A stretch of DNA of 64,000 nt from Guillardia theta CCMP2712 (lineage: Eukaryota > Protista > Cryptophyta). Positions 1 through 64,000 of the stretch are shown here, in pieces. The stretch covers positions 558,016 to 622,015 of the forward strand of contig NW_005434670.1 of NCBI RefSeq assembly GCF_000315625.1, written 5' to 3'. Under the pieces are notes generated by a model. That model saw nothing but the letters and a program-made list of their open reading frames with translations. It ran no database searches and had not been told where the DNA came from. Position 1 is the stretch's first letter. Every line of letters starts with the position of its first letter. Made by a program: the position numbers and the translations under genes.

Positions 1-2895
1 TCTTGTTAGACCTCCGAGGAGCGGCAGGCTCGCTCCTATCTAAGACTTCTCCCCTTCCTCCTCCTTCACTATGGGCTGAATTTCCTCCTCCTCCTGCATC
101 TTCAGCCGGTATCAGCAAAATCCCCCCACCCCACCACCACCACCACCACCTCCACCACCACCACCACCACCTCCACCACCACCACCACCACCTCCTCCTC
201 CTCCTCCTCCTCCTCTCCCTCTTCGCACGAACTCCTTCGCGTCTTCCTCTCTCTCCTCATCTCCCCCGCCTCCCTTCCCCTTCTCCCTTCACCTGGCTCG
301 CTCCCGCTGCCTTGAACTTCGGGTCCGGAAGGAGCGAGTCCAAACAGTCTGCGAGCACATAAGGAGCCTCCTCTTTCTGCTCGCCCTCACCTGGAGATTG
401 ATCCCCGTTGCTCCTCCTCTGGTCCACCGTCTTGATGTGACCGTAAAGCACCATCCCCAGAATCTGATGAGAGTGAGGAGAGGAGAGGAGGGGAAGAGGA
501 GGGATGGGAGGGGGAGGGGACAGGGGTGAGAAGCAGCGAGGAGGGAAGGAGAAGTCAGTGGCAGAGAGGAGGAAAGGAGGATAGGAGGAGAGAGGGCAGA
601 AGCGCGTGAGATGGTGAACGTGAAGGGAAGGGAGGGGAAGGGAAGGGAAGGAGGTGGAGGATAGCTACCGCTACGAACAAGCCGAAAAGATTCTTGATCT
701 CCTGCTTACAGCCATCAGTGGAGGAGAAGGAGGAGGAGAAGGCGAGGAGACGTTGGCGGAGAAGTAAGCGGGAGGGAAGAAGATGAAGCCGGAAGCCTGG
801 AGGAGCATGTGAGGGAGGGGGAGCAGAAGACAAGACGCGATCACGATGATCAGACAAGTCTTGGCATGCCCCACGACCTATCAAACGTCAGTGCCGGGTC
901 GGGAGTTTGCACGAGGGTGTCCAAGTCACCTGGAAAGTCACGGCCGACGTCTTTCCGATGAGGCCAAAGGACGTGACGTTCATCACCATCGCTATGAGGC
1001 AGGTAAGCACGATGAGCGCCACGTCCACTGCCAGCTGGGGTCAGAGCTGAAGGCAGAGAACAGGGGTAGCTGCGATCACCGTAGTTGGAGGAGAAGGTGT
1101 GCGAGGTAACGTTCTGCTGGGACAGTCAGCGGAGGTGACGAGCTGGGGGAGAGCTGGGGATCGACCGGCTCAACGACCACGACCGAGGCGAGCGTGATGA
1201 GCGTCTGACAGGCTCATGAGCTGTAAACCAATTGACACCGTCGGTCGGTACCTGGGGGAGGGCGATGCTGTGGGTGATCTGAATGGCAGAGAGACCGTGC
1301 TGCTTCTGCTTGCTCCCCTGCAGGTCCAGGACAAGCACAGGCGTCACCACCTTGTCTCCGAGATCCTCTAGCAGTCTACCTGCCACAGCTGGAACTGTGC
1401 CGTCGTCAACACTGCGATGACTGGAAGGAGGCATCAGGGATCTGAAGTCCTTCACGACCTCGCAACAACAAGCACAACGTCCCCGTCACAGGCACTTCAG
1501 GAGTCTCAGGGGGCACTCCAGCACAGGCAAGAGCAGCAGGCAGGACAAGGTCAGCTGCAGGACCTGCATACATGCACCCCTTCATGTTCAGCTGGATGTC
1601 AGTCACTGCCGGACCAGCTAGTCAGCGACCTCAGCACGTGCCGAGCTCTCACTCCACCTGTTGCGATCCCCACACCGGCAAGCAGCAGCCCGAGGCTGAG
1701 ACACCCGTTACCCACCACTGCCTTGACCCCTCCGACCCAACCTGATCAGCACGCGGTACGATACAGTCTTCCCCGACTTGGCGTACTCGATTCCCAGCAC
1801 CTGATCGAGCAACGTCATTGTCATGGAGCAGCATCGAAGGCGGCTGACCACAGGGATGATGCAGAGTTTGGTGATCTGATAGAACCCGACGGAGTTCGCC
1901 TGCCATAAGAATGATCCTTGTAGACAGGCAGTTGTGAAAGTCTCACTTGAAGGGAAAAGTTCATGAAGGCAATGGACAGAACTCCACAGAAGGCCGTAAG
2001 CCAGTTGTCTTTCTGAGCATGCAGGAATAAGGCATGGAAACGCCATGAAGGGAAGAAAAAGAGGAGAGGACAGGGGAGAAGAGCAGGGATGTGGAGAGAG
2101 AAGATGTGGCGGGAGATCGGGGGAGATGATGCGATGAGAGCCGGGGATCGAGCAGAAAGGAGGAGAGAGGAGACGATAGCAGGAGGATCTCCAAACCGTC
2201 TCCATGTGTTTCACTGATGACCCGAAGAGCTTGAACTGCGTGACCCCCTCGAGGAAGACGGTGGTCGCGATGAAGTGGCAGAGAGTCAAGCTGAGGACGA
2301 AAGTAAAACCGTACCTGCGAGGGAACATCAGCCGGCAAGATGGAGGAGGAAGCTGGAGGAGGGAGGAGGGAGGGGGAAGAAGAGGAGGGAGGAGGGAGGA
2401 GGGAGAAGGGAGAAGGGAGGAGGGAGAAGGGGAGGGAGGAGGAGGAGGGAAGGAGGATGCGCTCCTCCTTCTCGAGGAGGCTCACGCTGCTACTCAGCTC
2501 GGCTACAACACGGTCCGACGCTGCTAGACGCTAGGGAGCACCTGCTGTGANNNNNNNNNNNNNNNNNNNNNNNNNNNNNNNNNNNNNNNNNNNNNNNNNN
2601 NNNNNNNNNNNNNNNNNNNNNNNNNNNNNNNNNNNNNNNNNNNNNNNNNNNNNNNNNNNNNNNNNNNNNNNNNNNNNNNNNNNNNNNNNNNNNNNNNNNN
2701 NNNNNNNNNNNNNNNNNNNNNNNNNNNNNNNNNNNNNNNNNNNNNNNNNNNNNNTTACAAGCCCGCCCACATCGCCACCACCTGCGGTCGGCATGCAAGG
2801 AGGTCAGCCGGGAGCAAGAAGTTCACATGTGAAGAGACCAAGTTTGACGACATGGCGGGCTTCGACTCAGCAGGTGCGTCCGAACCTCCAGACAT
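1..2895 (-). CDS. Nucleotide-sugar transporter, UXT/SLC35E3-like (TPT/EamA superfamily); multi-exon, spans an N gap, 3' end near or beyond the window edge
   Basis: Exon peptides: MSGGSDAPAESKPAMSSNL, VVAMWAG, YGFTFVLSLTLCHF, ANSVGFYQITKLCIIPVV, GVGIAT-VTDIQLNMKG, QGSKQKQHGLSAIQI, GHAKTCLI, LGMVLYGHIK. NSVGFYQxxKL and GHxKT are characteristic of UXT/SLC35E3. Boundaries approximate. Confidence 0.85.
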
Positions 2896-3738
2896 TGCAC
2901 TAGTAGAAGTCTCAGTTGGGAAGAGGGGAGGGGGGGCAGAGGCTACCTGCCCGGGCGAGTCTGCACTTTCACGTTAGAGAAACGTGACTGTATGATTCAG
3001 TCCTTTCGCTCTTCCGTACAAGAGCGATCCGAACAGCTAGGAGTCAGATGCTGGCTTGTCTTGTGTGTTGAATGCTGGTAATGAAATCGTAAGGGACTGA
3101 GAGGAGAGCTTGAGTGTGTGAGGCTGTCTAGTATCAATTTCCGGGATCAGATCCCATTATCTCGAGTGTCTGCATGCGTACAAGCACAGGATGTGACTTG
3201 CCGTCGACCGTTCCATCACGACAGCCCTTTGAATACGAAGCTAGATTCTCATTTTCTCCTCCTCCATCCAACCGCATCTGCCGAGCATCGAGTCCTCCTT
3301 CCATCCTTCCTCTGATCCTTCCTGCCCTTCCTTGACCCTCTCCTCCTCCTCGCCCTCCTCCTCCTCCTCCTCCTCCCCTTCCTCTCCCCTCCCCTCCCCC
3401 GTCTCTTCCTCCATCTCGCCCAGCAGGATCACGCGGGTAAGTTGAAGGTAAACTTTGAAAACTTTGAGCCGAAGTTTGAATGTTGTGCTGAAAGTTTTCA
3501 AAGTTTCCTTCTTGGAGTACCCCTGCTTCGACTACCCCTTACCCATCACCCTTTGTACCTCTACCCCCCACCCCCTACCCCCCATTCTACTAAGGCTCAA
3601 CCCTATTCCTCAAATCTTCCTCCGGTGGTTCATAACAGTCTCCTTATTTTTCAATATTTAACTATACGTTTGAAATAATTTCAGAGTGCCCGCTGATAAA
3701 AAAAAACCGAGCCCCGCGTGCGCGTGGAGTAGGTCGCC

Positions 3739-4999
3739 ATGGGCAAGCACACTAAGAAGGTGAGGAGGATGATGGCGATGGCGATGGCGATGGCGACGAG
3801 GAGGAGGAGGGAGGAGATAGCATGAAGAAGATGATTTTGCTTCTTATGTTGTTGCTGATGATGTGAAGATGTGAGGAAGAGAAGTTGACTGATTATGCTG
3901 CAACGATGTTTTGATGTGAACACGAGAACGAGGATGGGAGTTGTGGTCGTGTTGCGGCAGTGGTGTTGTTTTCACCGCTAAAGAGCAAAGTTCTTGGCAG
4001 CGAGATGACGAGTGTGGTCTGCTCGGAGAGGGAGGGAGACTGAACGCAGAGTAGAAGAGTTGAACGTCAGAATGTGGTGCTTTCACGAGGTTGTGGATGA
4101 GAATGGGTGGTTTTGCCTCTGTTCTGTGTCGTGCTCAAGTAGCTCAAGTTTGGTCTGCGTTATGTGCAGCCATGCGCGAGCTCTTGAGTCAACGCGTTGG
4201 AGGAGATTTCTGAACCGGCGAAGAGGAGCAGTTAAAAGAGCAATGCGGTTGGGGGGACGGGACTGGGAGATAAGTGGGTTCGACCATGGGGTTGGTTGTG
4301 AGAGACAGCTGTGTGAACATGTCAATGGCATGCTGTATGTAATGAAGTGAAAGGATGTGAAGGTTGTGATCATGACTGGATACTTGCCTCTTGTTTGCCG
4401 GTGTATGTAGTTGTGTATCCTTGTTTGCTGTCCTGTCTGTGCTGGGCCGATACTTGGACGTTGCAGCGAGAGGAAGAGGAGCGGATTCATGAGAGGGAGA
4501 GGAGGAGGAGAGGAGGATTACTCCATGTTGGGACGTACGGGCGCTGACTCGTCGTGCTTAGGTTCACATCACTGGTAAGTACGGAACCCGTTATGGTGCT
4601 TCCCTGAGGAAACAGATCAAGAAGATTGAAATCACCCAGCATGCCAAGTACACCTGCTCATGTTCGTCCTTGTCCTCTTCCCGTGTGCCGTTGTTGTGAA
4701 CGTGGTCGTGCAGTCTGCGGAAAGGATAGCGTGAAGAGACAAGCTGTCGGGATCTGGAAGTGCGCGTCCTGCAAGAAGTGCATCGCCGGCGGAGCCTACA
4801 CTCTTAACACTGTGAGATGACAAGGATGTTGTTATGATGATGATGATTATCACTTGAATGTCTTTGTTATCATGATGATGATGATGATGATGATGATGAT
4901 ACTTGATTCTGTCTAGGTTTTGTTCTGACACTGTGACAGCCTACTGCTGCTACCGTTCGCTCTGCCATCCGTCGTTTGAGAGAGTTGGTCGAGGCATAA
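3739..4999 (+). CDS. RPL37A: 60S ribosomal protein L37a (eL43), 4 exons
   Basis: Spliced via GT-AG introns: MGKHTKK|[33 protein letters not shown]|[33 protein letters not shown]|[19 protein letters not shown]. Contains the C4 zinc finger. Intron 1 is ~800 nt. Confidence 0.97.
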
Positions 5000-5500
5000 G
5001 TTTTCCGTGTTATGTCGAGGCAATAAAGTGGAAAAACAAAACATGTGGTGAAACTTGAGGTCTTGTGCGATGTTAAATCGTGAGATCATCTATCGCTCCC
5101 ATCCCTCGCTTGTTGTTTCATGTTGGTTTGCATCAGGTTTGATGACATGGAACAACAGAAATATTCTGACTTTTCATGTCATGAGATTGCTTTCATCCTC
5201 TGAAGCTCCTCTGCGAGACGATCCACGACCTGCACCATGTCAGTGAGCAGAGGACCAGGAGAAAGGGAGAGAATGGACCTGCTTTATGTACACACAATCG
5301 CACTCAAAGGTGTTTTCCTGGTATCTGTCCCTGTAGAACTGAAGATGCCGAGTCAGTGACGGGCGGTCAGGCAATGAGAGAGTTCAGTGAAGAGAAAGGT
5401 CATGTTTGCCAGGAATATAGATGCACTGCAGGATGGATGGCTGGATGGATGGATGGATGGATGGATGGAGGGAGGGAGGGAGGAAGATGAATTTCTGAGC

Positions 5501-7128
5501 TCATTGAATGTCGACCTGGAGGAGTCGCTGCGCTGCCCCCGTCCTCTGCCTGTTCCACAAGCTCTCCAGGTCGCTGGTGGACTGGAAGAAATTCTCCGAG
5601 AAGAAGGAGGGTCGAGATCTCTTGTCCTCCTGCCCAACATCTTTAGTTGAGTTTCCCCTCGTTACCGCTGTTGGTGTTGGTGTTGGTGTTGGTGTTGCTG
5701 CTCCTCCTCTTCGTCCTCCTCCTCTTCCCCTCCCCTTCCTAACTATCTTCCTCCTCGTCCCCTCATGCACCCGATCCTGCTCTTCGTTGTGCACCCCCTC
5801 CGCCCCACCTCCCCCCCCCCCCCCTCGCTTCCTCGACTCGATCCCTCAGCCTCCTCACGCTCGTCACCTTGGGGACGTGGCAGGACGACAGACACTCTAC
5901 GATGAGGCTCAGGGCGACCTGCGAGGCTCTCAGAGGCGACGAGGAGCCACCAGCTCCCTTACCTCGCTCATGCGCATGATGCGACGAAACTGCATGTCCA
6001 CGGCCTGAAACTGTTGGAAGCAGGCGCGTCAGCTCCTCCCGTAGCAAACTGCCGGGACGCCCGTCCTCGTCCACTCACCTGGAACTCCAACGATCGTCTC
6101 TTATGCCTCGTCTCCATGTCGTCCTGCATCTCTGTCAGAAATCCTTCCTCCTCCCCTTCCTCCTCCTCTCCTCCTCCCCTTCCTCCTCCTCCTCCTCCTC
6201 CTCTTCTTGAACCTCGTCGTCATCCTGCGAGATCCTCTGCTGCTGTAGATCACAATATCTGCGACATAAGGTGAGCATCTCCCACCTTGCCCTTCACATC
6301 TCCCTCTTCTCCATCCCAGCGCGCCTGTCTCCTCCTCCTCCTCCTCCTCCTCCTCCTCCTCCTCCTCCTCCTCCTCCTCCTCCTCACCTCGACCAGAAGC
6401 TCATAGCTCCTCCGCTCGTCAGCCTCCCGCTGCTCCTCCCGTCGGTGATGGCGAGGCCCTTGTGGGCGGTTCCCATCCACGCGTCTCCTCCACATCCACA
6501 CAAGTGCTCCACGATCTGCAGGCGAAACCTCAACGGACCATATTGTCTTCCTCCCTCTCTCTCTCCCTCCCTGCCTCTCTTGTTGTATCCATGAGGAGCT
6601 GCCTTCTCATCATCTCTTTCTACAGCTTCTTCCTTCCTCTCCCCTCGTCCTCTCTTCCTTCCTCACCCTGCAGAAGAAGCTGATGAGCGACTCCATGCCG
6701 AGGTCCTTCTTGCTGCTCGAGCTCTCCCACAGCATCGCGCGATTCTCCCGGCTCGGGAGGATGCGGAGGCAGTGGAAGGGCGAGACGAGGAGGCGAGAGG
6801 GGTCCTCGGAGGAGACCCACCCCACCCCGCCAGCTCTGAGGAGGAGGAGGCGCATGATGAGCTCAGACGTCTGCAGCATGTGCACCGCCTTTCTCGCGCC
6901 CTTGGAGAGCTTCTTGGAGGGCAGCGACGAGAAGTTCCCCAGCCATCCAGCCGACGGGTCGCCCGCCACGTGCTGCCAGAAGGAGGACTTGGAGCACTCG
7001 AGGAAGAGCACGGAAGCAAACTCCCCGATCCAGTCCAGCAGCTTCCCGTCCAACTCCCTTGACATGTTCACGTACTTGCTCCACTTCTCAGCCGCCGCCG
7101 CCGCCGCTGCCGCCGTTGCTGATCCTCG

Positions 7129-7160
<32 letters not shown>

Positions 7161-10100
7161 ATCCTGCTCGGGGCACTGTACCACCCGCTGTCCCGTTCTG
7201 CAGAGCGGAGGCTTCTTGCTTCAGGCTGAACCCTCCCATCTTCTCTATCAGGAGCACAGCCTCCACCACCAGCCGCCGCTCCTCCACCAGCTCCCCCAGC
7301 TCCTCCCCGGGGGCAACGCCATCGTTGCTAGACGCGGCGAGGAAGAGCTCGCGGAGGAGCAGCTGGTGGTTCCAAAGAAACTGTAGGGCAGGCAGCAGAA
7401 GCGCGCTCCCCTCCGCCGCGTCATGCAGGAGGGCGACGAAGAGTTTGAGCGTTGGGAGGAGGAGGAGGTGGAAGCGCTGGCAGAGGACTCCTCCTGTCCC
7501 GTCGGAGCGGAGGAGCGAGCGGACCTGACTCTCGCTCGTGATGTGGGAGCGGAGAAAGGAGGCTCTCGCCAGCTTCTGCATCACTTTCCCCTCGGTCAGC
7601 TCCGACAGCCCCTCGGGGTCCTGTGCCAGCTGCAGGAGGATCGAGACTTTGCAGGTGAAGAGAAGGAGGAGGGGCTGCCGCTCCTCTGTGCGCGTCACGT
7701 CCAGCACCTCCCCGAGCTGAGAATGTCCGTCCAGGTCGTCGGTGAGATGGTCCACAAGCGAGAAGTGCGCGATGATGCCTCGCAGAGACAGCGAGTCTCC
7801 TGCTCCTTCCCCTGTCTCCACGGAGGAGCCCTTGCTCCGTCGCGATGAGCAGGGAAGGATAGACTGGATGACTCCAAGTGCGAGGGCCCTGCTGTCCTCC
7901 TCCTCTCCCATCGGCTTGTCGTGGCGGACGGCGATGTCGGCCAGCGCCACCTGGAGGAGCGAGAGCTTGTGCTGCTTCATCACCCTCTCCACATCTCCCA
8001 CCCTCCGCCCCGACGGGCCCGGGGTGGCAGCGAGCGGCTCGCTGGAGCTCCTGAGAAACTCGAGGAGCTTGAGGATCGCAGCGTAAAGGTCCCCGCGCAG
8101 GGCGACGCTGCTCCTGGCCTGCGTCCTCATCGGGAGGGCCATGATGAAGTCCAGGAAGCCGAGGAGGGAGGAGCGAACCTTGCTGGCGCTCGAGGGGTCG
8201 CGGCGGGAGGAGGAGGCGACGGCCGCGATGACGATGCTGAGGCAGCGGATAAGGTGGGAGGCGACCTGCGGCTGCGAGAGGGAGGTCTCGACCCTCCTGA
8301 GGAGGTCCAGGAGGTCGAAGAGGAAGACGTGGTAGTCCGGTGGCTCCAGCCGAAGAATCGCGCTCATGCTCCCCTGGAACAGCACCTGCTCCAGGACGTC
8401 CTGCAGGCCGCACAGCAGGTGCTCCCTCGCGCTCCTGCAGCGTCGGACCGTGTTGTAGCCGTCGTAGGGGCCGAGGATGCGCTTCCTGATGTAGTGCTCC
8501 GCCAGCGCGTCCAGCAGCTTCTCGTTCCTCTCCCCGTCCACCCGTCGGCTCGACAGGACCTTGAAGAGCCGGTCTTGCATCCTCTTCTCGTCGCACATGA
8601 GCAGCATGTCCGTCCACCGGTCCACGGGCCTCGTGCAGTCCTGGATGTCCGCGTCCTCCAGCAGTTCCGGCAGCGCCTCGGAGTCATCCATCTCCACGTC
8701 TGGCACGTCGATGGCCTCCACGAGCAGCAGCTGGAACTTGCCCCTGCTCCACACGGGGAAGCTGCGCTCCCCGAGGCCTCCTAGAAGGCTGCTGGCGTTC
8801 CCATACCCCCCCGAGTACTCCGACTCCCCGAATAGAACCTGCAGGAGTTGCTGCACGTCGTCCCTAGACACGCCCCCCCTCTGCCTCGAGGACGCGGCCC
8901 CCTCCTCCAGCGACGAGCGGGAGGTCGCCAGCAGCACGGCAAGGATCCTCATGTACCATCCGCACACGTGGAAGAACTTCATGCTCCACTCCAGCACGTC
9001 CTGCAGGCACTTTTCCTCCTCCTCGATCGCCCAGCGGAGCTCCATCAGCTCCACGAGCAGGTCCAGCTCGGACGAGTCCCGGTGCACCCCCGACGAGGAC
9101 ATGTACTCGGGGATCTGCCGCACCCACTCCTCCTCCGCCTCCTCGTCCGGCTTGTCCCTCTTCCCGCTGTCCCACAGCTTCTCGAAGGGCATCCCTTGCT
9201 CCCTCTCCTTCCTCCCCAGCTCGCCTCCCCCCAGCAGGTCCTTGATGTTGCTCCTCACCGCCTTGATCACTGCGTTCTGCCGCTGGAACAGGTCGAAGGG
9301 CATGCTCCTCCCCAGGCTCACCAGCAGCCCGTCGGTCTGCAGCCTCTTGCCCTCCCCTCCTCCGGCTCCCTTCCCCTCCACCCTCCTCGGCTCCATCAGG
9401 TACTGGATCGTCGCCTGCCGAGTCCCCCGGTGCATCGTGAGGCGGAAGAAGATCTCCATGCACTGCTCCCTCCTCTGCATGTTCCCCTGCAGCAGCGCTC
9501 GGCTCTCCATGCTAGCCTCCACCTCGTTCTCCATCATGCTCGTCTCCTGCCCCCTCCCCCCTCCCTGAAAGACCATCTGGTTCAGCATCTCCCACTCGCT
9601 GCTCCACCGCTGCGTGTCCGCGCACAGCTCATAGAGGACGTTGAGCAGGCGACACGCCGGCGCCATCCTGTTGAGGTCCGTCTCCCCCATCTGGAAGCAG
9701 TCGAAGCCCAGCAGGTAGTGAGCTGTGCAGCACTCGTCCTCCACGTGGCTCAGCGAGTCGAGGAGGAGCTGTAGGAGGCAGCCGGACACCTGCGGGTTCG
9801 CCTCGGGCGACTGCAGCCACGATCCGAAGGAGACGATGATGTGCTCTCTGAGCGAGCCCCGGCATCGCTCGCGAGGATCTGGAACACCTCCTCGTCCTTC
9901 TCCTTGCAGATCAGCTGCAGCAGCTGGATCGCCATGCCCGCCAGCGTCGGCTCCTCTTGCAGGGCTGCATAGCACATGAGGGTGACCAGGAGGCTCGACG
10001 TCTTGCGCCCGCTCGTTCGGCTTCTCCCTCGCTCTGACAGCACGGCGTCCACCAGCGCAAGCGTGTAGTACTGCTCGATGGACAAGCAGATGGAGAGAGC

Positions 10101-13100
10101 GACGTGGAAAAGGCGAAGAGCCATCTCTGCGACAATGTCAGCAGGAGCACCCTCTCTCCCTCCTCCTGCTCCTCCTCCTGCTCCTCCCACCCCCCTCCAC
10201 TCCCCCCACCATTTCTATCTCCTCCTCCTGCTCCTCCCCCCCTCCCCACCCCCCCACCCCCCACCATTTCTATCTCCTCCTCCTGCTCCTGCTCTTCTCC
10301 TCAACCCCCTCCTTGCCTCCTCGTTTCTCACCAATGGTGCTGGCAAGGTGCGGCAGCTCACTCTGGATCTCACTCTCCTCGGCGATCTATAGAGGAATCA
10401 GCACCAACACACTCAGCATCCTCCTCCATTGTTTCCCTTCCTCCTCCCTTGTTTCCCTTCCCCCTCCCTTGTTTCCCTTCCTCCTCCCTTGTTTCCCTTC
10501 CTCCTCCCTCGCTCCTCCCTCGCTCCCGCCTGCCTTCCTCGCTCGCTCAACCTCTTCCCCTCATTCCAACTCCTTCTCCTCCGTTTGTCACCTGCAGCCC
10601 GAGCACGAGAATGCTCAGCACTTGCGAGCGGAGGCTCCAGCCACCGTTAGCCACGTCACTCTCGGAGAGCACGATCCAGGACAGGACCTGCAAGCACACG
10701 CTCACTCAATGGATGTCTTCCCTTCCTCCACCCTTCCTCCTCCATTTTTCCTCCTCCCTATGTCTGCCTCCCTTTGTCCTCCGCCCCTCCCCTGTACCTG
10801 GTCAAACAGCGGCCTCCCGCCATGCAGCGACCAGTCGCTCGATCCGCTCCTCATCGTCTCCATCATCGTGTTGAGGAAGGTGACCACAAGGCGCAGAACC
10901 GCCGTCGACACCTGCCACCGGTGGCTCGCGTTCAAGAACGAGCCCCCGTTGCTCTGCGACGCCTCGGCCGGCGGCAGCAGCGCGATGCAGCTCTGGAGCA
11001 CCTGGATCGTGTTATCCCTGTACGGGATCTCCCGCTCGAAGATGGTGTTGAGGAGGCGGAGGAACGAGAGGGTGTGACTGTACGTCCCCCTCCTCCTGTC
11101 GATATCCAGGAACTCAACGTAGAAGGCTGTCACTTGCCCTGCCGTCCACTGCTGCCTCATCTGAGGGTGCTGGTCAAGCACCTGCACCGTCTGCAGCACA
11201 GTCCCTTGCATGAAGTCCCTCCAGATGACTAGTACGATGTCGTGCACCGAGCCCAGCTCTTGGATCCCGTGGTTCTGCACGTGCACGCAGTAGGCGGCCA
11301 GCGAGTCCAGGAGGAGGACGATCTCAGCCTTGATCTCCGGGGCGAGCGGCATGGACCACAGCAGGAACAGCTCCTGCATCTTCAGCTCGTGCGACAGCTC
11401 GTACTTGATGTCAGTCAGCGTCTTCCCCACGTTGTTGTGGAGCTGCTTGATCGCCCGCAGCAGCGACTGCAGCAGTCGCAGCCAGTTCACGTGGTACTCG
11501 ACGGTGTCACACTCGAACCTCTCCGAGACCTGGTCCGCATTCATGACAAAGAAGCCCTCCTGGTGGGTCTGCAGGGCCCGGCCTCGGCTGTGGCCCAGGT
11601 AGGAGGACACCATCTGTTGCCGCTCGGCGCTCACGTAGTACCCCGAGCTGCGAGGGAGCTCGAGCTCGAGGAGGCGGCAGATGCTGCTGGCGTACTCCTG
11701 CAGCTCACGGATGAGGTTGCTGGGGTTCAGGTTGCACAGCCGGTCGTTGGAGGTGAGGAGAGGTTCAATCTGCTGCACCAGCTGCTCGAACCAGTCCACG
11801 AAGACCCCGGACTGCGCCCTGTCGGTGACCTGGGAAGGGATGGAGTTGAAGAGTGCATGAAACAGCTCTAACAAGGCGCTCCTGAGGGAGACGCGGAACC
11901 TGACGTCCTCCTCGTTGCTGATGTGCTTGATCACCGTCTTCTTCAGCACCTCCAGCGCTCCTCTCTCGAAAAGGGAGCTCCCGCGCGTCTCAAAGAGCGC
12001 CTGCGCCATTGCGGGAAGGTTCGCATAAACCTTGGCAGTGGATCCCAGAAGGTTGATCAGCATCTCGTACTTGGGGCTGGGAAACCCTTGCTCATTCCCC
12101 ACCTGCAGCTTCACGACCTCATCAAGGATCGGATTCATCAGGATGTTGTCCAGAAAGTTCTCCATGTCTTTCCAGATCCTTTCGCGGTAGTCCGACCAGC
12201 GGTCCAGCAGCGAGCACGGGAGGATGTTCGTGTTGACGAACGTGAGGGCGTGATGGCTGACCGCGTGCTTCACATACCTCCTCCAGTTGTCGTCCGAGCA
12301 GGCCAGCGCCAGCTGGGCAAGGAGGAGCTGGATGAACCCGACATGGGGGCGGCGGGCACTGTCCCCCAGGATCTCCTCCTGCCCGCACTTGAGCTTGCGA
12401 GCCATGCTGTCGATGAACGGCTGCCACTTGCCAGGATACACCAGCTGACCTGCCTGCACGGCTCGGCAGATGGCGCAGGATACCATCGTCCCGTAGAAGG
12501 TCACGCACTCGTCCCGGGCGTTAATGCCGGCCTCCTGCTTCTCCCGGGTCTTCTCCATCTCAAAGCCCAGCTTGTCGAAGAAGAAGGAGAGGGCGACGTT
12601 GAGGTTGCCCTCGAAAACGTTCCACTGCAGGAGCTGAAGCTTTGATTGGTCTGGGATGCTCAGGATGCCTTGGAGGATCTCGCAGAAGAGGCACATCTCT
12701 CCCTCGATGCCGTTCCTCTTCTCCTTGGACGCGGCCTGTGTCAGCCCCACCAGGGAGGCGTGCCTGTCAAGGTTGTCCTTGAAGGCCTGCACCACTTTCT
12801 CGCACACCCGCATGTCTCCCTCTGTCAGTATCTTGTGGCAGATCTTGTGCTGAGCCAGCCAGCCCTCCGTCATGTCCTCCGTGTTCTCCAGGTCCCTCAG
12901 GATTCTGCAGATCAGCGTCAAGACTCTCCTCTGCTGCGCAAAGTAGTGCTTGAACGCTTCGCGTTTGATGACTGCGTCGTTGGCGTCCGACGTGGACCTC
13001 TTGGCCAATAGGACGAGGTGGAGGGACCGCACGAGGTTCTCGCGCAGCTCCCTTGCAACCTCCAGGGCAACGCTGAGGATGGGATCGATCTCGTGGGAGG

Positions 13101-13611
13101 CTATCGGCTTGTCCTTCATGTCGGTGAGCCCGACCTTGGCGAAGTCCGCGAGCGCCGAGTCAGCAACGTACCTCTGCAATGCGTTCGGGCCGGCCTGCAC
13201 CAGGATCTTCTCGAAGGTGAACACCTGTGCGAGCCTGCTCTCGATCTGGGCGGAAGACGACTGCAGCTGGGGCACAGGCTGGGCACTTTGCATCATGGAG
13301 AACTGGCCCATGGGGTTGCCCGGCGGAAGGTTCACTTGAGTTTGCATCTTGAGATTTTCTTCGAACTGACGCCTCTTCTCGTACCCCGCGAAGAAAGGGC
13401 CCAGGAGCTGCTCCCGAAATTCGCTCCCGTTGTTGCCGATGGCCTTACCGAAATCATCTGAGTCATCGCCGGCCAGGGCCCGTTCGAGGCTGTCCAGCTT
13501 GGCAAGATCGAAGACGGGGGGCAGCTCCAGATTCATCTGGGGCATCCCTGGCATTGAGCCCCCCATGGCGAACCCTGGAGCCGACGGAGCGGTTGCACCG
13601 CCAAACATCAT
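5501..13611 (-). CDS. NUP205: Nuclear pore scaffold protein Nup205 (Nup192-like); multi-exon, 3' end approximate
   Basis: Large exons 10702-13611 and 6610-9975 with Nup205-like segments: LAPEIKAEIVLLLDSLAA, VEFLDIDRRRGTYSHTLSFLRLL, HRWQVSTAVLRL, LLDSL...AHYLLGFD, KVSILLQLAQDPEGLSELTEGKVMQKLA. About 2000+ aa and helical. Small exons appear to continue to ~5500. Confidence 0.8.
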
Positions 13612-16504
13612 GGTGTCGACGTACTGGCGGGCGAGGAGGATGGTTCACTCTCAGAACGTAGGAAGACCCTGCATTGAACGCACCTCTGCCCTCATGAAAG
13701 CCTCCTCATTAGCTCGACTGCCACAAGACGTCAGGTTGCTGCATCACAAGAATGGTGGAGAGCAGCAGCGTTCGGGATCAAAGGGCATGCTGAATGCGAA
13801 AGAGATGAAAACAAATCATTATTCCAGCCGTATAAGGCTAGCTTTCATGTCAACAGTAGATACAACACCAAGTGCAGGTCAAAAATGGCTGAAAATGCGA
13901 TGGAAGCATAGGAGAATCAGAAGTCTAGGAGGAAACTCTTGCCAGAGCAGCTGTTGTGGGACATAAGAGCATACACGCAAACAAATCAGCAAAGGCACAG
14001 AAGAAGCTATTAAAACAGCGAGTGGTGTCGACGCTATATCAACAAAGCAGGCACGAGCCTATAGTAGAAAACACCAGACGATATTTCCTCCGCGATGTGG
14101 AGACAAAACCAGACTAATTGCATCATAGCAACAGGATAGAATGAAGTTCAAGAAAATCACAGAAGAAAGGAATGTGGAAATTGATGTACACTCCTGCTAT
14201 CACCCAATGTCCGAGGCAGGACTGGGACATCGTGAGGGGCATCCCAGATGTGAGTTAAGGAAAGTGATGAGCAGACATGGTAGCATGAAGAAAGAGAAAT
14301 TGAAGTACTGATAGGGTAAGCACGGCGAGGAGTCTGCGCTACACGCATGCTCGACGCCGAAGTACGCTGTGACAGAGTGGAGATGCGGAGCGGGTGTACA
14401 GATGAAGGAGGAGAGTGGAAAGAAACGTTGGCAGGGGAACAGATAGAACAAGCAGGAACAAGAAGGACAATCAGCATCAGCATCATCGGCAGCGGCAGCG
14501 GGAGCGGCAGACGCGGCAGACGCGGCAGAGCATTTCTGCCTGGGATCCCATCGTGCGCGAGGTGGCTGAGAACCCCTTCCACATACCCCATATTCGTACT
14601 AGATCATTGGGGGTAGGGGTACTTTCGAAATGTCTCTGGTCTACCATACTCGTGGTCACATAAATCCCAAGTCTTACTGAGCCCGGCGGTCCGACAGCCC
14701 CGGGGCCTCGACTACAAGGTTATGAGCTGCGAGATTCAGAATATGACCGGTACTTTCGATAGGTATGAAGGGGGTGGTGTATGCCACAGGCGCTGCGGCC
14801 TCCAGGGGAATGCGTGTAGGTGGATATCTGGTGAGGGGGGTGAGAAGAGAGGAGGAGGAGAGGAGGCGAAGGTAGACAACAGCACAGACACCAGGCTTGC
14901 CACTCAGCTGCAAGACTTTCATAGGGAAACGACGTCTGTGGATTTCCAGTCTGCAAAGGTCTGAAGTTGGAAGTGGAACCTTCCAGAAGTTTTCGGCTAC
15001 AGGAATACATGAAGCCAGCACCGGCCATGCGCGATTTTCTTTTTGTCAGCCTTTTCCTGTGGATAACTCAGACAGGTAAGATGACTTGTCTTGTGTTTCT
15101 TGTGCCAATCTGCAATGTTCCTCTCTACATGTTTACATAGTGGAGGTGTTCCAAGTTTGCTTGGATCCCCAGAAAAAAATGTTCATGACGTTTGCTGACA
15201 CTATCATTTTCCCACCAGCAGATGGATTTTTGACACCATTGAATCGACTTCCATGCACGAATTTCTTCCCGCAGGGTGAGAAGATCTTGCTTTCTGTGCA
15301 TGCACCCATTGAGTCTCGGTGACCCATGGCGAAAGTCTTGTGCTGCATGCCAAGTTCCTCTATGCTGACAGCTCCTCTGGCATCAGGATGCCCTCTCGGC
15401 TTCCAATACCGTCTGAGCCCCTTGGCATTCGGCAATTCACCACGAAAGGACGCGAGTATCTGCTCTGTTTCCATGCTTGCGAAACAAAAAGGGCTGCGAG
15501 TGGGAACGGTAAGACCCCTTGCGGAGCATAAGGTTGGCTCACCTGTGAGCTACACCTGACAGGTGGCTGATAACAGAGCAGCAAAATTCAACTATGAGGT
15601 CTAGCGAGCTTTTGTCTCCATTGCCTATGGGCTCCTTGACTTCCGGCTAGATCTTGGACAAGATCGAGTGCGGAATTATCCTCGTTGGAACTGAAGTGAA
15701 GTCCTGCAGAGCTGGGAAAATGAACATAGGTGAGGGGAGATGAACGTAGGTGACTTGCACGTCGCTGACCGCTGCCCTCGATTGGCAGAGGAGGGGTTTG
15801 CCAGGGTGGACAAGAACGGTGCTCTCAAGCTGCACAACTGTTGGCCAACTCTCTGATATGTGCGGCCCTCCCTGGCTTGACGTCGCTGTTCAGGCCACAT
15901 CTCTCGGCACATGACCACGGGAACATTTTTCAATCACGAAGAAGTGAGTTGAGACAGCCTGCCAGCGTCTTGGTGGCTGATTGGACGCGCAGAAAAGGGT
16001 TAGAGACCTGCTAGCGCACAAGACAGAAATCCTGAAGATGGCAAAGGTTGACCAGTACAACCCTGAGTTTTGCAATGTTGTTGACGTTTGACAAGGCACA
16101 AGACATCAAGGGAAATACCCTTATCCCCCTAAGAGCATATTTCAATGACCGGAGATTGCTCAAGGTCAGTTTGCATGAGGATTGAACTTCTTTCCTCAGG
16201 GTAAGTTTGTTTAGGTCGAGGTCGGGATTTGTAGAGGAAAAGCCAAGGTAGACAAGAGGGAAGACATGAAGGTCATGGCGTGTGTCTTTCATGCTCTCCT
16301 TGTCGTCCTGATATTTGTGGGGCTCAGAAACGCGATGTAGGCAGAGATACCAAGCGGGAACTCAAAGCGGCTGGTTATTAAACTTGGCGAATACATTCCA
16401 TTCAAACCTGGATACAAATTTTGCATATAAGTGTCGGCATTCCCATTCAAGTTGAGTTTAAAGACGTTTTGATGTTCTGATCAAAGAATAAGCGGGGGGG
16501 AATC

Positions 16505-17227
16505 TCACGATCGACGAGAGATGATGATCTCTTTGTATTTTGACTCTGTTATGCCATGAATTGATCAGAAAAAGTCAAGAAGGATAAGAGAGGAGGTCAC
16601 CAATTTTCTTGGAGTAGTCATCAAGAAGCTGTGCAGTATTCAAAAGCTCGTCCACGCTGGTCTCCAAGTCGGTGATTTGGTCTAGGAGGGGGTTCAATTC
16701 TTTCTTTTTCTTTTCCAAGGTCTCAAGATTCTCATTGATGTTGGAGGTAGCTGAGACAAGTTCCTTCATTTTCGCCTCAGTTGTGGTCTGCATCTTATCT
16801 AGTAGATTATATTCTTCGGACGCGGCTGTAATGACTCAGTCAGCATACAGAGGGAAATCATCGATGGAATGAACAATCGAGCGACAATACATTCTGAAAT
16901 CATTGCCATCAAGCAGGACCATATTCACCGTAGAGGGAGCACTATCGAGATCATAGCATGGTATAAGTCTTTTCAACAGTGAGTCAGGTAGAACGGGAGG
17001 CTCAGGGGCATGAATGCAAAAGGAACAGGTCAAACAGAATTGAGAAACCAAAGAAGAAATTCGAGTTACAGGCATTGCATGAGACTGCGTTCCCCTCCGA
17101 CAGGCAGGAATTCAGTGGGAGTGGGGAGGAAGATGAGGAGGAGTGAAACATAAGGACACTCACCCAGCATGTCGCCCTTCATCTGCTTCATCACCTTCTC
17201 CATCATCACCTCCCCCGCCGACGTCAT
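16505..17227 (-). CDS. BLOC1S2: BLOC-1/BORC subunit 2 (BLOS2), 3 exons
   Basis: MTSAGEVMMEKVMKQMKGDML|AASEEYNLLDKMQTTTEAKMKELVSATSNINENLETLEKKKKELNPLLDQITDLETSVDELLNTAQLLDDYSKKI|ESKYKEIIISRRS*. Matches the BLOC1S2 pattern (SEDYKLLENM...LQPYLDQI...LDAYSKKLE). Confidence 0.88.
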
Positions 17228-17389
17228 TTCAGCAGGACGGCCTGTAACACCCCTACCCCCCAATTGACACATTCTCTAACCGGTGGTGAGAAATATATAA
17301 ATCTAAAAAGACTTATTTCTGGACATGGTACAATGTTAAACACATGTAAATTCTTTTTTTATCTAAAACTGTTTTAGTTCGGGCTGGCC

Positions 17390-18771
17390 ATGGCTGGGTG
17401 CGCTCTTCGCACTGCCTTCCATGTCAACTTCAACATGGCAGCAGGCAGGAGCCGCGAGGAGGTGTCTACCGTCGAGCATGCAGCCATGCTCCTACTGGAT
17501 GCCCGGCTGAGACAACTTGCAGGCTGCTAGCTTCCGAGAGCTCGTCAGAATTAAGCGGCATCGTGGACCAACCTCTGGCCATGCAGCCCAGTTCGTGCAG
17601 GTACTGCGTTCTCATCCGGCGGAAGGTCGATTCAGAATCTGAATTTTTTCTGAAACGGATTTGAAGGCAAACTTTGTATCGCTCCCCAAGAAATATTCAT
17701 TTGACTTTCTAATGTTTTGCTTGCGAAATCCTCGCCCATGCCCCCTGTTGGCCGTACTTTCGTTGTCTCGGTGTGTGAAGGATGATGATGAACAAATAGG
17801 TCACAGACCCTGGAAGCTCTTGCATTGAAATAGCTAGAGACGCCAACATCTGCACTGTGAGTCTTGCTGTCAAAGGGAATATCACAAGAATTTACGTGTT
17901 ATGCTGATATGAAATCAGGACATCCCGTTGTATCGTGTCTTCAAGGACGGGAAGATGACGGAGCAAGAGAGCATCGAAGAATATCGTACTAGGGGGCAAA
18001 ATGTACTTGTTTCGATGACACAAGACCTTGCAGTGCATGAAGCGGAAGAAGAGAACAAGCTGGTGTCGTTCCTACTTGGATGCTCCTTCTCATGGGAGGG
18101 GATGCTCACGGAGGCAGGAACGACTCTGAGCATTTCTTCCGTGGCTCAGCGTCTTATTTGCTGCAGGTCTGATACCCAGACACATCGAAGAGCATCGCAA
18201 CGTCCCCATGTACATAACCAACATCCCAAACCGTACATCCGGGCCTTTCGGAGGCTTCTTAGTTGTGAGCATGCGGCCGTATCGCCCGGAACAAGTACCA
18301 CAAGTAGCTGCCATCACGAGCAGGTGTCTGATGCGTCGAGGCCTCTGCTTGACGTGGCTACTGCTCTCACCCTCTTAGCAAACTTCAGGTTCCCAGGTGC
18401 TCATGGCGGCCCGATCCACTCCGGTGACCCGGACAAGATCGGCATTTCTCCCGACCGTCTCGGCCAGCCTGACTTTGGCGATGCCGTGACAATCCGTGCG
18501 TTTCGAATTCCCTATGATGGGCATGTAATGATGGCTCTCCCTTGGCAGGAGACGGGGAGCTGCCAGTATTCTGGGCATGCGGCGTCACCCCGCAGGTGAG
18601 GAAGTGGCGTTCACGGCATGTTTATCCGCCGACCTGACGTCTGTCCTTGGATTTTATTAGACTGCAATCATGGCGGCCGCCCTCCCGCTCGTCATCACAC
18701 ACTCGCCCGGACACATGTTCGTGACGGACATCCTCATCGAGGAGATGGATATTCAACAGTGTAGCACATAA
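17390..18771 (+). CDS. DUF1445 family putative hydro-lyase / D-glutamate cyclase-like protein; multi-exon
   Basis: Motifs [104 protein letters not shown]. Confidence 0.93.
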
Positions 18772-18811
18772 AAAGGAACGCCTCGAGCTTATTCGAGGCT
18801 CTTGGCGGCCC

Positions 18812-19298
18812 TCAGGCATTCTCGGAGCCCTCGTCCTCGCCTTCAGTCCCCTCGGTCTCAGAACCTTCGGCATCAATGCCAATGGAGATCCCATCTTGAG
18901 CCGCTTCCCGGAGCTGCTCCATCCAGATCTGAACCTGCTGAATGTCAGGCTTGCAACACACTCTATTCAAATTGAAGAACCTCTTCATCTGTCGGGGGCC
19001 TGCCTCTCTCTTGCGTGAACAGGTCAATCAGCTGCTGCAGGATGTCTGAAGCCATGTCTTCTTCCTCTTCCTCCTCAGCATCCTCCTCCTCGTTGGCGTC
19101 GTTATTCTCCTCAACAGAGGTCGCGGAGAGGTTCAAGTTGATTGGCTGTATGTCTCCAGCCTTCGTCTTGTGCTCCTCATCGACATCCTTCTTCTTGGTT
19201 GTGGTCGGAGTGCCCTGAGGGTCTTCTTGCTTCTCGGCTTTCCGTTTCCCCAGGGAATGGTCGTCAACGGCTGGGTTGAGCTCTTCGATGGCAGACAT
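18812..19298 (-). CDS. Small acidic hypothetical protein, 2 exons
   Basis: MSAIEELNP...GKRKAEK (NLS-like)...EEEDAEEEEEED...LIDLFTQERGRPPTDEE|VQIWMEQLREAAQD...ENA*. GT-AG intron. Confidence 0.6.
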
Positions 19299-19549
19299 GA
19301 TCGGGTTGGACGAGATGGAGGGGGTCAGAGCAAGGAAACAGGTAAGGAAGCAGGATTCTTTTCCCAGCGGCGCGCGGGAGAGCAGGAGCGCTGGTCGAGG
19401 GAGATCGGAAGGAAAGGATTTGGGAGGGGCTTTTGGCGCGAACCTCGTTTCGGGTCCCAAATGTCGTTACAGTCCGTTATGAGATTATTGGGAACAGTTA
19501 CCCGCCGTTGTTGTCTATTTGGGGAGTCAAATTACATGCACCACTGAGC

Positions 19550-21119
19550 ATGGCGGGAGGACCGACGGGAGGCGAAGTGGAGGAGAGGCAGCGGAGCGAC
19601 ATGAGCAGCTTGCCGAGCCACTATGATGCCTGTTGCACAGAGAGGAGGAGCGCTCGAGACGAGGTTGATGGCATCGAGAGCTCTCGTGGGGAGCGATTGC
19701 TGACTTTTTTGTGCAGTCGCGCCGAGTCAAGCTTGTGCTGTCCTGCGGGATCCTGCTGACCGCCCTTTTCCTTCTGGTGACGATTGTGGTTCAGCAAAGG
19801 TACGAGTATGACCTGATGGTGACTGGAGCGCCTCACGGCTGTGATTGCAGCCATGGACAGCGAGCGTACTTGGAAGAGGATCTTTCTGCTCTAGGTGACC
19901 CAACGAAGGTATTTGCTGTTGCTTCATGGAGAAAACCTCATGTGAGGCGTTTGAACCAGTCGAGCTCTTCTTCTATCAGACAGCTTGCTGACGAGCGGAT
20001 CAATCACTGGATGCAGCTCAAGCTGCCCAACCTGGATGCCAACTTCTTGGATAGCGCAGGCCGTCGAGGATCTAGCTCCCGCCCTGTTCCGATGTCCCAT
20101 GCAAGTAGCTCGGAAGATTTTCAGGAGGAGAGAAAGAAGATGAGGGAAGAGATGATCAAGTCGTTCTCAAGGAAGGCTGAAGAGAGCACTGCAGAGGCTC
20201 TTTCTTCCCAAGGCTCAAACAGCATGACCTTTCCTACTTTAAGTGGAATGGAAGGTACTTCCCAGCACTACGTTGTCCCGACAATATCTCCCCCGGAAGA
20301 GGTAAGGACGCGCTGGTTCACCTTTCTTATCCTCCCTCGTTTTCTCTTGCTCTTCCTACTTGATGCGATCATCTTCCTCCTGATTTGATGGCATCCTGTG
20401 GTTGATTCTGTGGGTCAGGCACAGGCATCGCGTTCCAGGACAAGAGAGCATGCAAGCCGACTACAAGCATCTGCTCTTGCCTCCAAGAGGAAAGAGGATG
20501 CTTCAGCGTCAGCGTTCGTTGGAGGAAAGTTCAGCTCGAAAGCAAGCAGCATTGTTGATGACCTCATCTCAAAGTCCCTGGTCATCTCAAAGTCCCTTGG
20601 AAAGAGCGACCAGAGCTTGAAGCGCAATGCTCTCAACAGGATCCAAGCCTACCATCAAGCAGTGAGCAGCAGTGGGAGCAGCAGCAATGTTATTCATTAT
20701 CCGGGGGAGAATTCAGATCGGTCAGACAAGCCAGAGACGAAGAGATTTGCCAGGAGTCCGAGAGAGCATCTCGACGAAGGAGATAGCACGAGTGGAGGGG
20801 TGAGTACACGGGCACCCGATCTGGCGATACAGCTTACGCCGATCTTCAGGTGCAGGACCATCTCTTTGATCTCTACACAAGCAACAAGAATGCACAATCT
20901 TATCTAAACCAGGATGGAGGACGTCATAGAGGTAGTAGGATGTCTATCAACAACCTCTCTGACTCCGGTACAGGCATGGCTCAACTCTCAGCTCCCGCTA
21001 GCGTTGCCATGGCCTCCTCCAGAGATGACGTGGACACCGATGGAGGAGGGGGGGATCCGTTCAACAATGCCCTTTTCAACATTGTTCACGATTGCTCCCT
21101 CGGTGGACCAACTTGCTGA
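19550..21119 (+). CDS. Hypothetical protein with N-terminal transmembrane segment; multi-exon
   Basis: Consecutive ORFs (19711-20388, 20398-20907, 20850-21119) separated by short intron-like gaps. Hydrophobic stretch LVLSCGILLTALFLLVTIVV. Confidence 0.5.
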
Positions 21120-21395
21120 TGTTTCAATCTGTATAGAATTCTTTACAACACTACGATCGTTACGTGCTTGCCATCAAAGCTCCAATCACTCCTTCTCACC
21201 TGACATCCCTCCCAATACAGCTGGAGGACAAACTAGAGAGGAAGTTCAACTCTCTCACCCTCGACGATTACATCAACAGCGCTCTCCCTCAGTCTCAAGT
21301 CATCGCTCCTTTCTTCTCATAAACCTTCTTGCTACATGCTTTCTCTTGGTACACCTCAACTCCTGACTCTCGCCAAGACCACTCTCCCTGCTCCC

Positions 21396-21442
21396 AGGCC
21401 AGACGGATTCGAACCGCCCCCCTCGCGCCCTAGCGCTGGCCC
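21396..21442 (-). ncRNA. Miniature tRNA-like (mascRNA-like) element downstream of histone H3
   Basis: Minus strand reads GGGCCA-GCGC TAGG GCGC-GAGGGG-GGCGG TTCGAAT CCGTC-TGGCCT: 6-bp acceptor-like stem, 4-bp GG-loop hairpin, 5-bp T-stem with canonical T-loop, no anticodon arm. Confidence 0.7.
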
Positions 21443-21452
21443 TTGTGTGTTT

Positions 21453-21468
21453 GGTGTTGATGAACACC
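21453..21468 (-). promoter_or_regulatory. Histone mRNA 3' stem-loop (H3)
   Basis: GGTGTT-CATC-AACACC (6-bp stem, 4-nt loop) followed by an AC-rich flank, 38 nt after the H3 stop codon. Confidence 0.8.
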
Positions 21469-21506
21469 TGTATCTTGGTTCCTTGACCGTCTCGTCGTCC
21501 TCGAGC

Positions 21507-21971
<465 letters not shown>

Positions 21972-22000
21972 TTAGATCGGAGGCAGGGACAGGTGTGTTT

Positions 22001-22943
22001 CAAGGACCCTACGAGGAGACCAGGGAAAATAAGGCAAATCAGGGGGTACAGGTGTGCAGGGTGATAAAGACACGGGTGGAAGAGAATAGGAGGGAGGGGG
22101 TGAGGAGGAGGTGGGGAGAGAAAAAAAAAGAAATGACCCCCTACCCAGAAGACTACAGGAGAAAAGGCAGGGGAAAGGAGGTAGGGTAGGGACAAAGTAG
22201 GGGAGCACCGGGTGGGCATAGGAGAAACACAGGAGATGGAAGAAGGGTGGGTGGGGATTTGAGTTTCCGAATACCACCGGTGCCTAATGAGATCAAAAGA
22301 GGAGAGGTGGGTGGGGACGATGGAAAACAAGAGCTTCAAGGACCGGGTCTATCACAAGAAATAGGTGTGAAATCAGGTGGTAGGGGTAGTAGATCACCAA
22401 TTCAAACACAACTGGTCTGATGAGCCGGAATTTTTGAATGGATCTGATCACCCCTACCCCCTCATTCCCACCTTCAGAAAGACAAAATACCCGGTTCTCA
22501 ACAGTGCACCCCACCCCACCCTGCTTGCAACACCTGTGTTTCTCCTATTATCTACTACCCCTACCACCTGATTTCACACCTATTTCTTGTGATAGACCCG
22601 GTCCTTGAAGCTCTTGTTTTCCATCGTCCCCACCCACCTCTCCTCTTTTGATCTCATTAGGCACCGGTGGTATACGGAAACTCAAATCCCCACCCACTCT
22701 TCTTCCATCTCCTGTGTTTCTCCTATGCCCACCCGGTGCTCCCCTACTTTGTCCCTACCCTACCTCCTTTCCCCTGCCTTATCTCCTGTAGTCTTCTGGG
22801 TAGGGGGTCATTTCTTTTTTTTTCTCTCCCCACCTCCTCCTCACCCCCTCCCTCCTATTCTCTTCCACCCGTGTCTTTATCACCCTGCACACCTGTACCC
22901 CCTGATTTGCCTTATTTTCCCTGGTCTCCTCGTAGGGTCCTTG
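22001..22943. repeat. Long inverted repeat upstream of H3: arms ~22001-22394 and ~22550-22943, ~155-nt spacer, right arm cut by an N gap
   Basis: caaggaccctacgaggagaccag...ggggtagtagat recurs as its reverse complement with a few substitutions. Mirror ORFs 21950-22339(-) and 22605-23075(+). Confidence 0.95.
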
Positions 22944-23043
22944 NNNNNNNNNNNNNNNNNNNNNNNNNNNNNNNNNNNNNNNNNNNNNNNNNNNNNNNNN
23001 NNNNNNNNNNNNNNNNNNNNNNNNNNNNNNNNNNNNNNNNNNN

Positions 23044-25156
23044 GGAGTGAGCAGTTGAAACCTCGTACTCGGTGAGGGAAGGAAATCGATTTCTTTCCTC
23101 TCCTCCTGACCCTTCAACTCTGAAAACTTCTCAGCATCCTCGCTGGATGCTCCGCCGTGCTCTGCTACTTCCCCAGACACCCACGAGCTCCTCCCCCCTT
23201 GATGTTCCGTCTCCTCTTCCTCCTCTTCCTCCTCTTCCTCCTCTTCCTCCTCCTCCTCCTCCTCCTCTGCCTCCTCCACCCCTGCATCCTTGATTATGTC
23301 GGCTTGTGAGCTTCGCTTCGGTCGCGCGCGGTCTTGCATTCCCTTCATCATGTCCTCCAGCTCCCCTGCACGCGCTTGCCGAGAACCCACCCGGAGGAGC
23401 GAGTCGAGGTCGACCCCTCCGACTTCCTGAAACCAAAACGTCATCCCCATACTCTTCCTCCCCCCTTCTCGCTCTCCCACCCCTCTTCCCCAACCTCCGT
23501 CTCCCTCCTCCTCCTCCTCCATCAACATCGTCACCATCATCGGTACCTCGTGTATGTTTGTCTTCTCGCACTGTCCATCACCATGTCCCTCATTCGTCTT
23601 GCTGGAGCTGTTGTCTGGAGAGATTCTCGGCTCGCTACCGCCTCCAGCCTTGAGATTGACTGCTGCTGCCTCCTCCTCGCCGCAGAACAAGCTCCCAACG
23701 CCCCTGTGCTCGACGACTGTCGTCCCTGCTTCTCCTGCTTCCCCTCTCTCTCCACGCTCTACGTGCATCCCTCCCTCCTTCACTTCCCCATGATCCTTAT
23801 CCACCGTCACCCCTTCTTCCTTTTTCACCACCACCTCCTCCTCCTCCTCCATCGTTGTTCTCTCGCCCTCGTGTTTGCTCTTGCCAGCCCCACTACTGTC
23901 CTTGTTTGCGCCAATGTGATTCTCCTCCTCCTCCTTCTCCTCCTTCTCCTCCTCCTCCTCGTCGCCTCCCTCCTGTATTTCTATGTGGCCCTTGCCATTG
24001 CCCTTGCCCTCATTATCCTCCCGCTCCTCCTCCCCGCTCCACGTCTCCTCTTCTCCCGCAGTTGACTTGTCATCTAACTTTTGAATGGCGAGCAGGAGCA
24101 GTTTTGAAAGCTGAGAATCACTGTTTTTCAGAGCTGAAGGCAGCACTCGTCATGGAAAGCAAGCACTTTGAGAGGAGATGGAGGGGAGGGGAGGGGAGGG
24201 GAGGGAGAAGGGAACAGGGTTGGTGGAGCACTTGCAAGAAGGCAAGGACGAGAGGAGGACAAGATAGGGCTGTACAGGAGTCGACAGGGGAGTGGAGGAG
24301 GAAGGGGGGGAGCATGGGAAGGAGGAGGAGGAGGAGGAGGATGGGAACGAGGAATGTCTCCCTTACTTCGTCTGAGATCCTCGGCAGAGGATTCCTCCAT
24401 GTTTGTGAATAGGTGTTGGCCCTCCTGCAGCAGCCGCCGCAGGCTCTGCTCCAGCGACTCCTCCTCCTGCTCTGCCCAGTGAGACGAAGTGGGAGGGAGC
24501 GAGAGGAGCGTGAGGAGGAGGAGAGCTGGAGGGGAGCAGGTGAGAGACTAGACCTGGATGTCCGAAGAAGATGTCTCGACGGCAAGCAGAAGGAGGTTGC
24601 TGAGCAATGAGTCCCTTCTCTTGAGCGCTGGTCAAGGCAGGCGAGTCACTCGGATCAGTAGACAAGACGTGAAGCGCGGAGAGAGGAGGGAGGGAGGGAG
24701 GGAGGGAGGGAGGGAGGGAGGAGGAGGAGGAAAAGAGAGAAGAGAGAACAAGGCGATGGAGTAGGGAGCAAGCCAGGCAGGAAGGAGGAGAGCATACCGT
24801 CCAACAAGCTCGCAGCGTCAGGGCTTTCGATGGAGGACAGGAGGAGGCTTCCTTCAGAGAGGATCTGACTAACGAGGGAGGACAAGTTGAGACGGATCCG
24901 CTCGTTGCCGCCCCAACGCTCCTCCTCCTCCTCCTCCTCCTCCTCCTCCTCCTCCTCTCTCCTGTGCGTTCCGGTCTGAGGTCTGCCAAGAACGTGTCAT
25001 GATGACTGGCATTTGTCTCGGGAGGCAGATCGATGCGCCTGCTGTCTCGGAGGGGTGGGGGGGTGGCTGAAAGAAGGAGGGGAGAGCGGGGGGTAAAGCA
25101 AACGAAAGGAGCGGGTGGATAAGAGTATCGAGAGGAGGAGGAGGAGGGGGAGGAGG

Positions 25157-25209
<53 letters not shown>

Positions 25210-27618
25210 GCTTCACCTCTTGTAGTCATGCGGATGGTCGAGGCCATAGATAGACAAGTCTACGTCCTCCTTGATGGAGTCAAAACTCGCGTCTGCCTCC
25301 ACGAAGAACTCCTCCTCCTGCAGCGATGCGTTGAGTGAGGTGCGAGGAAGGAGGAAGGAGGAATAGGAGACTTCACCTCCTCTTCTTCTTCCCTCTCGCG
25401 GTCCTTCTCCCCCTTGCCATCCTCCTCCTGCTCCTGCTTGTCTTGCTCGGTCGCCCCGCCGTCGAGGATGTCGTCTTGTTCCCCACCAGACTCAGTACCC
25501 TTGTCCTTGTCAACTGTGCAAACAGACGATCAGCAACTCTTTGAGAGAGGGGGAACGATTAATCGACGGCTACAATCACATCATCACCATCATCATCATC
25601 ACCGCCGCCACCACCACCACCACCTCCTCCTCCTCTTCCATCATCACCATCACCATCATCATATGACCTGTTTCTCCATACGTCGCATCCAACAAAGATT
25701 CTGAGAGGCTGGAAAAAAACGTCTCAGGATTTCTCTCACACACACGTCCTGCTCGCCCCTCCTGTTCACTCCCACCTCCACACCTCCACACCTTCACACC
25801 TCCGCCCCCCACAGCATCCTCGTCCTCACCCAGCATCTTCGCCGTCTTCCTCTCCTGCTCCTCCTTCCTCGCTCCTTCTAGTCCGAGGTTTCCTCCTCGA
25901 ACCCCGAGACGATCTGTACAGGGTCGATGCCGACTGCAAGCTCCTCTCTGTCGCAGTAGTCGCAAACAGCAAATCCTCCCCGATGTAGCTCCCGTCCCTC
26001 CCTTGCTCCAGCACCTGCATCAAGCTCTGCCTCCACTCCCTCCTCCTCCTCCTCTCCATCCTCTCCTGGCTGGACAGCATGGCGAGCTGCATGCCAAGGC
26101 TCCACGACCCTCCAGACACCATAGGCTTTGCTCCCCTGCCGAACCTTCCAAAGAGCAAGTCCTCGTGCTCGTACCTCCTCCTCCTCTCCTCGTCCTCCCT
26201 GCGCCTCTCGCGCGATTTCAGCCGCTCGAGGACGTAGGAGGCGGCTGCTCACTCGAGTCAGAGTGGACCAACTCGCTGCTTCCTCTTACCCGTCATCCTC
26301 GCCTGAAACCCTTGCGACCTGCCATGCTCTTCACCGGCACCTCCTCAGCTGTAGAAACAACAAGACTTACATGACGTTCTCCTCCTCCCGGTCGTGCCGG
26401 GAAAGCCCGCTCCTCCACCACTCCGTCTGGTCCATATTCCTGTCAGCCACGCAAAAGGGGGGAGGAGAGGAGAGGAGAGGAGAGGAGAGGAGAGGAGAGG
26501 AGAGGAGAGGAGAGGAGAGGAGAGGAGAGGGGAGGGGAGGAGAGGCACCTGCGAGCTTTGGAGAGGATAGAGCTTTTCCTTCTTCCTCTCTTTCTTCGGG
26601 GGAGAGGAGCCTTGGCAGAACAGTCAGTACTTCATCCCCCGCACCCCTCGTCCTCTCACCTCGCAGCGAGGAGAGGAACTTCTGCTCCTTCCCTAGCGGA
26701 TGGACATAGCGTGCGAACTGTGGAGTAGGGAGGATCTCATTGCATACGTGCAGCTGAACTTGCTTGCTCCCTCTCTGCATCCCCACCTTCCCCTCCTGAT
26801 CCCTCCCAGCGCTGTTGGCGTCTTCCTGCTGGCCGGCAACGAACTGGATCCTCCCCTCCCTTGCCAGCAGCTCGCCCCATCCTATCCCAGGGATCCCCGT
26901 GCTCTCCACGCTCATCACCAGCGCCCCCTTTCCACATCCCCTCGTCAGCAGCATGCGCCTCCTTCAAGTCGCTTACCTCTGTGCTCTTGCGGAAGACAAG
27001 GTCGTTCCATCTCGGCTCCTGCAGTGGCCTGCGCGGAGTTAGAGGAGCAGTCGATGGAGATCAAGGGAGGTATGGGCGGGAGGAGGGAAGGAGTGAGGAG
27101 GGGAATGGAGGAGAAGACAGGACAAACTGAGACAGGAATGGAGGAGAAGACAGGACAAACTGAGACAGGTATGGAGGAGGCATGGGGGGAGCAAGTTACT
27201 TGAGTTTGATGCGGTTAGGACTCTTCGAGTGGCTCGATTCGTTCCCGAGGGAGCGCATGGACCCGTCATCAGACGCCCTCCTCCCTGACTTGCTGTCGAG
27301 CTTCTTGATCCGTGGTAACCTCTCCCCCTGTCTCGGTTTCTTCCCCAGATCCCGCTCCGAGCTGCCCTGCTCCTGTGCGGATTGCCTCCTTCCCCCGTCC
27401 CTGCCTTGAGACCGCTTCTTCGCTAGCGGCTTCTTGCCTCCTCCCCCGCCTTTGTTGCTAGCCGCTTCAAGTTCACTTACATCCTGTCCCTCGGAGCCTG
27501 CGAGCGTGCCGCCTGCCCGGCCCCCTTCTTGTCGCTCTGCTTCAGCATGGAAGCGGTCAGAGGGCCCATCGGCCTTCTCCTCCTCCTTCCTCGACCTCGC
27601 CGAGTCATGATCCGCCAT
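23044..27618 (-). CDS. Large multi-exon hypothetical protein, charged and Glu-rich, low complexity; 3' end in or near the gap
   Basis: Begins MADHDSARSRKEEEK. A chain of minus-strand exons with microsatellite-rich introns ends in the long ORF 22779-24146. No recognisable domain. Confidence 0.45.
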
Positions 27619-27719
27619 CACTGACTGCCGCAGTGCGCGTCAACTGCCAAACAGACTCGCAGCCGCTCTGACCGACCTCATGCAAGTTCAGTGACTCCCG
27701 GAGTCCGGCGGACTCAACG

Positions 27720-28500
27720 GTCGGCGGGCCGAGCACCCGGTGGCACCGTACGGTACTGACAACGGGGCCCGGGGCCCGCCGCCGGTGGCGCCCCCCCCCG
27801 CACCGGGCCCCGGCCGGGCCCGGGCCGGGCGGGGCGGCCGGGGCGCGCGGCGGGCGCCGGTCCGTCGGCGCCGCCGACGGACCCGAAGTACGGTTCCTGG
27901 CCCGGGCTTCTACACGGTACGGTACTAGAACGGAGTCCTTCAAGTCCCGCCCGGCCACTGAGTGGGGGGCTGGCCTGCCGGGTCCAGAGAGCTCAATTCA
28001 CCGGCGGCGGCCGCCACTGTGCTTGCCTGCTTGACCGTGCCAGTGACAGTCCGGCACTGAGTAGGGCCTAGGGGCCGCCGGGCCGCTGAGGCTCCGAGCC
28101 GGGCGGCCCGTGACCGTACAGTGCGGCGGCCGCCGGCCGGGCCGGCGGCCGGGCCGCCAGCCTGGCCCCCGCCACAGTGCGCCGCCGGGCACACTGTCGG
28201 ACCGTCCGGTGGGTGTCGGAGTCCGACCGACGGTCCGCCGGACGGTGGCACCGTGTAGGGGCCAGTCGGACTGAGTCACTGGGTAAATTAGTAGAGAGGC
28301 CCGGCATGGATCGGACTGAGTCCTTGGCAACGGTTGAACCGTGGCGCCCGGGCCGGGCCGGGACACGCGCCGCCCGGCCGCGGCGCCGGGCGGCGGCGGC
28401 CCGGCAGTCGTACAGGCTCCACCGGGCAGACGGCGGCGCCGTGCCACTGAACTTCCGAAGCAGCAGGCCGCAGCATACCTTTTCGATGCCAAAGGCCAGG
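27720..28500. repeat. GC-rich, palindrome-dense intergenic island; related islands at ~37010-37600 and 40140-40420/44100-44160
   Basis: Dense CCGG/GGCC/CCCGGG runs with recurrent CCGTAC, GTGCCACT and GGCACTG words. No credible coding signal. Confidence 0.6.
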
Positions 28501-29780
28501 TTAAAATCATAATTATTAACTTGCAAAAGTTGTCTTGAACACCCCACCCCTCATTACAAACTCAAGGTAGCCCAGGAGCACCATCTGATTTCACTATTGA
28601 TGACCACCCCCCCTCAACCTTGTTGGACCCCACCCCCACAGAAAAGTCAACGTTCTTGGTTTTTATTAGATCCATTATTGTACCAAACAAAAGTTCGAGT
28701 ATGACTTCACCACCCACCCCTTTGACATGGGCAGCACCCGTAGTTTACCCTGCTTTTTTTTAAGCCCTTTGATATTACGTATCTCGAGAACTTTTAAAAC
28801 CCCATTTTTTTCTTCTCAAACAGTACCAGCAATTAAGTTAATCTGCTTAGTGGAAGTACCCCCCGGACCCCCTTCTGATGTACCCCACTCAGGACAACAA
28901 CAATGGATCCATTACAACCCTACCCCCTACACATCCGATTCAGACCTTGATATGTGGAAAAAAGTACATTTTAAACAAAAACAAATCCACGTACGGCACG
29001 GTCGATCACCAATAAAACCACCCCACCCCACCCACCTGCTAGTAACCCCTTTTCTAGTACCCCTGCTTCAGCTGACCCCTACCCTCTACCCCCGGGGGCG
29101 TCACCAAAGTCAACCGATGGAACTACAGTGGGGACATGAAATGGAAAGGTGACAGAGGGAGAAAGGGGTAGAGGAGGAAGGGGGGTAGGGTGAGGGATCC
29201 TAGCTGAAACCAAAAGTAGGGTAGGGTTCAGAGCCATAAAGGGGTGGGGTGAACTTGTTAGGAACCAAAGTTTTGAGTGGATAAGAGATCGATGAGGGGG
29301 TGGTCAAAGAATACTTGTTGTGTTGAATGTACTGGGCATCAAAGAGGGGAAATATCATATATGTGACAATAGCAAATATCAGCAGTGGGAGAATACCAGG
29401 TAAAATGCTGTCGGAAGCGACCAATAATGTTTCTTGGGGGTGGGGTTATGGACAGGCCCAACGGGTGCATCAGGGCACTGGTCATACAAACAGGGTGGTC
29501 CAAATGCATTGGGGGGTGCTACGGAGTCTGCAGTGAACGGGGGTAGGGTACGGGTCACGCACCAAATGATGGCGGGCGAGGGATCATACGTCGAAGCCTA
29601 GAGGATCAGAAGAAACAGCAAGTTCGAAGCTCGGACATACTGCAACATACATCACCACTTTCGTTCTCTCCACTCGTGTCCTCAACAGCCTTCAAGTGAG
29701 TACAGGTCTTCCACGCCAAAGTGGATCCAATACTGGATCGGTTGTATTGTGCGGCCTTGAGGGAAAGCGAGGAGCAAAGG

Positions 29781-31122
29781 ATGGCTGGATCGACCATTGA
29801 GGAGGAGACAAAGGCCAATACTAACCACACAAGTCATCAAGTAGAGGAGAAGAAGTCGTCTTTCCTGAATTTCTTCCTTGGGAGAAGATTCTCACTCGCT
29901 TCATCGCCAGGTTTGTCGAACAACTTCGTCAACCATGCGTTTTCTTTACTTACTGCGTTTGTCCAGCCTCCACTCACAGGGAGTTAGAGAAGCATGATCT
30001 TCACGAGACCTCAGCGATGCATGCTGAGGGTCCAAGAAGCAATCGAAGGAGGAGCTTGGCAGGGCTGGGACAATCCTGGTTCGCACGCAGCTTCAAGTCT
30101 TCACAAGACCAGTTCCATAGGTCAGAAGATCTGCCGAACCCAAAGCTATCCAAGGACTTGATCCGCCACACGTTCCCCTCCAAGAAAGGGCTGACCCTGC
30201 CTGAATCCGCCGAACTTAGCCCAGCTGGCTCGTTTCGACTAGGGTCCATGAGGAGGAACCTGAGCCATGACAACCTGCATGGGGCGGCGGATGCTTCGCC
30301 CTCTGTAGACTCGGAGGATAGGAACCTTTCAGCTAAAGGTTGTTTCTGATGCTCTATTCCTGCACCTTCTTCTGATCCCTCCTGGCAGAAACGATCAAGC
30401 GCTGCATAGTCTCGGGCACCCTCAAGTTCCGAGAGGTGAGGAGGAGAGCGTGATTATGGTCGGATGATCCGCTGATTTCTACAACAGAGGAGGATTCTTG
30501 GGTCCTCCTGGACCAGCATGTTCTGCGTCTTGAAGCGGAATGGAAAGTTTCACGTTTACACTGACAAGGTTAGCGGTCACTGCCTCAAGCGCTCCGTGGG
30601 GTGACTGGTACATGGCAGGACGACGTCTTCCCTCGAGTCACTCTCGATCTTCGAACATTTGAGATCCCCAAGGTCAAAAACTCCCTGGTGAGAGGATCTG
30701 CTTCCTGAAGTCGCTGGAGCTGACGGGAACCTTGGAAGGAATTCTCCCTTTCAAAGAAGGACCCGCTGCTGCCAGCTCTGGGCAGGACGTCGAGCTCCCC
30801 GGGAGTGTCTTGGTGAGTCCATAAGGAGATTGGAGGACCAAGGCATGACTGGCACTGCCTCGCAGGAGTGATCTTCATAGAAAGATGGAGGTTTACACCT
30901 TCAAGGCGGAGAATGCGGTGGACAAGAAGCAGTGAGCTCTCGCGGAGGCCGTTGACCGCCATTGAGACTGTTTCAGGTGGATGACAAGCCTCAGGACTGT
31001 GAAGAGGATTTCCTCACAATCTTCAGATGGTTCGCTGTGCCTTGCTCTGCGTCATTTCGCCTTGACTTTGAACTGCAGATGAGCATGAGGAGGTAGGCTT
31101 CCTCCGACTAGCTTCGGCATAG
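29781..31122 (+). CDS. PH-domain protein; multi-exon, 3' end approximate
   Basis: MAGSTIEEE... then SGTLKFRE|RRILGSSWTSMFCVLKRNGKFHVYTDK|DDVFPRVTLDL...MEVYTFKAENAVDKKQ|WMTSLR, the typical PH beta-strand and C-terminal helix Trp pattern. Confidence 0.7.
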
Positions 31123-33261
31123 CACGTAGAGACGACCAATGAGCTGGAATCAGCTGAACATGTAATTTAAAGTGTCGATACCTATTGAACAAAGAAATGT
31201 AGCATCATCTGGCAACACGGTCGAGATCAAGAACCGAATTCGAAGGGGGTTCTGTGGTCTACTCATAAGTTTATTGCGATCTCAAGCCAACATGTACTTT
31301 TCACGGGGAACAACTACAATGTCGGCAGTACATACAGGCCCACGTGTCTAGCAGTTGCGAGCTCCCCAGCTGGCAAAGCCCTGCTTGTTATCGTAGCATA
31401 CAAAGTCGGCGTGATCCCAGAAGTTCTACAGCAACAAGATTCAGTTTCCAGGAACTCACGCACGGCCAAGGGGTTTCACCTTCACCTTCTTCATGGAGTC
31501 ATGGTGGTACTCTCTGAAGGCATGCTTGTTCCTGTCTCCTGCATCGTCCACCGACATGATCTTACGGCTGAATGCCGAGTTGACAACCGACCGGATGCCG
31601 GCTAGCTCCTGATCACCCAGAGCTGATAACTGGGCAAAGCAAAGCGTGAGCATAACTTGTATTCAACCTCGTCATCACACAAAGAGGGATTCTCCATGAC
31701 TCCCAAACACGGCGAATTCTTGTTCCACATAACCATGAAAGATTCGTTCTAGTGTGGAAGCTTGATTTTTCAGACAACAACTTGTCTTAACTTTCATCGC
31801 GCTACTGGGGGTTATCTATTCCTGTGTAATTCTATGGTATCTCTATGCCCATGGCTCTTGCGTCAATGACACACCATCAACATGTCACTGCTTTCTAATT
31901 CGTCATCAATTCTATTTAAGCATTAATTCTATCTCAGTGTACCGCCAGCACCACAACATAATCACCATGTCAAACACGACTGCAACTGTCATCTTAAGCA
32001 CCCAGTAATTCGGTCAACCATTCCATATTCAGGACAATCTGATCATGAGCGCTATTGCACAAGTCATAGCAATGTCAAAGACTAACAAATGAACCAAACG
32101 AATGCTGGCTGTGAAGAAGGATTTCACACATACCAACGATGAAGTACATCACGAAAGCAAAAACTTGTTCTCCTTTATCAAGTCACACATCGCATTGATT
32201 GTCACCAGGCGCACTCTCATCATGCCCGCATCCCGATCAATGATTAACGTTGATGCGTGCTCCGCTATTCTAGATGCATCCTCCCTCCCCCTTCTCCCTC
32301 TCTCTACCTCTCTATCTCCTTGTTTGTGGTTCTGGGCCTCCTCCCTCCTCCCTCCTCCCTCCTCCCTCCTCCCTCCTCTACCAGCTCCTCACAAGCTCTC
32401 CTACATACCTGAACGAGCATGGCGTCTCTTCAATCACCCAGGGCCCCTTCTCACCCCTTTATGAATACTAAATAGTACGGGTCCATGGACATCACATACC
32501 CCTGATTCTTACTCTAAGCAATGGGGTAGGTGATATCACCCCTACACTGTTCGAGGAGGGATATAGGAGGGGTCTGATGAGCAAATGCCGTGGAACAACT
32601 TGCGAGTTCGCGGGCCATGCGGGGAGCCGGCAAGGCTTAGAGGTTGCAATGGCAACAAGAGAAGGAGAGCAGGGAGCAGGGAGGGGACGTCGAAATCAGT
32701 ACCTTGAAGTGTCCACTGAGTTCTTGGGCCTCCTCTTCCTCTTCCTCCCTTGCTCCCATGCCCTCCTTTCTCCAACCAACATCGAGATTCTTTTTGCTTG
32801 CAATCATTTTCCCAAGGAAGAGAAGCATCCAAAGGCAACCAGATTTGCTTCAGTCTCTGTCTTGTAAGAATGATGGAATCTCAACATCCTCTTGAGTTGA
32901 TTTGATTTTCATTGGGAATTTTTCAGCGCTTTGGAAACAGTGTTGATTGCCATCAAATGGAAAGTTCTTGGAAGATGAGGGAAAGCTACTGAAACCATGG
33001 AGAGAAGCCTACCCATCTGCACGTGTTTATGTTTGAGTGTCAAGAGAACAACATCATTGTCTAAGCTGCCGATCTTCATTCTCAAAATACTCCAGCGGTC
33101 TTAACTTGCTTGGCACGCCGTAGGAACGTGCTACTGCATGTTTGCTTGTATTGACGGCCTGAATCAGGCTGATAGTTGTACATCACGGAGCGGTTGCGTG
33201 TGTATGAGAGGGAGCGTAGATGTATCAGTGATTGTCTATGTACAGCTAGTCAGCGAAGTTG

Positions 33262-34498
33262 CTAGATAATGATGCTCGTTGACGAAAGAACATCCCACAC
33301 TTTCATGAGCTTTGGGAGGCCTTTCGCCTCTATCCATCCCTTTTCTTGCTTCAAGTTGATCTCAATCGCGTTGTTGTCGTTGTGCGATTCGTCAACACGA
33401 GTTAAAGGGGTCTGTATACGCGGAACTCGACCCGACAGCTTGACCACTGCACAGAGTTAGACGAGGAGAGAACAATCACAAAACAATCGCACCATTGTCT
33501 TGCGTATTTCTCGGCATGGCCAGAATAAAGAATATTGTCTGCACAAAGTTTGGAAGCTTCGGTGAAGTGCGACCCAGCGAGCTGCTGAGAGACTCGACAA
33601 GTTGACAGGAAACCTGGAAGGTCGTTCCCAGTCAGCGTGCAAGTTGGTGGAGTCTAGATGTCAACTTACGTGTATCGTGAAGCCCAAGCAAACCCGGAGC
33701 AAGCTCTGCAGCTCTATCACGGCATATCGTGACAGCCTGCATCGGGTAGTTACGCCACCCAGTGAGGATGGCAGAGCGCGGTTTACCTGGAGAGGATCTG
33801 CCATGACTTGATGGCTGTGAGCCGCAAGGCGGGCGCAAGAGTCGTCTTAGTGTATTCCACTCCCATGCTCCAGGACCTCTGAAGAGTGACCATGAGAACA
33901 AGGATCACGCAGCAAACCGTCGTCAAACGACTCACCTGCACTGCCATGATCGCGTCGTGTACCATCCTTGCAACCCTCAGGGGAAACGCGAGCTTGTGGC
34001 AGAGCATGGTGATGAGCTTCCAAAAGCTGCAACTTCAAGTCAGGTCGGATAGCAAGTGATTTCAAACTCTCACAGTTGACGCTGGTGCCTGTCGACGTTC
34101 CCAACCCAGTTGAGTCGGAACTCTTCCATATCCCCCCGAGGAGCCAACCTGCACCCAGGTGAGCCGGGAGCCATGAGGTGGTTCATGGTTCTTAACCTGT
34201 CGGCCCACTCCTGGAAAGGGAGCCGTTTGGTCTTACGCTCTTCTCTCAGCCTTTGCAGAATTTCAGCCGGGCTGATCCTCTCCAAGTCCGTTTGCGGCAT
34301 CATGTACTCGTTGTATCCCGAACAGACAACTTGTGCACGAGAGCGAGGTTTCCTCGTACAAGCAACTCTGCGCTGGCCAAACAACAAATGCCTCGAGGTT
34401 TGAGAGAATCCCAGGCATTGACCGGCCATCACCAAGATGTACAGCGCACTGAAGAGGTTGATGCGTCTGATGCCGATAGTCATTGTCCCTTTCACCAA
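33262..34498 (-). CDS. Hypothetical protein with bipartite (signal peptide + F + transit peptide) plastid-targeting-like N-terminus; extent approximate
   Basis: INLFSALYILVMAGQCLG-F followed by an Arg/Ser-rich region. Further minus-strand exons reach ~33260. Confidence 0.45.
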
Positions 34499-35710
34499 AG
34501 TGGTAGGCGCTGGACAAGTTTTACCAGCAGCTGACCCCGATGAAGTTGGCTATAATTGGTTCCGTGTATGAGTCACACCCCAGTGTTTAAACAACCGTAT
34601 GAGAAGAAATCTGCGTCGGCCGCTTCGCCAGCCCGTAAATTTGTCGGAGTTCACGAAAATTCCTTGAGGAAGAGGCAGGAGGCAGAAGAGACAAGTAGAG
34701 ATGCGATGGTGGGAGTTAAGAGGAGACGGCGTCGATCACTCGAGCATGCTGCTCATGGTAACAGACTTCATTCCTCTCTACCGCTCCACATGGTCCCCGT
34801 GTTGCTGCGGCCTCTTGCTCGCCATCGGAGGCTTCTCGCTTATCCCACCACCCCGTGCCCTTTGCTTAGATTACAAAAGGTGGGGTGGAAGCATGGGAAA
34901 ATAGGGGTAGAGGGGTACTTTCTCTTCCTTTATGCTCAATGCAAGGGGTGGGGGTATTTTAGGAGGGGTTATATTATATCGCATTTCATGGGATATGGGG
35001 GGGTGATAATAACTTGCGATTCATACAAGGGTGGGGTACAATTGAGGACAGGGAACAAACTGGAACGCGAGAAGGGGTGAAAGGGTCAGAGGGTACCTCT
35101 ATCTACAGCCTGACTTATCATCAAATATTACCAATTTAAATTACTCATATATAATTAGTATCAATTAATACAGTCAATAATACAGATTGAGATCACCCTA
35201 CCCCTTGAATGGGCCCGGTCATCCGTTACGGATCAGGCGAAGCTAGAATTTACACAATGTTAGTCGTTACAAAACGTTTCTTCCGTTACACCAGCAGCCC
35301 GTGCCGCTGCAGTATGAGAGCCGGAGAGGCAAGGATGGTGTTGTGAAAGGACGAGCGGGGGAGGAGGCAGAGAGGAAGAGGAGAGAGAAGAGTAGACAAC
35401 AATATCGAGGACAGGTTGAGTAGAAGATTTCTGAGATATGTGTGAATGCAAAGAATATCCTTCAGATGCGTGAAAGCAAATCTCTCCAGTGCTGTTCGTC
35501 CGCTTTTGCAGTTCTAGCGCAATCCTGAGTTGCTGGGGGTAGGTGCGCATCTCATTGACAAAGAAGATAGTTGTGATTTTTTTTTTGATTGGTGAAAGAA
35601 ATCGTGCACATCAACACAGTTGTGTTAGGAGTCTAGAATGCTTTTACCAGAGGTTCTCAGCTTCAAAAACAGAATTGCCGATGCATACTCGCAGTTTGTA
35701 GTGTTCGATG

Positions 35711-35776
35711 CTGGACTGACATGCCCTGTCCTCTGGACTGACATGCCCTGTCCTCTGGACTGACATGCCCTGTCCT
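35711..35776 (+). repeat. 3 x 22-bp tandem repeat (ctggactgacatgccctgtcct) in a probable 5'-UTR intron of CWC15
   Basis: Three exact units ending just before gcag-c-ATG. Confidence 0.9.
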
Positions 35777-35781
35777 GCAGC

Positions 35782-36847
35782 ATGACATCAGCTGCTCGCC
35801 CCACCTTCCACCCCGCCGTCGGCGGGGAGGATATCGGATACTACCGCATGGAGGCTGGGACGCGGTGAGTTAATACGCCCGAACTGAGGCTCGGATGACA
35901 ATTTCTGTAGTCAACTGTCCGTCAAAGACATGCCTGGGCATACAAGGCTGAAGTTCAGAAGGACTCAGGTGGAGCTGGTGCACAATGGAGGGGCTTGTCA
36001 GTGACCCGGCATGTTGGTACGGCAGGCTCAGAAGTCTCAGGACGAGCTCAAGGCTGAACTCGAGCAGCGAGAGCTCAAGGTGTTGATGAGCAAGAACACC
36101 AGCAAGGCAAGCTCACAGGCGCCCTCCGGTCCATCTTGTTCCTCGGTTGACGAGAGTTTGGCTGACGATGAGCAGAGATGGGAGACAGCAAGAACGCGGA
36201 AGCTCCTGCCATTGAGGATGTGGATGAGGAGCGCGATGCTGATGACATTGTCGCTGGAGGTACCGAGTATCCCGCGGATGAGAGGGGCTCTGACGCACCA
36301 TGACTTGGGTAGATGTTGATTCGGACGATTCCTCTGACGATGAAGATGAAACGATGGAGCTGATGTGAGAAGCCCAGGAGCTCGATGCAGAGTTGTTGAC
36401 TTCATATCATGCAGGAGGGAGCTTGAAAGGATCAAGAAGGAGAGAGAAGAGGATGCAGCCCGCAAGGTTGCGGGATATTGCTGGATTCGTCTGCCGTCTG
36501 ATCTTGTTTGTGCAGGAGGCTGAGGAAAAGGCTAGAAGGGAGAAAGAGCAACAGGACATGCTGTTGCGGGGAAATCCACTTCTTGCAGGGAGCTCCAGTG
36601 CTGGAAGCTTCGCCGTAAAGAGGAGGTTTGAATTTCTTTGCGCTTCGAACTGCACTGAGATGCAGCACATAGGTGGGACGACGATATCATTTTCCGCAAT
36701 CAAGCTCGCAACGAGCCGATGTCAAAGAAGGTTTTGTTATTGTCGGTATGTTCTGCATGATCTGACAGAAAACTCACCTAGACTTTCATCAACGATACGA
36801 TCAGAAACGATTTCCACAAGAAGTTTTTGAACAAGTACATCAAGTAA
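35782..36847 (+). CDS. CWC15: Spliceosome-associated protein CWC15 (Cwf15/AD-002); multi-exon
   Basis: MTSAARPTFHPAVGG...SVKDMPGHTRLKFR...RELERIKKER...GNPLL...FAVKRRWDDDIIFRNQAR...FINDTIRNDFHKKFLNKYIK*. Confidence 0.96.
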
Positions 36848-37991
36848 TCAGGTGTCACAGTTCGGTGGATCGCGCGGCAATCCAAGGAAGATTTCAAGTT
36901 TCTTTGCGTTGTAAGTATTCCGAGACTGTCCAGCACCTGCAACCTGCCGTTCAGGCTGTCCTGTGGTAGCAGTCAAGTTCTGCTGCACGGTAGGCATCAG
37001 TGGCATGACGGCGTGGCAGCCTCGGACGGTGCCACTGCCACGGCACCGGGCCGTGATGGCAGCATCATGTACTACACAGTGAAGTTGATGCCATGATGAC
37101 TAGCTTGCCGCCCTCCAAAGCGAATTACAAGTACTAAGCCTAAACTTTAAAAGTTGCGCTGGTGCCACTTCAGCCTCTCACTGTGAACAACTCAACTGGC
37201 AATGAGTCACCGTGCCACCCGCCGCCGCCGGGTACCGTACGCCGGGCGACCGCCGGAGGCTCACTCGGAGGCCCGGCAGGGGGGCCAGTCCGAGTCGCCG
37301 GCCCGGCGTCCCGTCCGATCACCGCCGGGCAGTACGGAAGTGCTCGCTCAGACTCGCTGACACTGTGTCGGATGAGATTTGGCATCATCGGCGGACCGAA
37401 CCGGCCCTTGGACCCCGGCCCGGGGCGGAGTCTCGACTCCGACGAACTTCGGAAGCCTCGGAAGGCTGGGCGCGGCTCAGATCAAGTTGAGCCGCTCGGC
37501 GGCGATCACCCGGCGATGGCGGCCGCCCGGCCCGGCCCGGGGCCGGGCCCGGGCTGAGTCGGACCGGCGCGCCGCACCGGGCCGGGCCCTGGCCTTCGTC
37601 GAATTGATTCGATTCGATTCAACCCGCGCCTCTTCGTTCCTCGCCATTGGCAGGAAGAGTGCCTGAAGGACGAGCGGAAAGGGAGGAAGAAGAGCGCAGG
37701 AACATCCCTGAACTCTCTTCCCCTCCTGCAGCTCCTTGCAGCCCCGATTGTACCAGTGCCTGTCCCTCCCCGTCAAGATCTATCAGGACCAGTCAGCCCG
37801 ACGGCCACCTACAGCAAACCGTGAAGGTCAGCACTGACCAGGTTAGACGACGATAGGAACCTGCCAGGACTTCTCATCCACGACGACAGCCACACCTGCT
37901 GGTTCAGATAGGCAGCAATAAGAGGAGAGTCTCGGATAGTCCGCAACCGCTCTTCTAACTCTTTGAGTGCTATCCTAACGAATTTTGGGCG

Positions 37992-38891
37992 ATGGTCGAA
38001 CTCGATGATTTCAAGCCGTCCTTCACGCCAGCAGTTGCTGCTGAGTTCATTGGCACGTTCCTTGTACAATTCCTCGCGTCTGCATGTGCGGCAAATGCAG
38101 CAGACAATGGTCTAGCGGCAGCGGCGCTTGGAACAGGATTCGCATTCGCAATGGTGATGTACAGCATCTCACACATCAGCGGAGGACACCTCAATCCTGC
38201 AGTGACTGTTGGGCATCTGATCACGGGGGGAGAAGATCTCAAGCTTAAGGAGGGATTGTCGTACATCATCGCTCAGTTCTTCGGGGCGGTCTGTGGGGCG
38301 TTCTTGGCAAAGAGCTGCTTGCCTATCGAAGCTCTGGTCCATCCTTTTGTTACCATGGGGTCTCTCTCGGACAAGCATGGGGAGCAGGTGACCAGTGCTT
38401 CGCTCTCAGTCGAGTTACTCATGAGACTGCAGGTTTTCATGATGGAATTCATCTGTACATTTCTTGTCGTTCTCGTCTTCTACGCCACTGTCGTGGACAA
38501 GAATCGGAGTGTCGCTGACAACGCAGCTCCGATCGCTGTCGGCTTGTGCTATGCGATTGGAATCTTTGCTGTGAGGCTCCCACCAGGAGACAACTTCCAA
38601 GTCGCTGATTGGTGTACAGGAGGGGCCATACACTGGTGGGGCCATGAGCCCAGCGAGGACATTCGGGCCGGCGGTTGCCTTTGGCACTCTTGAACATGTG
38701 AAACATTCTCGTCTTTTCTCGCATGCTCCCTCATTTGTGTTCCCGTGTTGCAGGTGTGGTACTACGTCCTTGCGACGTTCTTGGGAGGAATCGCAGCAGC
38801 ATATTTCTATGTGTATGTCATTGGGTTGCACGAGAAGGACGAGCACACCCGGGACACTCAGAGCGGCCCGATGGCGGCCAAGTATGTGTGA
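37992..38891 (+). CDS. Aquaporin / MIP family channel, 4 exons
   Basis: AEFIGTF, HISGGHLNPAVT, MEFICTF, APIAVG, GPYTGGAMSPARTFGPAV, VWYYVLATFLGG. Confidence 0.95.
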
Positions 38892-39168
38892 GGCTTCCTG
38901 GGTTCTCAAAGATTTTTTACAACTACTTAACATGCAAATGAAAAGACGACCTTGCAGTCTGAGATTGCAACCGAATCAAGGCTCGAGTCTTGAGCTTACA
39001 ACACAATCTTGGTAAACACGATGGATGATCATGGGATTTCTCGTAGCTTGTGAAATACTCTTCAATTTTGAGGATGAGAGTATCCACATAACAGCGCATC
39101 AGTAGATTGACATGGTCTGAAGTGAAGACTAGCTGTGAAAAACGCTAAACATCTTCAGCGATTGCAGT

Positions 39169-39588
39169 TTAGGATTGATAACACAAGTCCTTCCCACAGA
39201 CAGCCTTTATGCTGTTTGAGCCGGAGCAGATCAAGGTTTTGCAGAGTTTGATGGTGCACTCAGGACTTGCTGGGGCGGCAGATCTGATCGGGTTGTTGAG
39301 GTGCCAGACGTAAGTGAGTGAGAAGGTTAGCATGCACCCGCCTATGAAGCACAGGCAACACACAAGGAACATGTTGCAGAACCTCACGTCGATTTTCTTG
39401 AGCATCCCCGGTGACTCATAGAGGGTTTCCTTGGGATTCGTTACGATGGACATTCCTTCTTCGACACCTTGCTCTTGCATTTCAAAGTTTGTTCCTGTGT
39501 TCCGGCTCATGATTTCACAGCAGCGACCGGCTGGCAGCGCGACTTTCGCTCTTAACCCACGGATTTCTTTTGATAGCTCTTGCAACAA
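39169..39588 (-). CDS. Small hypothetical single-pass membrane protein with a Cys-rich C-terminus; 5' exon uncertain
   Basis: ORF with the hydrophobic segment FCNMFLVCCLCFIGGCMLTFSLTYVW and four C-terminal Cys. Confidence 0.45.
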   Translation of the reverse strand: MLQELSKEIRGLRAKVALPAGRCCEIMSRNTGTNFEMQEQGVEEGMSIVTNPKETLYESPGMLKKIDVRFCNMFLVCCLCFIGGCMLTFSLTYVWHLNNPIRSAAPASPECTIKLCKTLICSGSNSIKAVCGKDLCYQS

Positions 39589-40437
39589 AAAGTGTGTGAA
39601 TCAGCGCAAGGAAGATCTCGAGCCAGAGATCGAGGAGAAGGTCACAAGGATGGACTGTGCAGGTAACAACGGTGTTCGTAGAAGAAGCAAATTCGCAGGT
39701 GGTAGTTTGGGGATCACCAGAATTGCTCGTATGAGAGAGGAGAAATGTGGCGAGTGAAAGATGATGGAGGGAACGGTGATGAACTCTGGAGGAGAAGGCT
39801 TCGAGCACAGTAGGTGTAGGGGAGCAAGGCAGGGGAGGGGGAGAAGTTGGGGGAGGGGAGTATGGCAGGGAGGCAAAGGGAGGAATGTAGTCGGGGGAAC
39901 ACTGCGAAAGTGAGGAATGTCAGGGGTAATATGGGGTCCTTGGTTGCCAGGGTGGTAGGTACAGCTATGAGAGGAGTACTAGATGTAATGTAGTACTTTA
40001 TTTCATTAGTCTCAATTGGAAAATATTCGAAAATAAGGCACTGTGTTAGAGACACTCAAATCTGTTGAATTCCTCGTTCCAAGGGTGGGTGGGTAGAGCT
40101 GGTCATTCTGACCTAAAATGCCTTGTTTAACTAAAACGCTTGACTGAAGGCTCCGAGTCGCCGTTGAACTCACGGGCCGACGACCGACGGCCCGCCGGGC
40201 CGGCCCGCCCGGCGAGTCCGACGGGCTCAGTACCGAGTCGGTCGGAGTCTCGTCCGAGTGCCGGCGGCCCGGCCCGGGCTTCCACGCCGGCCCTTGGAGT
40301 GCCGCTCAGTTACGGCGGCTCCGGGTCCGATGCAGCGGCCAGCCCCGAGGGCCGGGCCCAACTCACTGGCCACCGTACCGTCCACGGTGGCACTGCCAGT
40401 GTGGCAAGCCTTACTGTGCCTAGCCTTCTTTACTCAA

Positions 40438-43400
40438 AGTTAAGTTAAAAATCAGTACGAGGACAATCAGGAGAGTCGAGGAGGCTTGACCCTGACACTG
40501 TCGCACAGGCCAAACGGCGAGAAGAGAAAAGACAGCGAGAACCAAACCTAAACCTGCCGACTGCTGTCCCCCAAACTTAACTGATACCTTCACTTAACGG
40601 CGCGCAGGACAAGTCCCCGCGCGGCCATGCCAGCGATGTCGCGGTGGCCGCCGCCGAAGGAATGAGACGCATACCGGGATGCACCCGCGATGATGGCAGC
40701 GTAGGACAGGGAGGCCTTGAGCTGACGGAAGATCCTGGACCGAATGCGTTTGCAAGTCGGATCACCTGAGACGTCTTGCGAGGCCGAGAGACCATCCAGC
40801 GCTGCCGTTTCCTTGTTCGCCGAGCGATCCGCCAGCCACCACAGAAAGCGCAACGCATCGTCCTGCAAGAGGCCATCAGTGCTGGCGATGATGGGAAGAA
40901 AGGCCTTTGGCGGGACGTGCTGAGCATATGCATTACGATGCCCTCGGATCTTCCGCTGTGCTGCCGCTTGCAGTTTGCTCCGAGCGAGGTCCGGTATTCC
41001 ATCATTGTCAAAAACATGTGACATGCTGAAGTCCAGGATTAACCCATGCCATCCGCCGCCAGTAGCCATCAGTTGTGGAAGTTCAAAGTCCCCTACATGA
41101 TGATCTTCAGGGCCATGTTGGGAAACGTTCTGCCTGGTGCCGGGTACGCCTTGCACGTGGACGCGGCATCTCACTCCGGAATCTTTGATGAGGGTACTGA
41201 GGACGGCATTGCACTTCTCATGCGCATCAGTCCATAACTGGCTGCGGTGCCTGCAGGTTGCCATGTGTGTGGTCCCCCCAGGATGACGAAGAAGATGATG
41301 GCATCGATCGCAGTGCGGCGGGAGGTCAACCGGCAATCCATGAAGAAACTTGTCAGCGGCAGCCACCAAGCTGATGGGCTGCTGCTCAAAGATCCCAAGG
41401 TTTGTACTTTCCATAGTCGAGTGCCAAATCGTGCGCTGAGGGGTAAACTGAGACAGAAGGTCATCAACCGGGTGGCCTGGTACTCGAAGGGGAGTAGAGA
41501 AGCTGGAGTGGTGTGCCAACAAAGATCTCTGGCGCTCTGAAAGGTGAGCCCGAATACTGCGGAACCGGGGAAACTCCGAGAGGAACTGAGCCGTGAGCTC
41601 CCGCTGGGCGGGGATGAAAAGCGCACTGCCCGACGTCCCAAATAATTCAGGCGAGGGGATCCAGCCATTGTCGCACGCCTGAGGAAGCTCCGCCAAGGAG
41701 GTGTACGCCGAGATGCCCTGCTCCATCAAGTGCCTGTGAGTGTCCAAGAAGGCAGCAAGCATGGGGACAACATCCCCAGCGTCCGCTTGCTGCGGTTGGC
41801 GGATTCGAAGCTCAGTGTCAGAAATGATCCGGTGGAAGAGTGGCGGTGTAGGGAAAGTCCAATGCTGGAAGATGGCAATTTCACCCGCCCATTTGAGAAA
41901 CTTGGCAGTCGCCGACCAGAATGCGGTGTAGGCCACGCCCTCCTGCGGGGTGAACCCATCTCCTCCAGCACTATAAGGCAACTGACGTTTGAAGTAGGCG
42001 AACTGAAGGTCAGATGGAGGGGTGCCAGGGGCAGGTTGCAGGACAGATGAACCCTCCTGTGCCTGGTTCTGTGGCCACTGAAACACCTTCGCCAGGAGAC
42101 GGAGATTCGCGACGTCAAAGCACTTGCACTGGGCAGCGGTCAAGGCCGGGGAGATTCCACGCAAGAAATATTGGAGGGTGGGAACGTGGGTCGTTTTCAA
42201 GAGCTGCTTGAGACCCAACGCAATGGGAAATTGTTCCAACTGGGTCAATTCAGCATTGAGGGCATTCACCTTGGCAGTGATAAACTCTTGCTGGAAGGAC
42301 TGAGATCCTATCGGGATACCTCCCAGGATGATCCCCTGGCCGCGGAAGGCAAACTGCTGCAAGCCCGGGTACCTGCTGCAAATATGCTCTTGGATGGCTT
42401 GTTGCTGACTAGATTGAAGTTCACACCAGGACGAGGAGAATATCTGCGAATCCCTGGGTTGAATCTCCAATCCTAGCTCTTGTTTTAAAGTATCAACCAG
42501 CGATGCAGTAGCCTGTGCGGCAACTGAGAGCTTTCCAATAACAGCCATGTTATCCGCATAGGCCGGGAAGACACAGTCGGGAAAGGTCTCTGCGACTTTG
42601 ACCAGGGAAGGGAAGGTGGTGTGCGCAAAGAGAGCCATCGCCAAGGGGTCCCCCTGAGAAACTCCCGTGGTGGCCGAAAAAGCCCGAGTCTCTCGCTGAT
42701 GTTTCAGAAATAACTTACCTGCCTGGCCATAATATTGATGAACATACGGAAGGACTCCTTGGGAAAAGTTCTCACAACGATGCTCGGGAGCAAGGAGGAT
42801 GTCAAATAGCCGTTGGCGAGAGATCTCATTGAAGGCATTTCTTGCGTCGATCATGATGATTACCGTGGGATCAAAATTATCAGACTCACCTTCGCCCTGG
42901 TCTGTGAATGGGTTGGCAAAAGAATGGGGTCCTAACAGGCATTCGATGGTCTTGCAGAATTTGAGACAACCTTCCTCCAGACCCACGCAAAATTGCAGGA
43001 CCCGAGAGTGACTGAGGGTGAAGTGGCTCTCCAAAGATTTTCGGTAGAAACGACAGAAGATGCTAGACACAATCCTTCGCTCCAGGTCCCCTATCACAAT
43101 AGGTCGGATTCCGCTCTTTTCCACTGACTTGGCAGCAGGAATGAATCGCCCCCCTCTGGTGTATTCCTCGAGGAAAGCGCCCGAAGGGATTCCCAGCGCG
43201 ATCGGCTTCAATATGAGGTTAATGTATCGCTGTTTGTGATCATCATGCAGTCTGAGAATGTGTCGCAGGTGCTGGAACGGTCGCCAACCAAATTGATCAG
43301 GGGCCGAGGAAGCAGTGAATCGCCGCAGGAATTTCCCTACCTCTCGCTGATCTAAAATCTTGTCAAGCAATGAGGCCGGTTCATCGGCGATGGCATCGTC

Positions 43401-44092
43401 GAGCTGAGCACTTAGCATTTGCCTTGAGGAGCCGACTGCGTCTAGGAGCGTTGGAGGAATGGGTTCCAGTCTCGTCGGAAATTTCTCACGAGTTTGCTGC
43501 CATAGGTGCTCAAATGGATCTGGGGAGAGGCCATGGCCCACAAGCGCCTGTCGAGCTTTCTTCATATCCCGATTTTGGTAATGCTCAACAGCCGAGAGGA
43601 TTTTCTTTTTCTCCAACTGCTCGCTCTCCATCACTGGCTGCTGCACGCCCGCTCTCGCACGGTCAGGTCCTTGTGGGCGACCTGCATTTTGACGGTTAGG
43701 TTGTTGGCGCCTACCTTGCGGTGCCCGCGGTCTCGTGCCTCGTCCCGACCCAGTTAGTCCCGCCGTGGGCTGCTGCGTGACATCCTGCGGATCTCCACCG
43801 CTGCCAACCGCTGGGCCGTCTTGGTCAAAAGAAACACCCTCTTCTAGTTTCAGCAATGTCTCCCAACGCCCTTGGAGGAAATGGTGGATACGGTAGCTCA
43901 CATCTCGGTTTTGTCGCGAGATTGCAAGAACTGGATTCACTCTCAGCAGGAGCAGTGGGAGACAATGCCACAAGCTCCGGATAATCTTAGCTTCCTCGCA
44001 ATGCAAGTCAGGGTAACCTTGTAGCAGGTCTAACGTAAACTGTAGCGCACTCTTCCATTTATCAATCGTCTGACTGTGACTGCGGCCTACTT
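40438..44092 (-). mobile_element. Non-LTR retrotransposon, RLE-type, CRE/SLACS-like clade, 5'-truncated
   Basis: Single intronless 1138-aa ORF with RT, CCHC knuckle and restriction-like endonuclease region. The frame stays open to ~44090 without an in-frame ATG at the start. TTTACTCAA occurs on both flanks. Confidence 0.88.
40590..44006 (-). CDS. Reverse transcriptase / zinc knuckle / RLE polyprotein
   Basis: SAPDQFGW, GIRPIVIGDLERR, QFCVG, IDARNAFNEISR, GVSQGDPL, YADN, LGGIPIGS; CxxC-x(12)-HxxxC; H...GD...LDFS...K...FLPIIASTDG. Confidence 0.92.
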   Translation of the reverse strand: MHCEEAKIIRSLWHCLPLLLLRVNPVLAISRQNRDVSYRIHHFLQGRWETLLKLEEGVSFDQDGPAVGSGGDPQDVTQQPTAGLTGSGRGTRPRAPQGRRQQPNRQNAGRPQGPDRARAGVQQPVMESEQLEKKKILSAVEHYQNRDMKKARQALVGHGLSPDPFEHLWQQTREKFPTRLEPIPPTLLDAVGSSRQMLSAQLDDAIADEPASLLDKILDQREVGKFLRRFTASSAPDQFGWRPFQHLRHILRLHDDHKQRYINLILKPIALGIPSGAFLEEYTRGGRFIPAAKSVEKSGIRPIVIGDLERRIVSSIFCRFYRKSLESHFTLSHSRVLQFCVGLEEGCLKFCKTIECLLGPHSFANPFTDQGEGESDNFDPTVIIMIDARNAFNEISRQRLFDILLAPEHRCENFSQGVLPYVHQYYGQAGKLFLKHQRETRAFSATTGVSQGDPLAMALFAHTTFPSLVKVAETFPDCVFPAYADNMAVIGKLSVAAQATASLVDTLKQELGLEIQPRDSQIFSSSWCELQSSQQQAIQEHICSRYPGLQQFAFRGQGIILGGIPIGSQSFQQEFITAKVNALNAELTQLEQFPIALGLKQLLKTTHVPTLQYFLRGISPALTAAQCKCFDVANLRLLAKVFQWPQNQAQEGSSVLQPAPGTPPSDLQFAYFKRQLPYSAGGDGFTPQEGVAYTAFWSATAKFLKWAGEIAIFQHWTFPTPPLFHRIISDTELRIRQPQQADAGDVVPMLAAFLDTHRHLMEQGISAYTSLAELPQACDNGWIPSPELFGTSGSALFIPAQRELTAQFLSEFPRFRSIRAHLSERQRSLLAHHSSFSTPLRVPGHPVDDLLSQFTPQRTIWHSTMESTNLGIFEQQPISLVAAADKFLHGLPVDLPPHCDRCHHLLRHPGGTTHMATCRHRSQLWTDAHEKCNAVLSTLIKDSGVRCRVHVQGVPGTRQNVSQHGPEDHHVGDFELPQLMATGGGWHGLILDFSMSHVFDNDGIPDLARSKLQAAAQRKIRGHRNAYAQHVPPKAFLPIIASTDGLLQDDALRFLWWLADRSANKETAALDGLSASQDVSGDPTCKRIRSRIFRQLKASLSYAAIIAGASRYASHSFGGGHRDIAGMAARGLVLRAVK

Positions 44093-44639
44093 TTTACTCA
44101 AGGCCTACCGTACGGCCGGGGCGGCCCGGCGGCCCGGCCCGTGCCAGACCGGGTCGATCCGGAGCAACCGGTGACCCCTACTAGGCTACGCTTTACGCTA
44201 TCACATTCTCTGGTTTAGGTAAAAGGACCCGGTGGTCCGCCTATTCGGGCTGACGACTTTTGGCCGCAGGGAAGAAACAAAGCCGTCTTTACTGGGTTCT
44301 GATCCTTGAGTAAATATTTTGCTATACTAAACGTTTACTCAAAAAGAATTTTGCCGGGGGGTAGGGCAAGTAATAGAAGGTGGGTACTATGATGAGGCAC
44401 AAAGGTGCTTGCTTTGTACCCGTACTTTCAAAATCAATTTTTGGGGGAAAAGGGGGTAGGGGTTATTGGGGCAGGTCAGTGAAATTGGGGTGGTAGGAGG
44501 CCGCAGTCAATGGCGGAGGGACGTGGAAGGGAGGGAAGTTGAAGAGAAGAGAGGCAGAAGAAGAAGAGATGGCGATGAAGAGATGAACTTTGCCAGACTT
44601 GTCTAGTGTGAAGCTGTTTGTCACCCTGCTTTTACAAAG

Positions 44640-46751
44640 ATGATGCGGAGTTTGCCTACATTTGCCTGGTTGCTTGGCATGGCGGTGTACATGCAGACCA
44701 CCGAAGGCTTCGGGTTTTCATTGCCCGGCAGGAATGGTTTGCACATGGGAAAAGGCCGATTTTCAAACGACCTAAAATGTGTCGGGAATCGAAGATGCAC
44801 AAAGCGCCATGTTCTCACTCCTGTCGCTCAATCATCAGGGGCGCAGGTTCTACAAGACGAGGATTTGAAGTCAGAGGGGAAGAAAGGTGATCCAGCAGGA
44901 GGATGGTGGAAAGATAGCAGTCCACAGAGAACAGTGGAACAAGCAAAGCTCAAGTATTTGAATCAGTTTCCAAATACTTGGCAACCGGCAGAGAGTCTAA
45001 CGCTAAAGCGCAAGGGAGACAAAAAGGACACGTACAAGACTGCAGGAGTTGAGTTTAAGACAGCAACTCCTGACAAAGTGTATGATGCAGCAATCGTAGG
45101 AACTGGTCCTGCGGCCATTGCCATGGCTGATGCCCTGGCTCTGGAAGGCATGACAGTTGCTGTTGTTGGGCCGATCGCAGGAGCGTGGCCCAACAACTAT
45201 GGCGTTTGGATGGACGAGTGGAGCGTGTTGGGTCTCCCCGACTCTTGCATCGAGTCGCAGTATGACACGACTAGGATCACTATCTCTAAAGGGAACAGCA
45301 TCAGCATTCCCCGCCCTACGGGAAGGTGAGCGGGCCCAAGACGCGCGAGTTCTTCCTCAGGCGATGTGCGGAGAACGGTGTCGAGGTCCTGGATGAGCTG
45401 GTGACGGACATTGTGCATGGGGACACTGAGAATCCCTCCGTCTTCAAGACGGCAGGCGGTGAAACCATCCGCTGCAAGGTGCCCGTAGTGGCGGCTGGTC
45501 ACTACTCGCCACTTGTCAAGTACCAGTCCCCTGGGGTGGAGTTCATGCGGATTGAAGGAGAGTACATGACGAGGGACTGGGGGAGGCTGCTGCAGGTGCC
45601 TCCCAACCAGAGGCCTGTCATCACCAACGAGTACGTCGAGTCGGGCCCCCTCTCTCAGCTGTCCTGGAAGCATAGCATCCAGTTCGACTCAGTGCGGCCC
45701 GGCCAGCATGCGTGGGGGTGGAACTGGGGGTGGAACCCTGTACTGCGTGGGCTCAAGGTTCCCAGCTTCATCCCACTCTTCGGGGACTGCGAAGCCATCG
45801 GAGGAGGAGCGCCAGGGTATCAGATTGCGTATGGAGTAACCGTCGAGTGCTCGGAGCCTCACGGCTTCCCCCTTGACGAGATGCTGTTGATGGACTTCAG
45901 CACCGACCACCTTGAAGGGGACGAGGAGCTGGAGGGAGGCATCGACGGGCACGTGCCGACCTTCCTGTACGCCTTCCCCTACGACGAGAAACGAATCTTC
46001 TTGCAGGAGACCCTCCTTGTAGCCAGGAACCATCGCGCGTTCGCCAAGTCTTTGCAGATGGAGGAGATGGTGAGGAGGGTGAACAAGCGAATCGAGAACC
46101 TCAAGCTGGAGGTCACCAAACAGTATGACGAGGAGTACTCGGTCATCCCCATGGGCGGCCCTCTGCCCGTCCTCGGCCAACCAGTGGTCGCTTACGGGGC
46201 TGCGGGTGTGATGGTACATCCAGCTAGCGGGTACATGATCAACAGGGCGATCTTGTGGGCCCCCGAGGTGGCGCGAGCTCTTGCCTCAACCCTCAAGGAG
46301 ACCAACAATGCTCAGCTCGCTACGGAGGCTGCATGGGAGGCCCTGTGGCCCAAGCAAAGGCTCATCGAGCGAGACCTCTACTGCTTCGGAATGGAAGTTC
46401 TCCTTGACCTCGACGTTGCTCTCCTGAGAGACTTCTTCTCTGCCTTCTTCGCTGACCCCAAGGAGAAGATGTGGAGACAGGTCAGCTCCTGCTGCCTCCT
46501 CAACACGTGCTAACTTTCAACTAGTTCTTAGCATGGAGCATGACTCGTCCGGGAGAGAAACCATGGAAGATGAGCATCTTCATGATTCTGCAATTCTTCA
46601 GAGGCTCTTGGCCCCTCAAAGCAAGACTTGTTCGAGAAGCCATGTTCAAGGTGATGATACTGTTCAAGACTTGATTATCTTCTCATTCCTTTCACAGGAT
46701 GGTCTTCATCTTCTCAAAAGCATTTTCGAGATGCCGTTCCCTTTCGATTAG
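44640..46751 (+). CDS. Plastid-targeted CrtL-type lycopene cyclase (beta or epsilon); apparent 1-nt frameshift at ~45315
   Basis: Signal peptide ...QTTEG-FGF; dinucleotide-binding YDAAIVGTGPAA; WPNNYGVWMDEW; PGYQIAYG; PTFLYAFP; ETLLVAR; EYSVIPMGGPLP; VHPASGY; FGMEVLL. Confidence 0.93.
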
Positions 46752-46859
46752 GATGTAAAGATAGCAAGTGTACAATCTCTTTATTTTCCATGAACAATTT
46801 TTCACCACTGGTAGCAACCCGTTATTTAGAGCTTTTATATGCTGTGCCAAGAACAAAGT

Positions 46860-46906
46860 TTCGATCAGGAGCGGACTCGAACCACTCAGTTTCCAAACTG
46901 ATCAAA
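46860..46906 (-). ncRNA. Miniature tRNA-like (mascRNA-like) element downstream of the histone H1-like gene
   Basis: Minus strand reads TTTGATCAG-TTTGGAAACT-GAGTGG TTCGAGT CCGCTC-CTGATCGAA: 6-9-bp acceptor-like stem, short GG-containing linker or hairpin, T-arm with canonical loop. Confidence 0.7.
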
Positions 46907-46911
46907 TTGGT

Positions 46912-46926
46912 GGTGTTAATAACACC
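46912..46926 (-). promoter_or_regulatory. Histone mRNA 3' stem-loop (H1-like)
   Basis: GGTGTT-ATT-AACACC followed by ACCAA, 59 nt after the stop codon. The stem is identical to that of H3. Confidence 0.78.
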
Positions 46927-46985
46927 AGTTCGAGCTCCTTGTGTCAAGTAACGTAGGGGCCACGAAGCAATCGCACTGGCTGAAT

Positions 46986-47327
46986 TTACTTTTTCGTCGC
47001 CTTGGTGGTGGCAGTCTTCTTCGCAGCAGTCGCCTTCTTAGCAGGGGACTTCTTGGGCTTGGCAGCTGCCTTGGTCGCCTTGGGGGCCTTCTCGGCCTTG
47101 GGCTTGGTGACCTTGGGGGCCTTCTCAGCCTTGGGCTTAGTAGCCTTAGGGGCCTTAGTGGCAGTCTTCTTGGCGGGAGACTTCTTGGGGGCAGCGGTCT
47201 TCTTGGGGGCAGCAGCCTTCTTAGCGGGGCTCTTCTTGGGCTTGGTGGCCGCAGTCTTCTTGACAGCAGTAGCCTTCTTCGCGGGACTCTTGGCCTTGGG
47301 GGCTGCTGCTGCTTTCTTGGGCGGCAT
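46986..47327 (-). CDS. Lys/Ala/Pro-rich histone H1-like protein lacking a globular domain
   Basis: 113 aa MPPKKAAAAPKAKSPAKK... with repeated (K)KSPAKK CDK-type sites. Carries a histone stem-loop in its 3' UTR. A splice acceptor (tgtag) lies 3 nt before the ATG. Confidence 0.8.
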   Translation of the reverse strand: MPPKKAAAAPKAKSPAKKATAVKKTAATKPKKSPAKKAAAPKKTAAPKKSPAKKTATKAPKATKPKAEKAPKVTKPKAEKAPKATKAAAKPKKSPAKKATAAKKTATTKATKK

Positions 47328-48547
47328 CTCCTACATGTGAGGTTAGTCATGAGTCTTTGGAATGTAATTTCAGAGAGTTTGATGTGAAACATGAAGTCAA
47401 ACAAATAACATGCGATCGGACAAGAAAAATGCAGCAGTATCGGGGCAAAAATCCAGTTACCCTTCCAATTGCAAATAAACAGTCTATCAATGAACACAGC
47501 AAGGGCATAGAGGCAAGGAACAGACAGCAAGTGAGCATAGCGAGACAGAGGAGAAGGTCACTGCGGCATGAGCCCGGACATGGGAAGGTTACCGTGGCAG
47601 GCGTGGTAAGGATTCGGAGAAGGGCGGGAGGCAAGTAAAAGGAGGGGAAGGGGAGGGGGCAGGGGGAGGGGTCGTGGAGTGCCTGAGTACTCTAATATAG
47701 GGGGGTAGGGTTCAACAGAGATCCTGTGTTTGAGGTTTGATCGACTGCGGGGCTGTGTTCTTCATGGCCTACCCTTCCATTTCTTGTACCGGTACTTGGA
47801 CTCTTAAAAGTAGCTCTAAATAGGGGTATAATCGAGATCCTTGTGCAAGTCCAGGGGTGTCCATCAGTGGGGGTGGAGAGTTTTTTTCCCACGGGGGCAG
47901 GAAAGAATGGATGGTGAGGAATGTGAAACGGGGTGGGTGGGGGAGCCGTAGACCGGTGTCTAGGTATGGACTTTGCAGGGTACTACAACAGAGGGGCCCG
48001 GATGGTTGACAGGGGTGGGTACTCAACTGAGGCAGGCCGTTTCCTGTTCGAATTTTCAAACGATTCGAATTTTTTTTTCCTCGCCCGGGGCCGCAGGACC
48101 TCTGAGGCAGGCCTGAAAGGAAATAGGGAGCGACGGGCTGCGCCGTGGCTTCACATAACCGTTTGGCGGATAATTGTAACTGACAGGTACCAGAATTAGC
48201 CTCCATGGCGTGCTCCGTCTGTCGGGCGATAAAGGATGGGATGAATGGCGTGGGGAGGCAGTGGTGAGCAAGAGCAGGGAGCACCCCGGCCAATAGAGCA
48301 ACCTTGAGGTAGTGTCCGGAGGAGGAGTTCAAAGGCTGAAGAAAGAGGGAAGGAGGCAGCTGGAAGGTTAGCTCGGTCTCTGGATTTGAGCAGGGGAAGG
48401 AGCAGGCGCGTTCAATCGGTCAAGCTGGGCATGTTCTGATCGTTGAAAGGATAGCAGCAAGGTAAGGATATTACCAAAGAAGTGGACGTGGTGGGTGTGT
48501 TTTTCTCGGTGATGACAAATGCGTTTCAGGGAAGAAAAAATCAAAGC

Positions 48548-50285
48548 ATGGAGCATTCGGATTCTTCAGCGACTCCATCATGTCGTTCGTCGAGGGATAC
48601 CTCCAACGCTCAGCAGCTTCGGCATGGTAGGAGGACCTGGGTCGTTGCGACGTCGCTTGCGTTCAGCGTCTGTGCAGGTCTATCACTTGAATGCGCTTGA
48701 AGCGTAATGATGTGCTAACCTGCACGTTTCATAGTTTGTTGGGTTTGGAGCGATCGAGGCGGGAGTAACAGAGGAATGTCCTTGTTGCTCTCGACAAAAA
48801 ATGTCGATAAGGCTATTAGAGAGCTTCAGAACAAGATCAACCAAGAGAAGCTTCAGAACCATGAGCTGTTCAAAGATATCGTTCAGCAAAGCGAGCAGCC
48901 CTATCAAACAAAGCATCCGCGTTCGCGGAATGAAGTCCGAAGCCCTGCTGCAAGAACACAGGGACCTGCTACCTCTCTACCTGGTATCCGTCATGCCAGC
49001 GAGCAAAAGCAAGCGGCTCTTGAGCGGATCCAGCGAATGTCGACTAGAGCCCAGTTACCCGCAGTTGGTACAAAAGATCGTTCTCCGGCCAGATCAAGTT
49101 TGAGTGCCGCTGGAAGTGGTTTTGGAAGTGGGCACATAGATGCCTGGCCAGTCCAAAGGGACACTTCGATCCAGTGGCCGAAATCAGGATCTGCTCTCTC
49201 GACGACTCCATTCCGCCTCCAGTATCCTCCTGCAGCCAGCTCAACGACTGCGACGTCGCTTACTCAGTCTCAAGCACAGCAAGCCGAAGTAGCTTTTAGA
49301 TGATGCCATGTTTCAGCTCTAATTCGTATCGCCAGGCTTCTGCCATCGCCAGGCATCAGGCGCAGGGGCAGCCTGAGATCTCCTGGCAGGTGGCTGACTC
49401 CTCAAGGCCGATACAGTGGAGTAGCAAGGGACCAAATGGCAGGATCGCTTGGCCCGGCAGCCATCAGCTCAAGGTGGCGCGTCGATGTGATGGATGAGGA
49501 GGCTGTTGTTGACCTCAAAATTCAGGCAATCGAGAGGGAAATAAGAGGGATCAAGTCTCTGATCTTGAAGAAGATCAGCTCCGGAAATCAAGTGCGTGAA
49601 ACGTTTGCATTTTTCAACATTGCCATACTCATACTTTATGCGTTGCAGCCGGTAATCCAGTCTGTCAAGCCGACGATCACGTCAGAGAAGCCCACGATCA
49701 CGTCAGAACGGCCGACCATCACGTCGGAGAAGCCGACCATCACATCGGAGAAGCCTGATTTGCAGCAAGGGCTTCAGGCCGCAAGCGACCTTGCGGTTTT
49801 GAACTCTAAGGTCGCCTTGTCTTGTCGCATGCAATGAAAGTTGCTGAATGACTCTCTTACAGCTCCAGCCTGATGGGAACATCGGCAGGTCAATCAAACT
49901 ATCATGTTAGGTGGGGTTGTTGTTTGACGTCTCATTCCACAAAAGCGTTTCCAACGCAACTGGAATTCTTTGGCCTCAACAAGGTAGAGCAAGGTTCGCC
50001 TTGAATGCAGCCCTTGACCTCGTCTGCTCAAACCTGCAGCTGAATCCATCTCTTGGCCTGCACCGAACGAGTCCACGACAGGTCTAGGAAGAGGATGTGA
50101 TTTCGAATTCAGCTGATGCTCGTCTCCGTTAGAGCCACCTCCCGCCTTCAAGGATTTGCACAAGTACGAGCAAGATGATCTGCAGTCCTGGCCTGAAATT
50201 CAGAGCTCAAACCATGTACGTGTTGTCGCCTTTCATGTCATAAGTTGATGACAACCCGATCAGATCCGTTGGCCTCAGCAGGTCG

Positions 50286-50336
<51 letters not shown>

Positions 50337-51021
50337 GACAGGAGAAAGTGGTCGAAGGTCCGGCTCAAAGTGATCTAGCGAACTCGCTTCTCACCTCTCA
50401 TTGTCATGTGCAGGCAACGCGGCAGCCGTCGTTGGGTCCGGCAAGTCACGTACGTTTCTCCCTCTCTCGTTCACCAGCCTCATCTACCCTGCAGGCGAGT
50501 ACACCTGGCCTGGGACCGTAACTTCCGAGCCCGAGGTCAAGGTGCAACCGCTCAAGGCAGGGAAGAGGCAAGTCGTGTGCTGCTGCTGCGTCCTGAGATG
50601 TTGCCCCTCCATGACTCGTGGCATCCCTTCAGAGACGTCAAGTTCGCTTCCTCGGGGCCCTCCACCACGTCGCGGGCAAGGCAGCCAACAGCCGCCGCTA
50701 GCAAGCAGCCCAAGAGCATCTGGGAGGCTGTGCATGTGAGTGAGCGGGAGAGGGAGCGAGCGAGGGACCGAGGGATGGAGATGACAGGTAGCGCAGGTGC
50801 AGTCCGTTGCTTTCTTCCTCAGCTTTGGGTTCGCATGCTTCGCCATCGGCATCTTCACAGGAGCTCGCTGGTGCCTGCCGTCGCAGTCGGAGGAGGCGAC
50901 GGTCTTGTCAGCACCTCACTCTCTGCTGCCTCTGATGCGCAACGAGCAGGACCTGCTGCACCCTCCTGCCGAGAGGCAGAACGTCTTGGAGAATGCCATT
51001 GGGAATGGTAGAGTACCCTAA
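48548..51021 (+). CDS. Multi-exon hypothetical protein with an N-terminal hydrophobic segment, a (K/R)PTITSE x4 repeat and a CAG-encoded poly-Q-like tract; may be more than one gene
   Basis: Chain of + ORFs with short GT-AG introns; 21-bp coding repeat 49667-49756; (CAG)n at ~50288-50333. Confidence 0.45.
49667..49756 (+). repeat. 4 x 21-bp coding tandem repeat ((K/R)PTITSE)
   Basis: aagccgacgatcacgtcagag-type units with mostly synonymous variation. Confidence 0.85.
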
Positions 51022-51680
51022 TCCCTCCTTCCCCCTTCCCTCTCCCGCCCTCTCCCATCCCACCTCTTCTTACCTCCACCATCTTCCTCCCATTCACCTC
51101 TCTCCACTTTCTCCTCTTTTCTTTGAATTGCTGTCCCTCCCCCGTCTCCATCCTTCTCGTCCCCGTGTCGTTGACTGTTCTTGTCCCTGAGCTCATTCCG
51201 TCTTCTTTCAGGAGGAACGCCTCTTTCCTCCTCGCGGAGACCAGAGAGTCTTCGCAGGTCGTATGTGTGAGCGCTCATAAACTCGTTTCCATCTCCGTCG
51301 CGTCCTGCCGCCTCACTCGTCTCCCACCCAAGCTTCCCTCTGACATATGATTCATCTATACTCGTTTCCCCACCAGTCCCTCCTCCTCTCCTCCTGCCCT
51401 CCCTCCTGCCCTCCGGGGAAGCTGAAGTTGGCGATGCATCCGAAGCATGTGCTGAGAGAGAAGGGAGCTGGAGAGAAGAGGGCAGGAGAGAGGGGGGAGG
51501 GAAGGAGGGCAGGAGGGAGGGCAGGAGCACCCCCCCCCGCCTTCCCGGCATCGGGATTCCTGTTTTCAGAATCCTGACAAAAAAATCAGCCAAGTAGCAG
51601 TGCTAAGGGCTATGCTGGGAGCGGGGGAACGGGAGGAGGGTAGAGGAGGAGAGGCATGAACAGCGCCCTTCGTGCTCCTG

Positions 51681-54383
51681 ATGTCCCTCTTCCTCCTCCT
51701 CTCCCTCCTCTCCCTCCTCTCCCTTGCTACCTCGCTGGGTAGCCCACCGTGCGATCGGATCATCGCAGGGCTGGAGGGACAGGACGCGGTGGCATGGGTG
51801 CGACGGTGCACGTCCCTTGAGCAGGGAGTTGTGAACTTCCTCGTGCAGGAGGGAGTGTCAGGACAGGAGCTCTGGGAGATGTCACCATGGTAGCGCATGC
51901 CCCTTGCTCTCCTCTCCCCTCACCTCCTCTCCTCCTGTCTCACTTGCAGTGCCAGGGAACTTGAGGACATGATGAGCCTTGCCCCTCCTGCAACAGAGAG
52001 GCTCTACCAGGAGCTGCATGGCGGGGCCGACGGCATTCCCAGCACCAGGAGCTTCTTCCTGGAGGACATCGGGGAGGTTGCCTTGCGCATCCTCGAGCCA
52101 CAGCAAGGGAAGGTGTACGTCAAGTCGGAGGAGGACAACGACAGGGGAGGGATAGTGTCGGAGGAGGGGAAGCTGATTGTTGTCTTCGAGCTTGTGTGCG
52201 CGAGCAAGGTTCCCTTCAGCATGCGGTTCAACGCGCAGTGGCAGGCGAACGAGCACTTCCACGAGCTCTCCGTGTCCAGCTCCTGCTCCAGCAACGAGCA
52301 TCAGAAGTACAACTACCTGGCGATGCCCAACGCCTGGTCGCTGCTGCGCAAGGGGCAGAACACGTTCGGGCTGTGGCTTGAGCTGGAGGGAAGCGAAAAG
52401 TTCATGGAGGAGGTCGTTGACTTCTACGTCTTCTCTTGCCCGCAGCAGAGACGAGGATGCAAAGAGCATGCCTTCCTGAAGGGGACAGTAGGAGGCCGGA
52501 TAGGAGGAGGAGGAGGAGGAGGAGGAAGAGGAGGAAGAGGAGGAGGAGAATCAGCATCAGTCGTGGTGAATGAAGCAGGGGAAGAGGAAGGGGAAACAGT
52601 CTCGGGGAGCATGGGGAGCAGACTGGCGGGCGTGTGGGACGGCAGAGTTTGCGAGCTGATCTCCTCCTTCAGCGGGGGGGCGATTGAATTTCAGCTCACG
52701 GTCATCGAGAGGTTTGTCTTCTTCTTCCTCCTTCTCTTCTTCCTCCTTCCCTTCTTCCCCCTCCTCCCCCTCCTCCCCCTCCCCCTCCCCCTCCCCCTCC
52801 TCCTCCCCTCTCCTCCTCCGCGTCTTCCTCCTCTTCCTCTTCCCCTCCCGCCCCCCCGCGGCCCCGCCAGCTCCCTCCTTCTCGTGTAGGCTGACAGGGA
52901 TAACGCACTTACCATCAGGTATCAGTTCGGCTGCTCCTACCAAGTTCGTTTCCTCCTCCCCGACTCCAGCGGGAACCACCAGGACCGCTGGAGATCTCCT
53001 GGCCGAGTCGGTAAGAGTTGACGCCCTGCCCCTATCACCTGCTCCCTCTACACCTGTCCTACCAGTCCCCTCCCGCGTTCTNNNNNNNNNNNNNNNNNNN
53101 NNNNNNNNNNNNNNNNNNNNNNNNNNNNNNNNNNNNNNNNNNNNNNNNNNNNNNNNNNNNNNNNNNNNNNNNNNNNNNNNNCCTCCGTACTCCACTCCCA
53201 CTTTACCCTACCCCCTCCTCTCTCCCTCTCTCCCTCTCTATGTATCCATCCATCTACCTATCTCCCCTTCCTCTGTCACACCACCACTTCCGAGGCTCCT
53301 CTTTCTCAGACTCTCTTACACCTCCACCAGACGTGCAGGACAGGCATCACATCGAGGACAACGGCAGGCGCTCGCGGCTCCTCCGCCTCTCCTTCCGCTT
53401 GCCGGCGTGTCTGCAGCAAGACCGCATCCTCGTCCAGCTCGTCTCATCTTCCTGCTCGCCTCCCATCGAGTGGTGGGGAGCAAGAGTTTGGGACCTTGGG
53501 GGACCCCAGCAGGAGCTCAGCTGGCCATGGCGACACGGATGGGCAGGGGAGGCGATCACGCCGGGGAGGACGGTGGCGAAGTTCAGGGTGGAGATGGATA
53601 AGTTTGGAGACGGAGCGAAGAGGAGAGGTGAGGAGCAGGAGCAGGCGGGGGTGAGGGTGAGGGGCAGGAGGAGCGGAATGCGCCTAGAAGGGAGAGGGAG
53701 GGGGGATATGGTGGTGAAGGTCTTGATTGGTTCATTCATAGGAAGTTGCGGCAGCCAGCAGTTTCTAGTTTCTGCCTGCAATCGAACAGACTCCTCCTCC
53801 TCCTCCTCCTCCTCCTCCTCCTCCTCCTCCTCCTCCTCCTCCTCCTCCTCCCCCTCCCCCTCCCCCCTGCCCTCTCATCTGGTTTCTGCGCAATCCTCCA
53901 GCTCTTGCTCATGCCCGTCTCCGTCTACAACCTCCCCTCCCACTCCTTCCCCTTCCTCCAGCCGCTGGGGGATCGGAATCAAGAAGTCGCATGTCAGTCG
54001 ACAGCAGACGTTCTTGCTACTGCTGATTTGCACCCCAGGAGCGTTTCCTCATCTCAAAAGTCGTCGAGGGTTCTCCGGCCGACTTGTCTGGTCTCGTCCA
54101 CCAAGGTTGTGGCCTCCTCCTGTTATGACGATCCTTTCCTTGTTTTCCCGTTCACATCCTGCCGAAGAAAATTCCCTTGTCTCATTTCCTCCCCTCCCCC
54201 TCCTCATACTGACCCTCCTCTTCCCCTCCCCCTGCTGACCCTTCTTCGAACCCCTCTGCTCTCCTCTCCTTCCTTTCCTTCCTCTGCTCATTCTCCCGTC
54301 ATGCAGGCGACATCTTGATCTCCATCAACCATGTCGAAGTGGGAGGCAAGGGGCTGCAGGAGGTGACGCCACTGAGAGCAGGG

Positions 54384-54418
<35 letters not shown>

Positions 54419-54431
54419 GGCAGGGGCAGGG

Positions 54432-54473
<42 letters not shown>

Positions 54474-54640
54474 AGAGGAGGACAGGGGGGAAAGTGGAGG
54501 AGCAGGAGGAGACGGAGGAGGATAGGCTCTGACCCTCCTCCAGGTGATCGCCGTCTTTCAGTCCTGCCCTGTCCGGCTGGTCGAGGGCCCAGCAGAAGCC
54601 CAGCAGCAGATTCTGATGCTCTCACTTCGATCTCCTCGTG
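51681..54640 (+). CDS. Hypothetical secreted protein; multi-exon, spans an N gap, 3' end uncertain
   Basis: Signal-peptide-like MSLFLLLSLLSLLSLATSLG, followed by coding-like exons 51950-52710 and ~53340-53780. Confidence 0.45.
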
Positions 54641-54790
54641 ACGGGAGCGTTCGGCATGTCGAGCTTGCGATGTGACGCGACGGGAAGCTGGTGACGTCAC
54701 CGCCATCGTCTTCTGCCTCCCTTCCTCTCCATCTCACTCCCTCTCCTCCCCGCCCTTCTCGCCTCCTCCTCCTCGTTTTTCTCCTCCTGC

Positions 54791-54846
54791 TCATCATCAT
54801 CATCACCACCACCACCACCACCACTACCATCATCATCGCCATCGCT

Positions 54847-54913
<67 letters not shown>

Positions 54914-54978
54914 ACAACAACATCATCATCATCATCAACAACAACATCATCATCATCAACAACAACATCATCATCATC
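54791..54978 (+). repeat. Compound (CAT/CAC/CAA)n microsatellite
   Basis: Long catcatcat... run, directly visible. Confidence 0.9.
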
Positions 54979-55343
54979 TTTGTCTTCCTCGCATGCTTTC
55001 TATCCTCATCCTCATCTTACTCCTTCTGCTGTGTTCTCCTCGCTCCTCTCCCCTTTATTCTTCTCGTTTTCCTCATCCTCGTTCTGTGCAGCTTCTGCTA
55101 CATCCTGTTCCTTCATTCCATTCCTCTCCCTGCAACCCTCCTGTACATTCCCACAGCTTTTCCCTCACTATGCACCCTTTCATCCTCATCTTGTCTCAAC
55201 ACAACAACACTGCTGTGTCCTCCATACCAACACGCATGCAAACTTTGTTTTCGTCTTGTTATTCTTTTATTCATCTTCTCCTCCCTTACTGATCTCAATG
55301 AATTCTATCTACATCCTCCCTCCCCTACTCTACAAACTTCACA

Positions 55344-56808
55344 TCAGGTCTGAGATTCTCGGCCGCCGCCTCGCGGCATGCGGCCCGGCGGTTGCTGGCC
55401 TGATGTGCGGGGCTGCTGCACGAGGAGCTGCAGGGTTGCCGAAAGAAACCTGAGGAAGAGATGAGGAGGAGAAGGAGGAGAGAGGAGAAGGAGGAGAGAG
55501 GAGGAGCGTCGAGACGATGGAGCAGGGTAAGAAAGGACGAGGAGGAGAAACGTGGAGAAGACGATGGAGGGCAAGAGAGGAGGAGGAGAACGAGAATGAA
55601 GGCAGCAAGAGCAGGTGAGTGCGTCTGGCGGGCAGGAACACCTTCGAGTCCCCAGCCAGACTTGCGCTGCTGCCTTGCTCTGAGTAAGGCGCGAGGTTGC
55701 GATCAGGAGCGAAGTTGCGGTTGGCCTGCCCGCAGCAGGTGAGAGAAGCGAAAGAAATTTAGAAAAGGGAAGGACACAAGAACAAAACAAAAGCATATCA
55801 CAACACTGCACTGCACTCAGAAGGAAGAGCAGAAAAGAACCGGAAAGGAAAGGAAAGGAAAGGAAAGGAAAGGAAAGAATCGGAAGAGAGAAAGCAGAAC
55901 AACACAGTGCTAGAACATTGAAGAAAGAGACCTCTGCCACGTTGGTCGATATCATCATCATCTGCTCGCTGATCGCCGTCTTGATGTTGTCGAACTGAGA
56001 AGGCTGCTCGCTCTCGTCTGGTGTGAAACTCAATACAAGAGGACAAGGACGAAAGCAGGAGAAGGAGTTGAAGGAGGGAAAGGAGAAGCAGGGGGTGCAT
56101 GGCGAGGGAAAGTAGAAAGAGCAGGATCAGAGGGGCAGAGGAACAGGAGGAGCAGCAGGAGCAGGAGCAGGAGCAGAAACATGGTCAAAGCAATTCCTCC
56201 TACTCCCCTTCTGAATCCTCTTTCTACCTTCCTCCTCTTGCTGCTTCATTACTCCTCTCCCTCCCCTCCCACCACATCCCCTGCTCCAAGGAAAATCATT
56301 TCCACCTGTAATCACTCCAAGATCGTTCCATTCAGCTTCTGAGATCTGATCTGTTCGCGCCGAGCCTAAACGAACTTGTCAACTCCACATGGCACGTCGA
56401 GTATCGACAAGCATATGAAGAGCGTGGTGAAGAAAAAGATCCGCAACATCAATATCCGCTAAAGCAGAGCAGCAACAACTCTGATTGCATCCTCTGCATC
56501 GTCATCTTGTCATCACAGTCACAGCCACAATCACAATCACCAGCAGCAGCAGCATCAGATGACTTGAACAACAACATGCTCGTCACAACAAGTTCACCTT
56601 CTTGGCTCTGGAGCTTGTCCGTCTTCTCGTTCAACTTTCCCGCCCTCAGCACGACGGCAGAAGGTCGGGCGAGCAGGTGAGAACGAGAGGAGAAGGCAGG
56701 AGCAGAGATCGGTCGGGTGATCTTATGCACCAGGTTGGAAAGCAAGATGCCAGGTCGTGTACGCCGTTCTGTGAGCCTGGGAACAAAACGACTCAACACC
56801 CTCGTCGA

Positions 56809-56853
<45 letters not shown>

Positions 56854-59117
56854 CGTCTTCCTTACGAGTCGGTAACAAATTGGCTGCGTGTCGGCCGATC
56901 CCTTGCGGTCTGGCAGCGAGTGTACATGAGCTTGCTCTCGCTTGCCCCCTCTCCTGCAGAGAACAACAATCAATGAGCAGGAGGAGCAGGAGCAGGAGTG
57001 GAAGCAGGAGCAGGAGCAGGAGCAGGAGAAGCAAGAATAGGAGTAGGAGGAGCAAGAGGAAGAGGGGCAGGAGGGTCAGACCGCGCGTCTTCGTGTCTTC
57101 CTGCAGGAGCTTGTGGGGCTGTAAGAGATCACCTTCGCTCGCTGTCATCCTGACCAAGATCGACTTCAATCACATATCGAGACGAGAGACAAGAAGCCCC
57201 TTCCTTTCCCTCCCATTTCTTCCTCTCCCTCCTTGCCATGCGCTTACTCGCTTCTCTTCCCTTTTCTTCCCCTCCTCTCCCCTCTTCCCTTCCCTGCCCT
57301 GCCCTGCCCTTGCCCTTGCCCTGCCCTGCCCTGCCCTGCCATGCTCTTCTTCCCCCTCCCCGCAGCCTCTCCGACCTCGTGACTCGCCGGTCGATGAACT
57401 GCCGCACTGATATGGGACGGGGATGCTCCTCCTCCGCCTTCTCTCTCCCCCTCATCATCCTCTCCAGGTTCAGTTGTAACCTCGGCACCATCCTCGTCCC
57501 GCTCCTCGAGTATCGGTTGTCGCCATCCAGCCTCACTCCGCTGCCCCATCCCCGCGAGAAAGCTGGGAAATGTTGAGTACGCGCGCAGAGAGGAAGAGAA
57601 GAAAGAGGATGACCAGGACCGAGGCGAGGATGAAGCGGCAGAGGAGAGGAAGAGGCAGAGGAAGTGGAAGAGGAGGAGAAAGGGACGAGGCAGAGGAAGA
57701 GGACGAGGACGAGGGAAGCAATAGTCGGCACAGAATGCTAAGAGGAGAGGAACGGAGGAGAGTAGACGATGGGAATCGAAGATCACCTGGTGCTCGTGGG
57801 GTGCCGGACTCTTGCTGCTCTCTTTTCCTTCTGCTCTCTACGACCTTGCCGGGACATGAATCAGCACGGGGAAGAGGGCAGGAGCAAGATAGGAGCAGGA
57901 GACGAAGAGAAAACAAAGATTCTACCTCCTTGCTGTTTGTTAGCTTCTCCACTTCTGCAATCAGACATCAGTTTTCAGCTGTTCGCCACGTCTACTTCTC
58001 TTACGATCTGCCGATCCTCTCCTGGATGAAATGGCAGCCTCCCCCACCGCAACCTCCTCTGCAATCTTCTCTTTCCTCTCTCCCTCGCTTCCCTGCTGCA
58101 TGAAACCTTGAAGCTTTTCCCTCAGCTCCTCCGGAACAACTTTGATCATGCTCGCTATCAGCTCTTCCACCTGAACCAGCACGTCAGCGCCCGGACGAAA
58201 GGAAGCTGAGCAAGAAGCAGAGTCTACTCGGAGCATATGGGGGAAAGGGCACAACATGGAGACCAGAGAGCAACGGGCAGGGAGTGAGAACACGGGGGGA
58301 TGCAGGAGGGGTCCACCGTGGGTCGATCCGAGGGGTCCTTGAGGAGCATGGAGCGTATCAGGTCCCTCATAGATCTCGAGTATGACCCCGGCAGCGCCCT
58401 CGGCTCCTCGTGCAAGATGCTCTCCCCCAGCACGTAGATGTTCTCCCCAACAAACGGCCCCCTCAGCGCGCTGAGCGTGTACATGAGCACCCCCAGCGCC
58501 CACACGTCTGCCTTGAAGTGGTAAGGCTGGCGCCTGATCAGCTCCGGCGCCAGGTACAGAGGGGTCCCGACCCTCGACTCCGCCATCTCCTCCTCCCCCT
58601 GCAGCACCCTGGAGACCCCGAGGTCCCCGAGCTTGATAGTGTTGTTGTGGTCGAGGAACACGTTTACAATCTTGATGTCCCTGTGAATGATTCTGTTGCT
58701 GTGCAGGTGGTGGAGGGCCAGGGAGAGCTCGCACAAGACCCTCCACAGGAACTGCTCTGGGATGTGGAGCTTCCGCAGCTTGTGGTCCTCGTAGATCTTT
58801 CCCAGGTCTCCCTTGGCTGCGAACTCCATGATGATGTAGAGAGAGTGCTTCTCCATGAAGGAGGTGATATACCCGATGATGTGCGGGTGCTTCATGCTCT
58901 TAAGCATCGACACTTCCGACATGACCTCCTTCTGCCGCTGAGAGGACAGGTGGCCGCACTTCACCTTCTTCATGCAGTATATGCAGCCGTCTCGGTTCGA
59001 ACGCACTTTGTTAACCACGCCGTAGGTGCCTCTACCCACCTCTGACACGATCTCAAAGTCACTAAGGGACGACCCAGGGCTAGAGCTTCCACCAGGGGGG
59101 TCTGAATCATTCTCCAT
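55344..59117 (-). CDS. NIMA-related (NEK) Ser/Thr kinase with a long multi-exon C-terminal tail; 3' end approximate
   Basis: FEIVSEVGRGTYGVV, YCMKK, EVSMLKSMKHPHII, IIMEFAAKGDL, HRDIKIVNVFL, KLGDLGVSRVL, VGTPLYLAPE, KADVWALG. GT-AG splices continue the frame beyond 57950. Confidence 0.88.
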
Positions 59118-59826
59118 TTCTGCACTTGACGCGGAGGAAGTCCAAGATACAGAAGCAGGGCCGCGCAAGTGAGTATTGCTGGACTTGCACCAACCACACG
59201 ACTATCTCAGGGTCTTGCAGCTCGTGCGAATCAGTGGAGGAAGAGGGAGAATATCACGCAGAGTCCCATCCTTCTCGTCAAGTCCGCAACGGCAGAGGCG
59301 CGAGAGGCCCAGAGCAAGCGCTGTTGACTGTCAAGACAGAATTGAACTGAGCAGGCCGATGCCGCTCCTGCGCTTCCCTTGGGCCTCGAGATCAACTTCC
59401 TGCTAAGGGACGACTGTACGCCATGATCGCTCACTTGCCGTGCCGCCACCTCCGTCGACTCTCTCCCGCTATCGTCATCTCCCGTCCATCGTCAGCACCA
59501 TTTCAGGGTCGATGTCCCCAAAACTTCAAACCTCTGAAAACATATCCAAGCAAAAGTTGAAATTAAGACTACAGTAAAGTTGGATTTCGAACTTCAATAT
59601 TCACAAATAGTCAAATTCCCTTTTACAAGTGGTCAAAATATTTTTTACAATTTCGAAAGAATGGCCGGCAGGTGGGCCGCGGCCGGTGGCGGGAATGGCG
59701 AGAGGGAGAGGATGGAGGAGAGGAGGCCAGGAGGAGAGTTAGGTCGCAGCTCTCAGTGACGATGCTTGAACTTGCCCTGGTCCCTCCCTACCGTGCTGAG
59801 CTCCTGCAAGGGAAGTGTTGAAGAGG

Positions 59827-62715
59827 ATGAAGAAGGGTGCCACACCCAAGTCAAGGTCGAAAGTTGAAACTTCAACGAGGATCAGGACCGGGAAGGTCGT
59901 CAGCCCCAAGACATCAGAGGACAGCCTGCATGACATGTCCTCCCGTACTCCCAAGTCAAGATCCTCCAACACGGTGCGGATCTCAGCGCGAACGCCGACC
60001 GTGGCAACGGTCGGGCGAACCAGGTCACCCAGGTCCTCCTCCTCGCTCAGCCAACGGAACGCGGGCATGTCGCCCATCTCGTCGAGCGCGTCTCCTCTCT
60101 TTAGCCCCAAGAGCCCTCACTCTCGCTCCAACGACTCCACCCTCCTCCAGCTCCAGCTCGAGAACGAGCTGCTCATGACCAGGGCGGAGGCGGCAGAGAG
60201 GAGGTCGGAGCTGCTGAGCACGGAGGTGGACAGGCTCAACGACTGCATGCTGCAGACGCAAAGAGCATGCGAGGAGGCGCAGGTGCAGGTGGAGCAGCTG
60301 AGGAAGCAGGAGGCGGAGGCGAGGAACGAGCTCGATAACCTTGACCGGGAGTACAGGGACTGCGCGTACCACCTCAAGAGCCTTACGGAGAAGAACGCGG
60401 ATCTTATCAAGGCGCTGCAGGAGGAATCGAGAACAAGAGCGAAGATTGAGGCAGCGAGCAAGCGGCTAGCGGCAGAGAACGAGACGCTGAGGAGCAGGGC
60501 GGACAAGCTCAACATCGAGGTCGCAAGGGAGTCGACCGAGCGGAAAAGCAGCACGAGCATCGTCAAGGACCTGCAGAAGGAGACGGAGAGGCTGAGGGAG
60601 GAGCTGAACAGCGTCAGGATCGATCACAAGCTGCTGCTGGAGAAGAAGGCGAGCGGCGAGCTGCAGCTGCAGGAGAGGATCCAATCTCTCGACTCGCAGA
60701 GCCGTTCGTACCAGGATGAGCTTGCTGCCTGCAAGCAGAGGCTGGCAGCGATAGAGCATGAGGGGATAGAGAAGGTGAGACTGGGGAATGTGGCGGAGGA
60801 GAAGAAGGATGGAGGGGGGGGAGGGGGGTTCTGACTGCTGCTATGTGCCGAGCAGGATCGAGCAAACCGAGAGCTGAAGACCATGCTGCACGAGCAGGGG
60901 GAGAAGCTCAAGGCAGTGCAGGATCAGGTGACCATCAACAACGACTACACGGAGAAGTTGGAGGAGGAGGTGAAGAAGAAACAGGAGAGGCTCTCGACTG
61001 CTGCTGAGGTTTGTGCCTCGTTTCCCCTGTATCTATCGATCTCCCTCCCTCCCTCCTCTCCCCCCCCCCCCCCCCTCCCTGCTTCCTCTTCCTCACTGCT
61101 CCTCCCACAATTTCCCCTTCTCCCCCCTGCTCCCCCTGAGCGCAGCGTCAGAACGAGAAGCGGCTGCAGCTGAAGATCAAACATCTCGAGGAGCTCGGGC
61201 AGTCGGGGGAGAATCACGTGAAGGAGGTGGTGAAGAGAATGGACAATGAAATCTCACAGGTATGAGTGGGATGGGATCAGGAGGAGGTGGTGGTGGTGGT
61301 CGTAGTTGTGTGTGGAGGAGGAAGGGGTTCGGGCAAAAGGAGGAGGAGGAGGTGGTGGTGGTGGAGGAGGTGGTGGTGGTGGTGGAGACGGAGGTTTTAG
61401 TTTTGGAGGAGAGGGGTGGGTGGGATGGAGATTGATTGGGGGGTTGAGGGTCAGAGCTCACTGGCTGGTCCAGCTGCGGTCAGAGCTGGGGAAGGAGCAG
61501 GCGGAGAGCAGCAGGCTGACAGAGAGACTGATCCACGTGAGGTTGTGCTGGGGGAGAGCTGGCCTCTGACTTGTTCGAAGTTTGAGAGGAAGGCGGAGGA
61601 CGCGGACAGGGTGATCGCCGAGCTGGAGAAGGAGGTGCTGTGGAGGAGGGGGGGGGGAGAGGCAGTTAGTGAGCTAGTCGTGCTGGGTCGCAGGTGGCGG
61701 CCGTGTGGGATGCGAAGGAGAGAGGAAGCAAGTCGCTGCTGTCCAACCAGGACGCGCTGCTGGCTCTGCAGCAGGAGGTTGACACGCTGAATGACACGCT
61801 GCGGGAGCAGCGATCGGCGAACAAACAGGAAAGAGGCTAGAGGAGGTGGTGGTGGAGGATGGTAGAAGCAGGAAGAAGGGAGGAGGAGGAGGAGGAGGAG
61901 GAGGAGGGCGAGGGCGAGGAAGTAATGGCAGGGCAGGTGCTGAAGGAGAACAGGAGCATCATGTTTGAACTGCGGACGCTGGAAGAAAGGAACGCCTCCT
62001 TGCTCAAGGTTGGGGGAAGGGGGGAGGGGAAGGGGAGAGAACTCACCTTGTGCAGATGCTCGGGGGGGAGGAGGAGCGAGCGACTGAGAGCGAGAAGCAG
62101 ATAGATGTCATCCGGGTGAGTGGCGAGCAAGGGGGAGGGAAGGCGGAGGGATCCAAGAGGAGAGAAGGGGAGGAAGAGATCTGGGCACAGAGTAAACAGC
62201 AACTGCAAGGGGATAGCGGGCGAGCAGAGAGAGAGAGGAGGCAGGAGGGGGGGCCGCACTGAGAGGATGAGCAGAGGGAAAACTCGGAGCTCAGCTCGAC
62301 CTTGTCGCTCAAGGAGAAGGAGATCTCGGACATGTCAAGGACCTTGACTGAGGCTCAAGGGGAGCTCGCGAAGGTAACGAGGAGGCAGGAGGGGAAGATG
62401 GTGGTGGCAGGGAGGAGGAAGTGGGAGGGGGGGGGGTAGAATTGGGACGGTGGAAGAGGGGGGAGGGGGGAGGTTGCTGACAGCAAGAGGAGGAGATTGT
62501 AGAAGGGAGCAGGAGAGGTCACGGTGGGGGCGCAGGTTTCGATGAGGATGCAAGCTGAGGCCAACGAGGCGGCAAGGCTGAAGACAGAAGTTGAAGCGCT
62601 ACAATACAAAGTGGTGGGTCCGGTCGAGAAAGAGAAGGGGGGGGGGGGGGGGGGAGGAAGAGAGGAGGGAGAGGGATTGAGGTGTGGGACAAAGCGTCGG
62701 GAGCACAACCATTGA
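59827..62715 (+). CDS. Long coiled-coil protein with a Ser/Arg/Pro-rich N-terminus; multi-exon
   Basis: 339-aa ORF of heptad-like E/K/L/R/Q composition, followed by short coiled-coil exons. Confidence 0.65.
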
Positions 62716-62930
62716 AGATCTGTCGAGCAAGCTAGACAAACAAACGCGGTGAAAAGGAGGAGGAGGTCGGGTACTGGGCGGAGGACTGTAGCTCAGAGCA
62801 CGAGGGCAGGTCCATCATCATAAGGGGAAGGCGACCAGCGTGTGCTCGAGACTTCCTGCTGACTCCGGCAGGTGCGCGGAAGCTTCTTGCTCTGTCCTCG
62901 CCCTTCCCATCCTCGGACCTCAGTCACACC

Positions 62931-63166
62931 ATGACCATGTTGATCGCCTCCGATGCCTTAGAGGCCTACCTCCTGCGGGACCCTGCCTTCCTCGGCTCCA
63001 GCTCACCTGGGCTCGACGGGGAGTGGCTGCCCCCCTGCCTTCAGTTCGGCAAGGTCTGGCGGAGGACAAGCAGGGAGCTCGTGCTCTCCTATTACCCCTC
63101 CTTGCTCAGCAACCACTACCTCTCTTCCATCTATGGCGTGCAGCTTCCCCCAGCATCCGACGCCTC
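62931..63166 (+). CDS. Hypothetical coding fragment running into an N gap
   Basis: MTMLIASDALEAYLLRDPAFLG... with GC3-rich codons. Confidence 0.3.
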
Positions 63167-64000
63167 NNNNNNNNNNNNNNNNNNNNNNNNNNNNNNNNNN
63201 NNNNNNNNNNNNNNNNNNNNNNNNNNNNNNNNNNNNNNNNNNNNNNNNNNNNNNNNNNNNNNNNNNCTAGGGCCCATCTCTCTTTCCTTCTTGCATGATA
63301 TCCAGTAGTCTTCTTCGTTTTCAATTCCTTTCTCCTCCACCTTTTTCTTCGCCTCCTCTTCCTGGATTGAAAGTTACTCGGAGCAGGCAGCGACATCAAG
63401 CCTGTAAGGATGGGGAGGGAGGAGGACGCGAACGTTTCCAGCATCTTCTCCAGTCCGTTGCGATTCAGCCCCCCTAGCAGGCGAGAGAGGCGGAGCAGCG
63501 AAGGTACTTTCCTCATCCCTTTCCTCTTCTCCCTCCTGCTGCTCCTCTTCCCCTTCTCTCTCCCTCTCTCTCTCTGCCCTTGTCTCCCCCCTGTCACTCT
63601 CACTCTCACTCTCACTCTCGCGCTCCTCCTCCCCTTCTCTTTCTCCCTTCTCCCCCTCCTCTTTGCCACGGCTCGTGGTGTAACTCCCGGAGCAGAAGGG
63701 AAGCCGCTCGGAGCGGTCTCCTCCCCTGAGGTCCAGCGGTTCTCAAGGTTCCTCTCAGACAAGGAAGTCCTCTCCTCCTCCTCTACGAGTGAGCGCAGGC
63801 AATCTGATTCCTCCACTCACTCGCCTTGTGCTAGCAGGACGTGAAGGTGAAGGTCCCAGGAGGTAGACTGGAAGGCTGAGGCAAGGTAGGACGGCTAGGG
63901 GGAGAGTCCGGGAGCGTGCAGAATGAGGGAGTAAAGGAAGACGAGGAGGAGGAGGAGGAGGGAGCCAGGGGAGGTCGAAGAGAGGAGGTGAAAGAGTAAG

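Follow-up and report, generated by a model that had tools for sequence, protein, structure and literature searches.

How does a replication-type histone gene of the cryptophyte Guillardia theta end its messenger RNA? The question is raised by a histone H3 gene behind which lie, in succession, a hairpin of histone type, a short spacer and a 47-nt element that resembles part of a tRNA. The original prediction had set out these three parts in this order, and all of their bases agree with the minus strand of the window, by which we mean the whole 64,000-nucleotide stretch that was analysed (contig 4, bases 558016-622015). Genome searches covered the assembly of 87.1 Mb in 669 contigs. Features and coordinates are collected in Table 1.

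The element, or mimic, consists of an acceptor stem, a short D-like hairpin and a canonical T arm, and has no anticodon arm. The H3 copy encodes no CCA in the DNA and has no T-run downstream, and at the DNA level its acceptor end is not a transcript end. Its T arm holds a perfect B-box consensus. The 3' end of the H3 mRNA is predicted to fall at or inside the spacer, 21443-21452.

Table 1. Cassette features behind the two cassette-bearing genes of the window, and contigs that carry histone genes with the cassette
Feature	Position	Strand	Basis or remark
Histone H3 coding sequence, 136 aa, stop included	21507..21917	minus	ORF list; Pfam Histone 157.9 bits
3' UTR linker from stop codon to hairpin, 38 nt	21469..21506	minus	window sequence
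Histone-type stem-loop GGTGTT-CATC-AACACC, 6 bp and 4-nt loop	21453..21468	minus	window sequence
A/C-rich spacer AAACACACAA, 10 nt	21443..21452	minus	window sequence
tRNA-like element, 47 nt, GGGCCA/GCGC-TAGG-GCGC/GAGGGG/GGCGG-TTCGAAT-CCGTC/TGGCCT	21396..21442	minus	
Mimic acceptor 5' strand GGGCCA	21437-21442	minus	
Mimic D-like hairpin GCGC-TAGG-GCGC	21425-21436 (loop TAGG 21429-21432)	minus	
Mimic linker GAGGGG	21419-21424	minus	
Mimic T stem 5' strand GGCGG	21414-21418	minus	
Mimic T loop TTCGAAT	21407-21413	minus	
Mimic T stem 3' strand CCGTC	21402-21406	minus	
Mimic acceptor 3' strand TGGCCT	21396-21401	minus	
H1-like gene, 113 aa, lysine/alanine/proline-rich	46986..47327	minus	second cassette gene in window
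H1-like cassette	46861..46927	minus	hairpin, spacer and mimic
H1-like hairpin (T)GGTGTT-ATT-AACACC(A)	46911-46927	minus	
H1-like spacer CCAAT, then mimic with T loop TTCGAGT	mimic 46861-46905	minus	
H3 genes with cassette	contigs 4, 16		
H4 genes with cassette	contigs 32, 89, 39		
H2A genes with cassette	contigs 32, 79		
H2B genes with cassette	contig 14 (four), contig 49 (one)		

Comparison with known RNA families places the cassette in none of them. At gathering thresholds, Rfam returned nothing for the whole window. An E-value scan of 151 nt gave a weak match of the hairpin to Histone3 (RF00032; 11.7 bits, E 2.4, below the gathering score of 34) and, besides it, two chance matches only. This score rules out membership of the Rfam histone stem-loop family, while the histone geometry originally claimed for the hairpin is borne out by its 6-bp stem, its 4-nt loop and the sub-threshold match; the hairpin stands 38 nt after the H3 stop codon, and 12 other genes have a hairpin of the same geometry. 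No match to the mascRNA-menRNA family (RF01684) was listed at E<=10 when the 151 nt were compared with all Rfam families, which we take to include RF01684. Membership of that family by sequence is ruled out at this level, and the resemblance is one of mechanism only.

Identity as a tRNA is likewise ruled out, since the anticodon arm is absent, the Rfam tRNA family (RF00005) does not match the element, and ARAGORN called no tRNA at the window copy, as had been foreseen, or on 22 loci with copies. The one ARAGORN call in the window, a 94-nt "tRNA-Ala(ggc)" at 27817-27910, lies in GC-rich simple sequence, has no Rfam support and is probably a false positive. A Pol III terminator, taken as at least four T just downstream, is absent from the window copy and from most others; an exception is the H2A gene on contig 32, with TTTT after its mimic. 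The lack of a T-run after most copies argues against a Pol III gene, as does the missing tRNA call, and by the terminator the element does not qualify as one, in agreement with the case first made against an independent Pol III gene.

Taken by itself, the window copy is statistically unremarkable and has no significant structure. Its minimum free energy fold contains the hairpin, the acceptor stem and the D-like hairpin, but the RNA fold z-score is only -1.46, with 16 of 200 shuffles folding equally well. When the 36 nt 5' of the T stem were shuffled, an 11-bp stack of acceptor and T stems was regained in 530 of 2000 cases (26%), because the shuffled part is G-rich. The hairpin pattern has a chance expectation of 0.1 per window. 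Covariance models give the window copy 50-61 bits, a score to be read with its presence in their training sets. Since the single copy is unremarkable, the case rests on comparison, that is, on recurrence and covariation.

Hairpin and mimic recur in the same genome behind 13 canonical histone genes: two H3, three H4, two H2A, five H2B and one H1-like. These genes were gathered by a hairpin pattern search, a Pfam histone search, an H4 protein search and three rounds of covariance-model search. The H1-like protein, with 113 residues, has no Pfam match. Its mimic scores 17.4 bits (E 0.06 over the window) with model R2, which was not trained on this copy, and 32.3 bits genome-wide with model R3, whose training alignment A6 included it. 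The consensus hairpin, (U)GGUGUY and RACACC(A) around a loop of 3-5 nt, is found 27-112 nt after the stop codon. Among paralogues and relatives the spacer from hairpin to mimic, often A/C-rich, measures 1-13 nt (20 in one copy); within this genome the distance is 1-10 nt. The mimic itself measures 42-50 nt, and comprises an acceptor stem of 5-7 bp whose 3' strand directly abuts the T stem, a D-like hairpin of 2-4 bp with the loop UGGU, a linker of 4-7 nt, and a T stem of 5-6 bp closed by the T loop UUCGAnU. The coaxial stack of acceptor and T stems is 11-13 bp long, mostly 12.

The sequences between and around these parts have diverged far more than the parts themselves. Paralogues are 75-100% identical in the hairpin and 60-96% in the mimic, as against 13-67% in the UTR, spacer and flank; over the 30 nt that precede the hairpin, identity is 13-63%. 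Two of the H2B copies on contig 14 illustrate this, with identities of 13% in the UTR, 100% in the hairpin, 17% in the spacer, 96% in the mimic and 52% downstream. Conservation falls right after the acceptor 3' strand.

The module is restricted mainly to canonical histone genes. Over the 260-400 nt inspected downstream, no cassette follows the H3 variant that has an intron, the H3-domain fusion, the cenH3-like gene, one of the H2A genes or two of the H4 genes, and AATAAA is present in two of the cassette-less histone genes. Both cassette-less H4 genes lie on contig 58 (181437-181742 and 230183-230491); one of them ends in GFGS with AATAAA downstream, the other shares only 80% identity with canonical H4, and on their sequences the two are candidates for replication-independent genes. 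A cell-cycle study of Guillardia theta found that nuclear H2A mRNA accumulates in S phase and counted four nuclear H2A genes (PMC5443833), a number compatible with the histone census of this genome.

Among the best 150 candidates per genome scan with models R1, R2 and R3, at least two copies of the mimic lie outside histone genes. One (contig 39:390392-390437, minus strand, 52-57 bits) is found some 260 nt beyond the stop codon of an open reading frame for a DEAD-box helicase of DDX6/Dhh1 type, and is directly preceded by a 7-bp hairpin, GGGGAGG-TAAAC-CCTCTCC, which is not the histone stem. The other (contig 145:51850-51892, plus strand, 40-46 bits) has neither a histone gene nor an obvious hairpin of histone type upstream. 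The module may also serve non-histone mRNAs. Two identical 24-bit matches, at contigs 5:983755 (plus strand) and 85:125704 (minus strand), belong to a repeat with a GGGGG-TTCGACT-CCCCC arm; one of them lies beside an assembly gap, and the repeat is possibly tRNA-derived.

MAFFT alignments of the copies left the acceptor strands out of register, and the covariance models R1, R2 and R3 were therefore used. Covariation was counted in 30 copies aligned to model R2, and the counts should be read with the leaning of a model-fitted alignment towards structure. Standard pairs fill 98.4% of cells, compared with 34-49% once the 3' partners are shifted by 1-3 columns; both sides have changed in 13 of the 16 pairs (95 cells); and the covariation score is 0.59 as against 0.06-0.10. 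None of 500 shuffles reached the observed values. RNAalifold, applied to the gappy model alignment, recovered the T arm alone. Acceptor, D-like and T helices are thus maintained by compensatory changes, which upholds the view of the 47-nt element as a tRNA mimic.

Among the unpaired bases, the D-like loop keeps its UGG(U) and the T loop its UUCGA-U, invariant or nearly so. In tRNA, the GG region of the D loop and bases of the T loop build the elbow. Because the conserved unpaired bases of the mimic are the elbow bases of tRNA, the data fit the idea, already put forward in the original prediction, that the GG of the D-like loop touches the T loop, with the UAGG of the window copy as a variant: it departs from the UGGU consensus, and the orthologue with a 98% identical coding sequence has UGGG. 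The element's anatomy, its conservation and its covariation are matters of direct observation and, judged by comparison of the copies, it is a genuine conserved tRNA mimic.

The same module occurs in environmental sequence, in at least 13 histone contigs with hairpin and mimic. An exact-protein look-up of the window H3 led to two environmental contigs. The first, with a coding sequence 98% identical, has the same cassette, in which a T-stem G.U has become G-C and the D-like loop reads UGGG, while the downstream flank has diverged. In the second, 89% identical in the coding sequence, the hairpin and an A-rich spacer are followed by a minihelix whose acceptor and T stems are wholly different. 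A metagenome scan with a loose hairpin-plus-T-loop pattern gave 93 stretches, of which 80 were returned as loci; H2A, H2B, H3 or H4 frames lay within 500 nt of 13 distinct matches (tblastn), and the modules behind the H2A, H2B and H3 genes have unrelated stem sequences. When an uninterrupted stack of at least 11 bp was demanded, 8 of the 13 histone-linked matches passed, compared with 5 of 54 that had no histone frame, and each of those five is either a truncated contig that carries the same module or a real tRNA. About 50 of the pattern matches were set aside as bacterial coding sequence or real tRNAs, different from the histone module. A scan of viral contigs gave six matches, all by chance and all in phage-like open reading frames.

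A further set of contigs was free of any pattern, being selected solely for encoding one H3 protein, one residue different, from a scanned contig. It comprised 10 places with 6 distinct sequences, on contigs of up to 151 kb, and in all ten a hairpin and an element bearing a T loop follow 50-140 nt after the stop codon. Model R3 detects the mimic in six of the ten (E<=0.011); the other four form one allele group with a longer element that carries an insertion. Two of the contigs have a compensatory change in the hairpin itself, which reads UAGUGU...ACACUA. In one group of environmental H3 contigs (L149, L151, L156 and L158, at about 1255-1375), the hairpin is followed by an element of about 105 nt that has one more hairpin inside it and a T loop of non-canonical sequence, TCCGAAC, and so comes nearer to a full cloverleaf; this form may be an intermediate or an expanded version. 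On contig L155, an environmental H3 gene has upstream of it, on the other strand, a second mimic of 34 bits (252-299, minus strand), which suggests a divergent histone gene pair with one cassette per gene.

Transcript evidence comes from sequencing runs designated X1, X2, X6 and X17. The contigs of the first three are RNA-derived, for they have removed a 42-nt GT..AG intron (20930-20971) of the plus-strand neighbour. Their spans across hairpin and mimic are 20972-21558 in X1, 21259-21935 in X2 and 21294-21482 in X6; they continue 100-137 nt or more past the mimic, at a mean depth like that of coding-sequence contigs. The X2 contig holds the H3 coding sequence, the hairpin, the mimic and 137 nt beyond in one piece, so the mimic is co-transcribed with H3. 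Uncut or read-through RNA therefore exists, and it may be abundant. The outcome named from the start as adverse was an H3 mRNA running through the element to a poly(A) site; passage through the element is indeed seen in these three runs, but no poly(A) site was seen in the contigs that cross hairpin and mimic. As the contigs provide neither ends nor ratios, and the libraries may be poly(A)+ or total, efficient cleavage is neither proven nor excluded.

In run X17, for which raw reads were used, sparse 60-nt reads cover the neighbour to a depth of 5-13 and the H3 UTR and mimic to about 0. A pile of X17 reads at 21511-21557 was assigned to another H3 gene, having two fixed mismatches and loose ends on both sides. 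The depth of H3 lies below that of the neighbouring gene in four of four runs, a weak hint of poly(A) selection against a tail-less mRNA.

Some irregularities of the locus were noted alongside. For the convergent neighbour, the X2 and X6 contigs stop at 21149, which leaves about 250 nt to the end of the mimic. At 21216-21258, in the intergenic region between H3 and its neighbour, X1 and X2 share an alternative sequence (21 substitutions and four indel places in X1; X2 diverges at 21259), which is an allele or an assembly error. The X2 contig also leaves the window sequence at 21935, 18 nt upstream of the H3 ATG. The region upstream of H3 lies in an inverted repeat (21950-22339 and 22605-22990) beside a run of N, and may represent a collapsed or mis-joined divergent histone gene pair.

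Candidate machinery is encoded in the genome. The RNA-binding domain of SLBP (PF15247) gives matches of 30.2 and 31.3 bits (cut-off 27) over profile positions 2-27 of 70, its N-terminal half; the rest of the SLBP-like domain falls across an unresolved intron, and a C-terminal-like stretch picked by eye has no profile match. Genome profile searches also found a PRORP gene (contig 100:26975-27586, 97.7 bits) and a POP1 domain (29.3 bits). U7 snRNA had no match in the genome, an uninformative absence given how short and divergent U7 is, and the same holds for nuclear RNase P RNA, for which the search control also matched nowhere. As to a downstream purine-rich element, purine richness is inconsistent across the histone genes.

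Taken together, the element is best explained, on comparative grounds, as a 3'-end formation module of the replication-type histone genes in this lineage. Our main reading, to which we give a probability of roughly 0.6, is that the mimic is a cutting site for RNase P, perhaps also for RNase Z, so that the mRNA is left with its end directly behind the hairpin, in the manner of MALAT1 and mascRNA. The 3' ends of both MALAT1 and NEAT1_2 arise by RNase P cleavage at a tRNA-like structure. What RNase P recognises in its substrate, in common with RNase Z and the CCA-adding enzyme, is a stack of acceptor and T arm of about 12 bp together with the elbow, and the anticodon arm is dispensable for all three. 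The mimic has the corresponding features of a minimal RNase P and RNase Z substrate: a stack of about 12 bp, a 7-nt T loop of the form UUCRANY and a GG in the D-like loop.

How the cut is made, by which enzyme, and what becomes of the small RNA we infer as follows. RNA polymerase II would transcribe across the hairpin and the mimic, and the hairpin would presumably be bound by the SLBP-like protein. The mimic would then fold into its acceptor/T-arm stack of 11-13 bp, with an elbow formed by D loop and T loop, and in this shape could be recognised by RNase P, either PRORP or a POP1-containing enzyme, and by RNase Z. RNase P would cut at the 5' base of the acceptor stem, between 21443 and 21442, to yield a non-polyadenylated mRNA that ends 1-13 nt past the hairpin and is possibly trimmed later, and RNase Z would free a small RNA of about 45 nt. 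Cleavage by RNase P is favoured because of the stack and elbow, the presence of PRORP, a POP1 domain and part of an SLBP-like domain, the position of the mimic where the U7-binding element would stand, and the short, variable spacer, which looks like a tRNA leader or cleavage junction. The main evidence against this model is provided by the read-through contigs.

Those contigs bear on the other readings too. A single contig piece with coding sequence, hairpin and mimic would equally suit an mRNA that keeps its mimic, in which RNase Z or another nuclease cuts on the 3' side only and the message ends in the hairpin plus a tRNA-like cap, perhaps CCA-tailed, that would stabilise the mRNA or promote its translation as do the 3' structures of plant RNA viruses. 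The structure offers RNase Z and the CCA-adding enzyme their determinants no less than it does RNase P, and the drop of conservation directly after the acceptor 3' strand agrees with a cut there. The same contigs, however, run 100-137 nt beyond the mimic and so show no end at that place either; a full acceptor/T stack with its elbow should be a substrate of RNase P as well; the junction-like spacer of 1-13 nt would go unexplained; and the hairpin would become internal, contrary to every SLBP system known to us. We consider a retained cap unlikely. Less probable still, and by a clear step, is an action at the level of DNA, in which the B-box-like GGTTCGAATCC binds TFIIIC, as an "extra TFIIIC" site, and blocks or terminates RNA polymerase II behind histone genes, or in which the element is a Pol III mini-gene. 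The perfect B-box consensus in the T arm would suit such a site, as would the placing of histone genes near convergent neighbours, with the RNA of the next gene ending about 250 nt away. A DNA site nevertheless fails to explain the compensatory changes in the acceptor and D-like stems or the constant stack of 11-13 bp, a mini-gene would lack its T-run terminator in most copies, and one contig joins the element to the H3 coding sequence.

That the element is a functionless relic, a decaying tRNA pseudogene or a tRNA-derived repeat that happens to lie behind H3, is hardly credible. It could draw on the lack of significant structure in the window copy alone and on the two weak, identical copies of a T-arm-bearing repeat elsewhere in the genome. 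Yet 13 histone genes, of five classes, are followed by the element with differing stem sequences, and relatives preserve it where the flanks have diverged. Covariation of the stems, the conserved islands and the H3-selected contigs of relatives effectively refute this explanation.

Should cleavage by RNase P hold, a broader proposal follows, over which we are evenly divided: that the whole lineage has replaced the U7 snRNP step with an anticodon-less mimic cut by RNase P or PRORP, each histone transcript yielding a tRNA-like RNA of about 45 nt. The lineage would then comprise cryptophyte-like algae and environmental relatives whose histone mRNAs end in an SLBP-type hairpin. The mimic in the 3' UTR of the helicase gene would, if its role is the same, make the device a general one for poly(A)-independent 3' ends of nuclear mRNAs.

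Among protists, histone hairpins and SLBP are widespread, but little is known of the machinery that cleaves histone mRNAs outside animals. The literature searched (full text) describes no tRNA-like element behind histone genes. In a 2026 survey of histone hairpins and SLBP in 310 protists, the words tRNA, RNase P and cryptophyte are absent (bioRxiv 10.64898/2026.10.14.759114). If the mimic is a cleavage signal, these would be, among the literature searched, the first nuclear protein-coding mRNAs with 3' ends made by RNase P; the solution of MALAT1, a structure plus a tRNA mimic, would have arisen independently for histones; and a compact module of about 75 nt for non-polyadenylated mRNAs would be at hand.

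The cassette combines traits of several known systems. In metazoans, processing of replication-dependent histone mRNAs involves the stem-loop, SLBP, a downstream element, the U7 snRNP and CPSF73. The module described here is like that system in its hairpin of 6 bp and 4 nt, placed 27-112 nt after the stop codon, in its use by canonical and not by variant genes, and in the SLBP-like domain encoded in the genome; the division of animal histone genes into stem-loop and poly(A) types is mirrored by that between canonical and replacement genes. It differs in the stem, GGUGUU/AACACC in place of the metazoan GGCUCU/AGAGCC, and in that the tRNA mimic stands where animals carry the purine-rich element that binds U7. 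In plant mitochondria, RNase P makes mRNA 3' ends at t-elements. These elements and tRNA punctuation, tRNA-like folds that flank mRNAs, share with the present module the use of RNase P and RNase Z signals in defining mRNA ends, but they belong to polycistronic organellar transcripts, whereas here a histone hairpin accompanies the mimic in monocistronic transcripts of nuclear genes. Plant RNA viruses such as TYMV and BMV likewise have a tRNA mimic, a 3' tRNA-like structure, at the end of a coding RNA; these structures stay terminal, end in CCA and are aminoacylated, in contrast to the H3 mimic of the window, for which no CCA is encoded.

The closest likeness is to MALAT1 and NEAT1_2 (MEN beta) of vertebrates with their mascRNA and menRNA. 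Each is a transcript of RNA polymerase II without poly(A), in which a tRNA-like fold comes directly after a protective 3' structure; the upstream RNA receives its 3' end from RNase P, and the small tRNA-like RNA is released by RNase Z together with CCA addition. The layout in Guillardia matches that logic, here read from sequence with cleavage as the predicted step. It does so with a histone-type hairpin where MALAT1 has a triple helix, with a mimic of 42-50 nt that has no anticodon arm in place of a mascRNA of about 60 nt, and in the protein-coding histone mRNAs of a protist, as a multigene system.

Follow-up and report, generated by a model that had tools for sequence, protein, structure and literature searches.

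Background

RNase P cuts the tRNA-like structures of MALAT1 and MEN-beta and the t-elements of plant mitochondria, and so produces the 3' ends of the RNAs upstream of them. In MALAT1 and NEAT1_2 (MEN-beta; mascRNA and menRNA, Rfam RF01684) the tRNA-like structure lies directly 3' of a protective RNA structure, the RNase P cut on its 5' side makes the mature 3' end, and a read-through form uses a canonical poly(A) signal that lies further downstream. The plant mitochondrial t-elements and the tRNA punctuation model likewise have mRNA termini that are defined by tRNA-like landmarks for RNase P and RNase Z; these systems are organellar and polycistronic, and carry no histone stem-loop. The translated RNAs of plant viruses such as TYMV and BMV finish in a tRNA-like acceptor/T-arm mimic, with poly(A) lacking or dispensable; these structures are terminal, CCA-ended, and aminoacylated. 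Metazoan histone mRNAs carry a stem-loop (Rfam Histone3, RF00032) and a purine-rich HDE, which are served by SLBP, the U7 snRNP, and CPSF73. On the question how histone mRNA 3' ends were formed before this animal U7 machinery, current surveys distinguish only stem-loop/SLBP, U7, and polyadenylation states; one of them, a 2026 preprint on the evolution of histone 3' ends (10.64898/2026.10.14.759114), mentions neither tRNA, nor RNase P, nor cryptophytes. In a full-text search of the literature, thin for subscription journals, no paper described tRNA-like elements 3' of histone genes or the histone 3' ends of cryptophytes.

The cassette described here, from the cryptophyte alga Guillardia theta and its relatives, bears on that question. 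As in MALAT1 and NEAT1_2, a tRNA-like structure directly follows a protective RNA structure, and a read-through form ends beyond it at a canonical poly(A) signal; by analogy, we propose that an RNase P cut may make the mature 3' end here too. In contrast to MALAT1, the upstream structure is a histone-type stem-loop instead of a triple helix, it sits on protein-coding mRNAs, those of algal histones, and the mimic has no anticodon arm; neither cassette in the analysed DNA matched RF01684 at E-values up to 10. The cassette shares with the metazoan histone system a 6-bp stem with a 3-4-nt loop, a GG/CC base, a U-A top pair, A-rich flanks (ACCAA here, ACCCA in Metazoa), and the specificity for histone genes, linker histone included; in the six genes measured the hairpin lies 38-112 nt past the stop codon. 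It differs from that system in the sequence of the stem, in the frequency of 3-nt loops, and in having no purine-rich HDE but a tRNA mimic where U7 would pair. The Rfam Histone3 model gives the copies behind the H1-like and H3 genes 15.4 and 11.7 bits, respectively, below its gathering score of 34. Whereas the t-elements are organellar, the cassette here belongs to monocistronic Pol II genes of the nucleus that have an AAUAAA further on; unlike the viral ends, the mimic lacks CCA and is followed by further sequence and a poly(A) site. What is new is the combination of a histone stem-loop with tRNA-like 3'-end processing signals, each kind being already known. The mimic adds a third component at the site of animal U7, across an algal phylum and in every histone class examined, and the question is testable in G. 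theta, which is culturable and genome-sequenced.

The cassette behind the H1-like gene

The window (the whole 64,000-nt stretch of G. theta CCMP2712 DNA analysed here) contains an H1-like gene at 46986-47327 on the minus strand, taken from the list of open reading frames and identical in the NCBI gene model of assembly GCA_000315625.1. It encodes a 113-aa Lys/Ala/Pro-rich protein (starting MPPKKAAAAPK) with no globular domain, for which no Pfam family was matched; short K-rich ORFs orthologous to it sit before the same cassette in environmental contigs. Its stop codon TAA (46988-46986) is 59 nt from the stem-loop of a cassette that occupies 46860-46934 on the same strand; the sequence and coordinates of its parts from 46926 to 46860 are exactly those given in the initial annotation. 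The histone-type stem-loop GGUGUU-AUU-AACACC (46926-46912; 6 bp, 3-nt loop) is flanked by a conserved AACU on its 5' side and by A on its 3' side. The spacer ACCAAUUU (46904-46911), made of ACCAA (46911-46907) and TTT (46906-46904), separates it from the tRNA mimic (46863-46903), a minihelix of 41 nt with no anticodon arm. The parts of the mimic are: the acceptor stem GAUCAG/CUGAUC (46903-46898 and 46868-46863); a 10-nt connector (46897-46888) with GG at 46894-46893; the T-stem GAGUGG/CCGCUC (46887-46882 and 46874-46869); and the 7-nt T-loop UUCGAGU (46881-46875). A G occupies the discriminator position (46862).

The minihelix is the minimum free energy fold of this copy, at -14.2 kcal/mol and an ensemble probability of 0.95. 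The competing hairpin, from which the initial annotation suggested a bistable fold, does exist in the sequence, but at only -4.6 kcal/mol and a probability of about 1e-4, which disposes of bistability. Acceptor and T-stem stack as 6+6 bp; the UUU of the spacer can pair with GAA at 46862-46860, lengthening the acceptor up to 9 bp (UUUGAUCAG/CUGAUCGAA) and the stack to 9+6. The connector GG lies opposite the T-loop in what appears to be a mimic of the tRNA elbow, the tertiary contact itself being inferred. Concerning the 3-nt loop, of which the initial annotation had asked whether it was real, two RNA assemblies (X1 and X6) and one DNA data set (X14) show no difference from the window at the cassette. 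The loop is therefore real. That X1 and X6 derive from RNA is evident from the introns of the neighbouring lycopene cyclase gene, which are spliced out in both.

A sister cassette behind histone H3

A second cassette was located by both pattern and covariance model at 21392-21476 (minus strand), behind a histone H3 gene with its CDS at 21507-21917 (minus strand). Its stem-loop GGUGUU-CAUC-AACACC starts 38 nt past the H3 stop codon and is followed by a spacer of 10-11 nt, a D-like hairpin CGC-UAGG-GCG, and the T-loop UUCGAAU. The stem-loop pattern occurs twice in the 64-kb window, each time behind a histone gene, against an expectation of 0.01. Two covariance models were used: R1, built from 24 cassettes, and R2, built from 31 cassettes of other loci, from which the two copies in the window had been withheld together with the loci nearest to them, L004 and L076. 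Run without filters on both strands of the window (128 kb), R2 returned only two cassette matches: the H1 copy (46858-46934, 50.4 bits, E 7.4e-11) and the H3 copy (21392-21476, 46.6 bits, E 6.5e-10; 61 bits with R1). The best match elsewhere in the window scored 11.7 bits. An alternative register of the H1 copy offered by the covariance model (from the GAUC palindrome; acceptor UUUGAUC/GAUCGAA with a 2-nt D-loop) was judged an alignment artefact.

Distribution across cryptophyte histone genes

An exact-protein look-up with the G. theta H3 led to two metagenome contigs and to a further H3 gene of G. theta itself; the module is present at each of these three loci, with differing minihelix sequences. 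The exact-protein look-ups of H3 and the H1-like protein yielded genome and metagenome contigs only, and no transcript contigs. A metagenome scan for a pattern of stem-loop plus T-loop returned 120 loci, which R1 separates cleanly into true cassettes (45-93 bits) and others (36 bits or less); about 85 of the 120, bacterial tRNAs or chance matches, fell into the latter range and were dropped. All true cassettes with enough upstream contig lie 3' of H1-like, H3, or H2A ORFs. Pfam confirms the H2A assignments, and one of these H2A proteins is 98% identical to a protein of Baffinella frigidus, where both genes of a divergent H2B/H2A pair are followed by a cassette. Nine further H2A/H2B pairs were found via the H2B protein alone and are free of any bias from a DNA pattern, since they were chosen by protein identity only; a cassette was present at every gene (18/18), with variant T-loops and with a stem-loop top pair that changes from U-A to C-G.

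The module has now been seen in G. theta, B. frigidus, and some 40 environmental cryptophyte-like contigs, and the classes that carry it are H1-like, H2A, H2B, and H3; there were no H4 genes among the loci examined. The Baffinella and environmental pairs stand in for G. theta H2A and H2B, neither of which was identifiable among the protein matches. Neither the 64-kb window nor 21 kb of Baffinella has a cassette behind a non-histone gene, and a scan of IMG/VR viral sequences gave no true cassette. The module is histone-specific, and general in every cryptophyte source sampled. One environmental H1-like gene (locus L023) is followed by two complete cassettes in tandem (416-494 and 637-715), 143 nt apart; this gap is too short for a gene, which makes them a duplicated 3' module.

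Structure, covariation, and conservation

As read from the aligned sequences, the module consists of an invariant stem-loop, an A-rich spacer of 1-11 nt, and then, in this order, acceptor stem, GG-bearing D-like hairpin, and T-arm; the anticodon arm is absent throughout the family. The stem of the stem-loop is invariant across the family except at its top pair, which covaries between U-A and C-G; loops of 3 nt, like that of the H1 copy, occur in 8 of the 27 cassettes that make up our alignment A4, and the majority of the cassettes identified after it have them too. The first base of the spacer nearly always is A. Acceptor and T-stem together stack to 11-13 bp, and the T-loop, mostly UUCGA, has an invariant A58. 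The middle part usually is a hairpin of 3-5 bp with a near-invariant GG at the 3' end of its loop, resembling G18/G19 of the D-arm; at the H1 copy and at L076 it is reduced to a connector of 10-13 nt that keeps the GG. The family has no conserved purine-rich HDE, the mimic starting 1-11 nt after the stem, and the mimic has neither an encoded CCA nor a conserved discriminator.

The scan pattern fixed only the stem-loop and the T-loop and left the covarying helices free. In A4, which was fitted to the structure by a model and so favours pairing, 88.8% of cells pair against 74.4% in shuffled alignments (0 of 500 shuffles reached 88.8%), and controls with slid partners gave 37-51%. Changes on both sides of a pair were found at all seven acceptor pairs, all five D-like pairs, and five of the six T-stem pairs. 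RNAalifold alone recovers the stem-loop, the acceptor, and the T-arm, with compensatory changes in 11 of 17 pairs. The anatomy that the initial annotation had read from a single copy (stem-loop, A-rich flank, and an acceptor/T-arm tRNA mimic) is hereby strongly backed by conservation and covariation across histone classes and cryptophyte species.

Could the resemblance be due to chance, or to a decayed tRNA or SINE relic with no function? Standard annotation would agree: ARAGORN left the cassettes uncalled and reported only a tRNA-Ala at 27817-27910 in the window; Rfam at gathering thresholds gave nothing at the cassette; the tRNA family RF00005 did not match, apart from a 14.8-bit tRNA-Sec at E 2; and permissive E-values brought up only sub-threshold Histone3, snoZ185, and tRNA-Sec noise. 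Such an origin accounts neither for E-values of about 1e-10 from a model that had left the window copies out, nor for compensatory changes in a module that holds one and the same place after genes of four histone classes, in several lineages of cryptophytes. We rejected it as next to impossible: covariation, the 18/18 histone genes, the leave-out model, and RNAalifold all refute it. The module is real and selected.

The selection could in principle act on DNA. The cassette contains a B-box-like GGTTCGANTCC that might recruit TFIIIC (ETC-type), or the mimic might be a small Pol III gene, and such an element would act as an insulator or as a roadblock to Pol II behind highly transcribed histone genes in a compact genome. 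The B-box consensus is perfect in most copies, and a convergent neighbour is close: the lycopene cyclase stop codon is 109 nt from the cassette end, in agreement with the roughly 110 nt noted initially. Against this reading, which we hold to be very improbable, pairing is better conserved than the B-box sequence: both the acceptor and the T stem show covariation, and at loci reached independently of the pattern the B-box has drifted (CTCGAGC, TCCGACT, TGCAACT, TTGAACT), which points to selection on RNA pairing. It also leaves the tight phasing with the hairpin unexplained, and no consistent T-run follows the mimic.

Transcripts through and up to the cassette

The one RNA run available as raw reads (X18) consists of 60-nt reads, nearly all from the minus strand and decaying upstream; it appears to be 3'-tag or oligo-dT primed, and non-adenylated ends are therefore invisible in it. 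Eight reads carry non-templated T-runs (on the plus strand) before 46764/46765, which is the poly(A) addition site of a read-through H1-like mRNA (minus strand). The site is 15-16 nt past an AAUAAA at 46785-46780 (minus strand), which itself lies about 75 nt past the H1 mimic (77 nt from the last acceptor base, 46863). Read depth is flat, at 18.7-20.7, across 46788-46970, and there is no pile-up of ends at 46903/4 in these poly(A)-anchored reads. A polyadenylated H1-like mRNA that keeps the whole cassette exists. The initial annotation had held that poly(A) reads running beyond 46860, with no ends at its predicted site, would refute processing there; in the poly(A)+ fraction that is what the reads show, X18 being blind to non-adenylated ends.

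In relatives, AATAAA follows the mimic at 7-27 nt in 12 of 26 cassettes (11 at 7-12 nt and one at 27 nt), against a background of 0.016 per 100 nt; there is none within 200 nt of the G. theta H3 genes. Because AATAAA is so close behind the mimic in many relatives, polyadenylation after the mimic looks selected, and it probably is part of the normal pathway, as a precursor or as a fail-safe, in the manner of MALAT1. A conserved block AACGTGA...AATAAAG directly 3' of the mimic in Baffinella-like H1, H2A, and unassigned cassettes (loci L006, L014, L021, L086, L096, L107, L121, L122, and L133) may be an upstream element of the poly(A) site or a binding site for a protein.

Other RNA data point the other way. 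The H1 contig of X6 (4.5x) stops at 46925, at zero depth across 46788-46909, with the neighbouring cyclase at 189x. For the H3 gene, 11 words were sampled from the mimic and the 96 nt downstream of it: all are present in DNA runs; none of the 11 is found in the RNA runs X6, X9, X10, and X11 (three studies); and all are present in the RNA runs of two other studies. Shares of words cannot prove absence and the X6 evidence for H1 is one contig of 4.5x; with that scope, the contig end and the word shares suggest mRNA ends near the hairpin. The RNA data are thus split, and are compatible with a cleaved major form beside a read-through form that depends on library or growth.

The read-through isoform could itself be the mature one. 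The cassette would then be an uncleaved 3'-UTR element: a poly(A)+ mRNA that keeps both stem-loop and mimic, which together would serve as a binding platform and tie its stability or translation to S phase, the stem-loop being bound by an SLBP-like protein and the mimic by La, eEF1A, exportin-t, or tRNA-modifying enzymes. The directly observed poly(A)+ isoform with intact cassette (X18) and the AATAAA 7-12 nt past the mimic in many relatives agree with this, and stem-loop and polyadenylation coexist in early-diverging fungi (10.64898/2026.10.14.759114). It is a tenable but rather unlikely explanation. A full acceptor/T stack with T-loop and D-loop GG is expected to be a substrate of RNase P, the spacing of 1-11 nt between hairpin and mimic would have no explanation, H1 coverage in X6 stops at the hairpin, and the H3 mimic and flank words are missing from four RNA assemblies.

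Alternatively, tRNase Z might cut after the mimic, which would then form the mRNA 3' terminus as a substitute for poly(A), with the RNase P site shielded by a stem-loop protein. The 1-11-nt spacing could indeed let a protein bound to the stem-loop block RNase P, a discriminator position is present, and plant viral RNAs offer precedents. We consider this very unlikely, given that CCA is not encoded and the discriminator not conserved, that the X6 contig of H1 stops before the hairpin and not after the mimic, and that an AAUAAA just downstream would be redundant.

RNase P as the proposed 3'-end nuclease

In our main reading, to which we would give an even chance, the mimic is cut by RNase P at its 5' edge, so that the histone mRNA would end in the stem-loop. 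This reading is favoured by the full set of RNase P and tRNase Z determinants in the family (11-13-bp stack, T-loop, and D-like GG), the close phasing of mimic and hairpin, the lack of an HDE, whose U7-binding position in Metazoa is occupied by the mimic, and the hints from RNA. Pol II would transcribe past the cassette to the downstream AAUAAA site; RNase P would recognise the mimic by its acceptor/T-arm stack and its D/T elbow, and would cut at the mimic's 5' edge, either between 46904 and 46903 or directly after ACCAA. The product would be a non-adenylated mRNA that ends in the stem-loop, presumably bound by an SLBP-type protein, while the mimic, with or without a poly(A) tail, would be released and trimmed by tRNase Z. 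The polyadenylated read-through isoform (46764/5) would be the precursor or a fail-safe product. Two cut sites are conceivable as the acceptor is extendable to 9 bp: the +1 position at 46903, which the initial annotation had obtained from a 12-bp ruler, stays a plausible site and now shares that status with the one after ACCAA. Similarly, its proposal that an RNase P cut yields the mature end retains its plausibility, next to X18 reads that are uncut and show no ends piling up at 46903/4. Speaking against RNase P, no cleavage product was observed, the H1-like mRNA of X18 runs uncut through the cassette, and an AATAAA near the mimic fits an uncleaved poly(A)+ mRNA as well.

In its general form the proposal is that cryptophytes make all their histone mRNA 3' ends, that of the linker histone included, independently of U7, by RNase P acting on an anticodon-less mimic directly behind an SLBP-type stem-loop; here too we see the scales as evenly balanced. 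If true, these would be the first class of nuclear protein-coding mRNAs with ends set by the tRNA-processing machinery, and the downstream AAUAAA would serve only termination or fail-safe polyadenylation. The MALAT1-type mechanism would then be a recurrent solution for abundant, cell-cycle-linked coding mRNAs, and not an oddity of vertebrate lncRNAs. As a compact and portable 3'-end signal, the module could serve in the design of cryptophyte transgenes.

The convergent neighbour and the 5' end of the H1-like mRNA

The lycopene cyclase gene on the plus strand has introns at 46479-46522 and 46649-46695, according to the RNA contigs of X1 and X6. After splicing, its stop codon TAG is at 46749-46751, as placed by these contigs and by translation of the joined exons. 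The cyclase RNA contig ends near 46773 and the H1-like mRNA is polyadenylated at 46764/5, 13 nt from the cyclase stop codon, which gives the two mRNAs a tail-to-tail overlap of about 10 nt. At the other end (47331-47340, minus strand), the X1 contig tracks the H1-like mRNA to 47331, after an acceptor-like site (...tgtag) 3 nt before the ATG, and beyond this position it has 38 extra letters upstream, for which no match was found in the 64-kb window. This extension could stem from a 5' exon far away or from a spliced leader, or it could mark the contig as chimeric.

Other features of the window and its relatives

The environmental locus L076 (Ga0210355_1039853, 1-1138) has a full cassette at 3-75 (50 bits), the stem-loop and flanks of which equal those of the H1 cassette of the window over 25 nt, with the same T-loop core; the hairpin recurs at 1109-1138. 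Between the two hairpins lies an ORF (286-1008) that protein-atlas features assign to a Cressdnaviricota capsid (score 0.97), and for which Pfam and PDB gave nothing. Possibly L076 is a segment of nanovirus type, or an endogenous copy of one, and has taken over the histone 3'-end signal of its host; another possibility is that the hairpin also works as an origin of replication.

Between the two histone loci of the window, the ORF at 40590-44006 (minus strand, 1138 aa) looks like what we take to be the reverse transcriptase of a retroelement. The tRNA-Ala, with anticodon GGC, is on the plus strand, and its length of 94 nt suggests an intron. Just upstream of the H3 gene, the ORFs at 21950-22339 (minus strand) and 22605-23075 (plus strand) encode near-identical peptides and form an inverted duplication (21950-23075) around an assembly gap (a run of N at about 22900-23000).
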